Assembly: GCF_018350175.1 (NCBI RefSeq) | Contig: NC_058368.1 | Coordinates: 49,353,815-49,417,814 of the forward strand | From: Felis catus | Taxonomy: Eukaryota | Length of the DNA: 64,000 bases | Direction of reading: 5' to 3' | Shown: positions 1 to 64,000 of the stretch, piece by piece | Position numbering within the stretch: position 1 is the first letter of the stretch | Layout of the letters: every line of letters starts with the position of its first letter | Position numbers and translations under genes: made by a program | Notes under the pieces: generated by a model | Database searches by the model: none | Told to the model about the DNA's origin: nothing | What the model saw: the letters and a program-made list of their open reading frames with translations, nothing else

Positions 1-12
1 GAAGGAGCCTTG

Positions 13-904
13 CCAACAGGTACATGAAAAGATACTCAAAGATCATCAGGGAAATTCAAATCAAAACAATGAGACATCACCTCATACCTGTTAAAATGGC
101 TATTATCAAAAAGACAAGAAATAACACGTGTTGGCAAAGATGTGGAGAAAAGAAATCTTTGTGCACTGTTGGTGGGAATGAAAACTGGTGGTGTAGCCAC
201 TGTGGAAAACAATACAGAGATACCTCAACAACTTAAAATATGACCTAGCAATTCCACTTCTGGGTATTTATCCAAAAAAAAACCCCAAATACTAATACAA
301 AAAGATATGTACCTCCATGTTAATTGCAGCTCTACAATAAACAAAATATGGAAACAACCTAAGTGTTCACCAATAGATGAATAGATAAAGAAAATATGAA
401 ATGAAGTGTTATTCAGCCATAAAAAAAGAAGGAAATCCTGCCACGTGACAATGTAGATGGATCTTGAAAGCATTATGGTAAGTGAAATAAGTCAGACAAA
501 GAAAGAAATACTGTATGATCTCACTTATATGTGGAATCTTAAAAAAAGAAAACAACAGCTCCTAGATGCAAGAGAACAGATTAGTAGTTGTGAGAAGCAG
601 GGAGGTGGGAGATGGAAGAGGGGGGAAAATGGGTAAAGGATGTCAAGAGGAACAAACTTCCAGTTATAAAACAAGTCATAGGGATGTTAATGTATAGCAC
701 AGTGCTTATAGTTAATACCACATTGGGGATTCAAAAGTTGCTAAGAGTTAACATTAAGCTCTCATCAGAAGAAAATATTTTAACTATGTATGGTGACAGG
801 CCTTAACAAAACAGCATGATCATGTGTAATATATATAAAGATTGAATCCTTACGTTGTACACTTGAAACTAATAATAATATTATATATCAATTATACCTC
901 AAAA
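13..904 (+). mobile_element. 5'-truncated LINE-1 (ORF2 C-terminus + 3'UTR, L1MA9/early carnivore-like)
   Basis: Degenerate ORF2 C-terminal peptide (IIREIQIKTMRHHL...CWQRCGEK) followed by an L1 3'UTR and a short A tail. Flanked by the direct repeat AAGGAGCCTTG at 2-12 and 905-915 (TSD). Confidence 0.9.
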
Positions 905-2203
905 AAGGAGCCTTGTCTGCATTTACGGTCATGGTTTTGCTCTTTAAAAGCTGCAACATCCGTTTACTAGTATTTTATTTTGCATTTTTTGTTTCTTAAG
1001 TGAAATTAGTCCATATAGTATTTTGCTACTGTTATTGTTCATTACTAAATTTTGTTATTCAAGTTCATCATTTTCTCATGATTTGATATTTCACTATAGT
1101 GTAGAAGAATTATCTTTTCCCTTAAAATCATGTGAGAACTGGCCTAAAAACCAAATGGTCCAAAAACACCAATGGGGTGTTTTTGATCCCTTTAATTGCC
1201 TTCTCAATTTGTTTGGTAATAAGGTAAAAGAAGACAGCATGCTGGAGACCATTGAATGTTTTGCTTTTGGAGGAAGTCTCATTTAAGTAAACTCCTTGAG
1301 GTGACAAGAACATTGTGAGGTCAATATAAGAATATGGGCAATCTTGCTTTCAGAGAGCATAGTGGACTAGAGAGACAGAAACTCTATTCCAAAGAATAGG
1401 AGAAAAGTTGTCCTGTGGCCAAGGTGGTTTTCATTTTGGGCAATGCTTGAGTCCTGTGGATAAAAGGCAGTGTGGATGAAATTAGCTAGTCCCAGGTCTC
1501 CCAAATTTGAGACAAAATCACTTTGCTTTGGTATCAGAATTATTTGTGGCAGTGTTTAGAAGAATTCTGTCTTATGTAAAAGGTCAAAAAGTAGAGATTT
1601 CCGACAAAATCTTGTGGTTTGAAGGAATCTGTGACTGGGTGTCAAATCTTATCCAATTTTGGGGGCCTGTCATATGGCCCACACCTTCCAGAAGCCATCT
1701 CTATCTACTGTGTTGATCTGTTCTTCCTCTTAAAACCGGTAGCTCTTAGTAACATAGTTGTCTAATGACGTTTTTTATTAACAAAAGTTTTATTTTGAAA
1801 TAAATTCAGAATTTTGGAAAATTTGCAAAGGTAGTTCAAAAAGTGCATATATCCTTTCTCCCATTTTTCATAATGTTAAATAGGGGTATTTTTGTCAAAA
1901 ATAAAAATTTGACATTGGGACAAAATAATTAAACTATAGACTGCATTCAGATTTCACCAGTTTTTCATCCATGATCTTTCTCTGTTCCAGGATCCAATAT
2001 AGTTTACCATGTTGCATTTAGTCATATCTCTATTCTCCTCTAATTTGTGACAGTCTCAGTCTTTATGCTTTTTTATGATCTTGACAATGGGAAGGATGAT
2101 CAGCTAGGTATTTTTTCCTTTAATTTGTATTTGTCTGTAGCCTTCTCACAATTACAGTGGAAGTACAGGGGGGAAAAAAAGCTATAGAAGTAAGGTGTCC
2201 TTC

Positions 2204-2376
2204 CGCCACAGACTCAATGGTTGTCTCTCTCAAAAATTCTGTGGTGATGGGGTGCCTGGGTGGCTCAGTCGTTCAAGCATCTGACTTCAGTTCAGATCAT
2301 GATCTCACATTCATGAGTTCTAGCCCTGCGTTGGGCTCTGTGCTGACAGCAGAGCTGGAGCCTGCTTCAGATGCTG

Positions 2377-2408
<32 letters not shown>

Positions 2409-2854
2409 TCCACCCCCCCCCCCCCGCACCTCTGTCTCTTAAAAATAAATCAGCATTATTTTTTTTTTAATTAGTATGGTGAGGTCCCAACCCTCCAGTG
2501 TGACGGTATTTGGAGGTAGGGCCTTTAGAAGGTAATTAGGTCAGGAGAGTGGAACCCTCATGAATGGGATTAGTGCCTTTATATGAAGAGGTGAGACACA
2601 GGATTCTCTGGACAGTGAAACTACTCTGTAAGATACTTAATGATAGATACCTATCATTATACATTTGTCCAAACCCAAACAATGTATACGAAGGCTGCTG
2701 TCTGCAAACCAAGAAGAGGACCCTCATTGGACACCAAATCTGCTGGCATTCTTGATATTGGACTTCCCAGCCTCTAAGAGCTATAAGAAATACATGTGTG
2801 TTTTTTTTAAGCCACGAGTCTATAGTAAATATTATAGCAGCCTGATCTAAGACA
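2204..2854 (+). mobile_element. MaLR solo LTR (MLT1A-like) containing a SINE and an L1 fragment
   Basis: MLT1A motifs (GTATTTGGAGGTAGGGCCTTT...CCCTCATGAATGGGATTAGTGCC...GGACTTCCCAGCCTC...CTAAGACA). 5-bp TSD CCTTC/CCCTC at 2199-2203 and 2855-2859. Confidence 0.85.
2249..2468 (+). mobile_element. Carnivore tRNA-derived SINE (Can-SINE/SINEC)
   Basis: GGGGTGCCTGGGTGGCTCAGTC head, (CT)n region and AATAAA tail. Confidence 0.95.
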
Positions 2855-5800
2855 CCCTCTCATCCTAAGATACCAGGAATACATGATATCAATATGACTT
2901 ATCACTGATGATATAAACATTGATCCTCTGATTGATGTGGGACCTTCCAGGTTTTACCACTGTAAAGTCACTATGTTTCCCTTTCCATACTCTATTGTTT
3001 GGAAATTAATCACAAAGTCCAGCTCATACTTAAGGGGAGACAGATTAATCTCAACTTTCTGGATGGTCTCATAGTTGTGATTTGGAGGAATCTGTGACTG
3101 GGTGTCAAATCTGGGTGGATACTTATTTTATTCTGTGGGTTATAACCAAACACAGTCATTATTCTGTTGCTCAGAGTTAAAGTTCTTTTAACATATCACC
3201 AGATGAGTTTGTTCTTCTTCCCCCCTTCCCACTCCTGCAACGTCCAGATAGTCTCAACCCTCCAAATCTAGGCAGTGCTTTCCAGAACTCCTTTGTTGTC
3301 CTCCCTGGGATCCAGCAGAAAGCACTGAATAGAGTAAAGGTTCATCAAATACCTATTGATAGATATTAAGTAAAGAGAGGGAGAGACATATCTTTCACAA
3401 GGTAAGTCTATATGAAAATCATTTCAACCAGATAATTTTCTGCCTTAATCTTGTGGATCTCAGAGGGAAAAATGTTAGAGACATTGAGGTCAATATAAGC
3501 ACACTTAAGGAAAAAGACATCTTCAAGACAATTCTCAGAGGTAAAGAGCTGTTTGTATCCTACTTGGCATAAGCCTTGACTTTTCTCTTTCTATAATGTC
3601 ACATGTGTGTTAGGCATTCTGGCCTTTCCTATAAAACTGCCTATTTGTAAAACTGCCTATTTATAAAGAAGAGCCACAGATTTTGAAAAATCAAGACCCT
3701 AAAGATTAATTTTAAGCAAACTTAAAGTTAAAAAAAAAAACTAGCATTTACCCAACATAAAAAGGAAACACTACAAATTTTAATTACCCTAATTAAAAAA
3801 AAAACCCAACTGTTATTATTGCAATAATCAATTCCAAAGCTGCATATACTAATGAGACAAACACACTACTCTGATACTTGAAAGCTCTTGACCCTAACGT
3901 ACTAGAGATGTGTGATTCTCTAATTAGGATTCACACCATCATATGCTATTACATTTATCAGCCGAGGAATGCGTTTGTAAATTCCTTCCTGTGAGCAAAA
4001 TGCCAAGTGCTCAAAGGCCAAGTCTAAACAGTCAAAATGAAGTAGAATATCAAGTAATTATATAACAAATTTAGACAGTGTAGACAATAATTACTAAGGC
4101 CAAAGCATTCATCCTAGGCAATGGGACACCCAAGTGACTTAAGTATTGGGCTAGCTGCATCTAGACATAATATTGAGTTAAATGCATTATTAGATAGAGT
4201 TTAAGAAGTTTGATTGCTATTTATTCCAATTAAGAAAACAAAAGCTAACTATGTAGAGACAACTATTATGATTGAATTCAAAAAATAAACTGTAAGAATG
4301 ACATTCCAGAGCGTTAACTAGGTTTGCAAGATAGTTGGAAGAATGTTCTGGGGGTGGGGGGTGAGGTGGAGGAAGTTCATCAGTAAAGGAAGTCTACTTT
4401 TCTTATTTCATATTTGAAGTCATCAGATTTGACAAGCTACTAGCCCTCAAAGAGCTTAGTTTTCTAATATACCTTGAAATAGGCTGTCGGCTCTTCTCAC
4501 ACGGGGTCAAAGCTAGAGTGGGCACAGTGTACATGGCAACTCCTATAAATACTATTTCCCCTTTGCTTACTTCAGGAAACACACCACCTGATCCCCAATT
4601 AGCACCATGACTTGCATAAAATGAAAACCCCTATTTGTTTCACTGTGATCCATCAGCAGTGTTTCCCAGGCAGGGCTACATTTAAAGGAAGCTGACAATT
4701 AGAAATGAAGAAAACACACATGCACGCACGCACAAAACTACCATTGTTCTCTTCCACAAGTTTGGAGGTATTCCACATGGGGAGAGAAAAAAAAAGAGAC
4801 TCCAACTTCTTAAATTTCCAGCACTAACACTTCCTGCTCCTCTCTCCGCAGTTATTTCAAAGCACAGTTTCATCCGGCAACTGGGGGACATCAGAGCCTA
4901 GACCTCAGTCATGGTGGGAAGCACGGCCTCTTTGCCTCAGAAAAGCCTCAGGGTTGAAAGGGGTCCTGTTCACTGCTGTTTCAAATTCTAGTTTGTTATA
5001 GTGTGCAGTAGAAAAAAAAATTGTTTGGGGAAACCGGGAGTGGTGGCTGCTACATGAGAACTGCATGGCAGTGAGCCAATTACCCAGCTCCCCTGTGCTC
5101 CTGGATCAGTGAGCCAGGAGGGCTCTCTCTGTTGGGACCACACCCTCTGTCCCATTTCCAACACTTCTGAAGCCATCTATTACAAACAGTTCTTTAGAAA
5201 GATAAGAAGAAAAAAAAAACTGATTATGGTAGTTGATGAATACTGAATGTGGCATATTTTCTCTGAAAATGACTTGATCAAAACATACTACCTAAGTTTT
5301 ATTTTAGTATCAATTAATGTGGGTTAGGGAAGGCTGGTTTGGAGGTGTTTTTCCAGTGTTAAATCAAATTGCACAGGAAGAAGTGGAGGAACAGACTCTC
5401 TATTCCTTATTCCTTTTCATATTTATAGTTATTGTTTACCAAAGACTAATCTTTTCTCTACCCTGGTACTTCACAGCTATGTGTTTATCATTACTATATG
5501 AGCATTATAGGCAAATAGTTTATCTTGCAGGATTTGAGATTGTAATTTAAATAGAAATAAAATTTTCTTTGGGCATAAAGGCACATATAACGGGATAAAT
5601 CTGTTAGTATAAACCTGGAAATGCCCAGTGCTCTACAGCTCTGAATTTCAAATTCTCAAAGTAGGAGAATAACCATCTTGTAACAGACTTAAGATTTTTG
5701 TTTTTGCCTAAGGTAGAGAGAAATTTAATATTTTCATTTCACTAAAAGACAAGAAACTTTTTAAAAACTAAGACCTGGCCAAAATATTACACTGGAATTA

Positions 5801-5891
5801 TGTAACTAGAGAAGCTTCCTAAAAGGTTTCACGCTGAGAGATCAGAGGAGGGAAATTTAGGATCCCTTTATTTAGAAACAATTTAACTACT

Positions 5892-6110
5892 GGGGCGCCT
5901 GGGTGGCTCAGTCGGTTAAGCGGCCGACTTCGGCTCAGGTCGTGATCTCACGGTCTGTGAGTTCGAGCCCCGCGTCGGGCTCTGTGCTGACAGCTCAGAG
6001 CCTGGAACCTGTTTCAGATTCTGCGTCTCCCTCTCTCTGACCCTCCCCTGTTCATGCTCTGTCTCTCCCTGTCTCAAAAATAAATAAAACGTTAAAAAAA
6101 AATAAAAAAA
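5892..6110 (+). mobile_element. Felid Can-SINE, low divergence
   Basis: Full head with retained CpGs and an A tail. TSD AAACAATTTAA(C/T)TAC at 5876-5890 and 6111-6125. Confidence 0.97.
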
Positions 6111-6199
6111 AAACAATTTAATTACAGAAAACATCTAAACACATCATTTGATATCCTCAGACATGAAAAAAATGCAGTTATAATTAAATCCAGGTGATA

Positions 6200-6530
6200 A
6201 CTTTTACCAAGAGTGGCCAGGTAGTTCCTGTGGTGGGGGGCACATCATGCGACCCCTGCAGTAGCCAGGAGGGAAGCATCAATGAGGAAAAGTGAACTAG
6301 AACGTACCTGGAGAGCAAGGCTATCAAGGCCTCCAGACAACTGTGGCACGAGAATAGTTGCCCAGGGCTGCTATCACTGTTATTTTTTCAAGAGATGCTT
6401 AGAATTTAGATTTTTATGAGAGATCTCTTATTTTTCATATATTGGAAATTTTTTTTCCTTTTCTGAAAAGTTTTCTGGCCAAACAACACAAGGTTGGATT
6501 AGGCCCCCAGAAAGCCAGCTTATCCCTCGG
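6200..6530 (+). mobile_element. hAT-Charlie non-autonomous DNA transposon (MER102-like)
   Basis: TTTTTTCAAGAGATGCTTAGAATTTAGATTTTTATGAGAGATCTC...TGGCCAAACAACACA...GGATTAGGCCC resembles the MER102 consensus. Left boundary uncertain. Confidence 0.55.
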
Positions 6531-6661
6531 ATTTAGAAGGATTCCATGGGAGCAAAGGAGTAAAAATGCTAGGTAGGCAATCAATCAAACTGCAAATGTC
6601 ACTCAGTAAGTGCACTGAGATGACCAGTTTACTGAGGATACAATGTACCTTCTAAGGATGC

Positions 6662-7025
6662 TACTATGGACTCAATGTTTCTGTCCCTCCAAAATTCATG
6701 TGAAAGTCCTAATCCCAATGAGACGATATTTAAAGGTGGGGCCTTTGGGAAGTAATTAGGTTTAGATAAAGTTATAAGAGTGGAGCCCCCATGATGAGAT
6801 TAGTGTAATTATGAGAAGAGGAAAAGACCAGAGCCCTTTCTCTCTGTCATGGGAGAAAACAGAAGGCCCGGCTGTCTGTAAAGGAGGCAGATGGCTCTCA
6901 CCAGAGCCCAACCATAGCAGCACTCTGATCTTGGACTTCTAGTCTCCAGAACTGTGAGAAATAAAGTTGGTTCTTTAAGCCACTCAGGATATAGTATTTT
7001 TGTTACAACAGCCCAAACTAAGGCA
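6662..7025 (+). mobile_element. Intact MaLR solo LTR (MLT1A-like)
   Basis: Complete LTR from T(A)CTATGGACT to CTAAGGCA. Perfect 5-bp TSD GATGC at 6657-6661 and 7026-7030. Confidence 0.92.
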
Positions 7026-8370
7026 GATGCTTAACTTAAAATTACTGCGTAACTCTTGATGAGGCACAATATCTTCCTCGCAATATTCACATTAATGTTT
7101 TTCATTTCAACTTTTAATGTTTGTGATAATGTAATGCTCTACTTCCATGAGTCTTTTTGTTTGCTAGGAAAAAATGGAGAAGTCACGTATGGTATTTGGC
7201 CAGGACTGCCCAAATTTTGTTGCAGGCGGGACCTAATAGGAACTTGGACCATGAGGTCAGCACACAAATGTCATGGACTCCGGGCTGAACCCAACAGGAT
7301 TTTTTCTTGTTCTATGCTTCCAAAGATTCCTCGTTGCAGACAAAGAGACCAGACTAGCCTCCAGGAGACAGAACCAACAGTAAGACATAAGAAGGCAAGC
7401 CAGAAAAAGGTGGACCACACAGATACAGAGAACAATCACAGGAAAATAAAGCTGGAGCCAGGTACAATGTGAAGACAGGGAGCTCTGGAGGAAGTCTTAG
7501 GGCCACTTGCACATCCCACCATCCCTCATACAGGTAACCCTGGTCAGCCTCATAGAAGACAAAATGCTACCCAAAGGGATCAGACAAGTGTACATTTGGG
7601 AAGACCCAGAAACTCCAAGAGCAATAATTGTGCACCAGCAGATTATTAAGTACAGGTATGAAACATGGACAAATTTGGATATTGCTCTATATTGGATACA
7701 TTTTAAAGAACTTCCTTTCTGAAAATATTTGGGCATATTTGCAAATAAAATTAGAGTTCTATGGTGCTCAGAGCTCTGGCTTATAGCTGCCATTCTCAGC
7801 CTTTGCATTTGAATGATACTTTAAATAAAGATATTTAAAAAAGCATTTTTTGGCAAAAGGGTATGGGTGGAGCCACACATAGAAAATTCATCCTTGAATG
7901 ACAATTACTGCACCAATAGAAACACCTCCAAAAAGAACAAGCTAAAGACTCCCCAAGTCCCATGCCATTCAGTGTATTTTCTTGAAGAGGCCATTAATAC
8001 AGGTCTACATCAAAGTGAGGAGTATCCAGTGTCATAATTTCAGTACCACCTTCTAAATCCATGAAGCAGCACGCTCATGTAAAGAGTGTAGAACCACAGC
8101 ATAAAATTGTACTACATTTGATATGACAACTACCTCGTTAGAATTGAAGTTGATTTTCGAGGAATCTTTAGGAGGTTATGAAATCCATTTTGTGCCTCAT
8201 GTAATCACTGATTAGTCCTCTTGCAACCTCTATCCTGCCCCCTTTTTTGTTCTGTGGTTCACATCGAATACATACCCAATCTTGACAGGATGGTCTTTGG
8301 CTTAACATCAACCTTTTCCATGATAGGAAACTCCAGGAAACCCTTCGTATCAGTGATTTCTTTTAAGTTA

Positions 8371-8403
8371 TTTTTCTTTAATTTGTTACAATGTTTTATT
8401 TAT

Positions 8404-8445
<42 letters not shown>

Positions 8446-8601
8446 AGCAGGGGAGAAGCAAAGAGAGAAGGAGGCAGAGGATCTGAAACGCATTCCATGC
8501 TGACAGGAGAGAGCCCCATGCGGGGCTCAAACGCAACAACCATAAGATCTTGACCTGAGCAGAAGTCAGATACTTAACCGACTGAGTAACCCAGGAGCCC
8601 C
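8371..8601 (-). mobile_element. Can-SINE
   Basis: T-rich tail, (GA)n and a reverse-complement head ending ACCCAGGAGCCCC. AAGTTA lies on both flanks. Confidence 0.95.
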
Positions 8602-8744
8602 AAGTTAGAATTATACCAGTGATTTCTACTCTGGTAGAAAAGCTCTTTAAAATCTAACAAACAAACAAACAAACAAAAAACTGTGGAATGCATGACTATG
8701 TGAAATGTTTTCCATTTTCATTTCATTTCAAAATGGCTGAGTGA

Positions 8745-8964
8745 GGGGCACCTGGGTGGCTCAGTGGGTTAAGTGTGTGACTTCACCTTAGGTCATGATC
8801 TTACGGTTTGTGGGTTCCAGCCACGCATCAGGCTCTGCTGTTAGCACAGGTTCTATGGATCTATGCTGGATCCTATGTCTCCCTCTCTCTCTGCCCCTCC
8901 CCCAATCATGCTCCCTCACTCTCTCTTTCCTTCTCTCAAAAATAAATGTTTAAAAAATTGTTTT
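8745..8964 (+). mobile_element. Can-SINE
   Basis: Typical head and tail. TSD AAATGGCT(G/C)AGTGA at 8731-8744 and 8965-8978. Confidence 0.95.
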
Positions 8965-9351
8965 AAATGGCTCAGTGAATTAGAAATAAAATTGTGGTTA
9001 AACCATTTAGCACTAGTCTAAATATAGGCATATCTATAATCTCCCTTAAATTATGCTAAAAGTTTCAGGTTCAAAAAAGCTATAGTTTTTCTCCTTGCTT
9101 ATCAACTGCCCTCATATATGCTTGCTTTATATTATTTATATTGGCTTTTAGTTATTTCACTTAACTAAATTTGAAGAAACTTTCTTTGTACATTCATTCA
9201 AATGTACCATTGAACCTTTAAGTGTCAAGTATAATACAAAATTATTCCAGCCAGCCACATAGTATCTATTTGGATGCAGCTAAGTTGCTACGTAAATGAG
9301 GAAAGAATTTTGTTTTGAATAAATACACTTTTATTTTTTTTCTTACAATTT

Positions 9352-9749
9352 TCATGTATTGAATTGTATTCTCCCTACTACATTCCTATGTTGAAGTCCA
9401 AACCCCCAGTAACTTAAAATGTGAGAATATTTGCAAACATGAAGTGGTCAAGTTAAAACATCATTAGGATAGGCTCTTGTCCATTGTAATTGGTATCCTC
9501 AAAAAAAAGGGGGGGGGGGAAATTTGGACACTCAGATACACACAGAGGAAAGATAATGTAAATAGACAAAGACACCTTACAAGCTAAGGAGAAAGGCCTA
9601 GAACAAATTCTCCCCTCACAGCCTAAGAACCAACCCTGCTGACCTTTTGATATGGACTTCTAGACTTCAAAACTGTGAAACTATACATTTCTGTTGATTA
9701 AGCCACCCAATGTGGTGCTGTGTTACAGCTGGCTTAGTAAACTAATACA
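9352..9749 (+). mobile_element. MaLR solo LTR (MLT1B-like)
   Basis: ATGTTGAAGTCC...CCCCAGTA...GAAATTTGGACAC...CAACCCTGCTGAC...AAACTAATACA terminus. Confidence 0.8.
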
Positions 9750-9795
9750 AAAACATACATTTATGGTGTATTGGAATAAGCACCAAATAAAACAG

Positions 9796-9869
9796 GAATG
9801 GTTTTCCTTAACTAGGGATGGTTTTCCTTAACTAGGGATGGTTTTCCTTAACTAGAGATGGTTTTCCTT
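9796..9869. repeat. 20-bp tandem repeat, ~3.7 copies of GGATGGTTTTCCTTAACTAG
   Basis: Directly visible with period 20. Confidence 0.95.
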
Positions 9870-10052
9870 TCCAGGCATATTTAGTACTATCTGGAAACAT
9901 TTTTGGTTCCCCCAGCTTGGGGGGATGGGTACTACTGGAATCTAGTGGGTAGAGACCAAGGATACTGCTAAATATCCAACAACATATAAGACAGTCCTCA
10001 CAACAAAGCATCATCTAGGCTAAGATGTCATATAGCTGAAGTTGAGAAACAC
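9797..10052 (+). mobile_element. MER20 (hAT-Charlie MITE)
   Basis: CTGGAAACATTTTTGGTT...TACTGGAATCTAGTGGGTAGAGACCAAGGATACTGCTAAATATCC...GTTGAGAAAC matches the MER20 consensus. Confidence 0.85.
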
Positions 10053-11086
10053 ATCAAGTGTCAGAAGTCTGGGCCTGTCTTTGTCTCCTACTGTTACTTG
10101 GTTATGCCAGATGCTTAAATAATCATGAATTTGTTGTTAACAGCTATAAAATGGAAAGATCTTATGATACAGATGAAAGCAAGAAATATATATGGTGGTG
10201 TATAAAGAGAAGGGTAAATGAGAGCTAACAGTTGAAGTTACGATGCCTTTCACTGAGAGGTAGTGGTAGCATTGTTATGGGACAGGGCAGGGGTAGGGTG
10301 GGAATGGGAAAGGAAAGGGTTGGGAACAGAAGAAGGGAGATGGACAGTCATATTATCCCACCTTAAAGCCAAATCATTGAGGGGAGGCATCTGTGTACAG
10401 AAAAGACAATTTTACCTGTGGGTTAATTTTATGTAACTTTGCCTCCTGTTTCACTAAAGCTAGTCTTTATGGTACCTCTGGTAAAATTAGAAAGATGTAC
10501 CCCCTCTGGGAACACAGCTGTGCAGTGAGTAAAGCTCAAAGTAAAATGTAGCCCTTCCTCCATGGTGGACACTATCCTTTCCAGGGCCAAGCTGTATGAA
10601 CTGGGCTTCAGTCCTACATGCCCCGTGGACTAGGCACTGTTGTGTAGAGGTTTCCAAATTGCCCAACTGTCTACAATGGCCTGACAAGGGCTATGAAGAT
10701 ATCTATTGGTGTTTTTGGATTAGTCTACAGAATCAGTTACACTAATGCATACCCGAGACAGTACGTGTACCTGTGGCTCTTGAAAGGGCAGAGGAAATAC
10801 GTACAACGGAGGCCCAGGGAAGGCTAAGAGAGCTGTGTGGGGAAGAGTGAAACAAAAGCTAATGGGAACATCAAAGAGGAACACATTCTCAGTCACAGAA
10901 GCTAAAAGGACACAAGTCAAAAGATTAGGATTTGGATGTACAGGACCTTGCATAAGTGTTGATTAAGTCAAAGGATATCCATATTTCTCCTATTTCCTGT
11001 GGCACTGGAGAGGAGGTATGTCCCAGGAAGCTCTGTATTCCATGACAGTATCTGAGAAGCTCACTAATCTCATTGGACTAATTAAA

Positions 11087-11650
11087 TGTGATGGGTATTT
11101 TTATGTCAATTTGGCCAGGCCACAGTGCCCAGATATGTGGACAAGCATTATTCTGGATGTTTCTGTGAGTATTGTTTGGAGTGAGATTAACATTTCAGTA
11201 TGTGGACTCTGAGTAAAGCAAAGTATCCCCTCATATACCCAAGAATATGGTGGGCCTCCTCCAATCGGTTGAAGGCCTTATAAACCAAAGGTAGATCTCC
11301 AGAAACAAGGCATTTTGCCATCAGACTACCTTTGGTTTTGAACTTCAACTCTTCTCTGACTCTCTAACCTGCTATCTTATCCCATCAGATTTTGGACTAG
11401 CCAAGCCTCCACAACTGTGGTCAGCCAATTCCTTAAAGTAAGTCTCTTTACATGTATATGTATGTATGTATGTACATGTATATATGTACATATGTATGTA
11501 TTTATACATATATAAAGAGATATATACATATATGTATATATATGTATATATGCGTATATGTATATGTGTGTATATATACACACATATATATGTATACACA
11601 CACACACATATACATACGCACACACATATTGGTTCTGTATAACCCTAATA
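11087..11650 (+). mobile_element. ERVL solo LTR (MLT2B-like)
   Basis: TGTGATGG start, TTTATGTCAATTTGGCCAGGCCACAGTGCCCAGATA, AGCCAATTCCTTAAAGTAA, and the internal (TA)n expansion typical of MLT2. Confidence 0.85.
11451..11628. repeat. Compound (TA)/(TG)/(CA) microsatellite
   Basis: Directly visible, inside the MLT2 LTR. Confidence 0.95.
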
Positions 11651-11710
11651 AGTTTAATAGTTTTGATGATAAGAATAAGCCAGGAAATATATCAGACAAA
11701 TGGGTTTTTC

Positions 11711-11870
11711 CATTTGAGACTCATACAATTGTGAGGTAGATACTGCTATAATTCAAGACATACAAATGAGGAAACTGAGGCATAGAAAGGATAAGTAACT
11801 TATTCAAGTTACTGAGCTAGAGATTCTACCACTCTGACATCAGAACACATAACCTTAGCTATGGCACTAA
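11711..11870 (-). mobile_element. MIR SINE
   Basis: MIR core ACAAATGAGGAAACTGAGGCATAGAAAGG...AAGTAACTT. Confidence 0.8.
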
Positions 11871-12379
11871 CATAGTCAAAGCCAGGCACTAAGCTATGTC
11901 CAGGAGATAAATGGTAAGGTTGGTATGACATCTCACTTCAGTGGGTATCAGAGGCATATGGAATAAATCTAGCACTGTAGTGAGTGTCCCATAAATATTT
12001 GTTTAGCTACAGTAAAGCATATGACATCAGGCCATCCAGTTAAACAAGAACCAAGTTTTGATGAAGTAAATATCATAAACTACTGTATTAGATACTATAC
12101 TATTCCTGTGTCAGCAAAAGGCAAAGCAGTAGTGGTCACCAAAACCAACAATGGCCATATTCCTATAGTATATTCATAGGTTTTATGGACCAGGCATAAA
12201 ATTTTAAAGAGGCGTTACATTGCATATAAATGTGGCTCTACCTTACATCTGGAAATTATGGAACCTTTGGAAAGAGTGATGCTCAGATAGCACGATGTTA
12301 GTCTCTAGAGAGAAAAATGAACTAGACTGGTTTAAAACAATTTTTTTTCTCTTGTATATTTCAAGGTTTCTAACTCCCA

Positions 12380-12780
12380 GAGAGATCGGTGTGCATCTCT
12401 GCTTGAATGTAGGCTCATTACGTTTGAAACAAAAACGGAGCAATGTGTCCTGCAGGTGTGATTTTTTTTTCAAGCAAAACCATTAGTCCACCAGGACTTG
12501 CCCATTAAGCGTGTGTCTTTTTACAACCAGCTGGATCACTTCCTATTACTCATAACAGGGTTATTTACAAATGAGGAGCCGAAAGTATAATGTTGTCTAC
12601 CCCAGTCAAGGTACTTTCTGTTCTATTAAGAATATATAAAATTAAGCAACAGAAAGGAAAAACATTTCCTGCCAGTTAACGAGATGCTAGTTAAGAGCCT
12701 GAGGCAAAGCCCAGGGCCCTTAAACCAACCGGTCATTAACTGCTAGGAAATGCCTACTGAGAGGTCACCACTGGTGCTAT
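12380..12780. promoter_or_regulatory. Candidate enhancer in non-repeat DNA (p53/p63-like, paired TFAP2-like and GRHL-like motifs)
   Basis: GGACTTGCCC-att-AAGCGTGTGT at 12494-12516; GCCTGAGGC-aaa-GCCCAGGGC at 12697-12717; AACCGGTC at 12727-12734. Motif evidence only. Confidence 0.3.
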
Positions 12781-15524
12781 AGGAGAGCCCAGTCTGATGG
12801 AGGGGCATGTATGATGGGATCACTGAAGGACACAAGACAAACATGGAACAATCCAAGGAACTTTTTCTCATAGTTTTCATCTGAAATCAGTTCCATGATA
12901 CCACAGCTTTTTTTTTGTGAAAAGAAGATAATAGCATCCTACTTTTTCCTCCTGTTTTTTTGTTTGTTTTTCAAAGCTTTTATTTTCCCTTCCTCTATGT
13001 CATGGCAAACTCCACATGTAGGATCTGATTACAGATCTTGACCAAACAGTAGGAATTTTAATAAAAGACCTTAATATGAATGTCTGCTATGTTCTCAGCT
13101 TCATGTTGGTTATAAATTGCATACAGTGCTGTTTTTATTCTGTTTTGACCCAAGATCAAAATGAAACCAAACCTCCACAAAATACCTAAGTTGGGCTAAT
13201 CTTAAAGCACTAGTAAATTTACTCCCTAGAAATATTCACAACATGTCATTCCTACTTGATTAAAGATGTGAAAAATCAATTTTGGTTTGAACAGCCTTAT
13301 GCCTTGGAGCTGCTGCTGTGATATATTTCTTTTGGCTTTGGTTTCCAAAATGTCAGCATACGGAGAAACTGAAAAGTAGAATGACATGCAAGATACAAGA
13401 AAAAGAAACCAGAAGTTCTCTCTTACTGCTGGGTGTCCCAAGTTCCTTGACTCCCACCCTGACTCACTGTCTTATTTCTGGGACACTTCTTACTGCCTCT
13501 CCTATGAGCTTCTCTCCACACATGTCTGCTTTGTTTCTCCTTGACCTTCAATACACAGGGCTTCAAAGTTTTTCAGAAGCCCCAGAAATGGTCAACGGAC
13601 ACCAAAAGTAGTAAGAAGCAATGCAGTTAGTTCCCTAAGATTAAGTGGAAGAACTAGGAAGGTTTTACATCATTTATCCTATAGAACTGAATTTCTTAAT
13701 TCAACATCTCTTTACCCAGGTATCACTGCTTTTGCGATCAACAAGGGGTATGTGTTTTTAGAATCTTTCCTGATTCAATGCTCAGTCTTCCCAAGAGTGT
13801 CACAATCAATAACACATGCATTGTCCAAACTTGCATGAAAACCTAGTGTTAGCAGTGACTAGCCCTTCAGGAGACAGCGAGTAACTGTCTGATGTTACTT
13901 AATCATCCCCTTCCTGCAGGCTGCTCATCACAATATCCCTTCTAGTCACATACACACTCACACTGCAAAGAATCCGCTAAGTGAAATTATCTCCATCTTT
14001 GTCACATACATAGTTTCAAATAGGCGGACCCTCCCTGACATGAGCTACATTTTGATTCAGTTTTGAGAGGTAATTGCTCATGTAAAGCATTTAAAGAGGC
14101 AAAAGGAGGTGACTTTGTCAGAATGTCTTCTTAATTCAATACTGAATACATCTTCTTGCTGTCAAAAGCCTACTGCTATCATAAAGAGAAATCCAGAGGA
14201 AATTTATTAGCAATATTATTCTAAGTAGAGGCTCTTCTAAGGTCAGTGAATTTCATTAGGTTCCTCACTTTGGTCCCAAACTTTGGCCTGATAGAAGGTA
14301 GTGATGTCAGTGCTTAATTTACAAAGATGGGTGACAGGAAGAAGCAGAAGAGCATGTTTTACTTAGAGTTCCTTCTGGGGAGGAGTTAAAGAATAGCATT
14401 TCTCCCTTTACCACCATCCTATCAAATTTCACTTCCTTGTCAGGCGGAAACATCTTCATTTTTCTGGCAATGTTGGTAAAGCAAAGGCAATTATCGCTAT
14501 AAACGGACAATTGACTGTTTTAACAGGTTTTATGAGAGTAGAAAATTTGGCCTTGGATACAAGTATTTAAAGGAACAGTTTATGACACCATGCCACCAGT
14601 GCCTTGTTAGAGAGCTAAGCATTCAGGGGCAGAGGGTTTGAAGTGACCTTTTTGTGACTGCAGGAACAAGTCAACCAAAATTCACAAGAATTGGGTTTCC
14701 GTCTGTTAGGGTTTCTTTTTGGCACGTTCATTCACACTGTAAGGTAATGCGAACCTAGTCTCCTACAAGTTGAATGAGGCATGTTATTCTCTATTTCTTC
14801 TCTCAAATTATTGTGCCGGGGGAAAATATAGTTGCTTCATGCCACTCCATCAAGAATTACATTTTCAAAACAAAGCACATCATTACAAATTAAGTAGTAC
14901 TCTACAAGATACCTTACAGTCATTTTTAGTTCTCGAGTATGTCTGCAGTTGGAAAATATTAGAGTTTCCCTTTTGTAGGACAAAACAAAACAAAACACAT
15001 ACTTTTATAAGGTAAGTGATTATAAAAAATGTCAAGTTCTTCAGTTCTAGAGCATTCTCCTTCAACTACTGCTTTCTATGCTCATTTAACTCTGTTCTCA
15101 TAGTAAGACTAGTCCTCATCTCACTTGTCTCTAGTCTTCTATGAAATTAGTTGGGTTTGGAAATAGAGACATTTCATGTGTATAATACAGGTAAATTCTT
15201 CAATCTAACAATCAAATCTTTGCGACAGGCTGACCTGAATTTATCAATCACTATAACTGCTCCAGCACTATTACAATTAGTTCATTTCTTGTCATTACAT
15301 ATGCCAATAAATACTTTCCTTTCAGATGGCTGCTTGTTCTTGTCATTTACTAAGCCATGTACATCTTTCTCGTGTCATTCCAAGATGTTTTGTACAATGA
15401 CTTTAGAAAATAAGCCTAAAACTTTTCCGAGGGAGTGCAGTGAGGAAGGCCCTATAGCCTGATTGCCCAAAAACATCAACCAAATTTCACCCAAAATAAC
15501 TCTATTAAAAATGTATATTTTACT

Positions 15525-15726
15525 GGGGCACCTGGGTGGCTCAGTCAGTTGAGTGTCTGACTTGGGCTCAGGTCATGATCTCATGGTTTGTGAGTTCGAG
15601 ACCGCATCAGGCTCTGTGCTGACAGCTTGGAGCCTGGAGTCGGCTTCAGATTCTGTGTCTCCCTCTCTCTCTGCCCCTCCCCCACTCATGCTCTGTCTCT
15701 CCCTTTCTGTCAAAAATAAACATTAA
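15525..15726 (+). mobile_element. Can-SINE
   Basis: TSD AAAAATGT(A/G)TATTTTACT at 15507-15524 and 15727-15744. Confidence 0.96.
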
Positions 15727-15989
15727 AAAAATGTGTATTTTACTGAGTTACAAGACATTTCATAATCATGGATGGGTAGCCAGAGGTCATAAGAATGTAC
15801 AAAGATTAACAAAATATATATTTTTAATAAAGAAACTGTAGCTAATTTGTCATGAGATGGCCTCTGCATGCCTTTCTGTAGGCTCTTTCTTACTTCTGTA
15901 GCCACAAAAGTAAGCTGGATTCTTGTGGAGTCTTGCACTCACACTCACAGCAAGAATAAAGAGAGTCACTTAAAAATTACATAAATTGA

Positions 15990-16172
15990 GGGGCATCTGG
16001 GTGTCTCAGTCAATTAAGCATCCAACTCTTGATTTCAGTTCAGGTCATGATATTGTGGTTTGTGAGTTCAAGCCCCATGTTGGGCTCCGTGCTGATAGCA
16101 CAGAGCCTACTTAGGACTCTCTCTCTCTCTCTCTCTCTCTCATAATAAATAATATGAAATTTATAAAAAAAA
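15990..16172 (+). mobile_element. Can-SINE (older subtype)
   Basis: Head GGGGCATCTGGGTGTCTCAG, ACTCTTGATTTCAG subtype motif, (CT)n and an A-rich tail. Confidence 0.92.
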
Positions 16173-16243
16173 TATACAAGTGGAGACAGACTTATAGGAA
16201 GAATAAGTTACAGACAATTTTATTACTAGATGTATAATGTTTT

Positions 16244-16471
16244 TTTTTAATTTTTTTTCAACGTTTTTTATTTATTTTTGGGACAGAGAGAGACAGAGCA
16301 TGAACGCGGGAGGGGCAGAGAGAGAGGGAGACACAGAATCGGAAACAGGCTCCAAGCTCCGAGCCCCGAGCCCAGAGCCCAGAGCCTGACGTGGGGCTCA
16401 AACTCACGGACCGCGAGATCGTGACCTGGCTGAAGTCGGACGCTTAACCGACTGCGCCACCCAGGCGCCCC
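16244..16471 (-). mobile_element. Young felid SINE (SINEC_Fc-like)
   Basis: CpG-rich, with the diagnostic GGCTGAAGTCGGACGCTTAACCGACTGCGCCACCCAGGCGCCCC. Perfect TSD TAGATGTATAATGTTTT at 16227-16243 and 16472-16488. Confidence 0.97.
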
Positions 16472-16505
16472 TAGATGTATAATGTTTTAAGTAAGGAAAA
16501 AGCCA

Positions 16506-16624
16506 GGGACACCTGGCTGACTCAGTCGGTGGAGCAGGAGACACTTGATCTTGGGGTGGGTGAGTACGAGCCCCATGTTGGGTGTAGAAATTACTTAATA
16601 AAATCTTTTGAAAAAAAAAGAAAA
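16506..16624 (+). mobile_element. Short tRNA-derived carnivore SINE lacking the CT-rich segment
   Basis: tRNA-like head (CCTGGCTGACTCAGTCGGTGGAGC...CTTGATCTTGGGG...CGAGCCCCATGTTGGGTGTAGA) followed directly by AATAAA and an A tail. Confidence 0.8.
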
Positions 16625-17172
16625 CATTATAAGACAATACTTACAGTATGATTCTCACTGGAAGTGAATTAGGTACTAGAGATATATAGTCATTAAAGAC
16701 AAAACAAAGGAAAAGGAGAGATTGTTTTAGACCTAGAGTGTTAACAGAAATATCTTCATCATCTTTTCTTTCTGACTGTGTTACAATTACTTGTAGTTTT
16801 CTTGGAACCAGTTAAGTGGATTCATAATTATATCATTTAATTTTGGTGAAACTAAACAAAGATAAACCTTTCAAGACTACAAGAATCTTTTAAAGCCACT
16901 TGTTAAAGAAACTACAGCTTGAAGCTACTATTAATCATCTACATGCAAACAAATAATTAAATGGCAGAGCTGACATCTCCCTCTCCTATAGAAGATCGTC
17001 ACCAACCACATCACACCTTGGAAGCAACAGCAACCTGATTATTCAAAATAAGAGTGTTTGGAGTATATGAGTATACACACATTTGAGAATAATCTCAAGT
17101 TCATTCCATGCCTGAAGATACTAATGATAGTTTTATATCATCACATTAGCAACATATAAAAACTGAACTTTG

Positions 17173-17304
17173 GGGGTGCTTGGATGACTCAGTTGATTAA
17201 GAGTCTGACTTCGGCTCAGGTCATGATCTCACGGTTGGTGGATTTGAGCCCCACGTCAGGCTCTGTGCTGACAGCTCAGAGCCTGGAACCTACTTCAGAT
17301 TCTT

Positions 17305-17348
<44 letters not shown>

Positions 17349-17390
17349 ACTCCCCTGCTTGTGCACTCTCTCTCTCTCAAAAATAAATAA
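17173..17390 (+). mobile_element. Can-SINE (first of a head-to-tail pair)
   Basis: Head, long (CT)n and AATAAATAA. Confidence 0.95.
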
Positions 17391-17605
17391 GGGGTGCCTG
17401 GGTGGCTCAGTTTGTTAAGCATCCAACTTCGGCTCAGGTCATGATCTCAGTTTTTGAGTTCAAGCTCTGTGTCGGGCTCTGTGCTGACAGCTCAAAACAT
17501 GGAGCCTGCTTCAGATTCTGTGTCTCTCTCTGCCCCTTGTGTTTTCACTCTCAGAAATAAATAAACATTTTAAATAAACTTTCTTTTAATTAAAGGAAAA
17601 AAAAC
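17391..17605 (+). mobile_element. Can-SINE (second of the pair, in the A tail of the first)
   Basis: The head starts immediately after the tail of 17173-17390. Confidence 0.93.
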
Positions 17606-18012
17606 CCATGAACTTCCAAGACAGAGATAAAACATGACAATTATAAGGAATGTTTAAGTCATATCATATGCAGTTCAGTATTTTATCAAATTTCTTATTA
17701 AACCTTATAGGATGTGTTTATAAGTCTCTTGAGGTTCTTTCACTACATTGTGAAAGCCAAGTGCTTGCACTGATGAGGAAGCTCCTTCCTGCAGTAGTAA
17801 AATGGACTGCAATGACATATTGAGAACAGAGACACAGTGTAAAACATGGTCTAAAATCATTTCTTTTTCAGCAAATACTGCCAGGAGATACAAAATACTG
17901 CCAAAGACTGGAGGAAACAAGTCACAAATCACATAATGAAAGATTTATTCTTTTGAATTAAACTATGGGTTATGGTGTGTCTCAGCTTATGGTATTTGCT
18001 CTTTGCAGTGCC

Positions 18013-18027
18013 TTTTAAGATTATTTA

Positions 18028-18072
<45 letters not shown>

Positions 18073-18236
18073 CATGGGTGGAGGGGTACAGAGAGAGGGA
18101 GAGACAGAATCCCAAGCAGGCTCCCTGCCATCAGTACAGAGCCCAGTGTGGGGCTCGAACCTACAAACAGTGAGATCACGACCTGAGCTGAGATCAAGAG
18201 TCAGAGGCTTAACCAGCTGAGCCACCCAGGGGCCCC
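18013..18236 (-). mobile_element. Can-SINE
   Basis: (GA)n and a reverse-complement head ending GCCACCCAGGGGCCCC. Confidence 0.95.
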
Positions 18237-18422
18237 TATGTTGCAGTCAACAATAGATACAAAGAACTGCCTGAGAATGGACTAAAGACAGGAATCTGCA
18301 GTAAGAACTCAATATGGTCCACCTGTGAAATTCACTCATTGCATCATTCATAGAACGGCTGTTGCAGCCAAGAGCTGAAACCAGCAGCAAATAAACAGAA
18401 TAAACTGCTACAAGAAGTCAAT

Positions 18423-18498
18423 CAGGGCTCCTGCTGCACAGCTCCAACTGCCTGCAATATAGCATCTACCTGGAGCTGGGCCACAGTAGGAGCCCTTG
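18423..18498. mobile_element. Palindromic MITE (MER91-like, hAT-Tip100)
   Basis: Inverted repeats AGGGCTCCTGCTG/CAGTAGGAGCCCT and CAGCTCCA/TGGAGCTG, with a CAGGG start. Confidence 0.55.
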
Positions 18499-20135
18499 CT
18501 TTAGGTCTGGCCCCAGCTTCCCACTGCAGAAGGGGATTTCCTCAAATGTGGAGGAATCTTACAATATTTAATGGCATGAGAGTAAATACACACAAATTTT
18601 CTGAAGAATCCAGAGATTCAATGGCTATCTCACAGCAAAGTACTTAACAGGATTCCCAGTGAAAGGATGAGGTTTTTGTTTTAGGAAATTCACGGTATTA
18701 AGAGTATTTTGGAAACTGGTGTTTAAAAATATTTCCATCTTTTGTGGGATTTTTGTTATTGAAAATGATACAAATAAGCCACTCAAAAATTCTTATTTGT
18801 ACAACCATAAAACTTGAAAATGGGCCTTCTAAAATCTGCTTTAAGAGCTTCCAAATGAAGAATCTCAATAAAGTATATACCTACTAGTTAAAAATACTAA
18901 AATATATTAAACTCAGTAGGTGCTACAGGGAAAAATGTATGCCTATTACCTTATTTTCAACAAATGTTTTAGAAAACTGGAGATGAAATTGAAAAATACA
19001 TCTTATTTTTTGGTAGACAGAACCATTTAGATATATGTATCTTAGTGAAAAATATTCTTCAGCTGTAAAAGCCTTAAAATAGAGTATCAAAATACACATC
19101 TAGAGCCAGGTTTTTAAGTTGCTAAATCAGGGAGTGTTCAACAGAGACCAAAAAAAAAATCAGTTATGTTGGTCCAGTTTTAATAAATTTTTGTGGGTGC
19201 AATAGTATTTTGTACTGTTAAAGGAAATTCAAAGTTAATGTTTACTTCAACTTTTGCCAATCTTCTGAAATTTCTACTTCATGTATATTTCTACCATCTA
19301 ATTATATTGTTCAATAGCGTAAGTAAAAAGTATATATAAATATTATGTTTCTATTTATTTGGAGTTATGAAAGTACCTAATAGGATACATAATTTTAAAA
19401 ATGTATTCAACTGGTTTTCATGATAGAGGTGTTCAAACTTTAAGCATAGTAAGAGAATTGCAGGTAAAGTTCTATTTCATATTATAAGTAAGCACTTCTA
19501 CATTCCTTTATTTTTTATATGGATAAGGTCAATAGTTAAAAAGATATTTCCCAGGCTAATATTATTCCTCCCAGTTGTGCTGTGCCTTTTTGAAACACAT
19601 TGTTTTTGCTGCTGTGAAGGTTTCCAGGACCTCACTGGTCTGACAGTACAGTCGGAACAGCAGAAAAGCAGTGTACGTTTCAGAAAGAGATCATTTCCCA
19701 AAATGAGACTGTGATCTCCAGAGAGAGCAAGACCTTTATTTTCTTAAGCCTTCTGATAGCTCTGTTGCTTCTGTTTAAATACCAACACTCTATAAAAATC
19801 ACAGCCGTTTATCTTCCAATTCAAGAATTCTCTACAGTTGCCACATAGCAGTTTTATTACAGAAAAAAATGGGAAGTAAATTTCTTCACTATCCCCAAAT
19901 CGGATAATGGGAGTCACATCTTTCTCCTTGTCTTTGTTATTTATCTGGGACTTCCCAGTAAGTACTCTGTACTTCATGTGAGCATCATATCAGGTACACA
20001 AAGTGAATATTTGACTTGGGAATGGGGAAATTGTTTTCCATTTGTTTTGCTAACAGCTGTGAGTGTATTTTAAAGTCACAATTAACCATCAAAACGATGA
20101 CATCTTTCTTAGAGGACTGATGGTTCATTACATAT

Positions 20136-20136
<1 letters not shown>

Positions 20137-20177
<41 letters not shown>
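20137..20177. repeat. (CA)n microsatellite
   Basis: Directly visible. Confidence 0.98.
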
Positions 20178-20181
<4 letters not shown>

Positions 20182-20455
20182 CGCTTAATTCCCCTGTAAG
20201 TTTTGAAATTAAAAAAAAATTTTTTCTTATAGTAAATAAATGTTCATTGTAAGGAATTAGAATAAAAGCATAAAATAATGTGAAACAATGAATTCTCATA
20301 TAAAATGGAGAATAAATCAAGAGCTACTTGGAAAAACTATTTGGCATTTCCTATTAAAATTAGAAATATGTATCCCTGCGACCTAACAATTCTATCTCTA
20401 GGTATATGCCCCAGAGAAACCCTTACCACTAAGTACCAGGAGATACAATCATCTT

Positions 20456-20660
20456 TTTTTAATGTTTATTTATTTATTTTGAGACCGAGAGATAGCGAGC
20501 GAGCAGGGGAAGGGCAGAGAGAGAGAGGGAGAGAGAATCCCAAGCAGACTGTATACTGTCAGCACAGAGCCTCAGGGCTCGAACTCATGAACCATGAGGT
20601 TATGACCTGAGCCAAAACCAAGACTCAGACGCTTACCCAACTGAGCCACCCAGGCACTCT
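20456..20660 (-). mobile_element. Can-SINE
   Basis: TSD AT(A/G)CAATCATCTT at 20443-20455 and 20664-20676. Confidence 0.95.
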
Positions 20661-21164
20661 AATATGCAATCATCTTCTTAGCAGCACCATTCATAAGGAC
20701 TCTAAACTGCCAACAAGTGAAATGTCCACTGAAAGGAGAACCAATTATTCAAAGTTCACGCATAGAATACTATATAGCAAAAAGGAAACAAATGAACTAC
20801 AGTGATACATTATGTGGAAAACTACATAGAAATGGAAATAAATGACCTACTGCTACATGCTATGGGAAATACTGTAAAGAAATGGAAATAAATGAAAGCT
20901 ACATGCTTCATGGAATACATTATAGGACTGAAAAATAAACGCCAACTGCATTCTTCATTTACCTGGGGTGCTGTATTTGCTCACATGGGTCAATTTCACA
21001 AACAATGTTAAGAAAAAATCCAAGTCCCAGAAAATCATTCCCATTTATTATTATTATATCTAAAGCAAGAATAAAACTAAACTGTATTTTAAAGATCTAT
21101 ACATCAGTCTAAAAGATATAAAACAAGTGAATGGTTACCTCAAATCAGGATAATGGTTATCTCT

Positions 21165-21550
21165 TATCCTGGTCAGTTCAGGCTGCTATAACAAAAATAC
21201 CATAGGCTAGCGGCTTAAACAACAAAACTATCTCTCAGTTTTAGAAGCTGGCAAGTCCAAGATCAAGGTGCCAAAAAATCTCATTTCTGGTGAAAGCCCA
21301 CTTCCTGGCTTGGACTTACCTTCCCCCTGAATCTTCCCACCTTCTCCCTGAATCTCCACATGGCAAAGAAAGAAATCATCTCTCCCAAATCCCTTCTTAG
21401 AAGGGCACTAATCCCATTCTTAAGGTTTCTACCCTCATGATCTATTTACTTCCCAAAGTCTCCGCTCTCCAAATACCGTCACACTGGAGATTAGGCTTCA
21501 ATATATGAACTTGGAGGTAGTGCTGAGACACAAACATTCACTCCATGGCA
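21165..21550 (-). mobile_element. MaLR solo LTR (MLT1A-like)
   Basis: GTTCAGGCTGCTATAACAAAAATACCATAGGCT...AAGTCCAAGATCAAGGTGCC...GGCACTAATCCCATTC...ACAAACATTCACTCCATGGCA. Confidence 0.88.
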
Positions 21551-21554
21551 TCTT

Positions 21555-21997
21555 TATTTGTTTGTTTTAATTTTTTTTTTCAACGTTTATTTATTTTTGG
21601 GACAGAGAGAGACAGACCATGAACGGGGGAGGGGCAGAGAGAGAGGGAGACACAGAATCGGAAACAGGCTCCAGGCTCTGAGCCATCAGCCCAGAGCCTG
21701 ACGCGGGGCTCGAACTCCCGGACCGCGAGATCGTGACCTGGCTGAAGTCGGACGCTTAACCGACTGCGCCACCCAGGCGCCCCATGTTTGTTTTTTAATG
21801 TTTATTTGAGAGAGAGACAGAGACAGAGTGAGCGAGCAGGGGAGGGGCAGAGAGAGGGGGAGACACAGAATCTGAAGCAGGCTCCAGGCTCTGAGCTGTC
21901 AGCACAGAGCCCGACGTGGGGCTCGAACTCACAAGCCGCAAGATCATGACCTGAGCTGAAGCTGGATGCTTAACTGACTGAGCCAGTCAGGTGCCCC
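21555..21997 (-). mobile_element. Can-SINE (outer) with a younger SINE inserted in its tail
   Basis: TSD CTC(C/A)ATGGCATCTT at 21541-21554 and 21999-22012. Body at 21795-21997. Confidence 0.93.
21569..21783 (-). mobile_element. Young felid SINE (SINEC_Fc-like), nested
   Basis: Near-consensus and CpG-rich. TSD TGTTTGTTTT at 21559-21568 and 21785-21794. Confidence 0.96.
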
Positions 21998-22243
21998 TCT
22001 CAATGGCATCTTCAGACAGAAGGGAGAGAAGTGTGACTAGTGAAGGTCACAGAGGGTGGTTTTTAACTCAAAAATAAGGTATTGATACAGTGATGCTTAA
22101 TACGTGATATCTACCTAAATAATCACAGCATTCACCTCTATATTTACTAGAATATATACTCACAACAAATATAAATGAAAAAGCATACAAGATTTTCTAA
22201 GTCTCAGTAACAAGTCATTTGAAGGACACTTAAAAAAGTAAGT

Positions 22244-22480
22244 TATATCAGTTAGGGATTACATTTGTCTCTAAGCACCAGAAAATAAGACTAACAATGG
22301 TTTATCATATACAATAAATCTTGGGTTAGCAGTCAGGGCTGTTACAGTGGCTCTGTGTCATCAAGGACAAGCCTCCTTGTTTTTTCCTGATTTTCTGTTC
22401 TCTACAAGACTTTTGTCTTCATGCTAGCATAATGGCTGCTGCATTGCAAGACATCACATCCAAAGTCTAGGCAGTAAAAT
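22244..22480 (-). mobile_element. Old MaLR LTR fragment (MLT1J/K-like)
   Basis: TATCAGTTAGGGATT...GTCATCAAGGAC...ATGGCTGCTGCA...GACATCACATCC. Confidence 0.6.
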
Positions 22481-24343
22481 CAGGACAGCCAGCATAGTTT
22501 GAGTCTGTTTCAGTTCGTACCCAGTATTGCGGCAGCTATCTTGCTACCATGAAGATGCAAGACACATGCTGAATAACAATGAGATGAGATCTTTGGATCC
22601 TCCTCCTTTGGAAGGGGTGTTTAGAAAAGGGGATGAATACGAAAATAAAATATTTTGGTTTTTATAAGTATTAGGATGGATATGGAAATAATTAAACAAA
22701 TTTAAGGAAATTAGGGCCTATAATTATTTTTCTATCTACTCTCACATTTCCAACTTTTTTCCTTCATGTATCCAATGAATTTAAACCCCCTTATAACAAT
22801 TGAGAGGGCTGCAAGGAGCTGAAAGAGTAGGCAAAGTCAGTTTCTTTTGGTAGGATCTCCCTCTTTTCCTCTCCCTTATTGAGAGCATTCTATACATTCT
22901 GGTTCTACAAACAATTTGATTCTGAGGGAGTAGGAAAACTAAGCCTCCATGTGGAAATCCAGAGTCCCTGGCTGTAACACTATTTGGATCTATCCTTGTC
23001 CCTAACAAACCATTCTACCTAGTTCCTAGAACAAGATTAACATCATGGGAGCCCAAATGTTTCATCTATATCATGGTCTTCTAGACTTCTTCTGAACTTG
23101 AATCTAAGATAATTGTGATCTTCAGATGCCCTAATTCCTTCTTGAAGGAATAGGCATTTGAATTTCCACCCTTCCCACATCTTCCCCAGGATGAAAACAA
23201 AAACAAAAACAAAGCCACACACTGGAAGTGTACAGAACCTTTGAAATATTGCACTGAATACTTCACAATGGTCTTAACTCTTCCCATTTCCATAAAGACT
23301 TAAAAGCTGGATGACATCGTAAAGCCAATAAGGACTATGGAGACAAACCCAGTTTTAAGTTTTAAAAACTTAAAAACCCAGTTTACCAATTGTATAGATT
23401 TCTGAAGCTTCTTATTTCTCATCTGCTAAATCAGGACAGTAAGACCTATTCAAAACGTGATTATGAGGATCATCTGAAAACAGCATGTCTCATGCGTCTC
23501 AAAATTCCTTAGAGTACTTTGCTTTGAGCTAGGAAAAATTATGGTGCAACCTCCTGGAACATAAATTTTATTCTAAGATTGAGGAGTAAGGGAAGTTAAA
23601 GTAATTTAACTTATAAATAATGACTCATAAATAATGTAAAACATTGATTAGGTATTAAAACAAGCACATACCATAGAGTTCAAGATTCACATGAATACAT
23701 AAGCTAAAAAATAAAACTGCAAAGAAAGCTGACTTTTAGGGAGCTGCCACAAATTTCATGCTACTCCATGGTATACTTTGGTGACAATTTTTAGAAGCAA
23801 TGTATGCATGCCTTGTGCATTGTCACTTAATAGATAAGGAAATTTTCTTTCCTGCAATTGATTATCTGGGTAAAATTTCTTTCTTAGTGGAAAGTCCTTA
23901 TGAAGTTACCATTACACATCACACCAAGTATAATACATCTACAAGGATGACAGAATAAATGCTAATAAATCAGATAAATGATAAGCATAACACATGTGTC
24001 GCAGTCAATAACCACTTGAACCTGGTAGATTAGGAAAGAAAGGAGATTCAGGGGATTAAGAATTTGGGGGAGGGTTGAAGCCTGAGGCAATGCCAGGGGC
24101 TATCTGACCCATGGAATCATTAGCTTTCTAAACTAGCTACCCATGACTTCTTTACCAAAGTGATGTATGTACATTGGTGAGAGCAGAAAGACACATTGAC
24201 TTGGTCAGAAACTCTTAACTGGGCAACTCATTGCTTAAGGAATAGAAGTGTGCACCTTTCTCTTTTCATACTTTTTACTGTCTTCATAGATATAGCAAGT
24301 AACCCTAGGTTATTTTTGCAGTATTCTAAGTAGCTATAGAAAT

Positions 24344-24623
24344 CAATGTTTTCAGACTGAGGATTGCAATTTATTAGAACACAATACAAAATTCAGCTGG
24401 GTCAACTCAATTTTTTTGTTAAATACAATAAAGTATTTTAGTGAAACTGAATAGATTTTTAAAAAAGAGATCAGAGAGGTTTTATTTAGTAAAAGTAAAT
24501 ATTGTTTCTAGGAACTTTTGTTTCAGTCATCTGTGAACTGGTTCTGTATGTGTGTGTCCCAGGCTGGTCCCTATGTAAAATGAATGGTGTATTGTGGCTT
24601 GTAGTCAAAGCCTGAGAGCCCCT
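24344..24623. mobile_element. hAT-Charlie non-autonomous element (Charlie4-like)
   Basis: CAATGTTTTCAGACTG start, AAGTAAATATTGTTTCTAGGAACTTTTGTTTCAGT core and TGTGGCTTGTAGTCAAA end. A related piece at ~27021-27237 ends AAAGTTTGAAAACTACTG. Confidence 0.6.
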
Positions 24624-24947
24624 AAAGGAAAGTACCTGTTGATTTTATACACAATGAAACTGAAGCACAAGAGTTTTATAGACTTTGTACAAGCCAACTG
24701 TGAATTTTTGTTAATATCAAGCCTCAAGGTAACATGCAGGTCTCCTGATTCATGCCAAATTTATTTTTTAGTTTCTGCCAAATTTTTCTACACCGCCAAG
24801 TAATCAAAAGCCTTGAAATTGTAGTTTTTATTTTCTTTAGGAATACCCTAGTGGTATTTAAATAAGCACACACCAAAAATTTTCATGTAACAGTACTTAC
24901 ATTTGTAAAAATATGAGAAACTAGGTTTATCCTCAAAGTCTTTGCCT

Positions 24948-25138
24948 CTTTTTAAGTTATTTGTTTTGATAGAGTAGGGGAGGGGCAGACAGAGGGAGAG
25001 AGAGAGAGAGAGAGAGAGACAGAGACAGAGAGTCCCAAGCAGGCTCCACAGTAACAGTGTAGAGCCTGATGCAGGGCTTGAACTCACTAACTGTGAGATC
25101 ATGACCTGAGATGAAATCAAGAGTCAAACACAATTGAC
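24948..25138 (-). mobile_element. Can-SINE lacking the first ~25 nt of the head
   Basis: (GA)n, CCCAAGCAGGCTCC and GAGATCATGACCTGAG...AAATCAAGAGTC. Confidence 0.9.
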
Positions 25139-25235
25139 TCTTTTCTTGCTCACTGATACAGCCAGCTGCACTCTGAACTGCCCAATGGAGTGACCTATGT
25201 GGGATAAACTGAGGGAACCTCTAGCAACATCATTA

Positions 25236-25634
25236 GTGTGGTCTATCCATACCATGGATTATTGTTCAGCCATAAAAAGGAATGAGGTACCGTTACATGC
25301 TTACAACATGGGTGAACCTTGAAAACACTGAGCTAAATGAAAGAAGCCAACACTAAAGGCCACATATTATCTGATTTAATGTGTATGAAATGCCCCAAAA
25401 AGGCAAATACAGAGAGATAGAAAGTAGATTACTAGATGCCAGGGCTGGAGGGGCGGGGGGTGTGGTATGACTACTTAATGAGTATGGGGTTTCTTTTTTG
25501 GGATGATGAAATATTCTGGAATTAGTGAATGGCTGCACAACACTGAATATACTAAAAACCACCTGAATTGCACACTTAAAAGTTAAAATTGTGAATCTGA
25601 TGGTAAGTGAATTTTACCTCAATTCTTTTAAAAG
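25236..25634 (+). mobile_element. L1MB-type 3' end
   Basis: TTCAGCCATAAAAAGGAATGAGGTAC...GAAAGAAGCCA...GGGGTTTCTTTTTTGGGATGATGAAA...TACCTCAAT. Confidence 0.88.
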
Positions 25635-26299
25635 GGCAATAGGAAATGATGGAATGATATAAGGGGTAAGGGAATGAAGCACAACTGAGGGGAAGGACTC
25701 CGTATTATCTATTCCTCCTCCAAAGGAACTGCTGTTGGCTTGGAGCAGTCACTTATCCAGTGAGGACCAGCAGGCCACACAGGCTCATTCCATGGGGATA
25801 TCCCATCTGATTCATCATACTACCCCAACACTAATCGCTTCCAAGCAGTAATGTATCCTGTCCTATGTCCTCATAAAACATCAAACCCACTTGTTCCCTA
25901 AGCCATCTAAACATTTTTTTTAATCTTTATAGTACATTAATGCCAGAGACTTATTTTCTCATTTCTTTCCATGTAAAATCTTACAGGGGTCAGACATTTT
26001 ATTCTCTCCAAATTACTCCCTAATGGAATTTTGTAGATAACCTGCTAGATAGGAGATTCTTTCAAGTGCTTGAGGAAAAATTAAAACCCTGTCATTAGGT
26101 CATAAAAGGATAAAGGAACATTCCTTTGAGCAAGGCCATTTAATCAGAATCCCAGATAGAAGAAAATTTGATGTGTAAAGGATGAATCATTTTGTTATAT
26201 TTCAGGAAGGAGTGCCCTGAAGCTAAAATAATTTATTAGGTTTTTATAAACTTTAATATTTAAGTATAGAGATTATAAATTCTCCCATGGCTAGTTCTG

Positions 26300-27615
26300 G
26301 ATTCCTTCTTTCCTTCCACATCTCGTATCTAAACTCAGTCTAAGGCTGTTTCTCTTATAATTATTATGGCAATTCTTCAACTTTCTCAGTCTAAGCCCTC
26401 ATCATTTACTGCCTGGTCTTTTGAATAATTTTTTCCAGAATATGTATTTATTTTTTCCCTTTTTTTAAATTTAAATTTTAGTTAGGTAACATACAGCACA
26501 ATATTGGTTTCAGGAGTAGTAATCAGTGATTCATCACTTATATACAACACCCAGTGCTCAGCACAAGTGCCCTTCTTAGTACCCATCACCCATCTAGCCC
26601 ATCTGCCACTACCTCCCTCTGCCAACCCATGGTCTGTTTTCTATCATTAAGAGTCTTGTGGTTTGTTTCCCTCTCTTCTCTTCCCACATGTTCATCTGTT
26701 TTGTTTCTTATATTCCACATAGGAGTGAAATCATATGGTTATTTGCTTTTCTCTGATTGACTTATTGCACTTAGCATAATACATTCTAGCTCTATCCACA
26801 TCATTGCAAATGGCAAGTTTTCATTCTTTTTGATGGCTGAGTAATATCCAATACTTTAATTCCTAACTGGCTCTGGACTTGAAGTCTGTCTACCAGATTA
26901 GGATCTTACTCTAATCCTTACTCTGAAGTCAAGTGATTTTTCTAAAAGGTAAGTATGATAGGTCATTTCAAGTATTCTTTTTCACTAGAGGAAGTGATCT
27001 CTTGCTGGGTGAAACAACTGAGTGGATCTCAAACTACATTTTTCACCAATGAAGTATAGAAAAGACTAAACAGTAGAAAAAAGGTAATAGGAAAAAGAAG
27101 AGGAAAAGTGAAAGATGTGTTTTATTAATCACAAGTCTTGTTTCAGGTGACTTGTTTTAATTACAATTAAACAATGATAAATTATAATTTATTTAGAATT
27201 TCTTACTGTCAGGGTCAGGAAAGTTTGAAAACTACTGATCAAGGTAAAATCAAGTTTTAGCCTGATTTACAAAACCCGGTTCATTGGGCTTGTGCCTGCC
27301 TTTCCAACCTTTCTTTGGTCCCTCCAGGTTCTCTCACCCTGTGCCTTTGGTATTCAAAAAAAGTCTTCCCCTACCTTATCTGGCAAATGAGTACTTATCT
27401 TTAAAGAGGCAATTGGAATGTTTTCTCCTTAGACAGCTGTTCAACTTCCAGTCAGGAAGCAACACTTCCTGTTCCAAGCTGCCATCAACCCTATTATAAG
27501 ATCCTTTATCACACTGTAATCATTTGCTGATATACATGCTTTCCCAAGGCTTCTAAAGGCAGAATTCTGAGCAAACACATTATCTGACTTGTACCAAGCG
27601 TTCAATAAAATGAAT
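26300..27615 (+). mobile_element. L2 LINE remnant, interrupted by L1 and a Charlie-like MITE
   Basis: L2 motifs AGCCCTCATCATTTACTGCCTGG / TCCTAACTGG / AGTGATTTTTCTAAAAGGTAAGTATGAT / CAATAAAATGAAT. Confidence 0.55.
26445..26851 (-). mobile_element. Carnivore L1 3' end
   Basis: GATTCATCACTTATATACAACACCCAGTGCTC...GCAAATGGCAAGTTTTCATTCTTTTTGATGGCTGAGTAATA. Confidence 0.9.
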
Positions 27616-27701
27616 ATAACATGTACGAAGAAGAGCTTAAATATCCTTATGTTTACATACCATCGTACTGCCTCTTGATTAAGGTATTCCTTCGGAACCT
27701 T

Positions 27702-27737
27702 TGCCATTTATGCCATTTATGCCATTTATGCCATTTA
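27702..27737. repeat. 9-bp tandem repeat (TGCCATTTA)x4
   Basis: Four perfect copies. Confidence 0.97.
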
Positions 27738-27859
27738 GCAATGGCTTGAAAACATTACTATCCACCACCATGATGCAGGTTGCTGCTGCTTCTCACCCCA
27801 TGGCTCACCCCAGAGTGTTTAGCATCAGTGTAGGAAATGTTCAGCACTCGTTCCACATT

Positions 27860-28050
27860 CAAGTGCCCACGTGCAAAGTCCAGCTCCATAACCTGCTAGC
27901 TGTGACTTAAGGGAAATTACACAGCAGCTCTTTGCTTCAGGCACCTCATCTGATGATAATAGTAAGGCTTAAATTATTTAACACCTATAAAGACCATAGA
28001 ACCGTCCCCAGCACATAGGAAGGGGTCAATAAATATTAGCTATAGTTATT
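27860..28050 (+). mobile_element. MIR SINE
   Basis: CTAGCTGTGACTTAAGGGAAATTAC...CTTCAGGCACCTCATCTG...CAGCACATAGGAAG...TCAATAAATATTAGCTAT. Confidence 0.78.
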
Positions 28051-28487
28051 GCCCAAGTAAGAAGCAGAAAATCAATACATATAATTCAGAGCTTCTACTC
28101 TAATGACTTTCAATTTAAGAAGCACTATTTAATTTATCTTAAAACCTATTTGTTCTCCCTGTCCTCAGCTTGATATGTATGGCATACTTTCCTATCATAG
28201 TCACATGGGCCTCTTGCTGTATCTCAGGTTCAGCTACTGTGGATGTTAACTACTTACCTCTTTAAGTTGCCTCCCGGGCTGTGTATCATAGAGTCTACAT
28301 TTAATTCAAACCAGGTCAAACACAGCTCTCAAATATTGAGGGGAAAAAAAAAACCTAGTTGTTTCATAGGATGAGGTAAACTCAATGTTTTTTCTTTGGT
28401 CAAAATTTCATCTTTTTGTTTTAGGACTGAATGGTATGTTATCACCACACTGTCACAGCTTATTTTTTTTTTTTAATTTTATTCCAT

Positions 28488-28519
<32 letters not shown>

Positions 28520-28537
28520 AAATTATTTATTAATTTG

Positions 28538-28655
28538 CAGGTGCTAACTGTGTTCTATTCCTTACCTGGGTAATAGCTTTTATAAGCGACTTTTGTGAGT
28601 ATTTCCTTGTTCTGAGCCCTTATGACTTATGCTATACTTCAATAAAAATTTATTA
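28538..28655 (+). mobile_element. Old L1ME-type extreme 3' end fragment
   Basis: GGTGCT...TGTTCTATTCCTTACCTGGGT...ACTTTTGTGAGTATT...TATGCTATACTTCAATAAAAA. Confidence 0.55.
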
Positions 28656-28779
28656 ACAAAATTATTTACCCTTATATATGCCCTATTAATGTTTGTCTTA
28701 TATGTCAGAATGTTCTGTCTGTCACAGTATTTCCAGTGAGAAAGAGCTCATCTCAACCTTCTCACCAAGAACATTTCCC

Positions 28780-29720
28780 TTCACTAGCTAACCACAGTAC
28801 AATCCACTCAATTCTCCAAACCAAAAGTCACAGAATAAAAACTGATTCCCCATCTCCTTTATCACCATGTATACTGAAATCAATCATCAAATCTAATTAA
28901 TTCTACTTCCAAAATATTTCTCAATGCCCATAAAATGCCTTGTCACTCCCAAGGTTAGTACCCTAATCCTGGCTCTCAACATTTTTCATTTGGATCTCTG
29001 CAAATGCATGTTGACTTAACCCCTGACTCATGGTTGTCTCCAACCAATCCTCAGTACTGCCGGTGTCTCCTTTCTAGGAATTATACGTGATCATGCAGTT
29101 TATACACTTAAATGTAATTGATGTTTTTCTATTACCTGTAAATTAAAGTGTAAGCCTTTTAAAAGTATATATTCAGGTCTCCCACAAATTATTCCAGTCT
29201 ACTTTTCTAAGGTCATCTCCAGCCATCACCCATCCCAATAACCATCCACCATAGGTTCCTGTCACATCACATTTCTTCTCATTTCCCCAGACTCTAAGTT
29301 CATACTTTTAAGCATTTCTCCACTTAGAAAAAATCTTGCTCATTCTTCAAGTTTCAGTTCAAATACCACTTCTTCTGAGGCTTTCCCTTCCCTGCCCTGT
29401 ATTTCCACAGAGAGGATAATTAACCTTCCAAGTTATCCTCACTTGCCTAATTCTCCCTTCACATTTTTAACCTAGTATTACCATGCAATATTTTGGTTAG
29501 TTATTTACATATTCATTTATGCACAAGAGAGTTTTGAGCATCACTTATGTGCCACGATCTCTGCTAGTTCCTTGGAATTCAATTATAAGCACACCAGGTA
29601 AAGAATTGATTTTGCATTCTAGACTACGCTGCTTGAAGTTAGAGAACATATCTTATTCATCTGTGCATGCTTAGGTTTATCTGGAGCCTAGCATCTAATT
29701 AGCAAATATTCAGTTGAATG
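28780..29720 (+). mobile_element. L2 LINE remnant
   Basis: AATCAATCATCAAATCTAATTAATTCTACTTCCAAAATATTTCTCAAT...TGATCATG...CATTCTTCAAGTTTCAGTTCAAATACCACTTCTTCTGAGGCTTTCCCT...GTTGAATG. Confidence 0.75.
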
Positions 29721-30619
29721 TATTCTCTCTCAGGAATAGACTTATACCATCGGTACCTGAATAAGATCTAACACTATTTTTTTTAGTTAATGCAAGCATT
29801 AATGTTTAATAATTCAACCAATTAATTTTGTTTTCTATCTCAGCATCAGTACCTTAATCCAGATATTGGATTATCTTCTAAAGAATATCAAATAGTGCTT
29901 TGCTAGGTGAACTTCATTTTCAATAATCAGCTGCCATTGAATTGAACAGTGTTCTAAGAAAATTCAAATAAAGACTTAAAATATTTCCAAATGATATAAA
30001 CCTTCCAGAATTGAAAAGTCTATTGCTGAGTTACTTAAGTTTAGGATGGCACGAAATCTTTGACACCCATACGTTTCCGTGGGATTCCCTGCCTTTTCCT
30101 TTGCACAAGCATCCTGAGGTCTTTTGGCTGAAGACTCAGACATGCCCGGTCTTCAAACCAATCCATGTTAGACTAAAGCAATCCATCAGCGGCCTCTCCT
30201 CATCACCTGGGGCATTCCATGACTTGGACAACATCTGGTTCCCTGTTTGACCACTGGGTCATTCTTTTCACTTTCCTGGACTATCCCACTATTCTGATAA
30301 CCGGGCTATTAGCTGTGACTGAAACCTTGACTTGAGACATGGACCATCAGGCCTAAAATCCAGTTCCTTGCTTACAAACAGAATTTTATAGCTTAGGAAC
30401 CAATTCCACAACTATATCAGTTTATCTCTGCATCCTATCCTGCTTAGTCCTCATTTCTATCCTATCTCTACCAGTTTATATTTCAACTATCAGATCAGGC
30501 TTTATGATTAAAATAATTAACATACTAAGTTAGTCTAGTAAGGCCTACCAACTACTTCCTTCCAAATGAAACTATGGTATTAAGAAATTAGATATCTATG
30601 TGCTTTAGGAGATCCTTCT

Positions 30620-30874
30620 CAAACCACACAAGTGAATGTTAATTATGCCAAGACAATTATAGTAATTCCATTCCCACTGGCAGTAAGCTCACATGTGACA
30701 CATCCCTCACCATGGAAACAGAAGAGACCATCTATTTGAGGATTTCAAGGACAGTATCCCTTCCAAGACAGAAAACAGGCACCTATGACTCCCTAACTTT
30801 GGAGTTGGTCATAGAGGATCTAATGCTTGAGGCTGCAGCAGCCATCTTGCCAACAAAAACCCAAGAAGATCGCT
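30620..30874 (+). mobile_element. MaLR LTR (MLT1J-like), 5' part
   Basis: TAATTCCATTCCC...CATGTGACACA...ATGCTTGAGGCTGCAGCAGCCATCTTGC...CCAAGAAGATCGC. Confidence 0.7.
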
Positions 30875-32089
30875 AGACCTAAATGTGAGACTGGAAACCA
30901 TCAAAACCCTGGACAAGAAAACAGGCAACAACCTCTTTGACCTCAGCTGCAGTAATTTCCTGCTCGACACATCTCCAAAGCAAGGGAATTAAACGCAAAA
31001 ATGAACTACTGTGACTTCATCGAGATAAAAAGCTTCTGCACTGCAAAGGAAACAATCAACAAAACTAAAAGGCAACTGACAGAATGGGAGAAAGACATTT
31101 GCAAATGACATATCGGATAAAGGGCTAGTATTCAAAATCTACAAAAAACTCACCAAACTCCACATTCGAGAAACAATCCAGTGAGGAAATGGGCAGAAGA
31201 CATGAATAGACACTTCTCCAAAGAAGACACCCACAGGGCCAACAGACACATGAAAAGATGCTCAATGTCGCTCATCATCAGGGAAATACAAAGTAAAACC
31301 ACTCTGTGATACCACCTCACACCAGTTAGAGTGGCTAAAAGTAACAACTCAGGAAACAACGGATGCTGGCAAGGATGTGGAGAAACAGGAACCCTCCTGT
31401 ACTGTTGGTGGAAATGCAAACTGGTGCAGCTGCTCTGGAAAACAGTGTGGAGGTTCCTCAAAAAATTAAAATCAGAAATACACTATGACCCAGAAATAGC
31501 ACTACTAGGAATTTACCCAAAGGATATAGGAGTGCTGATGCATAGGGGCACATGTACCCCAATGTTTATAGCAGCACTTTCAACAATAGCCAAATTACGC
31601 AAAGAGCCCAAATGTCCATCAACTGATAAATGGATAAAGAAGATGTGGTTTATATATACAATGGAATACTACTTGGCAATGAGAAAGAATGAAATCCTGC
31701 CATTTGCAGCAATGTGAATGGAACTGGATGGTATTATGCTAAGTGGAATAAGTCAGTCAAAGACAGATACCATATGTTTTCACTCATATGTGGAACTTGA
31801 GAAGCTTAACAGAAGACCATGGAGGCAGGCAAGGAGAAAAAATAGCTACAAACAGAGAGGGAAGGAGGCAAACCATAACAGACTCTCAAATACAGAGAAC
31901 AAACTGAGGGTTGATGGGGGAAGGGGTTGGGGGAGAGGGGAAAATGGGTGATAGGCAGTGAGGAGAGCACTTGTTGGGATGAGCACTGGGTGTTGTATGT
32001 AAGTGATGAATCATGGGAATCTACCCCCAAAACCAAGAGCACACTGTATACACTGTCAGCCAACTTGACAATAAATTATATTTAAAAAA
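30875..32089 (+). mobile_element. 5'-truncated felid/carnivore L1 (ORF2 C-terminus + 3'UTR)
   Basis: ORF 31331-31717 encodes the L1 ORF2 C-terminus ([32 protein letters not shown]...CPSTDKWIKKMW). The 3'UTR ends GACAATAAATTATATTTAAAAAA. Confidence 0.95.
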
Positions 32090-32370
32090 GCAATTATGAT
32101 ACAAACTAAAATTCAGTGCATTTGAATATAAAAGGAAAAAAAGTCATTTGTTGTGTAACTACCACATGCAAGGTGCTGTGCTAGGGACAGAGGTGGGGAC
32201 TAAAAAGCAAGACTCTGCTATGTCTTCTGTTATAGATCAGAAATCTTCCAAGAAATGATCCAATTAACCCTGAATTGTGAGGTCCACAAATGTTTGTTTC
32301 CTATTGGAAATAAAGAGAACTTGTGAGCCAAAAAACTAAATAAATAAAATTGAAAAAAAAAATAATAAAT

Positions 32371-32500
32371 TGGAGCCTTATTGAATCAGCCAAATCTGTA
32401 AACCCTTGCCTCAAAAATATAAACTTTCTTAAAATTTCCTCATTGTTTAAGTCCATTTTAGTGGTGTATTATTTACAGGTAAAGACACCCCAACTCTTAC
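32371..32500 (+). mobile_element. MaLR LTR (MLT1J-like), 3' part
   Basis: GAGCC...TGAATCAGCCAA...CCTCATTGTTTAAG...ATTTACAG...CACCCCAACTCTTACA resembles the MLT1J 3' terminus. Confidence 0.6.
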
Positions 32501-32651
32501 ATTCAAGTAAAAGGCCTGAGAACCAGAATCAACACAGTGTCCTTCAAAAATTACAAACACATAGGAGGTAAATATGAGAACTCCTAGAACGAGACTGAGA
32601 ATGTGTATCTGTGGAGGGCCAGTAGATAAGTAGGAAAATGTGAACCACCCC

Positions 32652-33697
32652 TTGGACTTCTGCTCTGGACAAGATGAGGTAGACCCGGGGCACCTGGGTA
32701 GCTCAGTTGGTTGAGCGTCGGACTTCGGTTCAGGTCATGATTTTGTGGTTTATGAGTTTGAGCCCCACGTTGGGCTCTGTGCTGACAGCTCAGAGCCTGG
32801 AGCTTGCTTCGGATTCTGTGTCCCCAGTCTTGCTGCCCCTCCCCCACTTGTGCGTGCACGCTCTCTCTCTCGCTCTCAGAAAATGAGTAAATATTAAAAA
32901 AAAATTTTAAAAAGGTGAGGTAGACCCATTTCTCCCTGCTCCTCTCACCTAGTCCAACTATAAACCTAAAACCAATGCAACAGGCTACCAAAAGAAAGAT
33001 CTGCAATCTGGTATGGAAATTTGAACAGGCTTAGGACTCCAAGACGGGAGGAACAAACAACAGTAGTCAGGCATGTGATTTCTCCAGCCTAATAACATAA
33101 GGCCACGTGACCCCCATTCTACCCCCAGAAGGCAGCTCAGAAAGGCTCATTGCTCTCCTGGACCCATCAGAAGCCCAGAGAGAACAACAGTCCATCCACA
33201 ACAAGGATCTCTCCAAGCCATTCTAATGATTAGTGGTCAAGGCAACAATTAGATGAACGTCCAGGGTAGTATGATAAGTGGAGGAAAAGAAGTAATCCCC
33301 AAAAGTAACATACTGTATGGTTTCACTTCCATAACACTTTTGAAGAAGCACCATATTAAAAGTTATTGAATAGCTTAGTAGTTACCAGGAGTTTGAAGGG
33401 GACAGAGTATTGGGGGGAGGGGTGAGTGTAGGGATCCTTGTGGTGGTGGATATGTGAATCCACACATGTGATAAAATTAGACAGAAATATATATACCCAC
33501 ACACAAGTACAAGCTAAATTCCAGAGATATGAATAAGAGCAGTAAGTTGTATCAATTCCATTATCCTGGTTGTGATAATGTTCCCTAGTTTTGTAAAATG
33601 TCACCATTGCAGAGAACCTGGTAAAAGACACAGAGGATCTCTCTGTGTATTCTTTACAACACCTCTTAAGTTGACAATTTCACTAAAAGCTTCAGTT

Positions 33698-33700
<3 letters not shown>
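32652..33700 (+). mobile_element. L1MD-type element: 5'UTR-like segment (~32652-33240) abutting a 3'UTR (~33250-33700)
   Basis: GGACTTCTGCTCTGGACAAGATG is an L1 5'-end/YY1-type start. L1MD 3'UTR motifs: ATCCTGGTTGTGATA...AAAATGTCACCATTG...ACACAGAGGATCTCTCTGTGTA. Confidence 0.7.
32687..32911 (+). mobile_element. Can-SINE
   Basis: TSD AAG(A/G)TGAGGTAGACCC at 32671-32686 and 32912-32927. Confidence 0.96.

Positions 33701-33745
<45 letters not shown>
33700..33745. repeat. (CA)n microsatellite at the L1MD tail
   Basis: Directly visible. Confidence 0.98.
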
Positions 33746-33748
<3 letters not shown>

Positions 33749-36700
33749 CCTAATGAAACACAGCAGTAACCATACACTTCAGCCAGAGATTCTTATAAGT
33801 AGGAGTCACAAACTGATCAGACTAGTTTTTAGAAATAACCAAGAAATACGAGACCTTTCTAGGTTCAGGTCTTAGTGGTCTCTATAAACCTCTCAACCCA
33901 CTGCTTTACGAAAATATCCGAAAGGCCCAATAAACTGAGAAACCTGTTGTGTCAAACCTTTCTGCAAACCTGTTGTGTGCAAACCTCTTTCTGCCATTTG
34001 CACTTTTACTTTCAACTTACAGACCAATCCTGGCTCCTGAGGATGGTAAGGCTGTATGTGTATCATCTCCCACAAAATCTTAGGTATTTCAGTAAACATA
34101 ATTTACTCCTTGGGGAAAAAGCCAGGGGGATAAAGGGATAATGAAGGAAGTTTACAGTGAACATTATGGCAATGAATAAAACCGTGAAGTGCTGTGCTAA
34201 TTAGGTGAAGGAGTTGCCAAGAAGTCCTTACAAAGGGGATGTTGTGGCTCCAAAGCCAGCCATATGCAGCTTGCTCAATGGATACTAATGTACATCTTCA
34301 TCAGCTTTCGTTTGTAGACAGCAGTTCCTCACATAAATCAAATTTAATGCTGAAAATCATCCATGCGTGGAGTTAAACAGTAAGACATAAGTACCTTACT
34401 TTTCTAAATATTTTCCATCCTGAGACTCTTCCCTGTTCCTTTGACATACTTTCTCCATGCCTCATCAAATAAAAGAGAATGGAATAGAACACACGCCAAG
34501 GAGTTCAATGCCAGCTACCTCTTGTATGAGGTCATTTCTCCCTCATTCCTGGAAGGTTTTATGGAGAGACAGCCCTCCTCCTGCAGAAGAATTAAACAGA
34601 CAAGGACTTGGTCCTTCCTGAAGTTCATACACTAAATTGCAGCTTAAAGAAAGGTATTAATGTCCCTGATATTCCAGGTCAGTCACAATGACTTTATTAA
34701 TAATGGTTTTCTTTATGAAAAACCATATAACAAGGTCTAATTTGTAATTCTTCAGCTAAAATTTTGTTCATTAGATTAACTTACTTTCCTAAAGAATCTG
34801 TTTATGCAAGTTGTAATAAAAAAAGGCAATGAGCTGGATAAAGCTAAAACATTAACTTTTGTCACCATCATCTACAAAGTCAGCTTAACATTTTACTTTT
34901 TTGTTACCACATAGTATGTGGGCCTACTGGTGGTCAAGAGATGAGGGGAAAAAAAATCACAGTGCAAGTAAAGACAACCATTTTACTCTAGGCTGCAGTT
35001 CAGATCACTGGACATGTTTTTGACTTGGCAGGAAAATACTTAAGAAGGAATCGTTGAATTCTGCTTAAGGTTGTAATTCAGTGAGTCACAATGCCTCCTG
35101 AGGCCCCTAAACCTAGGTCCCTGCAGTTATTCAATTTATGACTTTTTGTCAATCTTTCTCTCAATTTATTTCTAAACCATTATTGACATTAGATCTAAAA
35201 ATTAGATTCATGGAAAAAAACCCAAAGGGCATGTTGATACCTGTTTTAGGCTGTTGATGAAAGCCACCTTTAGGAATACACTATACCTATGGCAAAAACT
35301 CATTTAGAAAGGTTAATATAGAGGGAAAAAAAATCCAAAGATGATGTAATCTGTTTATGAACTCAGTTAAAAGATCCATAAAACTAAACTGCTATACATA
35401 GTAATTTTCTGTCATTGTATTGTTTATTATAACTTTCTGGTTCACTAGTACTGCAATATGCCACAATTACTTAAGCTATATCTTTAATTAAGCATTAATA
35501 AAATATGAGTCAGATAATTATTCTAGAAATTTTATTATATAATTAGTGAATAAGTTAGCTACCATGTGATTACATAATGAGATTTCATATAAAATTTAGT
35601 ATGTGCACATTAGCTTAATTTAATGACAAACCATCCTCAAAACAAAAATAAGGATTTTTCTGAGTAAATGGTCCCTTAGTTCTAGAAATAATTCCCAAGG
35701 AGGAGGAAACTTTCCAAATAGTTAGCTTAGAAATTGTAGAAGCAAAAATAAAACCTATGTACCATCTGTACTTTTCATTTTCTACCATTGTTCCAGGGTG
35801 TCCTGACCAGTCCCTTCTCTGTAAGAGCTGTCATGGTAGCAGAAAAAGCCATGCTATAACTTTGCTACAAAGGAGGAACCAAATTCAACACCACACGACC
35901 ACTTAAGCTCTTTGCCCTGTCATCCCACCTTTCAGAGGGCAGGCTGGCTCCCCAGCCTCCCGTAAATCCGATTCTCTCGTTCCCAATTACCTCAGCCTCT
36001 GTGTGGTAGAAAACATTAGTGTTTTAATAACACGATAAAACAAAAAATATATATAAAGTTCATTGCTAAGGGAATTTAAATACATATTAGAAAGAGCATT
36101 ACTCTTTAAAAAAAAACGATGACCACAACAGATGACAAAATGGGTAAGTGAAAAAAAAATAAAGTGAAGTATAACATGAATGAGCACAGAGTAAATCCGG
36201 TGGGGGGGAGGGGGGTGGTGGTGAGCAATCCTTCTCTCACTGATTCAATTTTATCATAAACTATGTTTGGTATTCTAGAAATGGAACCCAAATCTGGTTT
36301 CTTGGTATATGTTTATCTTTTCTATAGTATAAAAACAAAGTTTTAATTAATTTAGCATTATAATTATTTCTGTGGGTCCCTCATTTTTCTTAAATAAAGG
36401 TTCTCTTCATATAGAACTTAAACTATTCTTGTTTACAATTTTCTTTATATAATGTGTATGTCTAACTAGCCTGTAATTATGATCTCCGTTTCTAATTGAT
36501 TCAGTTGATGCCCTTCAGTTATTCCAACATATTACTTACGTATGATGATGCTTTTAACTTTCTAAAAACTTAGTTTTCTAACAACTTTACTTCTTTCTCT
36601 CATCTAGTTGCATGATCCTAGAGAAATATAGGACTATATAAATCACAAAAGCATACTTTGTCATTATTTCATAGAAATGTCACCATTTGCCATTAAGCAT

Positions 36701-37070
36701 AATGGCTTTCATTTGATCTATACATACCTAGAACTGTAAAGAAAGTATACATACATTCACACACGAATGCAGATATGTAAGTATATTTGTGGTATGGATA
36801 TATTTATGTGTAACCGTCATTTTATAACATGCACACATTGGGGAGATACATGTTACCGTTCCTACAGGTTTTTGTCAGGATAGAAAAGGTTCCATCAAAT
36901 GCTTTTGGGAGAGTCTATTAAGGTGATAGGATTTTTACCTGATTTATATGGTAAATTATATTAGCATAAATTCTAACATTAAACACTGTCGTACTCCTGG
37001 TATAAACCTCATTTTCTGGTGCTGCATTATTCTTTTAAAGTATAATAAATTCTATACTTAAGATTATTCT

Positions 37071-37740
37071 GTAGTGCAGCCACTATGGAAAAGAGAATGG
37101 AGGTTCTTCAAAAAAATTAAAATTAAAACTATCATGTAATCTAGGATCCTATTTCTGGGTATATATGTGAAAAATGAAGTCACTATCTCAAAAGGCTATA
37201 TGCACTCCCACGTTCATTGCAGCATTATTTACAATAACCAAGACATAGAAACCACCTAAGAGTCGATCAAAAGATGAATGGATAAAGAAAATGTGTTATA
37301 TATTGCATCTTTCAGCATAAAAAAGGGGAATCCTCCCATTTGCAACAATGTAGATGTACCTTTAGGACATTATACTAAGTAAAGTAAGTCAGAGAAACAC
37401 AAACACTGTCTGATCTGACTTATTTGTGAACACACACACACACACACACACCCCACAGAACAGACAGGTGGGTACTGGCGAGGGGAAGATGGGTGATGGT
37501 GGCCTAAAGGCACAAACTTCCAGTTATCAAATATAGAAGTCCTGAGGATATAATGTACAGTGTGGTGGCTAAGGTTAGCAATATTGTAATGTATATTTGA
37601 AAGTTGCTAAGAGAATAGTTATCACAAGAAAAAATGATAGTGATGTGTGGTAATGTTAACTTATGATAATCATTTCGCAATATATCCATATGCCAAATCA
37701 ATATGTTATGCATCAAAAAGTAACATGATATTATCTGTGA
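37071..37740 (+). mobile_element. 5'-truncated L1 3' end (L1MA9-like)
   Basis: GTGCAGCCACTATGGAAA...CAAACTTCCAGTTATC...TTGAAAGTTGCTAAGAGA. TSD AA(G/A)ATTATTCT at 37060-37070 and 37741-37751. Confidence 0.9.
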
Positions 37741-37875
37741 AAAATTATTCTTGAATTTTAAAGACTTTTTTCTGTGGTAGTAGAGAAGTTGCTATCGTAA
37801 CACATAACTACATGTGTGTGCGCACGCGCAGGTCTGTGCGTGTAGGTGTGGGGTGCGCTCATATGCAGGCATGGC

Positions 37876-37984
37876 GTGTGCAGGGGTGTAGGTGTGCGGG
37901 GGGGTGTAGGTGTGAAGGGGGGTGTAGGTGTGCAGGGGGTGTAGGTGTGCAGGGGGAGTAGGTGTGCAGGGGGAGTAGGTGTGT
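37876..37984. repeat. G-rich minisatellite, ~6 copies of a 16-19 bp unit (GTGTGCAGGGGG(T/A)GTAG)
   Basis: Directly visible. Confidence 0.93.
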
Positions 37985-38420
37985 TATTTTCACATTTAGA
38001 TATCAAAGTGATACTGGTTCTATTAAAAAAGATGAAACACGAGTCCTTTCTTTCCTTCTCTATGCCATTAAAAAGGTAGAAGAGTAACGAATAACCTGTT
38101 CCCTGGTAGTTATAAATATTTACCTGTGAAGTCATTTGGGGCCTAATTTTACCAGTTTCTTCCATCACTATTTGTCTATTTGGGTTTCCTCTCTCTTCCA
38201 TCTCTGCTTTAGATATGGTTTTGTCATAGATAATTCCACATTCCATAGAGTGAAAAAGTCTATGCAGACACATTGGAAACAAAGTACACTTTTAGGAGTC
38301 TTCAGTTCATTTTATTTTGACTATTTCCTAGTATTCCATTTTAACTTTCACTCACATTTTCCCTAAATTAGGCCACTTAATGATTTATCTACGTTATTGC
38401 ATAGAAGTATATATTTTTCT

Positions 38421-38472
38421 TTTCTTTTTAATATGAAATTTATTGTCAAATTGGTTTCCATACAACACCCAG
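38421..38472 (-). mobile_element. Ultra-short (52 bp) felid L1 3'-end insertion
   Basis: ATATGAAATTTATTGTCAAATTGGTTTCCATACAACACCCAG is the reverse complement of the L1 end at ~61296-61340. TSD AG(A/G)AGTAT(A/G)TATTTTTCT at 38403-38420 and 38473-38490. Confidence 0.92.
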
Positions 38473-38647
38473 AGGAGTATGTATTTTTCTAAAGAGCCAG
38501 CTGCTCAATTGGAAAACAAAATACATTCACCGGAAAAAATGTTGCCATAAAGCAGATAAAATTTAGGGCCAAATATCTGTATGAATTTGAAAAATAAAAA
38601 ACCGTAAAAGAAGGAAGTTGCCTCTATAAAATACAACCATAAATATA

Positions 38648-38812
38648 ATAGCAACTGCTTATAAAGTACTTAACAGTGTATACTGTACTATTCTAAGTGC
38701 TTTGAACAAATTAGCTCATTTAATCCTCACTGTATTCCTATCAAGTAGAATGATTATTACCCCATTCTCAGCTAAAGAGCTGAAAGCACGGAATTTACAT
38801 AGATGGTAAGAG
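38648..38812 (-). mobile_element. MIR SINE
   Basis: TTCTAAGTGCTTT...CTCATTTAATCCTCAC...TTATTACCCCATT. Confidence 0.78.
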
Positions 38813-38949
38813 GTAGTGGTGCAAAGTAGTGACATAACAGTTCAGGAAAGCTGTGACAGAAGGAGATGCATTAGCTTTCATAAAGACGAAAGCTTCTCAG
38901 TTATGGTAACCGAAAATTTGGTACATTGAAAACAGAGCAGAAAGGAAAC

Positions 38950-40150
38950 TAGGCCCTGTGGAAGCACAATAAATATCTGTCCTGATGTACAGGGCAGAAA
39001 AGCAAGTAAAATTAAAGAAATTTTAAAAGGAGTTACAAATTATATACATATAAATATAAATCTATAAAGGCATATGAAAACATCCAATACAGGCACTGAG
39101 TATCACAAAGAATATAATTGAAATACATCATAAAAATACATACAGATATAATTCAAGAAACCTTGTCAGGAAAAAACAAACTTAAATCTATAGATATGAA
39201 AGAACATTTTCTAGGAGATTGACACAGAAGGCTCAATGCTACAACACACCTCAGTAAAGTTATTGAGGTGAGAAGATAAGGGAAAGTAGGCATTTAGACT
39301 GAAAGATCAAGTTACGTTTTAGGTAGAGATAAAGAAACCAGCCTAACCTCAGACTTCATAGCAATATTCAGTGCCAGAAAGCATTGTGAAAATGCCCACA
39401 GAGTCCTCAAGGGGGAAAACAAAATGACCCAATAAATGTTTTAACTTCTCTCATTTGAGAGTAAATGCAATTGAAAATATAGTTCCCATAAGTTCTTCTT
39501 TAATAAATAAATGACAAATTTCATTTAACCAGGGGGTAAAAAAATCCATTGCAAATAAACTGGCCATGGTGTGTTGTGATTATTTTTTTTAAGAATCTCT
39601 GATTCTATTTTTTTTAATTTAATGTTTAGTTTGAGAGAGAGAGACAGAATATGAGTGGGGGAGGGGCAGCGAGAGAGAAAGGGAGACACAGAATCCACAG
39701 AATCCAAAGAAGGCTCCAGGCTCTGAAATGTCAGCAGAGAGCCAGATGCGGGGCTCCAACTTATGAACCCTGAGATCATGACCTGAGCTGAAGTCAGATG
39801 CTTAACCGACTCAGCCCTGCAGGTGCCCCTGATTATTTTAAATGGACTAAAATAGAAATAAATGTCAGAATTATGGGGACAGTGTAGATTATAAGTGTGA
39901 TACACTCATCAAATGTTGGAAGCAAAGGTGAGAGATATAGTATGCAGTCTTCCTTTTTATTTAATAGCTGGGTACAAATGTTAAGTTTTCACGAGTTTAT
40001 AAGCCAAGTAAAGATATAAGTATATTTAAAGATATAAAATTAAGAAGAAATAGAATTAACTAAAAATCAAATGATGGGGATAAGGAGGGAAGGATTAGAA
40101 ATATAACTGTGTCACTTCTGAAACCAAAAGTCAATAGGTAACTTGAGTAG
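38950..40150 (+). mobile_element. HAL1 (half-L1, ORF1-only) remnant
   Basis: GATATAATTCAAGAAAC...GTAAAGTTATTG...AAAGATCAAGTTAC...CCTCAGACTTCATAGCAATATTCAGTGCCAGAAAG resembles the HAL1/L1 ORF1 consensus. Confidence 0.62.
39587..39829 (-). mobile_element. Can-SINE
   Basis: Typical body. TGATTATTTT at 39577-39586 and 39830-39839 is the likely TSD. Confidence 0.94.
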
Positions 40151-40174
40151 AGATGGAGAATTACGTACATTAAT

Positions 40175-40534
40175 TGTTCTGGGTTGAATGTTTATGTCCA
40201 CAAAGTTCCTATGTTGAAATCCCAACGCCTAATGTGATATCAGGAGGTGGAGCCTTTGGGATTTGATTAGGTCCTGAGGGCTGACCCTTAGGAATGGAAT
40301 TGGTGTCCCTATAGGAAGGCACAGGAGAGCTTCCTCTGGCTCTGTGCTCTCCACCACGTGAGAACACATTGAGAAGCTGGCTCTTGGCAACCAGGAAGAA
40401 AGCCCTCATGAGAAGTCAACCACACTGGCACCCTCATCTCAGACCTCCAGCCTCCAAATTAAAAGAAACAAATTTCTGTTGTGGATAAGCCACCCAGTTT
40501 ATGGTCTTGCGCCATAACAGCCTGAGCTAAGATA
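40175..40534 (+). mobile_element. MaLR solo LTR (MLT1A0-like)
   Basis: TGTTCTGGGTTGAATGTTTATGTCC...GGAGGTGGAGCCTTTGGGA...AAGCCACCCAGTTTATGGT...GAGCTAAGATA. Confidence 0.88.
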
Positions 40535-40542
40535 TACAAACT

Positions 40543-40769
40543 TTGTTTTATGCTTTTTTTTACATTTATTTGTTTTGAAAGAGAGAGAAAGAGCACGAGC
40601 GTGAGCACAATCAGGGAGGGGCACAGAGAGAGGGAGAGAGAATCTCAAGCAGTCTCTGCACTGCTAGCACAGAGCCCCATGCAGGGCTTGAACTAAAACA
40701 ACGTGAGATCGCGCCCTGAGCCCCAGTCAAGAGTCTGATGCTTAACTGACTGGTACACCCAGGTGCCCC
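40543..40769 (-). mobile_element. Can-SINE
   Basis: Typical body with an imperfect TSD beginning TAAGATAT. Confidence 0.93.
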
Positions 40770-42549
40770 TAAGATATTATATAAACTCTACTTTCATCTT
40801 GGTTAAGCTTATACTGAGGGTACTTAGGACAATAACCAACAAAATAAAATGTGTACCCCTTTCACCCTAAGCACTCACTTTGAGGAATCTAAAAGGTATA
40901 TCACACAGATATACCTAAACAAGTTCTGCAGATACCTATGGGGATATTTTTTTGTATTATTGTTAGATTGTTTCAAAGTCTTTACTGAGTGTCCATCTAT
41001 ATAAGATTCATCATATTCTGCTAACTTCAGATAATGAAATGCTCTGTAGTTGTTCTAAGAAAGTAAAATCGATTGTGAAACAAGTCCAAGACGTGTAAGT
41101 GAAAAATGACGCTTATGACAACTATGTCATCAGGTGTGTTCACATATTTAAAAAGGAAATCCTGTATATGTGTATACTTCCATTTGCAAAAACTACCAAA
41201 CAGAAGTAGAATGATAGACATGTTTGTCAAGAAGCCAAGTGTTTGCTTAAAAATAAACACTTTTAGGTGCTAATTGGCTCCATAAGAACACAATTGCAAT
41301 CTCTACGATTTTGCTTTAGTTTGAGCAAAGCAGAATTTATGAGGCATACAGGTATTTAAGTGAAATCATGACTCTAATTAATTGAATGCATAAAAGCAAA
41401 ATGATGCTATGTAAATACACTTAAAGTATAATGACATGTAAATTAACATAAAATAGCAAAGACTCCACATCATACATGCCTAAACTCTGAAACATGCTCA
41501 GAAAAAAAAGTGAAGATCTCTGTAGGGATCCCCCCAGTACAGGCACAATCTGGCTTGATGTTTCCATTGTTATTCAAAACTGGTTATCAGGAACAGTTGA
41601 AGCTCCAAATGAAGCTCACAGCAAGTACAAGCTATAAAAAGCATTCGCTTGTCACTAAAAGAATATGAACAGGTTTAGCACATCTACTTTTCCACACTTC
41701 AAGTTTTCAAATGAGACTGTAAGGCGATTATCAAGGGATTTTGCAGGAAGATAACTTTCCCTCTAAATCTTTTCATCCAGGCGTGATATACAAATGTGCA
41801 ATATATCTTTCCTATAATTAAGTAAACTGTTTCCTTGCTTCATAGTTACTCAGCAACAGTGACACCTACACATTCTTTCCGGAGGGGGAAAAAATTAAGA
41901 CGTATTGCCAAGCAAACTGTTAGGAAATGGACATTTTAATTGATTATTCTGGTAGAAAATTATTGAGAAAATACTTTGTCATATTTCTTCTTTATAAACC
42001 TCTTTTATCATTGTTTTGAATTCTAGCTATATTGTCAAAAAACTGCATTATATTTTGTTACTTTGTCGTCTTGCCTCAAATAAAAAATGTCTGCCTGGGG
42101 AAAACTATTTAGTCAAAAGGGAACAGGAGATGGTCTAAAGGGAAAAAATATATACATTGAAAAAAATTTCTTTGGTCACTCAGAGATGCTACCACTTAAA
42201 AGCAGTTCTGGTAAGGTTTTTAAATTTAACATAAATATGTAAATGAATATTTAAGACTGTGCTAAATTGTTATATATATGCAGTCTTTGACTTTCATCTG
42301 CGAGAATTAGACTTAGGCCAAATTAAGACAAACCTTAAATATTACCTTTAGGAGTTTTATCTTGAGAGAAATGTAGAGTTCTGAAGAGCTTTTAGCAGAG
42401 AAATAATAACACCCACTTTGCCACTGAGAAGAGGCAAAACAGTTGCAATTAAGTAAAGGCTTGATTGTAGGCAAGGAAGTGATAAAAGTCACAGTATAGC
42501 TTCTGGACTAGTATAACCAACATTTCTCTAACTGGGGTTTTTTCACTTG

Positions 42550-42906
42550 TAAAATATGTATTTTCTCGGTTCAAAATGTAAAAATTATAAACTATAAAAG
42601 GCTACACAGCAACATGTTTCAGCCACCCTTGTCCACAAGCCATCCAGACTCTCTCTACCTGTAGGTAGCTAGTAAAACTAGCTTCTGCCCATCTTTCCAG
42701 ATATATTCACACACAAATCCTTACCTACTCCCCTGCCCCATTTTTTACATAAATAGTTGCATATTCAACATACTGTTCTGCAGTTTGTTTCTTCACTAAA
42801 TGTGGGATTTCAGAGAAATCCAACACTATTTCTGTGTTAGTACAAAAGCTTCTTCAGCCTTTAACTACCATATACATCTATGTATACACACACACACACA
42901 CATATA

Positions 42907-42955
<49 letters not shown>

Positions 42956-43102
42956 GCACACACACATACATATGTATACACACACCATACATAATATACA
43001 CTGTAACTTAATCTGTCACCTATTGAATATTAGGTTCAGTACTGCAAGAAGTACCCTTACATAGGTTTTATCTTGCACATGTACAGTTGAATCTATAGGA
43101 TT
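42550..43102 (-). mobile_element. Old L1ME-type 3'UTR
   Basis: ATCTTTCCAGATATATTC...TTTTACATAAATAGTTGCATATTCAACATACTGTTCTGCA...TTCACTAAAT. Confidence 0.7.
42870..42999. repeat. Compound (CA)/(TG)/(TA) microsatellite
   Basis: Directly visible. Confidence 0.95.
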
Positions 43103-43309
43103 CTGTTACCATCATCCATTGCTGCATGATGAACTACTTCAAAACCTAGTGGCCTAAACCAGCAATTATTGCTGTATCTACTTTGTCGATCAGGAATTGG
43201 AAATCCTTGGAACAGAAGAATAAATATCCCGGCCATGATGCATCAAAAGGGGTCACTTCTTTCCAGTCAACTCAAGGGTGGTTTGCTTGGGTTGTCCAGC
43301 CATCTAGCA

Positions 43310-43869
43310 CCAAGGGTACAAACTTTTAAGTTTTTTTTTTTTTAATTTTTTTTCAACGTTTATTTATTTTTGGGACAGAGAGAGACAGAGCATGAACAGG
43401 CGAGGGGAAGAGAGAGAGGGAGACACAGAATCGGAAACAGGCTCCAGGCTCTGAGCCATCAGCCCAGAGCCCAACGCGGGGCTCGAACTCACGGACCGCG
43501 AGAACGTGACCTGGCTGAAGTCGGACGCTTAACCGACTGCGCCACCCAGGCGCCCCTAAACTTTTAAGTTTTAAGATGAAAAAGTTCTGGGCACCTAAAA
43601 CACATCATGTACATAGCATCATAACTATAGTTAATGATAATGTACTGTATTGTGGAAAGTTCCAAAATGTATAGATCTTAAGTATTTATTTCTTTTATTG
43701 CAGTGGAAAGGAAGGAAAAGAAGGAACAGGCAAACTATGTAAGGTAATGGATATGTTAGTTAACCTTATGGTGATAATCATTTCACATTATACTTGTCTA
43801 TCAAACTGTCATGTTGTACATCTTAAACCAAGTTTATATCTCATATATCTCAATAAGGCTTAAAAAAAA
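43310..43869 (+). mobile_element. L1MA-type 3'UTR fragment
   Basis: AAGGGTACAAACTTT...AAGTTCTGG...ACTATAGTTAAT...TAATCATTTCACA...TCTCAATAAGGCT followed by an A tail. Confidence 0.85.
43335..43556 (-). mobile_element. Young felid SINE (SINEC_Fc-like)
   Basis: CpG-rich. Perfect TSD AAACTTTTAAGTTTT at 43320-43334 and 43558-43572. Confidence 0.97.
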
Positions 43870-45104
43870 ACAGGATAATGACAGAAGCACATGTTGCCAG
43901 TATCTTAAGGGCCAGTTCTAGTCTGTGTCCTATTCTGTGCAAATAGTTGTCTGTGGCTTTTGGTTTCACCCTCTGGGCCCTTGGAACTCACCTCTTAGAC
44001 ATCTTTTATTTTTCATAATAAACAACAAATGCTGCCTCTTGTTGCCTCTTGGGTGATCTTTTTAGCTTTCTCTCTACTCTTAGACAGTTGGGGAGTGGAT
44101 TTTGTTTTCTTTTGAAATATTTCTGGCCCTTTTATTCCAAGTTGATAGAATTACTACAATTCTCTTATAAAATTTGTGAGATTTCTATGAATCTTAGTAG
44201 GGTCCTGTATTGGATAAAAGTAATAAATCTCCCAAGGCAGGTTCCCTTCAACTTGGGATAAAGATCAGGATGCTATAGAAAAGTGATTAAGTTTCCCATA
44301 AGGCATTTATTTTGTCTATTTGAGAGTTTCTATGAGACACATCCTTAAATCTTCATAACATCTTAATAATGGGCCTTAAAGGCATATCCTTGAAATGATA
44401 TCTACCCAATTAGCATTTAATTTGAGAACCTTTCAGGGAAGCTGGGAAAAATAGTTTCATTTTCAAATGGCAAGACATGACTACCTTTTCTCTAAATGTT
44501 GTACAAAAACTGAATCTTTCCTTTTGTAGCTCATATGCCTTCATCTGTACTTTATTATATATGGCTAAAAAAAACTAAAACTGGCAGTTGAAAAATTATT
44601 CCCAAAATAGGTCTGCCAAATTGACTGATTTTAAATTTATATCTCAATATATAGATATCTTTATCTAGCTGTATACATGTGACACAGGTGACACTGTTGC
44701 CAAACTTCTGGCTAATACATAACAAAATTTCCTTTATTCCGGACTCTGATAACACTTTCCTGATTCTTTCAGCTTTCACAAACAGGTACTACTCTTTCCC
44801 ACCGGGTCCCAAAGTCAATGTTTTGTTTTAAATTTTATGGCATTTCACTTCCACGTATAGAATTCGGTGTAGCTTATCTATTACTCTTAACAAATATATT
44901 AAAACTTGGTTGAAAGCAAAAACAATTTGATTGTATCTTACGATTTGAGAGGTCAAGAATTTGGACACTACTCAGGTAGGTGACTCTTCACACAGCATCA
45001 AGAAAATCTTTTGGTGGCATTCATTTGGCAGAGGAGCTGGCCTGCACAGTCTAAGATGTCTAATTGGCTTCTATCTTCAAAGTAATTTACATGAAAACCC
45101 TAAC

Positions 45105-45400
45105 AGGGTTTGTGAGAAATTAACAAGCTGACTCTAAAATCTGTATATAATTACAAAAACCCAAGAGTAACCAAAACAACAAAGAATATGGTAAGGAAAA
45201 TTTCCTTACTACATCTCAAGATTTATTGTTAAAATATGGTAACTAAGATGAGTGTTATTGGCATACAATTTGACCCACAGTACAGAATAGAGAGTCCAGA
45301 AGTAAATCTATGCTCATATGGAGAGGTATATATGTAAAAAGAAGCATTACAGAAATAATTATTCAACAAACTTCCCTGGCAATATTGATGTATTATATAT

Positions 45401-45444
<44 letters not shown>

Positions 45445-45593
45445 AAGACTTCTGTCACATCATACACACAAAAATGTCAACTCCAGATATAGAGAAAAAA
45501 TATAAACTTGCAGAAAATAAAGAAACATTTTATATTGCCCCAAAAGTACTAATGACAAGGAGATAAATTCAACCACATTAAATACATTTTGTT

Positions 45594-45641
<48 letters not shown>

Positions 45642-45780
45642 GTGACAGTAAAGTTGGGGAAGATATTTGTGTCATATACAACTGACAAAGCCTAATGATC
45701 TATGAAGGATAAATAGATAAGTAATTAAATGGATGGGTGGAGGGGGGTAGGATAGCAGTGGGGGAAAGGGTAGTGAGAGG
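45105..45780 (+). mobile_element. Old L1 ORF2 remnant containing (CA)n runs at ~45403-45442 and ~45597-45638
   Basis: AACAAGCTGACTCTAAAAT...ACAGAATAGAGAGTCCAGAAGTAAAT...GGGAAGATATTTGTGTCATATACAACTGACAAAG. Confidence 0.7.
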
Positions 45781-45802
45781 CAAGAGAAAATTATCACCTA
45801 AA

Positions 45803-45825
45803 ATTTTTTATTAATGTTTATTTAT

Positions 45826-45872
<47 letters not shown>

Positions 45873-45900
45873 GAGAGAAAGAGAGAGAGAGAGAGTGAGA
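45803..45900 (-). mobile_element. Severely 5'-truncated Can-SINE (tail + (GA)n only)
   Basis: TTAATGTTTATTTATTTTGAGAGAG... with no head following. Confidence 0.75.
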
Positions 45901-46078
45901 AAAAACCTGAAAACAGCAACTTGGCTGAATTAATGGGTAGGATTATAATGCCATAATTTGAGTAAGAGCTCCAGATCTCATTCTAAAGTGGCATTTTGAA
46001 TAGCACAGACCTAAAATATCCATAGTTGGTACTCATTAGTGGATCATGAAATAGGTTCCGAATAAGTTACCATGTTTG

Positions 46079-46080
<2 letters not shown>

Positions 46081-46122
<42 letters not shown>
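46081..46122. repeat. (AC)n microsatellite
   Basis: Directly visible. Confidence 0.98.
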
Positions 46123-46127
<5 letters not shown>

Positions 46128-47180
46128 TGTAACCCAAAACATTTCTTCTGTAGGTCCCTGTCAAACATTTTTGAAAATATTCCTAAATAAATCCTACATA
46201 TGCATTCTATAAGACATATAGAAAAATTAAAATCATAAAGTATCTTCTCCAACCACAATGGAATGCCATTAGAAATAAAAGATATTTTATAAATTAACAG
46301 ATGTGGAACTAAAACCACATACCCCCTAATTATCTAATGGGTCAAAAGAAGAAATCACAGGGAAATTTAACAATCCTTTGAAATAAATGAAAACTAAGAT
46401 ACATTGCACCAAAACTTATGGGATACAGTAAAAGAAAAAAAATCAACTGTAGAAGACATGGGAATACTTCCTAACTCTTTACATGAGACCATCATTACCT
46501 GATACTGAACCAAATCAAGACATCACAAGAAAACAAAATTACATACCTATATTCCCATTGAGTATAGGCAAAATCCTCAACAAAATGCTAGAAAAAAAAT
46601 CCAGCAGCATGTAAAGAATATTCACCATGACCAAGTAGGATTTATCCCAGGAATGCTAGGTTGGTTTAAAATTAACATAATAAAGCATATTAATAGAATA
46701 AAGATTTTAAAGTGTGATTTATAGAAAAAAAAAACATTTGGCAAAATATAACATACTTTAATGTCAGACTAATAGAAAGGAACTTCTTCCACCTGATAAA
46801 GATTAAAAAAAAGAGAGAGAGATACAGAGAACCTAATACTTAATAGTTAAAGATTGAAATTATTATTGATAGTATTGAATTATTATTGAATTAAGATTGA
46901 ATTATTATTGACACAATAATGCCTACTTTAGCCACTTGTATTCAGCATTGCACTAGAGGTTCTGGTCAGGGCAATTAGGCGAAAGGGAAGAAAGACACCC
47001 TGATTGGAAAGGAGGAAAAATGTATCTACTTGCAGTTGACTTGATTTATAAATAGATAACTCCAATTTATCTATTTATAAATAGATAAATCCACAAAAAC
47101 ACTAATACATTAGAGCAAATGAAAAAGTTCAGTAAGGTTGCAGGGAAAAGATTTAAAAAATATATAGTGATATGTGTATA

Positions 47181-47392
47181 TTAAAGCTTATTTATTTTCA
47201 GACAGGGAGGGAGAGAAAGAGAGGGAGAGAGAGAATATGAATAAATGAGAATGAGCAGAGGAGGGACAGAGAGAGATGGAAAGAGAGAATCCCAAGCAGG
47301 CTCCCAGGGTTCCATCCCATGAACTGTGAGATCATGGCCTGAGCTAAAATCAAGACTCGGATGCTTAACCAAATGAGCCGCTCAGGCACCCC
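47181..47392 (-). mobile_element. Can-SINE
   Basis: GAATCCCAAGCAGGCTCC...GAGATCATGGCCTGAGCTAAAATCAAG...CAGGCACCCC. Confidence 0.92.
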
Positions 47393-47912
47393 AATATATT
47401 TCCTTATATTATCAATGAATGACCTCCCAAAAATATCATTTATAACAGTATCAAAGCAATAATAAAGGATCAGTTTAACAAAAGTACTACAAGACATACA
47501 CACTGAAAACTGCAAAATATTGTTTAAACAAATTAAGACAAAATAAATGGAAAGACATCTCATGTTCATGAATGGGAAGATTAATATTGCAGTGATTGCA
47601 GCGTTCCATGAATTGATCCACAGATTCAATGTGATATGTTTCAAAATTACAACCATCTTTTTATATGAACTGATCCTAAAATTCATGTGACATTTCAAGG
47701 GAACAAGAATAGGATACAAAGATAGTCCTAATGATCTTTTAAAAAGGAGAACAAAGTCAAATGACTCATACTCTTTATATTGTAGCTACTGCAAAACTAT
47801 AGTAGTCAAGATAATATGGGACTTGCATAGAATCAAAGGGTTATAATTAGGATCCAAAAATAAATCCATCCAGTTATGGTCAGTTGATTTTGCGAAGGGT
47901 GCTAAGACCATT

Positions 47913-48369
47913 TGTATTTGTTTCCCATTGCTGCTGTAACAGATTACCACACACTGAGTAATTTAAAGTAACAGATTTATTCTGTCATAGTTTGGGTGGC
48001 CAGAAATTCAAAATCAAGGTGTCAACAGGGTCTCACTCCCTCTGGATGCTCTCAAGTAAAATATATTCTTTGAATCTTCCAGTTTCTAGTGGCTGCTGGT
48101 TTTGTTGGTTTATGGCCATACCACTTCAATCTCTGCCATCATCTTCACACTGCCTCCTCCTCTGTGTGTCTGTCTTCTTTTCTTCTTATAAAGATACTGA
48201 TCATTGAATATGAGACCCACCTTGATAATAATCCAGGATAATTTCATTTCAAGATCCTTAATTTAATAGCTCATCAGAGATCCTTTTTCTAATTAAGACA
48301 CATTCCCTGGTTCTAAGATTAGGACATTGATTTTTTTGGGGGAGGGGGGTTCCCATTCAACCCACCACA
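47913..48369 (-). mobile_element. MaLR solo LTR (MLT1C/D-like)
   Basis: TGTATTTGTTTCCCATTGCTGCTGTAAC...TTCAACCCACCACA. TSD CCATT/CTATT at 47908-47912 and 48370-48374. Confidence 0.9.
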
Positions 48370-50510
48370 CTATTCAATGGTGGAAAGAATGGTCTTTTCA
48401 ACAAATGGTGCTGAGAATACTGCATACCTACATGTAAAAGAACTGATTTGTCCCCCTACCTCATACCATATACAAATTGCTAAGTCAAAATAGATCAAAG
48501 CCCTAAATTTAAGCGCTAAAACTATAAAACTCCAGAAGGAAACAGAAGGATACATCTTTGTAATGTTGAAGTAGGTAACAATTTCTTAGATAAGAGGTCA
48601 AAAGCAACCAAAAAAAAAAATTGGACTCCTTCAAAGCTAAAAATGTCTGTGTATCAAAGGATTCTATCAAGAAAGTGAAAAGACAATACACAGAATGGGA
48701 TTTATTTATAAATGATGTATCTGACAAGGGACTAGTATCCACCATACATAATGAGCATTTATAATCCACTATCAAAAAGACAACAACCCAATTTTAAAAT
48801 GGGCAAAGTATTTGAATAGACATTTCTTCAAAGCAGACGCACAGATGGCCAAAAACACATCAACAGATAGTCACCATCACCAGTCATTAGGCAAGTACAA
48901 ATAAAAACCAAGACACCCCTTCACAAGCTCTAGGTTGGCTGTAATTTTTTAAAAATTAAAAACAGGCATTGGCAAGGATGTCAAAAAACTGGAACCTTCA
49001 TACATTGCTGATGAGATAGAAAATCATGCAGTCACCTTGTAAAGTGGTTTTCCAGTTCCTCAAAAAGTTAGAGAGTTGTCATAGAACCTATCAATTCTAC
49101 TCCTAGATACATACCTAGGAGGATTCAAAGTGTATGCGCACACAAAAACTTACTTATGAATGTTTATAAAAGCATTATTCATCATAGCCAAAAAGTTAAT
49201 ACAACCCAAATATCTGTCAACTGATGAATAGATTAAGACATGTATTGGTATTCATTGCGTGAATAATATTCCATAAAATAGAATATTACTCAGCCATAGG
49301 AAATGAAGTACTGATCCATGCTACAATGTGGCTGAACTTTGAAAATATCATGGTTAGTTTTTCCATTGAATATGAGGTAGAATAGGGGGACCCTAGGCTT
49401 GCCTCATCCCATGAATGTAACTAGATAACTATCAAATCAAACTAAATACTCCTGATGACAGGCGTATCTGAAGACCAATTTGAAGACTGGCAGAACAAAC
49501 TCTACAACTAAAGGCAGAGAAGAGGCCACATCAAAGAAGGTAGGAAGCTTGGAGACATGGCTTGGGAAAGAAATGGATGGTGGCTGCTATGGTAGGGAGG
49601 GAGCCACCGTGGTAAAAAGAATAAGAGACAGATAAGCATACAGAAGAGACCATGTGGAAAGATGAATCCCCGTAAGTATGGGCTTAGAAAGAAATAGCCC
49701 AAATTTTTTGAGTTCTTGTAACCAGCAAGGCTTTAAGCCTGGAGTTTTAAAGGTCCGAATGCTTGGTTCTAGGAGAACTCAAAGGACATTGGGGCTACAC
49801 TTGGAGAAAAGGCAGGGCAAATAGCCAGCAGACTTACAGCATGGAAATAGGAATCTGAAGAACACCTGGGGCACAAAGTAGAAAGGTTAGCTGTTCATCA
49901 CAGAATGTATCCCAGAAAGCAGCATTCATGGAAAGACCTTTCTGGGAACAAAGGAACCGGCAGCATAAACACATAGCCACCTGCATAAACCAGCACAGTG
50001 CCCAGAATGGCTATCTAACTTGCTTACACTAAGACCCCCCGACCCACGCTCTGGAAGAACTGCCCTTCCCTATCACACTTGCTTCAGTCCCAGCACAGAG
50101 GGCCTCTTCCCCAAGAAGATCAGCTCACCAACACCACACTTCCCTACCCAGGAGTTTTGCAAGGCCTTGGTTCTGCTGGTGGTGGCAACAAGTCTCATTT
50201 CACACGCAGACTAGAACACACACCTAGTTAAAACTCAACACATTCACTCCAAGGATCAAATATTGCCCACAAAAGGCAAAGAGAACTTCTGCAGATGACT
50301 GGCCTGATGGATAAAGTGGATAAGACACAACAGCAGAACATATGTTCTCCAACATATTGGAGACATTTCTAGAAGTACCCGTCCCTGGAGAACAGGGGAC
50401 ACTACATTTCAAGGCACTATAGGAAATCTTCATAAAGCCTTTACCCTCAAGAACAAGAGATATAGCTAACTTTCATAACACACAGAAACAGGCACAGAGA
50501 CTTAGACAAA

Positions 50511-51390
50511 ATGAGAAGGCAGAGGAATCTGTCCCAAATGAAAGAACAGGACAAAGCCGTGGCAGGAGATGTAAGCTAAACAAATAAAATTAACATGCTT
50601 GATGAAAAATTTAAGACAATGATCAAAAGGATACTCATTGGAGTTGAGAAAAGAATGGAGGAGATCAGTGAGAGAATTAATACAGAGATAAAGAAGATAG
50701 CACAGATACAGGTCTCAAACAAAATGAGAAACATGCTTGATGGAATGAACAGCTGGCTAGAAGAAGCAAAGGAACAAATTAACGACCTAAAAAAGGGAGT
50801 AATGGAAAGTAATCAAACTGAACAAACGAGAAAAAAGAATTTTGCAAAAAGAGAATAGACTTAGGGAATTTGGTAACTCTATCAAACGTAATAACATTAA
50901 CTTATAGAAGTCCCAGAGGAAGAAAAGAGAGAAAAGGGGGCAGAGAATGTTATTTGAAGAAATAGCTGAAAACTTCCCTAAACTTGGGAAGAAAACAGAT
51001 ATCCAAATCCAACAGGCACAGATAAACCCCAACAAGATCAACAAAAAAAGATCCACACCAAGACACACCATAAATGGCAAAATATAATGATAAAGAAAAA
51101 TATTAAAGCAGCAAGACAAAAGACAGTTACATACAAAGGAAACCCTGCAGAGGTTACAACAAATTTTTCAGCAAAAGCTTCCCATTCCAGAAAGGAGTAG
51201 CATGACATATTCAAAATAATAAATGGGAAAAACCTGTAGCCAAGAATACTCAATCCAGATAGTCTATCATTCAGAATAGGAGAGATAAAGAGTTTCCCCA
51301 AACAAAAACTAGAGGAATTTATAACCACTAAAGCAGCCCTACAAGAAATATGAAAGGATTCTTTGGGTGAAAAGGAAAGACCAAAAATGC
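50511..51390 (+). pseudogene. Disrupted L1 ORF1p
   Basis: Starts MRRQRNLSQMKEQD, with a coiled-coil fragment in ORF 50595-50858 (FKTMIKRIL...MNSWLEEAKEQINDL) and an EIAENFPKL motif at ~50958. Multiple stops. Confidence 0.85.
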
Positions 51391-51783
51391 CAGCATGAAG
51401 ATAGGAAACACAAAAGCAGTAAAAATGAATATTTCTGGAAAAAAAATCAGTAAAGGAACTTACAATATAAAAGGACACAAAATATGACACCATATATCCA
51501 AAATGTGGGGAGAAGAGTAAAGAATGGGTTCAAACTTAAATGACTATCAGCTTAGTACAGATTGCTATATGCAGAAGACATTATATATAAACCTAATGGT
51601 AACCACAAGTCAAAAACCACTAATAAATATGCAAAAAAAGTCAAAGAAATCCAAATATGTCACTAAAGAAAACCAACAAATCACGAAAGAAAGAATCAAA
51701 GAAAATCTTCAGAAATAACAATAAAATAACAGAATGGCAATAAATACATATTATCAATAATTACTTTAAATGTAAATGGGCTA

Positions 51784-51977
51784 GGGCACCTGGATGGCTC
51801 AGCCTGTTGAGCACCCAACTTCAGCTCAAGTCATGACCTCATGTTTTATGAGTTCAAGTCCTGCATCAGGCTCATTGCTGTCAGCACAGTCTGCTTTGGA
51901 TCCTCTGCTCCCATCTCTCTCTGCCCCTCCCCTCCTCATGTTCTCTCACTTTCAAAAATAAATAAAACATTTTTTAA
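51784..51977 (+). mobile_element. Can-SINE inside L1 ORF2
   Basis: TSD AAATGTAAATGG(G/A)CTA at 51768-51783 and 51978-51993. Confidence 0.95.
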
Positions 51978-53444
51978 AAATGTAAATGGACTAAGCACTC
52001 TAATCAAGAGACATAGTGTGATGGAATGGATTTAAAAAAATGATTCATCTATATGCTGCTGGTAAGAGACTCATTTTCAACCTAAAGACACCTGCAGATT
52101 TAAAGTTAGGAGATGGAGAAACATTTCTCATGCAAACAGATGTCAAAAGAAAGCTAGAGTAGCAACACTATCAGACAAAATAAACTTTAAAACAAAGAGA
52201 CAAAGAAAGACACTATATAATAATCAAGGGTACAATCCAACAAGAACATAACTGTAAATATTTATGCATCCAAATATATAAAACTGTTAATAACAAAGAT
52301 TAGTCTCTAAATGACGATAATACATTAATAGTAAGGGACTTTAGCACCCCACTTACATCAATGGACAGATCACCTAAACAAACAAACAAAAAAATCAATA
52401 ATAATGGCTTCGAATGACACAATGGACCAGATGAATTTAATGTATATTCAGAACATTCCATCCTAAGACAGCAAAACACATTCTTTTCAAGTGCACATGA
52501 AACACTGCCCAGAATAGATTATGTTAGGCCACAAAACACACCTCAACAAATTCAAGATCTAAGTCAAACCATGCATCTTTCTCAACAAAATGCTATGAAA
52601 CTAGAAATCAACTACAAGAAAAAATCTGGGAAGAGCACACATACGTGGTAATTAAATAACATGCTACTAAATAATGAATGCGTCAATGAGGAAATAAAAA
52701 AAATACAGTACATGGAAACAAATGAAAGTGAAAACAATGGTTCAGAATCTTTGGGATGCAGCAAAAATTGTTCTAAGAGGGAAATATATAGTAATACAGG
52801 TCTACCTCAAAAAGCAAGAAAAATCTCAAAAACCCTAACCTTGCACCTAAAGGATCTAGAAAAAGAACAATAAAAACCTAAAGCCAAAGATTAGAGCAAA
52901 AGTGAATGACCTAGAAACTAAAAATAAATAATAAATAAATAAACAAACAAACAGATTGATGAAATAACAAACTATTTCTTTAAAAAAATTACTAAAATTG
53001 ATCAACTTCTGGCCAAATTCATCAATAAGACAAAGGACTTAAATAAAATCACAAATGAAGAGAAATAACAACCAACACCACCACAGAAACGCAATTCCAA
53101 CAAAATATTATGGAAAACTCTATACAAAAAAATTGGACTATCTGCAATAGATAAATTCCTAGAAACAAACTACCAACTGAAAAAGGAAGAAATAGAAAAC
53201 CTGAACAGACTGATAACCAGTAAAGAAATTGAATCAGTAATCAAAAAACTTCCAACAAACAAAAGTCTTGTTTGGAGTTTTGACCAGATGGCTTAACAGG
53301 TGATTCTACCAAACAATTAAAGAAGAGTTGATAGCTATTCTTCTCAAACTATTTCCCCAAAAAAATAGGAAAGGAAGGAAAACTTCCAAATTCATTCTAT
53401 GAGGCCAATGTTACCCTGATGCCAAAACTAGATAAAGACACCAC

Positions 53445-53503
<59 letters not shown>

Positions 53504-55396
53504 CACAGGCCAGTATCTGTGATGAACATACATGCAAAAATCCTCAACAAAATGTTAGCAAACTGAATCTAACACCACATTTAAAGCATCCTTCACTACA
53601 ATCAAGTGGGATTTAACCCTGGGATCAAGTGTGGTTCAATATTCACAAATCAGCATGATACATAACATCAATAAGACAAAGGGTAGGTTTCATAGATGGA
53701 GAAAGAACATTTAACAAAATACAACATCCATTCATGATAAAAAAAAAAAAAAAACCCTCATGAGTAGGTTTAGAGGGAACATACCTCAACATAATAAAGG
53801 CCATATATGAAAAACCCAGAGCTAATATCATCCCCAATGGGGAAAACTTTCCCCATAGGGGAAGAGCCTTTCCCCTAAGGTCAAGAACAAGACAACGATG
53901 TCCACTCATCACTTTTATTCAACATAGTACTGGAAGTCCTACCTGCAGAAATCAAACAAAGAAAAGAAATAAAAGGCATCCAAATTGGTAGGGAAGAAGT
54001 CAAACTTTCACTACTTCACATGATACTATATACAGAAATTCTGAAAGACTCCACAAAAAAACCTACTAGAACTGATAAATTAAGTCACAGGATACAGAAC
54101 CAATGTAAAGAAACCTGTTGCATTTCTATACACTAATAACGAAGTAGCATAAAGAGAAATTAAGAAAACAATCCTATTTACAACTGCACCCAAAATAATA
54201 ATAATACTTAGGAATAAACCTAGGAGGTGAAATACCTGTACTATGAAAACTATAAAAAACTGATGAAAGAAATTAAAGATGACACAAAGAAATGGAAAGA
54301 AATCCCATGCTCATGGATTGGAAGAACAAATATTGTTAAAAGGTCTTTACTACCCAAAGCAATGCATATATTTAATGCAATCTCCATCAAAATATCAACA
54401 GCATTTTTCACAAAACTAGAACAAACAATCCTAAAGTATCTAAGAATCACAAAAGACCCCAAATAGCCAAAGTAATATGGAAAAATAAATGAAAAGCTGG
54501 AGGCATCACAATTCTGGACTTCAAGTTATATTACAAAGCTGTAGTAATCAAAACGATATGGTACAGGCACAAAAATAACACATGTATCTGTGGAAGAGAA
54601 CAGAAATAAACCCATAATTATATGGTTAATTAATCTCTGACAAAAGCAGTAAAGAATATCCAATAAGAAAAATACAGTCTCTTCAACAAATGGTGTTGGG
54701 AAAACTGGACTGCAACATGCAAGAGAGTGAAACTAGACCACTTTCTTCTACCATACACAAAAATAAATTCGACATGGATTAGGGACCTAAATGTGAGATG
54801 TGAAACCATAAAAATCCTAGAAGAGAGCACAGGACAGGCAGTAATTTCTCTGACACAGGCTGTAGCAACTTTTTTTTCCAGAGATGTCCCCTGAGGCAAG
54901 GAAACCGGAAGCAAAAATAAACTACTGGGACTACATCAAAATTAGAAGCTTCTGTACAGTGAAGGAAACATTCAACAAAATTAAAAGACAACCTATGGAA
55001 GAAGATATTTATGAACGACATAACCACTAAAGAGGTAGTATCCAAAATATATAAAGAAATTATAAAACTCAACACCCAAAAGCCAAATAACTCAAGTAAA
55101 AAATGGGCAGAAGTCATGAACAGACCTTTCTTCAAAGATGACATTTGATGGCCAAGAGACACATGAAAAGATGGTCACCGTCTCTTATCAGGGAAACGCA
55201 AATCAAAACTACAATGACGTATCACCTCACACCTGTCAGAATGGCTGAAATCAACAACACAAGAAACAACAGGTTTTGGTGAGGATGTAAAGAAAGAGGA
55301 ATCCTCTTGCACTGTTGGTGGGAATGCAAACTGGTATAGTCACTATGGAAAATAGCATAGAGGTTACTCAAAAAGGGTTTTTTTTTTTAAGTTACT

Positions 55397-55606
55397 GGGG
55401 CACCCGGGTGGCTCAGTTAAGTGTCTGACTTCAGCTCAGGTCATGATATCGCAGTTCGTAAGTTTAAGCCCCACATCAGGCTCTGTGTTGACAGTTCAGA
55501 GCCCAAAGCCTGCTTCAGATCCTCTGTCCTCTGCTCTCTCTGCCCCTCCCTGACTTGTGCGTGCTCTCTTTCTCTCTCTCTCTTAAAAATAAATAAACCT
55601 TAAAAA
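55397..55606 (+). mobile_element. Can-SINE inside L1 ORF2
   Basis: Typical body. AAGTTAC lies on both flanks. Confidence 0.94.
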
Positions 55607-56059
55607 AAGTTACAATATGATCCAGAAGTCACACTACTGGGTATTTACCCAAAGAATACAAAACACTAATTCAAAAGGACACTTGCACCCCTGTGTTTAA
55701 AGCAACATTGTTTATAATAGCCAAAATAAGAAAGCAGTGCAAGTATTCACCAATTGATGAATGTATAAAGAGGTGCATATATATATGAATATATGTAAGT
55801 CAGTCAGAGAAAGACAAATTTCACGCATATGTGGAATGGGAGAAACAAAACAAATCAGAAAAGGGAAAAAGAAACAGAGACAAACCAAGAAACAGATTCC
55901 TGCTATAGAGAACAGACTGATGGTTGCCAGAGTGTGGCCTAGAGGGGGATGGGTGAAATACATGATGGAGATTAAGGAGTGCACTTGTCATGATGAGCAC
56001 CAGGTGATTGTAACAAGAACTTTAAAAAGCTTTTCTTCAGTTAAAATTATACCTATGTA

Positions 56060-56287
56060 TAAATACGAAAATTTAAAAACACAGTGGTTTCCAGGGGCTG
56101 GGGGAGGAGAAAATTAGTGCTTGTTGACAGGTAGGAGTTTCTTTTTGTGTTGATAAAAATGTTCTGGAATTAGTAATGATGGTTGCACAAACTTGGGAAT
56201 TAATGAGTGAACTGTATACTTTTAACAAGTGAATTTTATGGTATGTGCATTTCATCTCAAAAACACTAAAATAAGTTTTAAAAAAAA
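56060..56287 (+). mobile_element. L1MB-type 3'UTR
   Basis: AGTGGTTTCCAGGGGCTGGGGG...AAAATGTTCTGGAATTAGTAATGATGGTTGCACAA...GTGAATTTTATGGTATGTG. Confidence 0.85.
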
Positions 56288-57164
56288 TGAACTCAGCTAT
56301 CCACAACATGGATGAACCTTATAAAATCTTATCACTTTTAAGCCACAGAGCAAACTACAAATAAGCTTCTGCTTTTGTAAAACTTAACCATGAAAAATTC
56401 AAAAAGGGAAGTGAATATAAAAAATTAAATTTAGGAATGTCTATAGTTGGGGTAGGCCAAAAAATATGCACAACTAATGGCAATATTTTTGTTAAAGATG
56501 GAGGATGTTTGAATGTGATTGTTAATCTTGTAAGCATGCTTTTTGATGAATACATGTATTCTAGTATGCTTCAAAATATTATATAATGAAAACATTTAAG
56601 TGATTTGCAAGTTTCCCAGGTGGCTGGGAAAATTCTAGTGTTGCTACCAACAACAGAGGTGGTAAAAGCAAAAGCAGATGACCTATTATTTCATGACATG
56701 GGTCAGCCTTTACTTCTTTTAGTTAATCTGCACCACTAGCTTCCTCTAATGATTGCTTCTTAGTCACCAATCTGTTGATGCCCAGCCAGCTGAGTCAGGA
56801 GCCGGGCTTTTTATAGATCTGGAGCATTAAAAGTGAGTCATCTACTCCCTTCTGTCACAGTTCATTTCAAAATTCTCTTTCACTCCCCGTCAGTTAAAAT
56901 TAACCTGCCTATTATTTTATCTAGGCAGATATCATTGTTACTGTGCAGTATTTAATATTTAACTTAATTCCCCTTAAACTATGATGCCCCGTGATCCCCC
57001 ATTTGTTACATAAAAACAATTTATTGCTTTATAGGAAAGTTATATACTGGACTAGACCAACAACATCCTTCCTAAGATTAAGTCAATTTGGACTAAGTTC
57101 AGGTTATCGCAGTCACCTTGAAAAACAAACTCATTATAAAATCTTTTAATTGTTACTTTTGGTT

Positions 57165-57598
57165 TTTAAAGGCTTTTGTTTTTAATATTTTTTGAGAGAG
57201 AGTGTGCACAAGCAGGGGACGGGTTGAGGGAGAGACAGAACCTTAAGCAGGCTCCATGCCCAGTGCAGCCAGAGGCATGGTTCCATCTCACCACCATGAG
57301 ACCATGACCTAAGCCAAATCAAGAGTTAGATGCTTAAATGGGGCGCCTGGGTGGCGCAGTTGGTTAAGCGTCCGACTTCAGCCAGGTCACGATCTCGCGG
57401 TCCGTGAGTTTGAGCCCCGCGTCAGGCTCTGGGCTGATGGCTCAGAGCCTGGAGCCTGTTTCCGATTCTGTGTCTCCCTCTCTCTCTGCCCCTCCCCCGT
57501 TCATGCTCTGTCTCTCGCTGTCCCAAAAATAAATAAACGTTGAAAAAAAAAAATTTAAAGAGTTAGATGCTTAACTAACTGAGCTACCCAGGCACCCC
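57165..57598 (-). mobile_element. Older Can-SINE split by an antisense young SINE
   Basis: Body at 57165-57337, with the head remainder at 57575-57598 (CTAACTGAGCTACCCAGGCACCCC). Confidence 0.92.
57340..57557 (+). mobile_element. Young felid SINE (SINEC_Fc-like), nested
   Basis: Perfect TSD AAGAGTTAGATGCTTAA at 57321-57337 and 57558-57574. Confidence 0.97.
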
Positions 57599-57722
57599 CA
57601 TTTTTAATTCTTAAGCTTCTTTTTATAAGGAATGCCACACAGAAAAAGAGGCTGCAATAACTCTTCAGGTTATGAAGCAGGGTTTGGTTAGGGAGGAGGC
57701 AAAACAAATTGAAAAGAGGTCA

Positions 57723-57981
57723 GGGGCACCTGGATTCAGTCGGTTCGGCATCCAGCTCTTGATTTTGGCTCAGGTCATGATCTCACTGTTCGCAGTATCA
57801 AGCCCTGTGCTCAGGTCATGATCTCATGGTTCACGGGATAAAGCCCCATGCTTGGGATTCTCTCTCTCCCTCTCTCTATGCCCCTGCTCTCTCTGTCTCT
57901 CCCTCAAAATAAATTATATGTATAAATATATGTACACATATACATATATGTATGTATATACATACATATAATTTTTTTAAA
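57723..57981 (+). mobile_element. Can-SINE with an internal 41-bp duplication and a (TA/CA)n tail
   Basis: TSD GAAAAGAGGTCA at 57711-57722 and 57982-57993. Confidence 0.93.
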
Positions 57982-58069
57982 GAAAAGAGGTCAGAAATGA
58001 ATTTATGAATTCCCAGCCTTGGGATCAAGTATCAGATATAGAAAATTACACAAAGATGAGACTTGGGCT

Positions 58070-60230
58070 GAGTGAGTCTGTAGACTTTCTGCTAAATAAT
58101 CATTAAACTGGTGAAAATTACCAAAATACAGCTATTTACAAACTGCTGGAAATTGACCTAAGTTAGGTAATAAATTGAGAAGCATTTATTCAAATAAATT
58201 TACAGAAAATTAGTAAGGACAGTGTTCATCTATGGCATTTAAGCCAGAAACTGCTCCCATCCTCCATCCCCCACTTACTCTGCAGTTTTTCAAAAGGTTT
58301 ATTCTAGTTGGGCAGGGCCGCAAAAAGGCTGGCTCCCTTTTCCCTTCTCCCCCTCTCCTTCCTTCAGTTGTAAGGCAATAGTTTCACTCTGAAGAGTTCC
58401 CTTGTAGCCAACCCTAAGTTCTAGGTTTCCAAAGATGTACTCCAGAAGGGTACAACTAAGGAGATAATATCTCCCAACCCTACTCTACTTCACTTCTAGG
58501 GTAAAGGCTCTATCCTGGTCAGGCATGGCAAGCCAGGACAAAGAGACTTAGGGCTTTCTTTGCCTCTGCCTTACCCCTCCAACCCCAGCATCTGCTCATA
58601 AACAGAAGTTCCATGCCAGTTAGAATAACTCAAAAAAAAATGGGGACTCCCGTTCTTCCAAGCTTCCTCTTAGGGCAATAAAGTCACTCTGGGAGAAGCA
58701 GACCCTGTTCCATTCCCCTCCCCAGCACTGTACACACAACTTCTGCCTAGAGAGGAGGCAAGAGTTGAAGACTGGCAACTCCACGGGACTGGCTGACGGG
58801 GCTGACTTAATTTGGAACAGAGGGTATAGGAATCCCTGCATTCAAGCATACTCTGTCCAATAGAAATCATAGTAATATACAATTAGAGAAGTAAATGGAT
58901 ACTAGTAACATCAAACAAAACAGAAGATCCACCCACCAGAAGTTTGACAAAGAAGGACATAAGGGAAAAAAGACAACCCAAAAAAAAGGCCCTGATAAGA
59001 TCACACTCAATCCTAGCAGTCTGGAAGGTTGTACACATAAACTAGAGTACACCACTCTGAAGCAATTCAACTGTTAATCCGTGGCTATAAAAGCATGCAG
59101 ATTTGAAATCTTCCTGAAATGGGAAGAAGTCTTACTATCTCAGAAGGCTTAATCACAATCCTTAATTAGTCACTGGCTGAAGACTAACCTTTGTTGACCC
59201 AGGAACAACTCCTACAATTCCAAAATTGAAAATTAAGAAGCGAAAAAAATTCTAAGCACTGACATAAGAGTTTGCACACTTAAGAAGTAGACTTGGCAGA
59301 ATCAATTCAAGCAATCTACTAAACAAATAAATAGAACCAAGCAACAGTAACAAGTCCCATGATGAAAAATGATTAAGTGCAGACATTATATAGAATGTCT
59401 TATTACAAAAAAATTAGACATGAGAAAAACAGACAGTATGACTCATACAGAAGAAAAAACCAATCAGGCAATAGATAATAATTTTGAGGAATCCCATATA
59501 CTGGACTTAGACAAAGATTTCCAATGAGTTACTATAAATATATGTAAAGAACTAAAGGAAATCATTCCCCCAAAAAAAAAAGAAAGAAAAAGAAAAGAAA
59601 GAAAGAAAGAAAAGAAAGAAAAGAAAGAAAAGAAAGAAAAGAAAGAAAAGAAAGAAAAGAAAGAAAAGAAAGAAAAGAAAGAAAAGAAAGAAAAGAAAGA
59701 AAAGAAAGAAAAGAAAGAAAAGAAAGAAAGAGGAAAAAAAAGAAAATTAGGATTCAAATACACAGTAACAAACATATAGGAATTACCCAAAAAACAAGAC
59801 ATTCTGGAGTTGAGATGTACAATAACTGAAGTGAAACTTTAGTTTACTAAAGTGGACTCAGAAGTACGTTTGATGCAGAATAATGAATCTGAGAACTCAA
59901 AGGGGAAAAAACCTAGAGATTATCCAATGTGGACAAAAAAAAATGTAATAAAAGATGAACACAATCTCAGAAAACTTTGAGAAACCATTAAGATCAGTAG
60001 TATCTGCATAAATGAGTAGAACAGAAGGAGAAAACACAGGAAAACAAAGTTTAGAAAATCACTGAAAACTCTCCAAATATGATAAACATTTAACTACACA
60101 TCCAAAAATCAACTTGCTCCAAGCCAAATATACACAAAGAGATGCACATCTAGACAATCAAAATATTAACACCCAAAGACAACAAAAAGGTCTTGAAAGC
60201 AGGGGAAAATGGGCCACCACCTACAGTGAA
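58070..60230 (+). mobile_element. Old L1 5'UTR + ORF1 remnant (L1ME 5'-end-like)
   Basis: CTGGAAATTGACCTAAG...AAATTGAGAAGCATTTATTCAA...CTGCTCCCATCC, with ORF1 motifs ACTGGACTTAGACAAAGATTT and ATTCTGGAGTTGAGATGTACAATAACTGAA. Confidence 0.7.
59572..59746. repeat. Homopurine tract with ~13 copies of GAAAGAAAA
   Basis: Directly visible; contains only A and G. Confidence 0.97.
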
Positions 60231-60584
60231 GCTACACGTATTTACAGACACGAGTTCAAACATCAAAGTTGCTAATTTCAGAAAATAAGGCTTTTCAATG
60301 AGTTGTCAAAGTAGTGATTGTTCAGACTTTACAATGATAGTGCTTCTGCAAGAAATCGAGTCAGTAATTCAATTTTTTTTTTCAAAGTAAGCATCAAGGC
60401 TTAAAGATTTTTACAAAAAAGTTCCAAACAAACTTGAAGAACATGCTGAGCCAACCCCAAATACAACTCTTCCAGGGAAATGAAAAAGAGCCATTCCCTT
60501 ATTCACTCTATGAAACTAGTCTAACTTTATTTTCTACACGGAAATGTCCCTTATTTCTATTTCTGGTGAGTTTAAAAGGGCTTT

Positions 60585-60795
60585 GGGGTGCCAGCGTGGC
60601 TCAGTGGTTAAGCGTCCGACTCTTGGTTTTGACTCAGGTCATGATTTCACAGTTCATGAGTTCAAGCCCTGCATCAGGCTCTATGCTGACAGTGCGGAGC
60701 CCTGCTTGAGATTCTCTCTCCCCCTCTCGGTCTCTGCCCCTTCGCCACTTGTGCACTTGCTCTCTCTCAATCAATCAGTCAATCAATCAGTCAAC
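60585..60795 (+). mobile_element. Can-SINE with a (TCAA/TCAG)n tail
   Basis: Head GGGGTGCCAGCGTGGCTCAGTGGTTAAGCGTCCGACTCTTG. Confidence 0.93.
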
Positions 60796-60834
60796 AGGCT
60801 ATAGAGAAGATGTTTCAAGTCATCCAGGATACAA

Positions 60835-60975
60835 AGTTCCTCACCACTGGTCATCACTACTTTACCAATAGAAACTGAGGCACAGAGACCTAGGTCCACA
60901 TACCTTATAGTAGCAAAGTTACGATTTGTGATCTAGTTATCTGGTTCCAGAATTCATGCTCACATTCCTTACTAA
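60835..60975 (-). mobile_element. MIR SINE
   Basis: GAAACTGAGGCACAGAGA...TCTGGTTCCAGAATTCATGCTC. Confidence 0.72.
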
Positions 60976-61219
60976 ATAATATTTGGCATCCATCCTGTCA
61001 TAGAGTACATTCTAAGTGATGGGTTAAACTACTGAGGTGGCATTTATATTCAAGTAAGTTAGTCTATCCTAATCAATAGTGAGATATCTTGAATATACAG
61101 ATTCACACACAAAAAGATTTTGTTTTTCTAGTATTCTGTACTAAATTTATATTACATATGAAATTACTGACTTTGTGCATACATTATTAAAAGACTGTTC
61201 ATAAGAATTTGCTATGATA

Positions 61220-61505
61220 CTGGATTATTTGTTTTTCAGGCAGGAGGGGAGGGTGGGTGATGGGTATTGAAGAGGGCATCTTTTGGGATGAGCACTGGGT
61301 GTTGTATGGAAACCAATTTGACAATAAATTTCATGTATTAAAAAAAGGAAATATGTAAAATTCTTGATTTTACTTTGAATACAAAAACAAAAATTAAAAA
61401 ATAAATAATCATTGAACAGGTAACATTGCAAAGCATGATAATAATCTCATGAGTGAGAATTTTAGGAAATAAACAATTTATCTTTGCTGACAGTCAAAAA
61501 AAAAA
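61220..61505 (+). mobile_element. Short felid L1 insertion with 5' inversion and 3' transduction
   Basis: Perfect TSD AAGAATTTGCTATGATA at 61203-61219 and 61506-61522. Contains the L1 3'UTR end (61243-61346), non-L1 sequence (61347-61495), AATAAA at 61468 and poly(A) from 61496. Confidence 0.88.
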
Positions 61506-61558
61506 AAGAATTTGCTATGATAGAATAAAAATGATTTAAGAATTATAACTGAGTATCT

Positions 61559-61770
61559 GGGGCGCCTGGGTGGCTCAGTCAGTTGAACGTCTGACTTCAG
61601 CTCAGTTCATGATCTCGCGGTTTGTGGGTTCGAGCCCCGCGTTGGGCTCTGTGCTGACAGCTCAGAGCCTGGAGCCTGTGTCAGATTCTGTGTCTCCTCT
61701 CTCTGCCCCTCCCCCACTGGTGCTCTATCTCTGTCTCTCAAAAATAAATAAATGTAAAAAAATTTTTTTA
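61559..61770 (+). mobile_element. Can-SINE
   Basis: Perfect TSD AAGAATTATAACTGAGTA at 61538-61555 and 61771-61788. Confidence 0.97.
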
Positions 61771-62521
61771 AAGAATTATAACTGAGTAGCTTTACCAGTC
61801 CTATGCAATGTAAAAGCATTTACAATGATTGTCTTCCCTATGGCATTCATGCTGAGAAAAGATTCTGAAAGGAATCTGAGAGACTTTAATGTTGTCTTCA
61901 AGACCATCTTTAAGCTAAAACTAGTTGCTTATAATTATAATTTAATAAAACTACAAATACAGCTTTCAACTAAATTTTAGAATGGTGTTGGTTACCTACT
62001 GACCAAATGATACTCAAAGGTTTTCCTATTCAAAGAAGAGTGGTGTTGGCTCCCTTGATACTACTTCAAGTTCTCGTTGAAGCCACTAACTCTTAGGGCA
62101 TTTAAAACCCTTCATTTTCTTCTTTGCTATCCCTTCGCAAACTTGTGCCCACCTAGGGTAGAAACTCTTAGGTACTCTTCACTATATAAAGGACCTAGTC
62201 ACCAAAGATGGCATTTCATCAACTATAAGCCAAAATTCTGGGATCTTTGGTCATTTTTACTATGCTGTCTCAGTGTACTTCTACAAGCTCATGGTCACAT
62301 AATGTCTTTTTCAGATTTTATGTTATCTTTAAATGTAGCTAGGACAGACAAAAGACACAAGTAGATAGTTTGTAAAAGAATTAAGACTAAGAAATACCCT
62401 AATTTTTTTCCCTAATTTTTTGCCCTACCAGTAATCAAATTGAAAGAATGAGATACCATTTTGTGAGTATTTAACTGGCCAAAATTTTAAGTTATAGCAA
62501 TGCTTATCAGGAGGCAAAATA

Positions 62522-62633
62522 ATATAGAAGTTAGAATGGAGACTCTGTAGCCTTATTGGTCTGTATTTGAATTTTCAACCCATCATGTGCCAGTTTTTAT
62601 TTAAAATCATTAAGTATTTAAATCTTAGTTTCC
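62522..62633 (+). mobile_element. MIR fragment cut by the downstream L1
   Basis: GGAGACTCTGTAGCC...TTTGAAT...TCTTAGTTTCCT. Confidence 0.55.
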
Positions 62634-64000
62634 TATGATGTTTAAGTATGTTCCTTCTATCCTGACTTTAAGGGCTTTCATCAAGAAAGGATGCTGTATT
62701 GTGTCAAATGCTTTTTCTGCATCATAGAAGCCATTTATGAAAAGCCCACAGCTAATATCACCCTCAATGGGGAAAAACTGAGAGCTTTCCCTCTGAGATC
62801 AGGAACATGACAGGGATGTCCACTCTCACAGTTGTTGTTTAACATAGTGTTGGAATTTCTAGCATCAGCAATCAGACAACAAAATGAAATAAGAGGCATC
62901 AAAATTGGCAAAGATGAAGTCAAACTTTCACTTTTCACAGACGACATGATACTCTAGATGGAAAACCTGACAGACTCCACTAAAAGTCTGAGAGAATTGA
63001 TATCTGAATTTGGCAAAGTCGCAGGGTACAAAATTAATGTAAATAAATCAGTTGCATTTTGTACACCAATAATGAAGCAACAGGAAGAGAAATAAAGAAA
63101 TTGATCCCATTCACAATTGCAACAAGAACCATAAAATACCTAGGAATAAACCTAACCAAAGAGGTAAAAGATCTGTATGCTGAAAACTATAGAAAGCTTC
63201 TGAAGGAAATTGAAGAAGACACAAAAAAATGGAAAAATATTCCATACTCATGGATTGGAAGAATAAGTATTGTTAAAATGTCAATACTACCTAAAGCAAT
63301 CGACACATTCAATGCAATCCCAATCAAAATTGCACCATCATTCTTCTTAAAGCTAGAACAAACAATCCTAAAATTTGTATGGAACCACAAAAGACCCCGA
63401 ATAGCCAAAGTAATGTTGAAAAAGAAAACCAAACTGGGAGGCACCGCAATCCCAGACTTTAGCCTCTACTACAAAGCTATAATCATCAAGACAGTGTGGT
63501 ATTGGCATAAAAATGGACACATAGACCAATGGAATAGAATAGAGACTCCAGAAGTTGACCCACAAATGTATGGCCAACCAATCTTTGACAAAGCAGGAAA
63601 GAATATACAGTGGAAACAAGACAGTCTCTTTTAACAAATGGTGCTGGGAGAACTGGACAGCAACATGCAGAAGAATGAAACTAGACCACTTTCTTACACC
63701 ATACACACAAATAAACTCAAAATGGATAAAGGACCTGAATGTGAGACAGGAAACCATCAAAACCCTAGAGGAGAAAGCAGGAAAAGACCTTTCTGACCTC
63801 AGCCACAGCAATTTCTTACTTGACACATCTCCAAAGGCAAGGGAATTAAACACAAAAATGAATTATTGGGACCTCGTGAAGATAAAAAGCTTCTGCACTG
63901 CAAAGGAAACAATCAACAAAACTAAAAGGCAACCAACAGAATGGGAAAAGATATTTGCAAATGACCTATCAGAAAAAGGGCTAGTATCCAAAATCTATAA
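62634..64000 (+). mobile_element. Relatively young felid L1 ORF2, 5'-inverted, running off the window end
   Basis: Antisense ORF2 at 62634-62723, then sense ORF2: SGT*QGCPLS, FTDDMIL* (RT catalytic motif mutated, followed by a stop) and ORF 63059-63634 ([27 protein letters not shown]...). Inactive. Confidence 0.95.

What the first reader, a model, noticed from the sequence alone, without database searches (positions are those of the whole stretch)
61203..61522. 286-bp L1 insertion combining twin-priming inversion, 3' transduction and possibly serial transduction
Seen, between perfect 17-bp TSDs (AAGAATTTGCTATGATA): (a) 61220-61240, whose reverse complement CCTGAAAAACAAATAATCCAG resembles L1 ORF2 sequence (cf. 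...GAGAAACAATCCAG at ~31168-31181, about 750 nt upstream of the 3'UTR end in that copy); (b) the last ~100 nt of a felid L1 ending in A7; (c) ~150 nt of non-L1 DNA with AATAAA 22 nt before (d) a poly(A) tail. An internal A-rich block (61381-61408) may be an earlier tail. Established: twin priming yields 5' inversions, and read-through yields 3' transductions. Inference: a recent event whose tag can trace a source-L1 lineage, perhaps over two generations.
Basis: partly seen in the sequence, partly recalled or inferred. Interest (0 to 1): 0.75.

Follow-up and report, generated by a model that had tools for sequence, protein, structure and literature searches.

The report
Tiny flipped L1 with hitchhiked DNA
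A 286-base scrap of a cat-family LINE-1 jumping gene has a 21-base piece of itself pasted in backwards and 149 unrelated bases that it likely carried along from its previous home; it is a compact but ordinary example of two well-known accidents, and a two-step journey remains possible but untested.

Summary
The anatomy is real. An exact 17-nt target-site duplication encloses 286 nt: 21 nt of antisense L1 ORF2, about 100 nt of L1 3' end with A7, 149 nt of non-L1 DNA with AATAAA 22 nt before an A10 tail. The 21-mer fits the codons of felid ORF2p (TRKTNNPV) with one mismatch; 3 of 3000 shuffles and 0 of 3000 window 21-mers do as well. Best reading: one read-through L1 RNA, likely inserted by twin priming with a 750-nt internal gap. 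The combination is textbook: the first reported 3' transduction (DMD, 1994) was inverted, and 44 of 287 human inverted insertions in one table carry a transduction; 24 of 287 have gaps of 700 nt or more. The internal A-rich block is tail-like (7 of 852 tiles match it) but lacks a poly(A) signal 10-30 nt upstream, so serial transduction is about 0.3. 'Recent' is not shown. Donor locus and empty site could not be tested: no genome is held and no sequencing run was listed. The scan noted the same combination before on other DNA of this genome. Ordinary; interest 0.15.

The parts
61203..61219 (+). 5' copy of the 17-nt target-site duplication; bottom-strand nick motif TCTT/AT at 61202/61203
   Evidence: the same motif is listed for a human insertion in Table 1 row 112 of PMC4859970
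61220..61240 (-). 21-nt inverted piece of L1 ORF2 (codons of TRKTNNPV, about 210 residues before the end of ORF2p); the arginine codon reads TGA
61239..61240 (.). GG that can belong to either piece: possible 2-nt microhomology at the inversion junction
   Evidence: fit ends at 61240; older copy 26607-26603 aligns from 61239; weak
61239..61339 (+). non-inverted last ~100 nt of a felid L1 3' UTR with its own AATAAA at 61323-61328
61340..61346 (+). A7, likely the remnant of the source L1's tail or the start of its target-site copy; ATTAAA at 61337-61342 spans the junction
   Evidence: role inferred
61347..61380 (+). first 34 nt of non-L1 tag
   Evidence: no other copy in the window
61381..61408 (+). 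A-rich block, 22 A in 28 nt, like a decayed poly(A) tail; origin open
61409..61495 (+). last 87 nt of non-L1 tag with AATAAA at 61468-61473, ending at a C-A step
61496..61505 (+). poly(A) tail of the insertion, A10
61506..61522 (+). 3' copy of the target-site duplication

Best explanation
This is a 5'-truncated L1 insertion with an inverted 21-nt ORF2 piece and 149 nt of non-L1 DNA inside one target-site duplication, likely made in a single step from one read-through L1 RNA by twin priming. Steps: (1, inferred) a source L1 was transcribed past its own AATAAA and cut at the C-A step 22 nt after the downstream AATAAA; (2, motif shown, enzyme inferred) the L1 endonuclease nicked TCTT/AT and poly(A)-primed reverse transcription copied the tail, the 149-nt flank and about 100 nt of 3' UTR, then stopped; (3, orientation shown, mechanism inferred) the second nick 17 nt away primed on the same RNA about 750 nt further upstream, in ORF2, and copied only 21 nt; (4, inferred) the two cDNA ends were joined, possibly through GG, which lost the 750 nt between them. 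The A-rich block most likely already lay in the donor's flank as an old tail or A-rich patch. The element has no promoter or frame and is predicted to be inert. Core (inversion plus transduction) about 0.8; a single generation, given the core, about 0.65.
For: Exact 17-nt TSD, 0 of 2000 shuffles, in the 12-18 nt range reported for 5'-inverted insertions (PMC11702581 passages). Antisense ORF2 fit, 1 mismatch of 21, nulls 3 of 3000 and 0 of 3000. The L1-3'-most end of the inverted piece abuts the TSD, as the model needs (model). AATAAA 22 nt before the tail; 274 of 349 human transduction ends have a signal 10-30 nt upstream (PMC13009371 section 9). The same-type L1 end at 38403-38472 goes straight into its tail without the tag. 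Gaps of 700 nt or more: 24 of 287 human inverted insertions, 5 of them with a transduction (my count by eye of Table S12). No AATAAA or ATTAAA 10-30 nt before the internal A-block.
Against: No donor locus or empty site was seen. Microhomology at the priming junction is only 1 nt by the older copy, whereas about 70% of 605 human inverted L1s show 2-5 nt and 28 of 605 none (PMC2912911 section 12). The geometry is atypical: median internal deletion 14.5 bp, shortest inverted piece in Table S12 49 nt by its coordinates (probably a mapping floor). The internal A-block is rarer than chance: 7 of 852 tiles, 2 of 700 without SINE and L1 tails, 2 of 94 A-rich tiles, 37 of 10000 shuffles, which favours serial transduction. 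The ORF2 fit is at codon level only, against five proteins that cover the C-terminal half of ORF2p. 'Not part of the L1 consensus' rests on one same-type copy.
Confidence: 0.52

Rival explanations
1. Serial transduction. A grandparent L1 (A7) read through 34 nt and was polyadenylated; its full-length daughter landed elsewhere with that tail (now the A-rich block), read through 87 nt of its new flank, and gave this twin-primed copy.
For: The block is tail-like beyond chance and stays so for window sizes 20-40 nt (18, 9, 7, 10, 10 of 852 tiles). Very short transductions are common in humans: 248 of 349 under 100 bp, modal 37 bp for one source, and about a fifth end without a scored signal. An ATTAAA ends 38 nt before the block. 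Serial transductions are stated to exist (PMC4859970) and nested sources were seen (PMC10415145).
Against: No AATAAA or ATTAAA 10-30 nt before the block. The statistic was chosen after seeing the block and is weak at 15 nt (57 of 852). The block also resembles SINE tails of this window (18 of 20 to 15711-15730), so an old tail in one donor flank explains it too. L1s insert in A-rich DNA (established knowledge), which raises the base rate above that of random tiles. No locus mapping was possible.
Confidence: 0.28
2. The tag is a transduction, but the inverted 21-mer did not come from twin priming on the same RNA: it was copied from a second L1 RNA at the second nick, or it was inherited from a donor that was already 5'-inverted and was transcribed from a host promoter, this copy being cut off 21 nt into the old inverted part.
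For: 750-nt gap, 21-nt piece and 1-nt priming microhomology are all at the edge of published distributions. Insertions joining oppositely oriented cDNAs from two RNAs are reported (PMC11702581 passages; dual priming proposed in PMC2837659). The TGA in the ORF2 frame would fit a dead donor.
Against: The piece comes from the same element type and from upstream of the non-inverted part, as one RNA predicts. Close human parallels exist: G_8000 (51-nt inverted piece, 1385 gap) and S_1573 (92 nt, 777 gap). One CpG transition after insertion explains the TGA.
Confidence: 0.12
3. The tag is not the flank of a source L1: it is a 3' extension shared by a small L1 sublineage, or the 3' end of a host mRNA on which reverse transcription began before switching to L1 RNA.
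For: No donor was seen; the tag ends like an mRNA (AATAAA, C-A step, tail).
Against: The junction falls exactly at the L1 3' end and its A run, where read-through puts it; the same-type copy at 38403-38472 has no extension. No coding signal: Pfam gives one sub-threshold hit (E 0.069, 14 bits against a cut-off of 27.7) and the protein search none (weak evidence).
Confidence: 0.08

Closest known systems
LRE2-derived L1 insertion in DMD (Holmes et al. 1994; seen only as row 82 of Table 1 and text of PMC4859970)
   Same: 5'-truncated, inverted, with a 3' transduction, inside a 15-nt TSD; the first reported L1 3' transduction.
   Different: Human, 1400 nt with 489 nt transduced and a known source; here 286 nt, 149 nt, a 21-nt inverted piece and no source identified.
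5'-inverted (twin-primed) L1 insertions with internal deletion (Ostertag and Kazazian 2001, seen only as cited; PMC12016303 section 8 and Table S12; bioRxiv 2024.08.27.596794 passages)
   Same: TSD, antisense piece from upstream in L1, then sense 3' end and tail; 66% of 1,703 inverted insertions have an internal deletion.
   Different: Gap about 750 nt against a median of 14.5 bp; inverted piece 21 nt, shorter than any of 287 rows of Table S12 (minimum 49 by coordinates); priming microhomology 1 nt.
Partnered short 3' transductions (PMC13009371 passages and section 9; canine set in PMC13141329 passages)
   Same: L1 end, A stretch, unique DNA, signal 10-30 nt before a second tail; 30% of partnered transductions were also inverted.
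   Different: There the source is mapped; here it is not. The tag has an extra internal A-rich block.
Serial transductions and L1 transduction families (Szak et al. 2003, seen only as cited in PMC4859970; PMC6425141 and PMC10415145 passages)
   Same: Two unique segments parted by an A-rich tract would be the expected form.
   Different: Those were shown by mapping each segment or family member; here no mapping, and no standard signal before the inner tract.

Membership tests
L1 insertion by target-primed reverse transcription | flanking target-site duplication | tested here: met
   17 of 17 nt, 0 of 2000 shuffles
L1 insertion by target-primed reverse transcription | 3' poly(A) tail and endonuclease motif (YYYY/RR type) | tested here: met
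   A10; TCTT/AT; motif also in PMC4859970 row 112
L1 insertion by target-primed reverse transcription | empty orthologous site with one copy of the TSD | not testable with these tools
   no genome held; no run listed
Twin-primed 5'-inverted L1 | antisense L1 piece next to the 5' TSD, taken from upstream of the sense piece, its L1-3' end at the TSD | tested here: met
Twin-primed 5'-inverted L1 | microhomology between TSD end and RNA at the priming site | tested here: inconclusive
   1 nt by the older copy; 2-5 nt is usual, none in 28 of 605
Twin-primed 5'-inverted L1 | microhomology at the inversion junction | tested here: inconclusive
   GG can be read in both pieces, judged from one old copy
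Twin-primed 5'-inverted L1 | both cDNAs from the same RNA molecule | not testable with these tools
   21 nt carry too little information; gap of 750 nt is uncommon (24 of 287 at 700 or more)
Partnered 3' transduction | non-L1 DNA between the L1 3' end and the final tail, inside the TSD, with two A stretches | tested here: met
   no L1 ORF2 match above noise among 121 proteins (best E 0.26)
Partnered 3' transduction | poly(A) signal 10-30 nt before the final tail | tested here: met
   AATAAA 61468-61473, 22 nt
Partnered 3' transduction | tag is not part of the L1 subfamily consensus | tested here: inconclusive
   absent behind the one same-type 3' end and two older ends in the window; no consensus library on hand
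Partnered 3' transduction | tag maps to a donor locus downstream of a source L1 | not testable with these tools
Serial 3' transduction | inner tail-like A tract between two unique segments | tested here: met
   22 A in 28 nt; 7 of 852 tiles, 37 of 10000 shuffles; statistic chosen after the fact
Serial 3' transduction | poly(A) signal 10-30 nt before the inner tract (usual, 274 of 349 ends) | tested here: not met
   nearest ATTAAA ends 38 nt before, AATAAA 52 nt before; not filed as serial
Serial 3' transduction | the two segments map to different loci, the second behind an L1 that carries the first | not testable with these tools
   no felid DNA searchable

The most novel reading that the evidence does not exclude
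A three-generation felid L1 pedigree written in 286 nt: a 34-nt tag from the grandparent, an 87-nt tag from the parent, and a twin-primed micro-inversion of 21 nt across a 750-nt gap. Such micro-inversions lie below the shortest piece (49 nt) in a published human table, so they may be a hidden share of insertions now scored as plain 5' truncations with 'untemplated' bases; the two tags would name two source elements of the cat family.
Probability: 0.25. Interest if true: 0.35.

Novelty: new member of a known kind. Interest (0 to 1): 0.15.

Why it matters
Little by itself: each step is described and the combination is common. Its uses are practical. The 149-nt tag would identify a source L1 once felid genomes are searched, and one literature search listed no paper on L1 transductions in felids. 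The locus is also a clean test case of how short an inverted piece and how long an internal gap can be, which matters for tools that classify 5' junctions.

Tried and rejected
Own genome: none held. Exact-pattern scans for the L1 3' end in viral contigs, metagenome contigs and prokaryote genomes, and for the tag in metagenome contigs: 0 matches each; these collections are not expected to hold cat DNA, so this is no evidence. Related-locus scan with a felid ORF2 piece in viral contigs: 9 candidates, 0 confirmed. Earlier-findings look-ups by sequence for tag and whole insert, and by place for relatives and near: nothing; by words: 0. Local templating of the tag from the neighbourhood: rejected, no copy in the 64 kb. 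Tag as old L1 ORF2: best tblastn E 0.26; ORF1 and UTRs not covered. Tag as a coding exon: a 51-codon open frame on the minus strand gave one sub-threshold Pfam hit and no protein relative. Tag as structured RNA: Rfam hits only the neighbouring SINE. DNA-level test of the inversion inside the window: inconclusive, since the young L1 at 62724-64000 is cut off just before the site and older copies are too diverged. Ostertag and Kazazian 2001, Szak 2002 and Szak 2003 are not held; supplements of the bioRxiv preprint, which hold the deletion-length distribution, were not seen.

Full report
Question. No genome is held for this window, so the tests rest on the window, on L1 proteins from public collections and on the literature.

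Boundaries. 61203-61219 and 61506-61522 are identical over 17 nt and differ at the next base on both sides. The 17-mer occurs twice in the window, and 0 of 2000 shuffles of the 2-kb region hold any exact 17-mer repeat. The bottom strand at the left edge reads TCTT/AT, a motif listed for a human insertion in Table 1 row 112 of PMC4859970 (passages). The insert ends in A10 (61496-61505; the run of 12 includes two bases of the TSD). These are the marks of an L1-made insertion. The empty site was not seen.

L1 part. 61295-61333 is identical over 39 nt to a short L1 end at 38434-38472, followed by a 2-nt insertion; 61244-61311 is 82% like the older copy at 31935-32002. The short copy goes straight into its tail and has no trace of the tag. 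The element family is felid by the window's young L1, whose four best named ORF2p relatives are lion proteins at 88-89%; subfamily names were not available from any call.

Inversion. Its last 121 residues fetched 120 listed relatives of 2258. The five best read HTRKTNNPVKKWA a few residues past the cut, and the reverse complement of 61220-61240 reads *KTNNP. Scored against all 950 eight-residue windows of those five proteins, the 21-mer fits the codons of TRKTNNPV with 1 mismatch; the sense strand has 6. Nulls: 3 of 3000 shuffles and 0 of 3000 non-L1 window 21-mers reach 1 mismatch. The mismatch turns the arginine codon into TGA; the older copy has CGA nearby, so a CpG transition is likely. 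The fit worsens beyond 61240. The L1-3' end of the piece abuts the TSD, the orientation that twin priming needs. Priming microhomology is 1 nt by the older copy. GG at 61239-61240 can be read in both pieces, on weak grounds.

How unusual is that geometry? Median internal deletion 14.5 bp among 1,120 of 1,703 inverted tumour insertions (bioRxiv 2024.08.27.596794, passages); 132 of 287 within 20 bp (PMC12016303, section 8). In Table S12 of that paper (all 287 rows seen; counted by eye, duplicates kept) 24 have a gap of 700 nt or more (13 of 106 germline, 11 of 181 somatic), 44 carry a transduction (5 and 39), and 5 have both. The shortest inverted piece by coordinates is 49 nt, probably a mapping floor; G_8000 (51 nt, gap 1385) and S_1573 (92 nt, gap 777) are close parallels. 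About 70% of 605 inverted human L1s have 2-5 nt of priming microhomology and 28 have none (PMC2912911, passages and section 12). So the insertion is at the edge of known distributions, not outside them. Opposite cDNAs from two RNAs are a reported alternative (PMC11702581 and PMC2837659, passages).

Transduction. 61347-61495 (149 nt, 24% G+C) has no second copy in the window by blastn or nhmmer, no match above noise to 121 L1 proteins, no Rfam family, no Pfam hit above cut-off and no protein relative (2 candidates, weak evidence). AATAAA at 61468-61473 lies 22 nt before the tail, and the tag ends at a C-A step. 274 of 349 human transduction ends have a signal 10-30 nt upstream (PMC13009371, section 9). 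The donor was not found: pattern scans of non-mammalian collections were empty and the run search listed none; neither is evidence.

Serial or single. For: the block 61381-61408 has 22 A in 28 nt; 7 of 852 same-size tiles reach that, 2 of 700 after leaving out 152 tiles near SINE, L1 and microsatellite tails, 2 of 94 A-rich tiles, and 37 of 10000 shuffles. The result holds for windows of 20-40 nt and weakens at 15 (57 of 852). Short transductions are common (248 of 349 under 100 bp). Against: no AATAAA or ATTAAA lies 10-30 nt before the block (nearest end 38 and 52 nt before); the statistic was chosen after seeing the block; the block also resembles SINE tails of this window; and L1 targets are A-rich (established knowledge). 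My estimate is 0.3. Serial transduction is itself known (stated in PMC4859970 citing Szak 2003; nested sources in PMC10415145; a 14-member family in PMC6425141; passages only).

Age. The perfect TSD and the 39-nt identity to a sibling speak for a young subfamily. The A10 tail (median 34 bp for polymorphic human L1s), the lost CpG, the absence of any CpG in the insert and the 2-nt insertion speak against a very recent event. A TGA in the source would have cut ORF2p about 210 residues short (by dog P0026), so it more likely arose after insertion. I infer a fixed or old polymorphic copy; this is untested.

Comparison and novelty. It works like a twin-primed, partnered 3' transduction and meets the sequence features that could be tested; same-RNA origin, donor and empty site could not. 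The first reported L1 3' transduction was also inverted (PMC4859970 row 82), and 30% of partnered transductions were inverted in one tumour set (PMC13009371 passages). Dogs have mapped transductions (PMC13141329 passages). One search for LINE-1, felid, transduction and retrotransposition listed 5 papers, none on this by title or abstract start; the library lacks most subscription journals. Earlier notes of this scan record the same combination and a possibly serial case on other DNA of this genome (unchecked AI notes, not support). A second inverted L1 lies 1.1 kb away.

Verdict. Observation confirmed; interpretation partly supported; new member of a known kind; interest 0.15. Boldest reading not excluded: a two-generation tag with a sub-detection micro-inversion, probability 0.25, interest 0.35.

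Noticed in passing
window 62634-64000: A second 5'-inverted L1: about 90 nt of antisense ORF2 (62634-62723; 81-84% to lion ORF2p over 31 residues) joined to sense ORF2 that runs off the window. The two pieces are nearly adjacent in L1, with a few bases seemingly shared: the classic twin-priming form, 1.1 kb from the finding.
   Followed up: partly
window 61535-61785: A tRNA-derived SINE (61558-61765) sits 35 nt to the right of the insertion with its own duplication of about 18-21 nt; both duplications begin with the same seven bases AAGAATT.
   Followed up: partly
window 38403-38490 (minus strand): A very short L1 of the same type, about 45 nt of 3' end plus tail, between imperfect repeats of about 18 nt.
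   Followed up: partly
window 61341-61493 (minus strand): The tag has a 51-codon open frame on the minus strand; sub-threshold Pfam hit only and no protein relative; likely chance in T-rich DNA. On the plus strand 61417-61425 resembles a splice donor (recalled consensus).
   Followed up: yes
window 32334-32482 and 52896-53044: The two other tiles without SINE tails that hold a 22-of-28 A block; both look like orphan or unmasked retroelement tails.
   Followed up: no
window 59574-59745 and 37876-37983: A 9-nt-period purine repeat of 19 copies and a 17-nt minisatellite of 6 copies.
   Followed up: no
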